Part shown: positions 1-6,199 of the stretch, piece by piece | How positions within the stretch are numbered: position 1 is the first letter of the stretch | Layout: each line of letters begins with the position of its first letter | IMG/VR virus record: IMGVR_UViG_2681813316_000020 | Direction: 5' to 3' (one strand) | Length of the DNA stretch: 6,199 bases | Source of the DNA: a virus | Lineage: Duplodnaviria; Heunggongvirae; Uroviricota; Caudoviricetes | Position numbers and translations under genes: made by a program | The notes under the pieces: model-generated | The model's input: only the letters and a program-made list of their open reading frames with translations | Databases searched by the model: none | Told to the model about the DNA's origin: nothing

Positions 1-39
1 CAGGCATCAGTATCAGCTGAATTTTATAACCCATATACG

Positions 40-63
40 GGCGCCAGAAATGGCGCCTTTTTT
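40..63 (+). terminator. Rho-independent terminator hairpin ending the upstream (tail gene) transcript
   Basis: Seen in sequence: 7-bp perfect stem GGCGCCA (40-46) / TGGCGCC (51-57) with a GAAA loop, followed directly by a T6 run (58-63). The lom-like RBS and ATG follow about 25 nt later. Confidence 0.6.
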
Positions 64-87
64 ATTGCAGAAAAGCGAGAGGTAATT

Positions 88-417
88 ATGCGTAAAGTTT
101 GTGCCGCCATTTTGTCCGCAGCCATTTGTCTGGCCGTATCCGGTGCGCCTGCATGGGCGTCTGAACATCAGTCCACGCTGAGCGCGGGGTATCTTCATGC
201 CCGGACGAACGTTCCCGGCAGTGATGATCTGAACGGGATTAACGTGAAATACCGTTATGAGTTTACGGACACACTGGGGCTGGTGACGTCATTCAGCTAT
301 GCAGGAGACAAGAATCGCCAGCTTACCCGTTACAGCGATACCCGCTGGCATGAAGATTCCGTGCGTAACCGCTGGTTCAGCGTGATGGCGGGGCCGTCTG
401 TGCGCGTGAATGAATAA
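88..417 (+). pseudogene. lom: Lom/Ail/OmpX-family outer-membrane protein, 3'-truncated remnant (109 codons)
   Basis: GAGAGG Shine-Dalgarno at 77-82, five nt before the ATG at 88. N-terminal signal peptide MRKVCAAILSAAICLAVSGAPAWA. Translation resembles phage lambda Lom (GINVKYRYE..., SVMAGP motifs) as I remember it, but stops at 109 aa where family members are about 170-206 aa, so the 8-strand barrel cannot be complete. Position before stf matches lambda gene order. Confidence 0.7.
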
Positions 418-485
418 AAGGAATTGTCCAGCTCAGTAGTGCAACCAACAGCGCATCTGAAACGCTTGCCGCGACACCGAAAGCA

Positions 486-1721
486 GTGAAAGCAGCTAAT
501 GATAATGCGAATGGTCGGGTACCTTCTGCCCGTAAGGTGAATGGTAAGGCGCTTTCAGCGGATATAACACTGACGCCGAAAGATATTGGTACGCTTAACT
601 CAACAACAATGTTATTCAGCGGTGGTGCTGGTTGGTTCAAATTAGCAACGGTAACCATGCCACAGGCGAGTTCTGTTGTTTCAATTACGTTGATTGGTGG
701 CGCGGGATTTAACGTGGGGTCACCTCAACAGGCAGGTATATCTGAACTTGTTTTGCGTGCAGGTAATGGTAATCCGAAGGGGATTACTGGTGCTTTATGG
801 CAGCGCACATCGACAGGGTTTACAAATTTTGCCTGGGTCAATACATCTGGTGATACTTACGATATTTACGTTGCAATCGGAAATTATGCGACTGGTGTAA
901 ATATTCAATGGGATTATACCAGTAATGCCAGCGTGACGATTCATACGTCACCAGCATATTCAGCTAATAAGCCGGAAGGGTTAACGGACGGTACAGTTTA
1001 TTCACTCTATACGCCATCAGAGCAGTTTTATCCGCCTGGCGCACCAATCCCGTGGCCATCAGATACCGTTCCGTCTGGCTATGCCCTGATGCAGGGGCAG
1101 ACTTTTGACAAATCTGCATACCCGAAACTTGCAGCCGCTTATCCGTCAGGCGTGATCCCTGATATGCGTGGCTGGACGATTAAGGGCAAACCCGCCAGTG
1201 GTCGTGCCGTATTGTCTCAGGAACAGGACGGCATTAAATCGCACACCCACAGCGCCAGCGCATCCAGTACGGATTTGGGGACGAAAAACACATCGTCGTT
1301 TGATTACGGAACCAAATCCACGAATAACACCGGGGCGCATACCCATAGTATTAGCGGGACTGCAAATAGTGCCGGTGCGCACCAACACAAGAGTTCCGGT
1401 GCATTTGGTGGCACGAACACGAGCATTTTCCCTAATGGTTATACCGCGATTTCAAATCTAAGCGCGGGGATTATGAGCACAACAAGCGGTAGTGGCCAGA
1501 CTCGTAATGCAGGGAAGACATCATCAGATGGTGCTCATACCCACTCGCTGTCCGGCACTGCTGCAAGCGCAGGCGCACATGCACATACTGTCGGTATTGG
1601 TGCTCATACGCACTCCGTTGCGATTGGTTCACATGGACACACCATCACCGTTAACGCTGCTGGTAACGCGGAAAACACCGTCAAAAACATCGCATTTAAC
1701 TATATTGTGAGGCTTGCATAA
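486..1721 (+). CDS. stf: Phage side tail fibre protein Stf, C-terminal portion (N-terminally truncated; reading frame open from 414 with no upstream start)
   Basis: Translation carries the conserved [21 protein letters not shown] motif just upstream of the GTG at 486 (in frame from 420). It also has the tail-collar segment [65 protein letters not shown], repeated HxH motifs, and the C-terminal end [22 protein letters not shown], all matching lambda Stf as I remember it. The only in-frame starts are GTG 486 and ATG 609, so this is a fragment of a normally much longer fibre gene. Confidence 0.85.
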
Positions 1722-2305
1722 TGGCATTCAGAATGAGTGAACAACCACAGACCATAAAAATTTATAATCTGTTGGCCGGAACTAATGAATTTATTGGTGA
1801 AGGTGACGCATATATTCCGCCTCATACAGGTCTGCCAGCAAACAGTACCGATATTGCACCGCCAGATATTCCGGCAGGCTTCGTGGCTGTTTTCAACAGT
1901 GATGAGGCATCGTGGCATCTTGTTGAAGACCATCGGGGTAAAACAGTTTATGACGTGGCATCAGGGGACGCGTTATTTATTTCTGAACTCGGCTCATTAC
2001 CGGAAAATGTTACCTGGTTATCCCCGGAAGGGGAGTTTCAGAAGTGGAACGGCACAGACTGGGTGAAGGATACGGAAGCAGAAAAACTGTTCCGGATCCG
2101 GGAGGCGGAAGAAACAAAAAACAGCCTGATGCAGGTAGCCAGTGAGCATATAGCGCCGCTTCAGGATGCTGTAGATCTGGAAATCGCAACGGAGGAAGAA
2201 ACCTCATTGCTGGAAGCCTGGAAAAAATATCGGGTGTTGCTGAACCGTGTTGATACATCAACTGCACCTGATATTGAGTGGCCTACGAACCCTGTCAGGG
2301 AGTAA
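1721..2305 (+). CDS. tfa: Tail fibre assembly protein (Tfa chaperone), apparently intact, 194 aa
   Basis: Translation [54 protein letters not shown]... is near-identical to lambda Tfa as I remember it. Its ATG overlaps the stf stop (TAATG at 1719-1723), the classic stf-tfa arrangement. Confidence 0.9.
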
Positions 2306-2319
2306 TCATTGGGATTATG

Positions 2320-2352
2320 CCGCAGCACGTCTTAAGCAAGAACGTGCTGCGG
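2320..2352. terminator. Strong hairpin between convergent tfa and methyltransferase genes; possible bidirectional terminator
   Basis: Seen in sequence: perfect 10-bp stem CCGCAGCACG (2320-2329) / CGTGCTGCGG (2343-2352) with a 13-nt loop. A T6 run follows on the plus strand only after an 8-nt gap (2363-2368), so the terminator role is inferred rather than canonical. Confidence 0.4.
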
Positions 2353-2359
2353 TTGGATG

Positions 2360-3028
2360 CTATTTTTTCCCTGAAGCGGAAAACATTACTACAGTACCTT
2401 GAACCTTGGTTTTAACATTCTCGAAATGCTCTGAGAGTATATGTGTTAAGCCTTCTTCGGAATCTTTTGTGTTTGAAAAGATGCCTTTCTGATTGTAAAT
2501 GCGCATCAGTTTTTGACCGAAGCTATTGTGCACAACTCCATCGCCAAGAATTGTGGCTCCGTATAGAGTTCCATCGTCAGTTAAGGCCTGCGCCGCATTG
2601 CGTATTACACAGCTTTTTGTAGATATATTTCCAGGCAGGCAGTGAAGAAGGTAAAACATGGAAATGGAATCAAATTGACCATGTAACGCCGCGGGATAAG
2701 GTTCAAAAACATCATGGCTAATTTTATGTTTAATTTTTGATTCCCCAGCCCTTGTAGATGCCGCGTTCAGGCTAGCTTCGTTCAAATCCATTAAAGATAT
2801 CAGACTACTCTCAGGTACGTGAGTAAGGTAAAACCCAGTTCCAACACCAATATCCAGATGGTTGTTACCTAAATGTTCCAGAAAGTGTGGAAGAAGGTGT
2901 TCCTTTGTAGGACATCCCCATGCAAGCCGATTTGATACTCCCAAAACCCACCAGTCATAAAGCTTTAGGGTAAGTGGTGTGTAAATTTTAGCCCCATCAT
3001 CTGTGTTTTTTTTCATTAATTTCACCAT
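2360..3028 (-). CDS. ybcY: Class I SAM-dependent methyltransferase (222 aa; possible true start at the second Met, 3014-3016)
   Basis: Translation contains the glycine-rich SAM-binding motif I LDIGVGTGF, an acidic post-I residue (LMDLNEA) and a motif II-like FDSISMFYLLHC. The gene symbol is assigned by synteny only (tfa - methyltransferase - tfaX - appY - ompT as in the E. coli K-12 DLP12 right arm), not by sequence recall. The first ATG has no obvious SD; the second Met is preceded by GGTGA. Confidence 0.75.
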   Translation of the reverse strand: MVKLMKKNTDDGAKIYTPLTLKLYDWWVLGVSNRLAWGCPTKEHLLPHFLEHLGNNHLDIGVGTGFYLTHVPESSLISLMDLNEASLNAASTRAGESKIKHKISHDVFEPYPAALHGQFDSISMFYLLHCLPGNISTKSCVIRNAAQALTDDGTLYGATILGDGVVHNSFGQKLMRIYNQKGIFSNTKDSEEGLTHILSEHFENVKTKVQGTVVMFSASGKK

Positions 3029-3084
3029 GTTATAGTTTTATTTGTGAATTAAATCAATTATGGCAATGAATTACAAGGGGTTAA

Positions 3085-3345
3085 ATGCTGCCGCAGCATA
3101 GCGATATTGAAATAGCCTGGTATGCTTCAATACAGCAGGAGCCGAATAGCTGGAAGACCGTCACCACACAGTTCTACATCCAGGAATTCAGTGAGTATAT
3201 TGCGCCACTGCAGGATGCTGTAGATCTGGAAATCGCAACGGAGGAAGAAAGATCGTTGCTGGAAGCCTGAAAAAAGTATCGGGTGCTGCTAAACCGTGTG
3301 GACACTTCCGTAGCACCAGATATCGAGTGGCTTATTCAACCATAA
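3085..3345 (+). pseudogene. tfaX: Tail fibre assembly protein C-terminal remnant interrupted by an in-frame TGA (3268-3270)
   Basis: Bases 3190-3345 are a direct repeat of the tfa 3' end (2141-2305), with a run of about 40 identical nt at 3211-3250 versus 2161-2200. The translation ...[40 protein letters not shown]... continues in the same frame after the TGA; the corresponding tfa codon is TGG (Trp, 2219-2221). The N-terminal 35 codons are unrelated to the tfa at 1721. Symbol by synteny with K-12. Confidence 0.7.
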
Positions 3346-3891
3346 TAAACAGTATGTATATCATAGGTTATTAATTGTGAGTTTTTTCGGTGTGTTATTT
3401 GTTTGTTTGATGTTATGCTTTTGCGCCCCAAAAGGTTGTTTAGATGTATTTTATCAATTGATTTTCAATATCGTTTAATAAAGAAAAATTAAGCAAGCTG
3501 GATGTTGGTTTTTTGTTAATTGAATGGTTCTAATAATGTTTTTTTTACTGTTGTTGAATGTGACTTGATAAGAAATGCAAGTAAAAATGATACTCTTTTT
3601 ATTTTAAATTCAAACGGTTGACATATATATAGCAAGAGGTTTCAGGTGCGTTGTAGTGAGTTTATGTTAATAAAAAGTATAGTAAGCGTTGAAAAATGTA
3701 ACTTTGAAATACGTTAGAATAAAAAACAATATACATATAATAATTTAATCTTAAATGAAATTTATTAAAATTTGCAAACTATAGTTTTGTGTATAAAAAT
3801 ATAAATGCACATCATCCTGATTATGATTGTGTATTTAATTGGTTGTTATTTGACTGCTATCAACTTGTTTTAATTTTATGATAGGTGCAAG
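3346..3891 (+). promoter_or_regulatory. Very AT-rich upstream/leader region of appY (promoter and probable nucleoid-protein silencing region)
   Basis: About 550 bp non-coding and strongly AT-rich by eye (roughly a quarter to a third GC), with many A/T tracts. It contains a consensus -35 hexamer TTGACA (3618-3623) but no well-spaced -10 that I can pair with it. appY is known to be H-NS repressed and ArcA/RpoS controlled (established knowledge); exact sites are not resolved here. Confidence 0.4.
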
Positions 3892-4641
3892 ATGGATTAT
3901 GTTTGCTCCGTAGTTTTCATCTGTCAATCATTTGATTTAATTATAAACAGGAGAGTTATCTCGTTCAAAAAAAATTCATTGTTTATTGTAAGCGACAAAA
4001 TTAGAAGGGAGTTACCAGTATGCCCCTCTAAACTAAGAATTGTTGATATAGATAAGAAAACATGTTTATCCTTTTTTATCGACGTGAATAATGAGCTGCC
4101 TGGCAAATTTACTCTTGATAAGAATGGCTATATTGCTGAAGAGGAACCTCCATTATCGCTTGTTTTTTCTCTGTTTGAAGGGATTAAAATAGCAGACTCA
4201 TACTCCCTTTGGTTAAAAGAAAGACTATGTATATCCTTACTTGCCATGTTCAAAAAACGCGAAAGTGTAAATTCTTTTATACTAACAAATATAAATACAT
4301 TCACCTGTAAAATTACTGGAATAATCAGTTTTAATATTGAGCGACAATGGCATTTAAAAGATATTGCGGAATTGATTTATACGAGTGAAAGTTTAATAAA
4401 AAAAAGATTAAGGGATGAAGGAACGTCATTTACTGAAATATTGAGAGATACTAGGATGAGGTATGCAAAAAAACTCATAACTTCAAACTCTTATTCTATC
4501 AATGTCGTAGCCCAGAAATGTGGCTATAACAGTACTTCATATTTCATATGTGCATTTAAAGATTATTATGGTGTCACGCCATCTCATTATTTTGAGAAAA
4601 TAATCGGCGTCACAGATGGAATAAACAAAACAATTGACTGA
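3892..4641 (+). CDS. appY: AraC/XylS-family transcriptional activator AppY (249 aa)
   Basis: Translation [27 protein letters not shown]... matches E. coli AppY as I remember it, with a C-terminal AraC-type HTH region (..[29 protein letters not shown]..). Extremely AT-rich coding sequence. Synteny with ompT as in E. coli K-12. Confidence 0.9.
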
Positions 4642-4845
4642 TAATGTTTATTACAAGTTGTCTACATGTTAATTATAATATTATACAGCGTTTTTTCTGA
4701 TGTGATATTCTGGAACCATTAATTTGTAATTGGGTTGCTGTCGCCTATTTTATACATACTATAATTGATGGTTTTCTATGTGATTTAGTTAATAACCTTC
4801 TGGGTTTATTTTAAGGGTTAATTGTTACATTGAAATGGCTAGTTA

Positions 4846-4874
4846 TTCCCCGGGGCGATTTTCACCTCGGGGAA
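4846..4874. terminator. Hairpin in the convergent appY/ompT intergenic region; putative shared terminator
   Basis: Seen in sequence: TTCCCCG (4846-4852) pairs with CGGGGAA (4868-4874) around a 15-nt loop and is followed by an A/T-rich stretch. It lies 17 nt downstream of the ompT stop on the minus strand and about 200 nt downstream of the appY stop. Confidence 0.4.
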
Positions 4875-4890
4875 ATTTTAGTTGGCGTTC

Positions 4891-5844
4891 TTAAAATGTG
4901 TACTTAAGACCAGCAGTAGTGATGAAGTTATAGTTTTCTATACCTGCTCCATTTTTGCTGTAGTCTGAAGTGTTATTATTGTGATCATAAAGTGAAGTAT
5001 TACCTTTTTTATTCGTAACCCGATTCCATGCGCCTTCAACATAAACTTTTGCGTTAGGTGTGACGTAATAACCTGCATTGACTGCAACAGAATAGTAATT
5101 TTGGTCTTTGACCTTACTGCGATAAGTGATTCTTTTTCCCGGGTCATAGTGTTCATCGTTATCAGATGATTCCACCCAGCCGCTGTATTTAAATGTGCCA
5201 CCGAGTTCAAAATCTTCATAACGATAACTTCCAGTCAAGCCAATGTAGGGCATTTTAAAACGTTGTTTGTAGCCGATTGCCCTTTCTCCATTCGGGAAGG
5301 AGCCGATATCATCTCTGAATCCCTCCTCAGAACTGTAGATATAGGAACCACCTCTGGCTGTAAAGCTATAACGGCTTTCCTGATATCCGGCCATGAGTCC
5401 CAGGCGGTAATTGGGTTCGTTGAGGAGCCAGCCTTTGATATTCAGATCAAATTCGTTGGCATAATTGAGTTGTGTATCAGGGTGTCTACTTTCATCCGTC
5501 CAGGTTCCGGGGTTACTGGAATCCATCCAGTCCTGATCGACCATATTGCCACCTCGGCTGCCGAGAGTTGTCCAGCCAGCAGCCCCGATAGATATCTGGG
5601 GCATCAAATCCCAATTAATTGCACCTTTAATAATTGCAGCGTTATTGAATTTCCAGTCGAGTTGACTGACTTTTCGGCCTCCTTCTTCGGCTAGATAAAC
5701 ACGCTCTTTTGTTTTTCCGCTCAGAGTTCCAAGACTAATGTCCGCATTTATGTTGTCAGGAGTAAACGATAAAGTCTCGGTAGAAGCAAAAGAGCTGATC
5801 GCAATAGGGGTTGTCAGGAATATTCCCAGAAGTTTCGCCCGCAT
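4891..5844 (-). CDS. ompT: Outer-membrane protease OmpT (omptin, protease VII), 317 aa with signal peptide
   Basis: Translation MRAKLLGI.LTTPIAISSFASTETLSFTPDNINADISLGTLSGKTKERVYLAEEGGRKVSQLDWKF...AGLKYTF matches E. coli OmpT as I remember it. GGAG Shine-Dalgarno 7 nt upstream of the ATG (minus strand). Confidence 0.95.
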   Translation of the reverse strand: MRAKLLGIFLTTPIAISSFASTETLSFTPDNINADISLGTLSGKTKERVYLAEEGGRKVSQLDWKFNNAAIIKGAINWDLMPQISIGAAGWTTLGSRGGNMVDQDWMDSSNPGTWTDESRHPDTQLNYANEFDLNIKGWLLNEPNYRLGLMAGYQESRYSFTARGGSYIYSSEEGFRDDIGSFPNGERAIGYKQRFKMPYIGLTGSYRYEDFELGGTFKYSGWVESSDNDEHYDPGKRITYRSKVKDQNYYSVAVNAGYYVTPNAKVYVEGAWNRVTNKKGNTSLYDHNNNTSDYSKNGAGIENYNFITTAGLKYTF

Positions 5845-6106
5845 AAAAGTTCTCCATTCAATCGTTTTAATGATTGAATATGTATTTTTTATATCTAACT
5901 TAATGAGTCAATTACATATTGCTCCACTGTTTATATTTTGTTTAGTATTGAATGATTATCACAATGCGCTATCTGTTTTTGGTTTAATTATCTGTTATTG
6001 TTTCATATTGCGGTTTTACTGTGTGGTTTTTTTATGCTTTTGTGGTGCTTTTATCTATTTGAGTGCCATGCCTTTAGAGGCATATAAGCGAAAATAGCAT
6101 GAGGTT
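5845..6106 (-). promoter_or_regulatory. ompT 5' leader/promoter region, AT-rich, bounded upstream by the IS3 insertion
   Basis: Non-coding AT-rich region immediately upstream of the ompT start (minus strand). Promoter elements are not resolved by eye; the region ends at the IS3 terminus at 6107. Confidence 0.4.
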
Positions 6107-6199
6107 TGATCCTACCCACGTAATATGGACACAGGCCTAAGCGAGGTTCTGGTTTTCAAATTGTTCCGGACTGAGGCCGCCACACCAACTGTGCCGCCG
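6107..6199 (-). mobile_element. IS3 insertion sequence, right-end inverted repeat and adjacent interior (partial; element continues beyond the window)
   Basis: 6107 onward reads TGATCCTACCCACGTAATATGGACACAGGCCTAAGCGAGG..., which matches the reverse complement of the IS3 right terminus as I remember it (IS3-family TGATC... end). The minus-strand translation downstream is the IS3 transposase C-terminus. Confidence 0.8.
6137..6199 (-). CDS. insF: IS3 transposase OrfB (InsF) C-terminal end, partial (5' part outside the window)
   Basis: Minus-strand translation from the window edge reads ...RRHSWCGGLSPEQFENQNLA then stop (TAG = plus-strand CTA at 6137-6139). This matches the C-terminus of IS3 OrfB as I remember it. 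Confidence 0.75.
   Translation of the reverse strand, partial: RRHSWCGGLSPEQFENQNLA

Follow-up and report, generated by a model that had tools for sequence, protein, structure and literature searches.

The locus examined here raises the question of whether two short neighboring reading frames, one related to the outer-membrane protein gene lom and the other to the side tail fiber gene stf, are native genes or the two sides of a deletion. The window, that is, the whole stretch of 6,199 nucleotides that was analyzed, is identical in sequence to the entire draft contig CYBQ01000073.1 of the E. coli assembly GCA_001284265.1. Its ORFs and their matches identified it as the right arm of a lambdoid prophage at the DLP12 site, in the order J end, lom', 'stf, tfa, ybcY, tfaX, appY, ompT, and IS3 end (Table 1). 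The J end was assigned by aligning window positions 3–415 with positions 20001–20415 of the corresponding locus of E. coli M25631H (NZ_CP123059.1; L004), in which gpJ is annotated at 16605–20018. In the J/lom interval, a consensus scan found a hairpin with an 8-pair stem containing 6 G-C pairs and followed by TTTTTATTGC, which may serve as a terminator.

Table 1. Features of the window, with the basis of each assignment
Feature	Position	Strand	Basis or remark
3' end of J (tail-tip gene)	1..20	+	stop TGA 18–20; contig begins here
Putative terminator-like hairpin with T-run, J/lom interval	39..68	+	consensus scan
lom' (truncated Ail/Lom outer-membrane barrel gene)	88..417	+	partial match to PF06316
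Deletion junction	415..416	.	breakpoints by BLAST and MAFFT; flanking sequences
'stf (distal 44% of side tail fiber gene)	416..1721	+	identity to intact stf; Pfam
tfa (tail fiber assembly gene, 194 aa)	1721..2305	+	Pfam Caudo_TAP (PF02413), E 3.7e-45
ybcY (methyltransferase gene)	2360–3028	-	
tfaX	3085–3270	+	
appY	3892–4641		
ompT	4891–5844	-	
IS3 element end	~6114–6199		

The ORF at 88–417 encodes 109 amino acid residues ending in SVRVNE, and its TAA stop codon lies at 415–417. It matched the Ail_Lom family (PF06316) with an E-value of 2.4e-65, including the N-terminal signal peptide region, but the match covered only profile positions 1–109 of 199, whereas the intact lom alleles encode 199 residues and cover positions 1–199. 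The lom' product thus corresponds to Lom residues 1–109, and its DNA was 96–97% identical to annotated lom genes. This bears out the preliminary description, which had traced lom homology up to the stop at 415–417 and had considered 109 codons short for the family. The stop codon itself was made by the join, with T at 415 on the lom side and AA at 416–417 on the other. Intact Lom alleles aligned end to end with the solved structure of lambda Lom (9wso) and with OmpX; what lom' retains is the signal peptide and about one half of the mature barrel. Such a half barrel would not be expected to fold into a functional outer-membrane protein. Judged from its sequence, lom' is a gene fragment and not a functional member of the Ail/Lom family.

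Immediately after an in-frame TGA at 411–413, the stf frame opens at 414, and it contains no internal stop throughout. The first ATG, GTG, or TTG in this frame is GTG 486, as had been proposed, and it lies 24 codons into the homology; the remnant therefore has no start codon of its own at the beginning of the homologous region. Across the 435 codons from 414, 433 of 434 residues were identical to residues 554–987 of M25631H Stf, whose intact length is 987 residues, and the DNA was 99.8% identical to the 3' 1,306 nt of intact stf genes. Pfam analysis detected one Phage_fiber_2 repeat, the Collar domain, and Phage_fiber repeats, which mark the distal shaft and receptor-binding part. The N-terminal attachment domain PF08400 ("prophage tail fibre N-terminal"), which occupies residues 1–134 of the intact 987-residue Stf, gave no Pfam match in the 435-codon remnant. 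The earlier view that only the distal, receptor-binding part of the fiber is left thus agrees with the domain content. A scan of the + strand over window positions 1–2400 found no promoter-like site. Residues 554–987 of Stf would accordingly be encoded by a segment that lacks a start codon, ribosome-binding context, and promoter of its own, as well as the tail-attachment domain. In Ur-lambda, Stf residues 1–94 form a dodecameric collar that anchors the fibers at the gpV–gpM junction (PMC12617516), so any product starting at GTG 486 could probably not be mounted on a virion.

To locate the boundary between the two remnants, the window was compared with E. coli genomes and phages by megablast. 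The lom homology ends at 415, and the stf homology starts at 416, so that stf DNA overlaps the stop codon of lom'. The preliminary description had let stf begin five bases after this stop in a different frame; the difference in frame was correct, but the spacing was not, because the two homologies abut. Both flanks were 96–99.8% identical in DNA to intact genes right up to the junction, which puts it far beyond chance. In the MAFFT alignment of the window with M25631H, a single 1,994-bp gap was found between 415 and 416, corresponding to L004 positions 20416–22409, and the other indels were four in number and only 1–2 bp each. The lost DNA comprises lom nt 329–600, the 64-bp spacer, and stf nt 1–1658, amounting to the 3' 45% of lom and the 5' 56% of stf; the missing stf portion holds PF08400 and two of the three Phage_fiber_2 repeats. 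As a result, lom nt 328 is joined out of frame to stf nt 1659. A length of 1,994 bp is not divisible by three, so the lom and stf frames differ, and a fusion protein is impossible. Collinearity on both sides, one gap, and the absence of extra bases at the junction are what a deletion scar would show, and they support the proposal that one deletion removed the 3' half of lom and the 5' half of stf, including the attachment domain.

The alignment with an intact J-lom-stf-tfa locus that had been suggested thus placed the breakpoints, and the comparison with related strains revealed that an undeleted version exists in E. coli M25631H. This strain shares the order J-lom-stf-tfa-ybcY-tfaX-appY-ompT with the window and is 99.2% identical to it from 416 onward; it differs in having a 199-residue lom product, a 987-residue stf product, and a 194-residue tfa product, and in the 1,994 bp that the window is without. 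Its late operon looks complete, with nohD, terminase, portal, capsid, and tail genes, and J onward. M25631H, Z226-7, and GPEC1446 all match window positions 3–6113 over a stretch that is about 2 kb longer than the window.

We also considered whether both short genes could be native and functional, encoding a short Lom-like protein and a short fiber started at GTG 486. Public annotations do call both ORFs genes, of 109 and 411 aa, and 'stf lacks internal stops and is followed by an intact tfa. Nevertheless, the Lom profile is covered only from 1 to 109 of 199, the stop codon of lom' is a product of the junction, and both the open stf frame and its homology begin 24 codons before GTG 486. The DNA on both sides is 96–99.8% identical to full-length genes, and the promoter-like site that such a fiber gene might use was not found on the + strand between 1 and 2400. 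The preliminary description had named natively short homologues, or one intact gene continuous across 400–490, as observations that would speak against a deletion; the intact homologues encode a Lom of 199 aa and a Stf of 987 aa, and no single gene spanning 400–490 was found. We therefore give the native short genes next to no chance.

Regarding the mechanism of the deletion, the junction reads GTGAATGAAT followed directly by AAAAGGAATTG. The four intact lom alleles that were compared all carry GGTTCAGC after the left breakpoint, and in the reference used for the stf side (L002), the sequence leading up to the right breakpoint ends in AGCACA. Against this reference, the breakpoints shared 0 bp of microhomology, indicating a blunt join; this value depends on a proxy, since the undeleted M25631H is only 95.7% identical to the window over the lom' segment and thus does not represent the direct ancestor. 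No IS sequence was present at the junction, the only IS in the window being the element at its right end, and no recombinase gene was found among the window ORFs. A consensus scan of the whole window for hix/gix-like crossover sites, allowing up to 3 mismatches, returned 0 matches. Since shared bases, an IS, a recombinase gene, and a hix/gix site were all missing, a homology-independent deletion is most likely. The junction is very probably the scar of one 1,994-bp deletion by illegitimate recombination, located at the late-operon end of a lambdoid prophage at the DLP12 site, upstream of appY-ompT. The event would be replication slippage or end-joining without homology.

Several observations could be read in favor of a deletion driven by a Pin/Gin-type invertase, an IS element, or homologous recombination between repeats: pinQ adjoins tfa in related Qin-site prophages, stf has internal Phage_fiber_2 repeats, the right breakpoint falls where such a repeat begins (profile positions 5–41), and a separate lom'::'stf deletion occurs in other strains. 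An invertase crossover was rejected on the result of the hix/gix scan, an IS-mediated deletion was rejected because the sole IS (IS3 end, ~6114–6199) is far from the junction, and a homology-driven deletion was rejected because the breakpoints share no sequence. The segment 416–502 is weakly (75%) similar to an upstream stf repeat, but this similarity concerns stf only and does not involve lom. The separate deletion was found in the Qin-site prophage of the pig isolate Res13-Lact (NZ_CP062895.1; L001) and five sisters, where lom and stf are likewise fused and both annotated as pseudogenes. It lies at another locus, however, and both of its breakpoints differ from those in the window: only about the first 170 nt of lom (~56 codons) remain, and stf is broken about 170 nt further upstream. 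Taken together, a deletion driven by any of these three routes is very improbable. Within L001 6088–7729, the junction reads GAAATACCGTTA joined to ACGGGAAATAC, with a GAAATAC motif on both sides.

Because the window is a whole draft contig, a mis-join by the assembler of two contig ends at repeat boundaries within lom and stf was weighed as another origin of the junction. The contig of 6,199 bp runs between repeats, with the J end on the left and the IS3 end on the right; many contigs of other assemblies stop exactly at the position equivalent to window 415, and lom is often a site of contig breaks, as reflected in many "partial" Lom proteins of various lengths. However, the identical junction was found in four contigs, with at least two further assemblers involved, and k-mers spanning the junction are impossible from an intact locus. 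A second isolate (CYEI01000057.1) carries the exact junction and differs from the window by 4 SNPs in 6,147 bp. A Logan k=31 contig from an independent assembly of run ERR137790 shows the junction as well; this contig begins at window position 386, in lom and 30 nt to the left of the junction, and extends to 2191 free of mismatches. In addition, the metagenome contig L018, assembled by MEGAHIT (k141), contains the exact junction with J contiguous upstream of lom'; among the contigs with the junction, it is the one that reaches further upstream. An assembly artefact was rejected on account of this recurrence in independent assemblies, and we consider a mis-join highly unlikely.

Of the 49 differences between L018 and the window, 46 fall within 97–311, and the junction and the sequence to its right are nearly identical. 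The 5' end of lom together with J in L018 is therefore a different allele; in the comparison of L018 1–1700, its J 3' region reached only 74–89% identity to J in four other loci. The background of the scar in L018 is therefore a mosaic that arose through recombination on its upstream side. The recurrence of the junction and this upstream mosaic lead us to consider the deletion as real, inherited, and old enough for recombination to have taken place upstream of it.

The deletion allele is rare, and all occurrences of it found here come from short-read assemblies. A 171-bp query had no match running across the junction in 5,426 complete E. coli genomes, and the exact junction was absent from the GTDB species-representative genomes and from the JGI metagenome contigs. 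About twenty draft contigs with another lom allele end exactly at the position equivalent to window 415. This allele is 95.4% identical in DNA to window positions 3–415, encodes the same 109 aa, and is the intact lom in the Qin-site prophage of complete genomes (L016). The contig end at 415 is independent of k, which points to a fork in the assembly graph between 415 and 416. On the simplest reading, the genomes with contigs ending at 415 would hold both an intact lom and the deleted allele.

The surroundings of the scar assign the window to a known prophage locus, that of the argU-side lambdoid prophage whose end lies at appY/ompT. Positions 1867–6113 were 98.99% identical to the 581.5–585.9 kb region of MG1655, annotated as the cryptic prophage DLP12, and the tfaD-ybcY-tfaX-appY-ompT synteny characteristic of this site was present along with this high identity to K-12. 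In K-12 MG1655, the cryptic DLP12 (aaaD'-tfaD-ybcY'-tfaX-appY-ompT) has likewise decayed by an internal deletion at the same locus; the K-12 deletion is much larger, with a terminase fragment fused into tfa at the position equivalent to window 1867, and J, lom, and stf are lost. The Qin-site prophage of E. coli 042 has the same J-lom-stf-tfa order as the window and retains intact lom (199 aa) and stf (987 aa).

A second, independent deletion was observed at the DLP12 site, in which nohD is joined to stf with the right breakpoint at the position equivalent to window 520. It was found in three loci; nohD (Nu1-like) is fused in frame to distal stf, which in one of them (L022) gives a 568-aa ORF with Phage_Nu1 and Collar domains. 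This nohD'::'stf allele lacks about 20.7 kb of head and tail genes, and the DNA that follows it downstream shares 99.85% identity with the window. In two complete genomes, HCM-25C-3 and 300490, the match to the window begins only at 517.

Downstream of the scar, tfa lies directly after stf, its ATG at 1721 overlapping the stf stop, and it is full length at 194 aa, as in the undeleted M25631H locus. In the window, ybcY is an intact 222-aa ORF for a class I SAM-dependent methyltransferase. The K-12 MG1655 annotation lists this gene as a pseudogene, and that of M25631H lists it as frameshifted; the window differs from M25631H here by a 2-bp indel at 3013. Cross-matches to other loci suggest direct repeats of ~84–85% identity between the 3' end of tfa (2129–2285) and the tfaX fragment (3178–3334). 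These tfa/tfaX repeats flank ybcY, which is in the opposite orientation, and their arrangement suggests that ybcY was gained by insertion or by recombination of two tfa copies. The contig terminates within the terminal part of an IS3-like element upstream of ompT. At this position, the ompT-envY spacer runs on in M25631H and K-12, and the insertion of the element accounts for the stop of the draft contig there.

The preliminary description further took the scar as a sign of a defective prophage; this does not follow from the scar. The lom gene is taken to be an accessory gene that is expressed in the lysogen. On its upstream side, the window begins within J, of which it contains just the final 20 bases, so the rest of the prophage lies outside it. 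Laboratory lambda carries an stf frameshift, has no side fibers, and is fully viable (PMC12617516). For these three reasons, a defective state cannot be derived from the junction. The comparison of lambda PaPa with Ur-lambda is close to the present case in that side fibers were lost through an stf mutation and other tail genes need not be affected (PMC12617516); the difference is that the lambda PaPa mutation is a frameshift with all of the DNA retained, whereas in the window, parts of stf and lom were physically deleted.

Several independent deletions at this locus all spare the distal stf/tfa end, which could be other than chance and would be compatible with a retained role of 'stf-tfa. The cassette might then not be inert: a 411-aa fiber tip started at GTG 486, together with Tfa, may occupy or mask a surface receptor and thereby exclude other phages, or the cassette may act as a recombination donor with which incoming lambdoid phages exchange their host range. 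We regard such a role as having a slim chance.

The lom'::'stf arrangement is a case of ordinary deletional decay of a prophage, and its novelty is confined to an allele of familiar type that had not been annotated before. The ORFs 88–417 and 486–1721, labeled "outer membrane precursor Lom" and "phage protein" in the public record, should be annotated as the pseudogene fragments lom' and 'stf. Beyond this correction of the annotation, the significance of the finding is small. The DLP12 site now presents a series of alleles, comprising the intact locus of M25631H, the loss of 2 kb described here, the loss of about 20.7 kb, and the K-12 state, and this series may provide a marker for lineages or illustrate, on a small scale, how a prophage decays step by step.

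Follow-up and report, generated by a model that had tools for sequence, protein, structure and literature searches.

A directly repeated tfa 3' block around the ybcY methyltransferase gene of a DLP12-type prophage

In the modular theory of Susskind and Botstein, phages exchange modules at conserved boundary sequences. Fibre genes reportedly follow this rule, and their horizontal transfer is said to have been described in 1992 both by Haggard-Ljungquist et al. and by Sandmeier et al. A second kind of mosaicism is that of the moron, a concept of Hendrix and Juhala, which is an autonomous transcription unit set in among conserved genes of the phage, frequently close to the tail-fibre end. In prophages of pathogens, the cargo loci found beyond the fibre genes include the exchangeable effector loci of the O157 lambdoid prophages and the sopE moron cassette of Salmonella phages. 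Duplicated sequence beside tail-fibre genes is also a mark of the invertible systems Gin of Mu, Cin of P1, Pin of e14 and Min of p15B, in which inverted repeats, short crossover sites and a serine invertase bring about a reversible switch of host range.

The locus described here lies in a stretch of 6,199 nucleotides, the window, from a virus of the Caudoviricetes (IMG/VR record IMGVR_UViG_2681813316_000020). Positions 1867-6113 (4,247 nt) are 99.0% identical to K-12 MG1655, including two copies of a tfa repeat and the TGA of tfaX, and the K-12 annotation reads tfa (partial), class I SAM methyltransferase (frameshifted), tfa (internal stop, N-terminus missing), appY and ompT. Judged by sequence, the feature is the tfaD-ybcY-tfaX segment at the right end of a DLP12-type lambdoid prophage, beside appY-ompT, and the 99% match means that the locus has already been annotated. 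Locus and architecture are the same as in the K-12 DLP12 right end (tfaD-ybcY-tfaX-appY-ompT), but the window has a full-length tfa and an intact ybcY (222 aa), whereas the K-12 tfaD is 5'-truncated and its ybcY frameshifted; it also has a lom-stf deletion of its own, of about 2 kb, and an IS3 end past ompT. The window stops in this IS3 fragment, 270 nt past ompT, and relatives with the same sequence run on into envY-ybcH. In the literature on ybcY/tfaX and on tfa repeats, morons and recombination, no paper found describes the cassette or its deletion. The locus and its mosaicism are known, and what is new here is the evidence on how the repeats behave among natural strains. Overall, the feature is real and explained, and it is ordinary phage mosaicism.

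The repeat pair and the parts of the locus

The locus consists of the following parts, in positions of the window:

1721-2305, plus strand: intact lambda-type tail fibre assembly gene tfa (194 aa; equivalent of K-12 tfaD), PF02413 Caudo_TAP match with E = 3.7e-45
2129-2285, plus strand: repeat copy A, the 3' end of tfa, coding for the conserved C-terminal part of Tfa; core 2162-2201
2319-2352, no strand: GC-rich hairpin on which tfa and the methyltransferase gene converge, resembling a bidirectional terminator and shared with lambda
2360-3028, minus strand: intact class I SAM-dependent methyltransferase gene (ybcY), Pfam-supported; likely true start at Met5 (3016)
3029-3177, no strand: cassette-specific spacer with the predicted divergent promoter region and the 31 opening codons peculiar to the copy-B ORF
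3085-3270, plus strand: copy-B ORF of 61 codons, a truncated tfa remnant (K-12 tfaX), matching PF02413 profile positions 74-105 only
3178-3334, plus strand: repeat copy B; core 3211-3250; its frame would end at TAA 3343-3345
3346-3891, no strand: AT-rich flank (24-29% G+C) toward appY, the right-hand context joined by hybrid tfa alleles

A repeat search of the whole window finds a direct repeat of 157 nt at 2129-2285 and 3178-3334, ungapped, with 84% identity and a start-to-start spacing of 1049; the second-longest direct-repeat family measures 28 nt. The original prediction, made from the letters of the window, had set a repeat of about 160 bp at 2141-2305 and 3190-3345. This repeat is real and highly significant, but it had been started some 12 nt too far to the right and carried on through a final 20 nt or so of each copy where the resemblance between A and B is already gone. 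The roughly 40 consecutive identical bases that it mentioned are exactly 40 nt, at 2162-2201 and 3211-3250, and MAFFT alignment with a comparison in register adds a run of 14 nt. The 40-nt run is the longest exact repeat in the window, and 100 shuffles give a maximum of 16 and a mean of 12. A BLAST comparison of the tfa region with the downstream region returns 143 nt at 86% (E = 2.4e-41), and the similarity of the two segments, which the prediction had proposed to check by pairwise alignment, extends beyond a short motif.

Each copy keeps codon register in the frame to which it belongs, and the codon differences between the two comprise 13 synonymous and 8 nonsynonymous ones. They share the same orientation, and the repeat search of the window found no long inverted repeat touching the region. 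A 10-nt sequence in the hairpin arm, TGCCGCAGCA, recurs where the copy-B ORF starts; with an E value of 0.9 it is taken as chance.

The tfa gene, annotated in relatives as 'tail fiber assembly protein', is 92.5% identical to lambda together with 49 nt downstream, and the lambda homology extends to 2354. It therefore takes in the hairpin, whose RNA fold has -28.5 kcal/mol on the plus strand (z -4.7) and -23.9 on the minus strand (z -5.9), and which a simple terminator scan does not call as a terminator.

The second copy had been taken for another tfa 3' end. This holds for the repeat itself, but the ORF that carries it opens with about 31 codons (3085-3177) that are foreign to full-length Tfa. 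No full-length Tfa with this N-terminus was found, all proteins that have it being 82-142 aa long, and copy B is therefore not simply the tfa 3' end. Nor does it fit a full-length two-domain Tfa of about 190 aa, as its Caudo_TAP match is partial (32 of the profile's 131 positions, 74-105) and a TGA interrupts it in the window. This TGA, at 3268-3270, closes the ORF where copy A has TGG, and relatives annotate the ORF with 'internal stop; missing N-terminus'. Intact forms of 82-101 aa elsewhere have TGG at that position.

The ybcY methyltransferase and its distribution

The only gene between the copies is, as anticipated, a methyltransferase on the opposite strand (2360-3028), with matches above the cut-offs to the Pfam families Methyltransf_12, 23, 25 and 11 and 99% identity to a 222-aa cluster of 6,589 members. 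In the family alignment Met5 is invariant, as are D59, G61, G63, T64 and G65, the glycine-rich motif I of a Rossmann-type SAM-binding fold. The AlphaFold model (pLDDT 89) matches many class I methyltransferases in Foldseek with probability 1.0, the top matches being small-molecule and lipid methyltransferases, and the nearest relatives by sequence and fold are UbiG, JHAMT, PE and phosphoethanolamine N-methyltransferases and natural-product methyltransferases. No NCBIfam match was informative. A DNA methyltransferase, such as an anti-restriction phage methylase, was considered and rejected, since none of the families of that kind (N6_Mtase, DNA_methylase, MethyltransfD12 and similar) appears among the Pfam and NCBIfam matches and the best sequence and fold matches are of other kinds. 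From the model, ybcY most likely methylates a small molecule or a lipid in the lysogen.

Several traits make the gene a putative moron of host origin with a predicted promoter region of its own. Its G+C content is 0.41-0.43 against about 0.50 for tfa, and homologues with 56-65% identity are chromosomal in Salmonella and Enterobacter, with no phage neighbours. A promoter-like site with a TG-extended -10 lies upstream of it on the minus strand (3084 to 3057), and an in vitro RpoD holoenzyme/H-NS SELEX site, TTGATT-17-TATAAC, has been reported in the spacer between ybcY and tfaX (PMC3946193) and is present in the window at 3059 to 3031. With the strong flanking hairpin, these traits agree with the earlier suggestion of a moron or of a junction between fibre modules. 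They also bring it close to other lambdoid morons: it is an extra gene of lower G+C on the opposite strand, with promoter-like sites, a hairpin and host chromosomal homologues, and among otherwise near-identical phages it may be present or absent, being missing from lambda, ev099 and A14 and carried by PhiR26_1, 2G7b and PhiR68_2. Unlike those morons, the ybcY moron is accompanied, at the end away from tfa, by a fragment of that adjacent structural gene; it is therefore bracketed by homology, and could be lost, and possibly gained, by homologous recombination.

Among 5,426 complete E. coli genomes, 3,846 contain the methyltransferase together with its spacer, with 4,956 places in all, and the spacer is nearly always found with the gene (3,803 of 3,851 records). 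They are also carried by the isolated temperate phages PhiR26_1, PhiR29_1, PhiR30_1, PhiR68_2, 2G7b, ev243, Kati and Turner. The arrangement methyltransferase-spacer-copy B-appY is found in 561 of the 5,426 genomes, and all 561 loci are at least 99% identical across 3029-3500.

Module joints and cassette-less alleles at the tfa block

The methyltransferase is joined to at least four upstream fibre modules and to several downstream cargoes, which bears out the alternative of a fibre-module junction. Left joins of the cassette fall at 2186, 2208, 2314 and 2320 and right ends at 3284, 3314 and 3331, and the C-termini of copy-B ORFs are of at least four kinds after NRVDTS, one of them made by insertion of IS66. 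2G7b and ET896 have one identical illegitimate junction (register 2186/3235), after which 2G7b continues as A-type into the methyltransferase and ET896 as B-type into appY. The longer duplicate, 2140-2354, is found in loci L019 and L025. In O157, an extra 2.8-kb block with Mn-catalase and yciEFG-like genes stands between tfa and the methyltransferase; a recent capture of the chromosomal yciEFG was rejected, the identity to the chromosomal genes being only about 74%. Two other readings fell away. In hit H100, a part of the spacer (3131-3177) that seemed to lie within a stf gene really reflects an illegitimate deletion from stf into the spacer, with an overlap of only 1-2 nt in the annotation. 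A supposed A-type fragment upstream of the methyltransferase of PhiR68_2 was given up, as the BLAST homology of this phage begins at 2320, past the tfa stop.

As in modular fibre exchange, the tfa 3' block joins stf/tfa modules of lambda type, Rac type and 2G7b type on one side and downstream cargo (appY-ompT, hydrolase-ompT, the yciEFG flank, IS66) on the other. It differs from such exchange (Sandmeier 1992 is a reference in PMC12315714) in that a single genome has two copies of the boundary block, so that deletion within a genome comes on top of exchange between genomes. Like the O157 and sopE cargo loci, the locus holds accessory genes between tail-fibre genes and the prophage end, with conserved phage flanks and exchange among phages, but the methyltransferase is a cargo without a known virulence role, and it is the tfa 3' end in particular that supplies the homology at its flanks.

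The survey of relatives that had been proposed turned up both cassette-less alleles with a single tfa and alleles with extra cargo between the copies. The former, with stf, a single tfa of 576 nt and then appY, are present in nine of the 5,426 complete genomes; six were sequenced through, and H146, H148 and H149 were classed by identical score alone. A synthetic A/B deletion product used as query gave single-piece, full-length matches. Each of the six sequenced hybrids has one clean switch from A to B, at four positions inside the repeat:

2161-2202: switch interval of L010 and L011
2227-2237: switch interval of L009
2242-2251: switch interval of L012
2254-2257: switch interval of L014 and L015

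The four intervals span about 95 nt. The TGA of copy B is inherited in two hybrid alleles only, both with the switch upstream of it. L014 and L015 correspond to phage PhiR68_2 (gene order tfa-pin-ynaE-methyltransferase-tfa') minus 2.8 kb, with 99.63% identity on the left flank and 99.64% on the right. Over the right flank, only 0-3 substitutions separate cassette-less alleles from particular cassette-bearing ones, whereas bearing alleles differ among themselves by up to 12; the exception is L012, at 10 substitutions from its nearest bearing allele. The left flanks of L009-L012 have a best bearing match of 97-98.6% in a small sample of bearing alleles. The right-flank relations suggest that the cassette-less alleles nest within the cassette-bearing diversity. 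Strain A14 and phage ev099, in contrast, were discarded as excision products: their tfa is A-type up to register 2283 and then gives way to unrelated DNA with a different AraC gene, so that they merely have different right arms.

The forecast that recombination between the repeats would excise the methyltransferase is thus matched by natural alleles of that structure in nine genomes, with four crossover intervals. To judge from these alleles, the repeats serve recurrent deletion by homologous recombination and the swapping of fibre or cargo modules; they are not a site-specific or invertible system.

Origin of the arrangement and its alternatives

The explanation that very probably holds as a whole is that of a DLP12-type tfaD-ybcY-tfaX segment, made up of a moron of host origin and a truncated tfa relic, whose repeats recombine homologously. 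The putative moron, with its predicted promoter region, lies just downstream of tfa and the terminator-like hairpin, and the 5'-truncated relic of a second tfa allele comes after it. Such a layout may have come from illegitimate or unequal recombination between two lambdoid phages, joining 'tfa-hairpin-methyltransferase-spacer' of one to the last 160-215 nt or so of the tfa of another. The divergence of 16% between A and B, mostly synonymous, fits two alleles rather than a duplication in situ. Some prophages have retained the longer duplicate, which takes in the hairpin as well as the tfa 3' end. As the natural alleles indicate, the repeat block, which codes for the conserved C-terminal part of Tfa, acts as a portable homology arm and as an attachment joint, with different fibre modules on its left and different cargo on its right, and homologous recombination between the full tfa and copy B deletes the intervening DNA and leaves one in-frame hybrid tfa. 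This would probably proceed by RecA or by phage Red or RecET, with the 40-nt identical core as the likely segment of initiation; no dedicated recombinase or specific site would be involved.

The opposite polarity, in which the single-tfa alleles are ancestral and a resident tfa received the cassette in a single insertion (say, through unequal crossing-over between the copy B of a donor and the tfa 3' end of a recipient), is mechanically plausible. It would explain why the 3' ends of copy B differ by context, with an A-type end in many loci, and the near-identity of the 561 bearing loci over 3029-3500 (at least 99%) fits a single origin at the locus. It is nevertheless very improbable: four switch points in nine genomes cannot be one ancestral allele, two full-length hybrid tfa genes contain the derived TGA of copy B, L014 and L015 are PhiR68_2 less 2.8 kb, and the cassette-less state is rare (9 against 561) and nested in bearing haplotypes at 0-3 substitutions. 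A better, if still somewhat doubtful, case can be made for hybrids formed in trans, the tfa of another lambdoid phage, resident or infecting, recombining with the DLP12 copy B so that the whole left arm was replaced and the cassette lost with it. Partners are plentiful, with a median of six places per E. coli genome matching the window and two matching a 452-nt query of the tfa/copy-B junction; the left flanks of L009-L012 are 1.4-3% away from the bearing alleles sampled, and ET896, E. coli C and 2G7b show whole fibre modules swapped at the block. For L014 and L015, however, the left and the right flank are each 99.6% identical to a single cassette-bearing phage, and deletion in cis is the simplest account. 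Since the same repeat is the substrate of recombination, exchange in trans is a variant of homologous recombination at the repeats and not an alternative to it. That the cassette is instead a mobile element or a site-specific cassette (a transposon, integron-like or invertase-driven), the repeats being target duplications or recombination sites, is hardly credible, even though the unit of methyltransferase and copy B occurs at many loci and in many phages and a pin serine recombinase gene or its remnant adjoins it in PhiR68_2 and L025. The window holds no transposase or recombinase, most contexts have no pin gene, and the crossovers fall in four intervals and not at one site; the repeats are direct, and at 157 nt and 16% divergence they are no target-site duplication. 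The original prediction had likewise set the locus apart from a Pin/Gin-type invertible segment, and rightly so, no resolvase or invertase ORF being present in the window and pin lying next door only in some relatives. What the DLP12 repeats have in common with Gin, Cin, Pin and Min is duplicated tfa-related sequence beside tail-fibre genes and, in some relatives, a pin gene or remnant beside the cassette; they differ from them in being direct, with no invertase in the window, with scattered crossovers and with a deletion that is irreversible.

A further reading concerns copy B, which could be a functional mini-gene for a short protein with the conserved C-terminal domain of Tfa. Its expression would diverge from that of the methyltransferase, and selection on the protein would maintain the repeat. 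Intact forms of 82-101 aa with the same start codon are very common (P0023 has 514 members and P0022 about 1,000 contigs), an AAGGGG motif resembling a Shine-Dalgarno sequence lies 4 nt upstream of the ATG, and the spacer holds the RpoD holoenzyme site (PMC3946193). This is very improbable all the same. The window, K-12 and even PhiR68_2, a viable phage, have a TGA that cuts the ORF short, the C-terminus of the ORF is swapped for unrelated sequence or cut by IS66 according to context, and PMC3946193 predicts a tfaX promoter that overlaps the ATG. For a dN/dS test the sequences are too alike. It would be a long shot that the 82-101 aa form is a working 'mini-Tfa', with a novel N-terminus of about 35 residues joined to the conserved fibre-binding C-terminal domain, and that lysogens express it divergently with the methyltransferase. 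If it were, it could be a generic fibre chaperone or a decoy against the fibre assembly of superinfecting phages, and the repeat would be kept by selection and would not be debris.

With the reading of a moron followed by a tfa relic, a conserved block of about 160 nt from tfa, a tail-fibre chaperone gene, duplicated around a moron, would have served for homologous deletion on at least four separate occasions, as inferred from the alleles. Deletion and swapping driven by this repeat would explain why ybcY and tfa fragments are present, absent or pseudogenised across E. coli strains, and the repeat pair explains the two 'tail fiber assembly' features in the pipeline annotation of the locus. The gene ybcY, a pseudogene in K-12, is an intact and conserved enzyme in about 70% of complete E. 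coli genomes and in viable phages, and its function is a more interesting question than the behaviour of the repeats.

Locus identity and the tfa 3' repeats

Judging from megablast searches against 5,426 complete E. coli genomes, the window represents the right end of a DLP12-type lambdoid prophage. K-12 MG1655 matches positions 1867-6113 at 99.0%, and its annotation lists, in order, a partial tail fiber assembly protein, a frameshifted class I SAM-dependent methyltransferase, a tail fiber assembly protein with an internal stop and a missing N-terminus, appY, ompT and envY; in K-12 gene names the locus is tfaD-ybcY-tfaX-appY-ompT, and "YbcY" is the label on the methyltransferase in one phage record. 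An ORF and Pfam survey gave the following gene content.

Gene content of the window
88-417: truncated Ail/Lom gene
486-1721: side tail fibre gene (stf), C-terminal 411 codons
1721-2305: tfa, intact, lambda-type tail fibre assembly (PF02413)
2360-3028, opposite strand: class I SAM-dependent methyltransferase
3085-3270: 61-codon ORF, partial Caudo_TAP match
3892-4641: AppY, AraC-type regulator
4891-5844, minus strand: OmpT
6103-6199: IS3-family end (final 97 nt, ~270 nt past ompT)

K-12 continues towards envY at the point where the window has the IS3-family end; IS3 copies that match this end at 98-100% occur on many plasmids. By comparison with strain M25631H, ~2 kb is missing at 415-416, which joins lom to mid-stf, and this prophage copy is therefore defective for side fibres, whatever the state of tfa; the first 109 codons of lom are retained in the fusion. 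The extremely AT-rich tfaX-appY intergenic region (3346-3891, 24-29% G+C) has been described in published work as a "promoter island" that is transcribed divergently and bound by H-NS (PMC4469952, PMC3946193).

A repeat search of the window revealed an ungapped direct repeat of 157 nt and 84% identity, with a spacing of 1049, between the tfa 3' end (copy A, 2129-2285) and a segment downstream of the methyltransferase (copy B, 3178-3334). The original prediction had placed such a repeat here, with about 40 consecutive identical bases; both statements hold, and its coordinates were essentially right but slightly shifted. The identical core measures exactly 40 nt (2162-2201/3211-3250), BLAST aligns the copies over 143 nt at 86% (E = 2.4e-41), the second-longest direct repeat in the window has 28 nt, and the longest exact repeat in shuffled windows (n = 100) has 16 nt, so that the similarity is far beyond chance. 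Each copy is in codon register within its own reading frame, and the 21 codons that differ (13 synonymous, 8 nonsynonymous) carry the signature of two alleles diverging while protein-coding. A TGG in copy A is TGA in copy B, which makes copy B a pseudogene fragment here, as in K-12.

The ~31-residue N-terminus of the copy-B ORF was found in no full-length Tfa in a search for such proteins. Intact copy-B ORFs of 82-101 aa are present in many prophages and phages. The short copy-B proteins share a common N-terminus followed by at least four different C-termini after "...NRVDTS", because the right-hand sequences vary, window homology among relatives ending at 3284, 3314 or 3331. The spacer is 150 nt long. 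A 10-nt stretch in the left arm of the hairpin downstream of tfa, TGCCGCAGCA (2319-2328), is found again where the copy-B ORF begins (3089-3098), within the near-palindrome ATGCTGCCGCAGCAT; with a BLAST E of 0.9, this recurrence is probably due to chance, but it might be left over from an older junction.

The methyltransferase as cargo

The methyltransferase is intact in the window and 99% identical to a 222-aa cluster of 6,589 member sequences. Since Met5 is invariant in an alignment of 26 family members and homologues have 218 aa, the true start is probably ATG 3016 rather than 3028; a Shine-Dalgarno-like GGTGA precedes ATG 3016 on the minus strand. Family members at 56-90% identity occur in Citrobacter, Salmonella, Enterobacter, Klebsiella, Yersinia, Erwinia, Aeromonas and Shewanella, those of Salmonella and Enterobacter lying among ordinary chromosomal genes without phage neighbours. 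Among solved structures, sequence comparison gives weak matches (UbiG, JHAMT); the confident AlphaFold model (pLDDT 89) resembles class I methyltransferases of lipids or small molecules and not DNA methyltransferases.

The convergent tfa and methyltransferase genes are separated by a strong hairpin at 2319-2352 (z = -4.7 on one strand, -5.9 on the other). Lambda has it too, being homologous to the window from the beginning of tfa through 2354. The methyltransferase thus sits in the place of lambda's first leftward b-region gene. The flanking hairpin, a G+C content of 0.41-0.43 (tfa, ~0.50), predicted promoter-like sites upstream and the host homologues together give the gene the hallmarks of a moron. 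Genomic SELEX has placed an RpoD holoenzyme and H-NS site in the divergent ybcY/tfaX spacer, assigning TTGATT-17-TATAAC to ybcY (PMC3946193), a sequence found in the window. In relatives, the RefSeq annotation has a 45-aa ORF at 2278-2415, named "nucleocapsid protein" or "hypothetical protein"; it overlaps the tfa stop, the hairpin and the methyltransferase 3' end and looks like a spurious call.

Alleles without the methyltransferase

A query built as the expected outcome of deletion, with tfa as far as the core followed by copy B and its flank, gave full-length, single-piece matches. With a shorter junction-specific query, nine genomes were found in which a single tfa runs directly into the copy-B end and then the appY flank, compared with 561 genomes carrying methyltransferase-spacer-copy B-appY. 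Six of the nine alleles were retrieved, and their A/B diagnostic sites were scored against the appropriate copy-A reference. All six contain stf, one 576-nt tfa, appY and ompT, and each displays one clean A-to-B switch, in four different intervals overall.

A-to-B switch intervals in the retrieved cassette-less loci (copy A coordinates)
2161-2202: L010, L011; within the 40-nt core, with the copy-B TGA
2227-2237: L009; hybrid tfa intact
2242-2251: L012; hybrid tfa intact
2254-2257: L014, L015; "A" parent a Rac/PhiR68_2-type tfa, hybrid tfa intact

The other three genomes are assigned to the L014/L015 class solely by identical score. The copy-B nonsense codon (register 2219-2221) occurs only in L010 and L011, which both switch upstream of it and whose tfa is annotated with an "internal stop". 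L014 and L015 correspond to phage PhiR68_2 (left, 99.63%, 4 mismatches in 1,081; right, 99.64%, 3 in 2,201) without its tfa end-pin-ynaE-methyltransferase-spacer interval.

Over the shared 2-kb right flank, these alleles nest at 0, 1 or 3 substitutions from particular methyltransferase-bearing alleles, which differ among themselves by up to 12, and their junctions differ. The switch points, this nesting and the ratio of 9 to 561 mark the cassette-less alleles as derived, independent and rare, as recurrent homologous deletion between the repeats would predict and an ancestral single-tfa state would not. Some hybrids (L009-L012) may have formed in trans with another prophage's tfa and not by deletion in cis, which is a variant of the same mechanism. 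As read from the diagnostic sites, natural alleles with the exact A x B recombinant structure exist with several crossover points, in line with the expectation that recombination between the repeats would excise the methyltransferase.

A fifth case comes from another background, where one and the same illegitimate junction, ...GAGCTGTATAT joined to GCAACGGAGG..., occurs at register 2186/3235 in both phage 2G7b and strain ET896; past it, 2G7b is A-type and continues into the methyltransferase, and ET896 turns B-type and continues into appY. This join at 3235 is also present in E. coli C. In strain UR21/11-869 (L013 3501-3760), everything between a point within stf and spacer position 3131 has been lost by illegitimate deletion, so that the stf 3' end, tfa and methyltransferase are gone and copy B is kept.

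The tfa 3' block as a joint between modules

Of the 5,426 complete genomes, 3,846 have the methyltransferase and spacer segment (2306-3177), in a total of 4,956 locations with at most four in any one genome. It is also found in the isolated temperate phages PhiR26_1, PhiR29_1/2, PhiR30_1, PhiR49_1, PhiR68_2, 2G7b, ev243, Kati and Turner. The methyltransferase is nearly always accompanied by the spacer and copy B; the left modules vary.

Modules to the left of the methyltransferase
Lambda-type stf-tfa: window, PhiR26_1
Fibre module of another type, its last gene encoding a small membrane protein, join at register 2186: 2G7b
Rac-type stf-tfa-pin-ynaE, join at 2320: PhiR68_2
Mu/e14-like inverted Tfa pair and resolvase remnant, join at 2208: L025
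2.8-kb Mn-catalase/yciEFG-like block, inserted between 2284 and 2314: O157

On the right lie appY-ompT, an alpha/beta hydrolase with ompT, a chromosomal yciEFG-trp flank or an IS66 element. The same tfa 3' block, compared across these relatives, serves as the joint for alternative fibre modules and cargoes, and the proposal of a moron or a fibre-module junction is borne out in both parts, by the host-type, low-G+C gene with its promoter-like sites and by the several left modules and right cargoes.

The alternative fibre module ends in a gene for a hydrophobic 98-99 aa protein (MDITPFLHALCAVAAQ...; L006 2682-2981 in 2G7b, L003 3688-3981 in ET896), directly upstream of a truncated tfa fragment. 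In O157:H7 prophages (L018 3370-5583; L028 1565-3778), the Mn-catalase and yciE/yciF/yciG-like block, only ~74% identical to chromosomal yciEFG, lies between tfa and methyltransferase, and copy B is cut by an IS66/ISEc8 element. In the L025 prophage, which adjoins yciEFG-trpA, a decayed Pin-type invertible segment (1694-4077) directly precedes the methyltransferase-copy B unit on its upstream side; it comprises a Tfa/Tfa' pair in inverted orientation, a fibre C-terminus of an alternative type and a resolvase remnant of 60 aa.

The moron has a copy of the tfa 3' block on either side, and the two copies have diverged. In the relatives L019 and L025, copy B is homologous to copy A through the tfa stop and hairpin (2140-2354, 216 nt, 90%), and the older form of the duplication was therefore "tfa 3' end plus terminator". 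The duplication would have arisen through illegitimate or unequal recombination between two lambdoid phages, one contributing "tfa-hairpin-methyltransferase-spacer" and the other the distal ~160-215 nt of its tfa. Later exchanges would have relied on RecA or the phage Red/RecET systems, as in any ordinary homologous recombination, with the identical core as the probable starting point; all switches lie at or right of it, and 40 nt is about the length these systems need. The ORF and Pfam survey showed no recombinase in the window, and the repeats are direct with scattered junctions, so a site-specific system is unneeded and the locus, as originally proposed, is not a Pin/Gin-type invertible segment.

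The cassette behaves like a classical moron located where the tail-fibre genes of a lambdoid genome end. The conserved tfa 3' block resembles in its behaviour the "linker" or boundary homology that modular theories of phage evolution, and studies of fibre-gene exchange by horizontal transfer, have invoked. The defining features of Gin/Pin/Cin-type invertible segments, transposons and site-specific cassettes were tested in this locus and are lacking, which sets it apart from all three. The object itself is already known and annotated as the K-12 tfaD-ybcY-tfaX locus, and a literature search retrieved no published account of repeat-mediated ybcY loss. The analysis confirms the observation and supports its interpretation: the feature is real and ordinary, its mechanism is understood, and the repeat-mediated loss of ybcY is an incremental finding and does not define a novel type of system.

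Follow-up and report, generated by a model that had tools for sequence, protein, structure and literature searches.

The intact ybcY methyltransferase gene of a DLP12-type prophage: cargo status and candidate substrate class

A small methyltransferase gene that runs against the phage genes on either side of it, with no partner gene nearby, raises two linked questions: what does the enzyme methylate, and what is the gene doing in a lambdoid phage? We addressed them for one such gene in a 6,199-nt stretch of tailed-phage DNA (hereafter, the window). An initial annotation had described an AT-rich, antisense class I methyltransferase of lysogenic-conversion style, embedded in a tail-fibre locus. 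The answer that we favour, and consider reasonably probable, is a methyltransferase that acts on a small molecule without a partner and travels in the phage as a lysogenic-conversion gene.

Identity of the gene and structure of the locus

The mechanically listed open reading frame at 2360–3028 on the minus strand is intact and encodes 222 aa, with HLDIGVGTGFYL as motif I in the translation. It is ybcY of a DLP12-type prophage, present here as an intact allele; the gene is already catalogued (ybcY, PHROG 2132, RefSeq WP_000239881.1) and is known, not new. PHROG 2132 is matched end to end (E = 7.9e-157, residues 5–222 against profile positions 1–218 of 218), and the signature residues of the YbcY family (YDWWV, HCLPG and YNxKGIFxNxxD) are all present. 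E. coli K-12 ybcY (b0562, prophage DLP12) is the same gene in the same locus (tfa', ybcY, tfaX, appY, ompT) with 99.3% DNA identity, and window positions 1867–6113 are 99.0% identical to K-12. The K-12 allele is dead, however, through a 2-bp deletion in its ATG, whereas the window allele is intact; within the conserved FYLLHC segment, K-12 ybcY also has S where the window allele has F.

The reading frame first annotated is intact and real, but its start is most likely 3016, not 3028. The second ATG, at 3016, is probably the true start, giving 218 aa, because the starts of homologues coincide with the equivalent position in the alignment, an SD-like GGTGA (3026–3022) is placed 5 nt upstream, RefSeq annotates the CFT073 copy as the 657-bp form, and the K-12 pseudogene lesion falls inside the ATG equivalent to 3016–3014. 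The features of the locus are listed in Table 1.

Table 1. Features of the prophage locus in the window
Feature	Position	Strand	Basis
Defective tail-fibre module (lom-stf fusion)	88..1721	+	Pfam Ail_Lom, Collar/Phage_fiber
tfa, tail fibre assembly, 194 aa, last late gene	1721..2305	+	Pfam Caudo_TAP, E 3.7e-45
Strong hairpin between convergent tfa and methyltransferase	2320..2352	.	Folding
ybcY-type class I SAM-dependent methyltransferase CDS, 218 aa from probable start	2360..3016	-	
Putative promoter and ribosome-binding region of methyltransferase	3017..3084	-	Consensus scan, sequence
tfaX, truncated tfa-like remnant, 61 aa	3085..3270	+	Pfam Caudo_TAP; PHROG 2341
appY, AraC-family regulator, next cargo gene of block	3892..4641	+	Pfam HTH_18; K-12 annotation
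ompT, outer-membrane protease, last cargo gene before attachment site	4891..5844	-	Pfam Omptin, E 5e-130; NCBIfam match; phage maps

As initially noted, the methyltransferase is encoded on the strand opposite to stf, tfa and tfaX and is the more AT-rich gene, with a GC-content of 40.8% compared to 49.4% in stf and 47.7% in tfa (GC3 35.6% versus 43–45% for stf/tfa). In the tail-fibre module, lom (88–417) is cut at codon 109 (Pfam Ail_Lom positions 1–109 of 199) and stf is represented by its C-terminal 411 codons (486–1721, plus strand). The two were fused by a deletion of ~2 kb with its junction at 415/416, corresponding to locus positions 5066–7059 of E2865 in the blastn comparison. The counterpart of the truncated tfaX in phage ev243 has 101 aa. 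tfaX lies upstream of the methyltransferase in every checked locus that retains that side, and the two co-occur in all phage-type loci. A direct repeat, D1, brackets the methyltransferase, with 84% identical copies at 2129–2285 (the 3' part of tfa) and 3178–3334. The description of the gene as embedded in a tail-fibre locus needs refining: bracketed by tfa and a tfa remnant, it is the first gene of a cargo block (methyltransferase, tfaX', appY or hydrolase, ompT) and stands outside the tail-fibre module.

The spacer upstream of the ATG may act as a promoter in this strain. It offers two candidate sigma-70 pairs, TTAACC (3084–3079)/CATAAT (3062–3057) and TTGATT (3057–3052)/TATAAC (3034–3029); promoter-like hexamers were no commoner than chance in the consensus scan (5 found versus 6.4 expected). 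In K-12, RpoD holoenzyme and H-NS bind the ybcY–tfaX spacer, and TTGATT-17-TATAAC has been proposed there (PMC3946193). Transcription of the gene would run counter to the late operon, probably starting at a sigma-70 promoter of its own in the spacer toward the tfa remnant, and H-NS probably represses it. At the other end of the gene, the hairpin folds at −23.9 kcal/mol (z −4.7) when read on the minus strand; the plus strand gives −27.9 kcal/mol (z −4.2) and is the only one with a T-run. The hairpin was not called by the terminator scan. Transcripts of tfa, and perhaps those of the methyltransferase as well, likely end at this hairpin.

Carriage by phages and retention in E. coli

Of 5426 complete E. 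coli genomes, 3832 (~70%) carry ybcY at an identity of at least 99%, as do all 80 of the IMG/VR loci listed. Fifteen phage records carry the gene, and it occurs in the active lambdoid phages ev243, 2G7b, Kati, Turner and PhiR29. The gene order in active phages is tfa, methyltransferase (reverse strand), tfa remnant, appY or hydrolase, ompT, att and int, and the maps of ev243 and Kati place the gene between the tail-fibre genes and ompT/att/int, in a non-essential region. The content of the cargo block differs between phages: appY is replaced by an alpha/beta hydrolase in E2865 and ev243 and is missing from CFT073. This carriage by active phages agrees with the cargo status proposed in the initial annotation. 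For the phage, ybcY would be a lysogenic-conversion ('moron') gene that opens the dispensable stretch separating the tail-fibre genes from att/int. The phage allele is nearly clonal and probably goes back to a single capture of a chromosomal gene from a gammaproteobacterium; it would later have spread among E. coli lambdoid prophages via recombination in the flanking tfa homology, staying intact as the prophage decays.

The gene could instead be an effectively silent hitch-hiker, kept only through its linkage to ompT and its youth, with no function in the lysogen. The phage copies are at least 99% identical and would therefore have had little time for decay; the H-NS binding at the K-12 promoter region and the K-12 allele without a start codon point the same way, as do a ybcY mutant that behaved like its parent strain in the one assay found (Hha toxicity) and the indels present in 5 of 29 evenly sampled full-length matches (24 are free of them). 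Against this, the catalytic motifs are all intact, and the gene itself remains intact in prophage remnants stripped of almost all but ompT, namely in CFT073, whose prophage has shrunk to int'-tfa'-methyltransferase-ompT, and in the minimal remnant of TUM14697. Five of the seven substitutions relative to CFT073 are synonymous (dN/dS ~0.1, resting on only 7–10 substitutions), and homologues have been recruited independently to unrelated plasmids and islands. Purely passive retention is, in our judgement, unlikely.

Fold, conserved residues and substrate class

The protein passed the Pfam gathering thresholds of Methyltransf_12 (37.6 bits, cutoff 30), Methyltransf_23, Methyltransf_25 and Methyltransf_11. 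The AF2 model (pLDDT 90.7, pTM 0.87) is a single compact domain with strands at residues 56–60, 76–81, 99–104, 119–125, 149–160, 202–210 and 213–221, forming a seven-stranded sheet with a C-terminal beta-hairpin (strands 6 and 7). By this model, YbcY is a seven-stranded Rossmann class I SAM-dependent methyltransferase, and the assignment first made from motif I was supported by the profile and fold searches alike. Motif I (HLDIGVGTGFY, residues 57–67) follows strand 1, and its D59, G61, G63, T64 and G65 are invariant across 36 homologues. D81, at the end of strand 76–81, and H105 are also invariant, and D106 and D120 are kept in at least 90% of homologues; the SAM-binding motifs are intact (D59-x-G61-x-G63-T-G65, D81, H105-D106 and D120-S121). 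Further invariant residues lie outside the SAM site: Y24-D25-W26-W27, N33, W37 and C39 in the N-terminal helices, H129-C130 after strand 4, N168, and Y178-N179-x-K181-G-I-F-x-N186-x-x-D189. These family-specific residues would line the substrate pocket, and His129, possibly with Tyr24, may serve as the general base, as suggested by analogy only.

The sequence profile searched against the PDB returned JHAMT (E = 4e-5), UbiG (1e-3), ToxA/XrdM (0.013), PmtA (0.047) and PEAMT (0.048). Matches with E < 0.1 were without exception enzymes of small molecules or lipids; the rRNA methyltransferases all lay at E > 1. Among the best 50 Foldseek matches, nearly all were small-molecule, lipid or polyketide methyltransferases. 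A few tRNA enzymes occurred among the profile and fold neighbours, and the listed neighbours included no DNA methyltransferases, in keeping with the initial impression that the protein looks less like a DNA methyltransferase than like an enzyme for small molecules, RNA or protein. NCBIfam matches were all below threshold (CpaM 17 bits, RquA 17 bits; cutoffs 175–180), so no equivalog could be assigned. Names across the YbcY family are mostly generic, and 20 distant cluster representatives carry such names as 'UbiE' or 'type 11/12'.

Among solved structures, JHAMT (PDB 7ec0/7ebs) and UbiG (4kdr/5dpm) match the sequence profile best; both are stand-alone enzymes that O-methylate lipophilic small molecules. 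Their alignments to YbcY cover motifs I–IV and the F-Y-x-L-H segment after strand 4, but identity is only ~21% over ~100 residues, and nothing in them corresponds to the YDWWV helix near the N-terminus of YbcY or to its C-terminal YNxKGIFxN loop. Judged from these alignments, the resemblance is one of fold and class, not of common family membership. As a self-sufficient small-molecule methyltransferase, YbcY would need no partner and would methylate, at O or N, a low-molecular-weight substrate that is probably lipophilic or aromatic.

In a different reading, the target is not a metabolite but a macromolecule, namely tRNA, rRNA or protein of the host or phage. We consider this improbable: the profile matches below E = 0.1 are confined to small-molecule and lipid enzymes, the 218 aa of the AF2 model include no RNA-binding or extra domain, and the family is patchy, accessory and often found on plasmids and phages, unlike core RNA-modification enzymes.

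Phages often carry orphan DNA methyltransferases, and a weak PADLOC match to mad2 (E = 0.0033, 14 bits) could hint at such an enzyme acting in anti-restriction or epigenetic control. However, the 222-aa translation contains no (D/N/S)PP(Y/F) or PC/ENV motif, nor any PP dipeptide; Pfam gave no match to N6_Mtase, N6_N4_Mtase, MethyltransfD12 or DNA_methylase; a target-recognition domain is absent from the 218-aa AF2 model; and the near relatives are fungal and chromosomal stand-alone genes. Together with the lack of DNA methyltransferases among the listed neighbours, this makes DNA modification extremely unlikely. A defence or restriction-modification system was also considered and rejected. The gene neighbours are tfa and tfaX', the window holds no restriction enzyme or specificity subunit, as the initial annotation had stated, and no partner gene is conserved in the gene neighbourhoods of 80 genomes; PADLOC gives nothing beyond mad2 at 14 bits, and the gene is therefore not part of a defence system.

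A more specific proposal is that YbcY is a PmtA-like phospholipid head-group N-methyltransferase, converting phosphatidylethanolamine (PE) to monomethyl-PE in the membrane of the lysogen. The best Foldseek match is R. thermophilum PmtA, 8ys9 (E = 3e-12, TM 0.61–0.65), which at 207 aa is close in length to the 218-aa YbcY and carries its catalytic Tyr in an N-terminal helix. The active site of Rt-PmtA combines an N-terminal Tyr with Ser/His, of the Tyr10/Ser120/His147 type (PMC11446283), to which the invariant Y24, S121/S123 and H129 of the YbcY alignment may be compared. The homologue on Erwinia plasmid pEA29 adjoins a choline transporter. Proteus, Yersinia and Xanthomonas, in which monomethyl-PE is reported, are among the genera carrying the family. 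Nevertheless, sequence similarity to characterised PmtA was not significant (the profile match to 8ys9 reached 16 bits, with 15–17% identity), and we regard this activity as very unlikely.

The wider family and other mobile elements

The YbcY family is large and extends across gamma- and beta-proteobacteria, fungi and plasmids. Besides pEA29, homologues occur on a Salmonella plasmid and a Citrobacter island, and a homologue with 65% identity is located beside rmpADC on the virulence plasmid of hypervirulent Klebsiella (hvKp). This hvKp protein (WP_011251259.1) has the same length as YbcY and all family-invariant residues, and its gene, like ybcY, is cargo on a mobile element without a partner and near virulence genes. 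It differs in being on a plasmid rather than a phage and in its neighbours (rmpADC, peg-344 and iro). Published work reports that a putative SAM-dependent methyltransferase next to rmpA in hvKp marks liver-abscess and hypervirulent strains (PMC5126061, PMC9372168); BAH65943.1 of pK2044 was matched to WP_011251259.1 on gene position rather than on sequence. The tie of the hvKp gene to virulence is by linkage only. In the homologue on the R. equi virulence plasmid (32% identity), motif I is degenerate (HLEVGARSAWF), and this homologue was for that reason left out as evidence.

As a sequence feature, ybcY belongs among the ordinary, already catalogued cargo genes of prophages and is of modest interest; its family spans bacteria and fungi and includes the 65%-identical gene that marks hypervirulent Klebsiella by linkage. 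The presence of the family in three settings (in the E. coli ompT prophage, on the plasmid of hypervirulent Klebsiella and on Erwinia amylovora pEA29) leaves room for a broader but improbable idea: that mobile elements of host-associated Enterobacterales repeatedly carry YbcY-family enzymes as self-sufficient cargo for fitness or virulence, and that these enzymes methylate one specific, widely encountered compound. If this were true, the compound might be a toxin from the host or a competitor, which methylation would neutralise, or a lipid head group of the envelope (PE to monomethyl-PE), and the chemistry or surface of the lysogen would change. Identifying the substrate would allow thousands of genomes to be annotated together and would reveal whether a metabolic or detoxifying activity travels beside OmpT and RmpA on lambdoid phages and virulence plasmids.

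Fungal members align with YbcY over the full length at 36–43% identity and share the same invariant residues. A Penicillium steckii member adjoins a highly reducing PKS; the phage ybcY is without biosynthetic neighbours. A Trichoderma member automatically named 'vrtF' (37% identical to YbcY) was followed up as a lead and rejected: it is not in a biosynthetic cluster, and since it is flanked by housekeeping genes, the name is unsupported by its context. VrtF itself is described only as the O-methyltransferase of its cluster (PMC4294208). Fusion proteins in the family (P0126, P0133, P0214 and others) had no recognisable extra Pfam domain, the sole exception being an uninformative RCC1 fusion in a lichen fungus. 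Bacterial gene neighbours are lineage-specific, with crotonase-like, CorA-like and GATase genes in Pseudomonas and dcp/ydfG in enterobacteria, and the Proteus copies adjoin ibrAB-like genes.

Prophage context and identity of ybcY

The window corresponds to the right-hand end of an E. coli lambdoid prophage of the DLP12 type; K-12 MG1655 is 99.0% identical to it over positions 1867-6113. The prophage is defective: compared with E. coli E2865, about 2 kb (locus L001, 5066-7059) is gone at junction 415-416. This deletion joined lom codon 109 to a point in mid-stf, so a complete side tail fibre cannot be made.

Features of the window and their coordinates
Feature	Position	Strand	Match
lom, truncated	88-417	+	
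stf (side tail fibre gene), C-terminal 411 codons	486-1721	+	
tfa	1721-2305	+	
Methyltransferase ORF (ybcY)	2360-3028	-	Pfam, PHROG 2132
tfaX, tfa-like remnant	3085-3270	+	
appY	3892-4641	+	
ompT	4891-5844	-	
tfa 3' coding part	2064-2262	+	Rfam IS009 (RF02111), 222.7 bits
tfaX remnant	3108-3311	+	Rfam IS009 (RF02111), 108.9 bits
45-aa ORF	2278-2415	+	
Direct repeat of tfa 3' end, 157 nt	2129-2285, 3178-3334		
Hairpin	2320-2352		
Candidate promoter TTGATT-17-TATAAC	3057-3029		
Candidate promoter TTAACC-16-CATAAT	3084-3057		
Spacer 5' of appY	3271-3891		
Inverted repeat, 30 nt	3338-3367, 4744-4773		

The methyltransferase ORF is a genuine gene. It matches four Pfam methyltransferase models, all above gathering thresholds, and over its full length the phage profile PHROG 2132 (E 7.9e-157), and it has more than 2000 homologues. 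As the initial annotation had read it, the ORF contains the motif LDIGVGTGF, opposes stf, tfa and tfaX, and is more AT-rich than its neighbours (GC 40.8% vs 49.4% in stf and 47.7% in tfa; GC3 35.6% vs 43-45%). The K-12 counterpart, between tfaD' and tfaX', is ybcY, a class I SAM-dependent methyltransferase gene that the annotation marks as frameshifted; in E2865, an identical ORF is annotated as the intact protein WP_000239881.1. The gene has existing catalogue entries (ybcY, PHROG 2132, RefSeq), and its earlier description corresponds to existing pipeline annotation.

Judging from sequence, the gene most likely starts at the ATG at 3016, giving a protein of 218 aa (coding 2360-3016), since homologue N-termini align with Met5 of the 222-aa ORF, the PHROG 2132 profile spans residues 5-222, GGTGA precedes this ATG by 5 nt, the CFT073 gene is given in RefSeq as the 657-bp form, and the K-12 lesion, a 2-bp deletion (window 3013-3014), falls inside this ATG. 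The lesion removes the probable start codon and so makes the laboratory strain a natural null; K-12 ybcY also carries an F-to-S change (window 2655) in the conserved DSxSxFYLLHC segment. This dead allele may explain why ybcY was never studied.

Two further annotations touch this region. The 45-aa ORF, which covers the end of tfa, the hairpin and the methyltransferase 3' end, is a 'hypothetical protein' (E2865) or 'nucleocapsid protein' (K-12) in RefSeq, had no match in a PHROG search, and looks like an annotation artefact. Rfam IS009, typed 'Gene' (gathering score 117), may model a repeated tail-fibre-assembly coding segment and not a free-standing RNA, because both the tfa 3' part and tfaX match it.

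Enzyme class and predicted substrate

YbcY is probably a methyltransferase that acts alone on a small molecule or lipid and is encoded by a lysogenic-conversion gene. This reading is based on the predicted fold, intact SAM motifs, a conserved set of non-SAM residues, stand-alone distribution, cargo position in active phages, and retention in decayed prophages.

The AlphaFold2 model, built with a 36-sequence alignment, is confident (pLDDT 90.7, pTM 0.87) and predicts two N-terminal helices and seven strands, along with the C-terminal hairpin that class I methyltransferases typically have. Sequence comparison found no close relative among solved structures. Against these structures, the family profile matched juvenile hormone acid O-methyltransferase best (4e-5), followed by UbiG (1e-3), ToxA/XrdM (0.013), PmtA (0.047) and phosphoethanolamine N-methyltransferase (0.048). 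In agreement with the profile, the structure-based search proposed earlier, performed with Foldseek, placed R. thermophilum PmtA, JHAMT, SgvM, PfPMT, and the CurJ and citrinin C-methyltransferase domains in the top ranks.

The initial annotation had pointed to a small molecule, RNA or protein as the likelier kind of substrate; from these sequence and model comparisons, a small molecule (or lipid) is the best-supported class. An RNA or protein substrate is unlikely, with rRNA methyltransferases appearing in the profile comparison only above E = 1. The narrower proposal that YbcY is specifically a PE N-methyltransferase is highly improbable. The enzyme had also been described as looking less like a DNA methyltransferase, and a DNA target is now ruled out for practical purposes, because the (D/N/S)PP(Y/F) and PC/ENV motifs are absent from the translation, no DNA-methyltransferase Pfam model matches, the AlphaFold2 model has no target-recognition domain, and PADLOC gave a 14-bit match only; the family-profile matches likewise included no DNA methyltransferase.

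The family comprises 429 clusters at 50% identity (E < 1e-30). Among 36 proteobacterial members (56-90% identity to the window protein), the invariant columns number 56; many fall outside the SAM site: Y24-D25-W26-W27, N33, W37, C39, H129-C130, N168 and Y178-N179-x-K181-G-I-F-x-N186-x-x-D189. Fungal members with 36-43% identity keep most of these non-SAM residues, and this conservation argues for one specific, conserved substrate. A predicted pocket, bounded by the invariant N-terminal helices and by the 167-189 loop, would take up a small substrate that is probably aromatic or lipophilic. His129, possibly with Tyr24, may deprotonate the acceptor; the analogy is with PfPMT and Rt-PmtA, for which a Tyr/His pair is described.

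Family distribution and plasmid homologues

In 80 genomes (Enterobacterales, Pasteurellaceae, Pseudomonas, Xanthomonas and Dyella groups, Oxalobacteraceae), no neighbour gene was conserved beyond genus level around the homologues. The enzyme would thus evidently need no partner, in agreement with its earlier description as an orphan. The homologue is a lone chromosomal gene in Salmonella and Erwinia, and adjoins dcp and ydfG in Citrobacter and Enterobacter. The closest non-phage relatives lie in a Citrobacter island with dinI (90% identical) and on a Salmonella plasmid (88%).

No family member bears an experimentally based name. A Trichoderma member auto-named 'vrtF' (37% identical) is set among housekeeping genes, and a Penicillium steckii member adjoins a highly reducing PKS. 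Of VrtF itself, PMC4294208 says only that it is the viridicatumtoxin cluster's O-methyltransferase gene; a possible kinship with it is a lead.

Plasmid records carrying homologues number 761, with Klebsiella accounting for 603; many Klebsiella plasmids have two matching places. WP_011251259.1 (65% identical), on the pLVPK-type virulence plasmid NZ_CP132622.1 (locus L174, 6995-7648), is upstream of rmpA-rmpD-rmpC in divergent orientation, with peg-344 and iroN nearby. Equated by its position next to rmpA, it is the 'putative SAM-dependent methyltransferase' BAH65943.1 of pK2044, one of the genes reported as associated with hypervirulent and liver-abscess K. pneumoniae; 100% of liver-abscess isolates had it, vs 2-11% of isolates from sputum or urine (PMC5126061). 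Liver-invasion-associated genes likewise include a class I SAM-dependent methyltransferase (odds ratio 15.5; PMC9372168), and among the genes associated with hypermucoviscosity is a putative SAM-dependent methyltransferase, listed beside rmpA (PMC9846069). The virulence association of the plasmid gene is by linkage. On E. amylovora pEA29 (locus L175, 6001-6660), a 53%-identical homologue lies between recombinase and choline transporter genes.

Beyond the existing annotation, these data describe a widespread uncharacterised enzyme family repeatedly picked up by mobile elements of host-associated bacteria. YbcY is a reasonable target for substrate discovery; the sequence feature itself is unsurprising.

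Several other neighbourhoods were recorded. A further copy, on the E. amylovora chromosome, has a carboxylesterase gene beside it. In six Proteus genomes, the gene stands back-to-back with two ibrA/ibrB-like genes, which encode a 411-aa PAPS-reductase-like protein and a 213-aa ParB-like protein, and in K. pneumoniae ATCC 13883 the same pair lies ~4 kb away; ibrB/ibrA also figure among the plasmid genes reported as hvKp-associated. A Rhodococcus equi vap island gene (32% identical) was set aside, its motif I being degenerate.

Cassette position, putative expression signals and preservation

Fifteen deposited phage records encode the protein at 99-100% identity, among them the Lambda-like phages ev243 and 2G7b, the PhiR series, Kati and Turner. 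The maps of ev243 and Kati read J, lom, tail fibre genes, tfa, methyltransferase (reverse strand), tfaX', hydrolase/appY, ompT, att, int. Given this order, the gene is not, as initially annotated, embedded in the tail-fibre locus; it lies outside that module and heads a non-essential cargo block ending with ompT, a position in active phages that accords with the proposed lysogenic-conversion-style cargo.

The tfaX remnant stands just upstream in every phage-allele locus with the upstream side present. The 157-nt direct repeat (84% identical) flanks the cassette, and strain-to-strain breakpoints fall in the tfa-derived repeat (window 2186-2320), a pattern consistent with transfer of the cassette from prophage to prophage through recombination at tfa homology. 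The segment between the gene and ompT (window 3112-4844; L001 10215-11699; L087) is a swap site, holding appY in the window, K-12 and Kati, a 494-aa alpha/beta hydrolase in E2865 and ev243, and nothing in CFT073 and TUM14697. The arms of the inverted repeat (77% complementary) lie near both borders of the variable appY segment; they may mark exchange points or be chance in AT-rich DNA.

A strong hairpin (z about -4.5 on either strand) parts the convergent tfa and methyltransferase genes. In K-12, RpoD holoenzyme and H-NS bind the ybcY-tfaX spacer, for which a ybcY promoter, TTGATT-17-TATAAC, has been proposed (PMC3946193); this sequence is found in the window, with a second candidate alongside. 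Promoter-like hexamers in the upstream region show no excess over shuffled sequence, so promoter use in the window strain is inferred only. In the lysogen, the gene would be transcribed from its own promoter and repressed by H-NS. The extremely AT-rich spacer 5' of appY (27.7% GC, no ORF of at least 40 aa) is the type of tract bound by H-NS.

Of 5426 complete E. coli genomes, 3832 contain the methyltransferase DNA (median one copy, up to four); 3288 records reach at least 99% identity. It had been considered that the ORF might be decayed in most strains; in an evenly spaced sample of the ranking, 24 of 29 full-length matches were indel-free, one had a 1-bp deletion, and four (K-12 derivatives and strain S21) had the K-12-type 2-bp deletion. 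In CFT073 and TUM14697, the prophage is reduced to argU, int', tfa', the methyltransferase gene and ompT, and the gene is intact. The window allele differs from these by 7-8 nt, only 2 of them protein-changing (dN/dS about 0.1, from small numbers). That the gene is a silent hitch-hiker is doubtful; a functional conversion gene is the preferred reading. The phage-borne gene is nearly clonal, since all 80 of the 80 IMG/VR loci listed carry the allele at at least 99% identity, and it probably stems from a single recent capture.

Follow-up and report, generated by a model that had tools for sequence, protein, structure and literature searches.

Organization of the ompT locus

The DNA analyzed here, called the window in the following, is a stretch of 6,199 nucleotides that corresponds to the whole draft contig CYBQ01000073.1 (6199 bp) of assembly GCA_001284265.1. 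It contains the gene of the omptin protease OmpT on the minus strand in a context of K-12 type, where appY follows ompT at a distance of 249 bp downstream. On the right the window terminates within the insertion sequence IS3. The features of ompT, of its upstream region and of the IS3 end are listed below.

4891–5844, minus strand: ompT, coding for a 317-aa omptin outer-membrane protease (open reading frame and its translation; PF01278 Omptin on the identical product; annotated as ompT by RefSeq on near-identical loci)
5845–6106, minus strand: retained upstream region of ompT, 262 nt, AT-rich, of K-12/envY type (many genomes carry the uninterrupted envY-ompT spacer, to which it is 99.6% identical)
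5884–5911, minus strand: promoter-like hexamers TTGACT-16-AAAAAT, predicted by consensus scan, the probable core promoter of ompT
5928–5944, plus strand, opposite to ompT: PhoP box TGTTTA-N5-TGTTTA, TGTTTATATTTTGTTTA (the window has this one exact match, against a chance expectation of 0.01)
6104–6106, no strand: GTT, the triplet flanking the insertion sequence in the comparison of occupied and empty sites, expected to be the 3-bp target duplication if the insertion was simple
6107–6199, minus strand: 93 nt of the IS3 right end (93/93 identity to IS3 copies; aligned to a full-length copy and to the K-12 IS3)
6107–6145, no strand: right terminal inverted repeat (IRR) of IS3, 39 nt, beginning with TGATCC (identical to the 2001–2039 arm of the full-length copy)
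6137–6199, minus strand: last 20 codons and TAG stop of the IS3 transposase (orfB part), translated as RRHSWCGGLSPEQFENQNLA followed by the stop
6158–6188, minus strand: outward promoter of IS3 as proposed by Charlier et al. 1982, TTGGTG (6188–6183) and CAATTT (6163–6158) with a 19-nt spacer (read directly from the sequence; hexamers as given in PMC12095673)

As ompT occupies 4891–5844 on the minus strand, the 262 nucleotides from 5845 to 6106 separate its ATG from IS3, in agreement with the approximately 260 bp estimated in an earlier sequence-only reading of the window. A PhoP box on the reverse strand was found by mutagenesis to be required for the induction of ompT (low Mg2+/PhoP; bioRxiv 10.1101/2020.02.28.965145), and the box in the window fits this reverse-strand site, whose mutation abolished induction. 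The consensus promoter scan returned one site against 1.6 expected in shuffles, so that the scan by itself does not speak for function. A 220-nt upstream segment drove a working ompT-lacZ fusion (PMC2588501). The PhoP box, the promoter-like hexamers and this reporter segment are all intact inside the retained 262 nt, and the box and the hexamers are at least 160 bp away from IS3. A scan for sites resembling intrinsic terminators between IS3 and ompT found none.

A different kind of change upstream of ompT is present in the pig strain EC100 (NZ_CP182308.1, locus 3001–3060), where the upstream sequence is native for 56 bp and then passes into a truncated PAAR/Rhs gene. This rearrangement removes the region of the PhoP box.

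On the left, the window opens in lambdoid prophage DNA, at the gpJ-lom junction. The truncated product of lom (88–417) is cut after codon 109 (…VRVNE, then stop) and the gene is joined directly to the middle of a side tail-fibre gene, with the break near 415–420; relative to strain M25631H this join (window 88–500) represents a deletion of approximately 2 kb. Inside the tail-fibre-assembly ORF (1721–2305) a full-length match to the Rfam family RF02111 ‘IS009’ was obtained (2064–2262, plus strand, 222.7 bits with a gathering threshold of 117) which, despite its name, does not resemble an insertion sequence here. Between the tail-fibre genes and appY lies an intact gene for a 222-aa class I SAM-dependent methyltransferase (2360–3028, minus strand), the counterpart of which carries a frameshift in the closest complete genome.

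Identity and orientation of the IS3 end

IS3 of E. coli is a 1258-bp element of the IS3 family with orfA and orfB, a programmed −1 frameshift and a DDE (rve) domain. The full-length copy in NZ_CP025892.1 (ETEC strain 503025; 1258 bp, locus positions 2001–3258) served as reference. It possesses imperfect 39-nt terminal inverted repeats at locus positions 2001–2039 and 3220–3258, and its transposase carries the programmed frameshift. Comparison with this copy identifies the tail of the window as the end of IS3 on the side of the transposase stop codon, and the RefSeq CDS ‘IS3-like element IS3 family transposase, programmed frameshift’ of the reference ends at the equivalent base. Since 6107–6199 adjoins the transposase stop codon on the minus strand, it represents the right end (IRR), reading toward ompT on the strand of ompT.

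A search of 28 Gb of sequence matched 6107–6199 to IS3 copies at 93 of 93 positions (E = 2e-40), with 1644 records at an identity of at least 99%. Over the 20 codons of the transposase C-terminus in the window there is no difference from the annotated IS3 transposase, and the metagenome contig k141_36035, which carries the same junction, adds 45 more identical nucleotides. The sequence-only reading had placed the right inverted repeat of IS3 at 6107 with the transposase pointing toward ompT on the same strand. Both statements are borne out, the first by the full identity and the matching IRR arm and the second by the minus-strand translation of 6137–6199; a spurious match, which the same reading had named as an objection, is dispelled by the search result. 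The element is a known insertion sequence, and its sequence is present in many other genomes.

The 39-nt IRR and the transposase C-terminus are common to the window, to K-12 and to other IS3 copies. What distinguishes the copy in the window is its location and, relative to the K-12 IS3 (92 of 93 positions identical), a single mismatch at 6151. On the transposase strand this is C in the window versus A in K-12, giving Asn versus Lys near the C-terminus. The allele is common among IS3 copies, as the 1644 records indicate, and it falls within the terminal 50 bp of IS3, a region reported to dampen outward transcription.

Insertion point and empty sites

E. coli C and the genome GCA_013007315.1 represent empty sites. 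Both read through the site without interruption (...GCATGAGGTTTATCCTCAATTAC...), which is the comparison with strains lacking the insertion that the sequence-only reading had called for, and GCA_013007315.1 also has the same tail-fibre-assembly allele as the window. Alignment with these genomes places the break of the occupied site at ...CATGAGGTT(T)/GATCC, i.e. ...GAGGTT(T)/GATCC, where the slash marks the break. It is ambiguous by one T because the first T of IS3 coincides with a native T.

Two possible promoter elements at the junction were considered and rejected. A hybrid promoter would have its −35 element in the IRR and its −10 element in the flank; the consensus scan detected no such site spanning the junction. 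An extended −10-like motif noticed by eye in the flank (TGCTATTTT, minus strand, approximately 6098–6090) also occurs in the empty sites and is thus not created by the insertion sequence.

IS3 duplicates 3 bp of its target upon insertion. If the insertion was simple, GTT at 6104–6106 would be the duplicated triplet, and the far junction is predicted to consist of the left end of IS3 (…CTATTGCTGGGTAAGATCA) and then GTT-TATCCTCAATTACTATG on the envY side. The IS3 copy in the K-12 prophage DLP12 (locus 3233–4491) has unmatched flanking triplets, ATC on the left and ACC on the right, so that the 3-bp rule is taken here from established knowledge. These flanks suggest that the DLP12 copy may have been involved in recombination or deletion since its insertion.

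The junction on the ompT side was found in 0 of 5,426 complete E. coli genomes, where the best whole-window matches all end at 6113, and exact-pattern scans of the GTDB species representatives, IMG/VR and the JGI metagenomes did not return it. For the predicted far junction a synthetic query gave no spanning match in the 5,426 complete genomes, and gapped-pattern scans of sequence databases for the predicted left-end junction gave no match. Among the contigs matched via the OmpT protein, the longest ones listed all show the native envY arrangement. The insertion is rare and lineage-restricted. The site between envY and ompT is previously unrecorded but unremarkable, an ordinary IS polymorphism.

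Position of the attachment site and possible rearrangement

In the empty-site genomes envY is located 513 bp upstream of ompT. The remnant of the attachment site, a 3′ fragment comprising the last 45 nt of the tRNA-Arg gene argU, lies approximately 425–469 bp upstream of ompT in these genomes, about 160 bp beyond the insertion point of IS3. In the window no tRNA or att fragment was found, and in this respect the sequence-only reading was correct in reporting none between ompT and the insertion sequence. Its further suggestion, that the missing fragment is a sign of a rearranged prophage boundary, does not hold: as the argU fragment lies beyond the insertion point, its absence from this interval is expected and uninformative with regard to rearrangement.

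IS3 may nevertheless mark a larger event, in which IS3-IS3 recombination or another IS-mediated deletion or inversion on the far side, e.g. of envY-ybcH-nfrA-nfrB, has joined the upstream region of ompT through IS3 to unrelated DNA. We regard this as unlikely. It is compatible with the empty searches for the far side of the element (GTDB representatives, IMG/VR, JGI metagenomes and the 5,426 complete genomes). In ETEC 503025 an IS3 that matches the 93 nt of the window at 100% in its right end sits in the same orientation inside ISEc1 just beyond nfrB, approximately 8 kb from the argU att site, which makes directly repeated IS3 pairs in this neighbourhood realistic; two copies of this kind could recombine, with loss of envY-nfrB. 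The DLP12 copy with its unmatched flanks further indicates that IS3 copies in prophage remnants do get rearranged. Set against these points, positive evidence for a rearrangement is lacking at this site, the position of the att fragment accounts for its absence, and for an insertion sequence simple insertion is the more frequent outcome.

Possible effects on ompT expression

According to PMC6854850, ompT expression varies up to 32-fold from one pathotype to another, a variation attributed to sequences located more than 150 bp upstream of the gene, and the envY context correlates with higher expression; the results of Thomassin 2012, Brannon 2013 and Desloges 2019 (EHEC versus EPEC/UPEC) are taken as summarised there. 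This natural variation of the distal promoter consists in alternative genomic contexts, whereas in the window it is an insertion sequence that intervenes and the first 262 bp are of K-12 type.

The insertion could lower ompT expression if distal activating sequences, or transcription on the envY side, were cut off from the promoter, with an ‘EPEC-like’ low-OmpT phenotype as the outcome, a consequence that we consider rather improbable. The correlations just mentioned point in this direction, as does the fact that IS3 shifts everything beyond −262 by approximately 1.26 kb. In addition, the last 50 bp of IS3 cut outward expression approximately 1.9-fold (PMC12095673), so that transcription passing outward through the element could be dampened. 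On the other side stand the 220-nt segment, which was enough for a working fusion (PMC2588501), and the stretch from −150 to −262, which is of K-12 type and kept at 99.6% identity; moreover, the published correlations leave the responsible element unmapped.

The opposite effect is on record for IS3 elsewhere. According to Charlier 1982, as cited in PMC12095673, the right end of IS3 carries an outward promoter, and the element has served as a mobile promoter. In the IS3 insertion upstream of argE (Charlier, Piette & Glansdorff 1982) the right end likewise faces a gene on the same strand, and the hexamers TTGGTG and CAATTT are present here as well. The two cases differ in that ompT keeps its own intact promoter and lies approximately 300 bp from the hexamers.

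Applied to the window, outward transcription from the right end would cross the 262-nt spacer and substantially raise ompT expression in a partly PhoP-independent manner. The orientation of the element is the one required, a terminator-like site is absent from the spacer, and the proposed hexamers in the window are accompanied by a signature TTTAAT-15-TACAAT at 100–126 nt from the IS3 end, which falls just past the window and can be read in the metagenome contig k141_36035. In PMC12095673 the right end of IS3 had the highest probability (0.23) of gaining a promoter by mutation, and the 6151 allele of the window differs from the K-12 IS3 within the repressing terminal 50 bp. However, the hexamers do not closely resemble a canonical promoter (PMC12095673), and in the reporter assay of the same study no promoter activity was detectable for the wild-type right end, which had been chosen for precisely this reason. 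Promoters were detectable there only within approximately 150 bp of the reporter, while ompT is more than 300 bp away from the signals. The 6151 allele, moreover, is common. A substantial increase in ompT expression by this route appears quite improbable to us. If it did occur, the lineage would gain protease activity against host antimicrobial peptides.

Insertion sequences upstream of flhDC or bgl relieve the silencing of AT-rich regulatory DNA. The situation at ompT is similar in that the element lies a few hundred bp upstream of the promoter and in AT-rich DNA, the retained 262-nt region having a GC content of 23–36%. It differs in that there is no sign that ompT is silenced from beyond −262.

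Recurrence of the junction and contig ends

The junction recurs in two further contigs with the same layout, namely CYEI01000057.1 (6147 bp) of a sister draft assembly, which contains 67 nt of IS3, and the ENA metagenome contig k141_36035 (ERZ27269966, assembled with MEGAHIT). The latter holds 138 nt of IS3 without a difference from the full-length copy, which is the longest stretch at this site across the three contigs (the others having 93 and 67 nt). A full-text literature search for the accession numbers returned no paper. At 6061, in the distal upstream region of ompT, the window has a G where both other occupied-site contigs and both empty-site genomes have an A, i.e. a private SNP.

All three contigs break inside IS3 at a depth that depends on the assembly. 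IS3 is presumably present in multiple copies in these genomes, and the window probably stops after 93 nt of the element for the reason that such a multi-copy repeat blocked the assembler. As a draft contig broken at a repeat can simply end inside an insertion sequence, the right end of the window is probably not a biological boundary. The same probably holds for the left end. The lom break near 415–420 is a repeat boundary as well, since contigs of several unrelated draft assemblies stop at exactly this position.

That the insertion persists in three samples distinguished by SNPs is compatible with neutrality within a clone and likewise with selection. In the latter case the IS3 end would provide PhoP-independent read-through, or would remove distal silencing, and the constitutively raised OmpT level would be kept by selection for resistance to antimicrobial peptides. 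This would explain the recurrence in two isolates and one metagenome; we hold it to be very improbable. OmpT is known to degrade host antimicrobial peptides such as LL-37.

An assembly artefact, in which unrelated reads were fused into a chimeric contig end, is suggested by the location of the junction at the end of a draft contig; this possibility is practically negligible, given the identical breakpoint in three assemblies from different samples with SNP differences elsewhere (e.g. at 6061), a retained IS3 length that varies from assembly to assembly as expected of contig breaks at a repeat, and a break exactly at the canonical IS3 terminus TGATC.

Interpretation

We consider it likely that the window records an ordinary IS3 transposition in a rare E. 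coli lineage, and that the insertion, a polymorphism close to neutral, affects ompT at most modestly. Most probably IS3 transposed into ...GAGGTT/TATCC..., with its right end and transposase pointing toward ompT; the element would then be of full length and flanked by GTT on both sides. As the core promoter and the PhoP box are untouched, ompT should still be transcribed from its own promoter and remain under the regulation of PhoP.

Two routes to a modest effect may be envisaged for such a simple insertion. Weak outward transcription could start from the right end of IS3, or the sequences beyond −262 (att fragment, envY) could make themselves felt by having moved 1.26 kb further off. The weak or latent outward signals of IS3, taken together with the differences between strains in distal sequences, make an effect on expression, as envisaged in the sequence-only reading, plausible at a modest level, and the displaced sequences could matter more than assumed.

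The OmpT level varies widely between E. coli pathotypes, owing to differences in upstream sequence. If the insertion changed the level of OmpT, it would represent a natural, IS-driven case of this variation with the empty-site relatives as controls. The sole real value of the insertion is that of a natural test of distal promoter effects on ompT.
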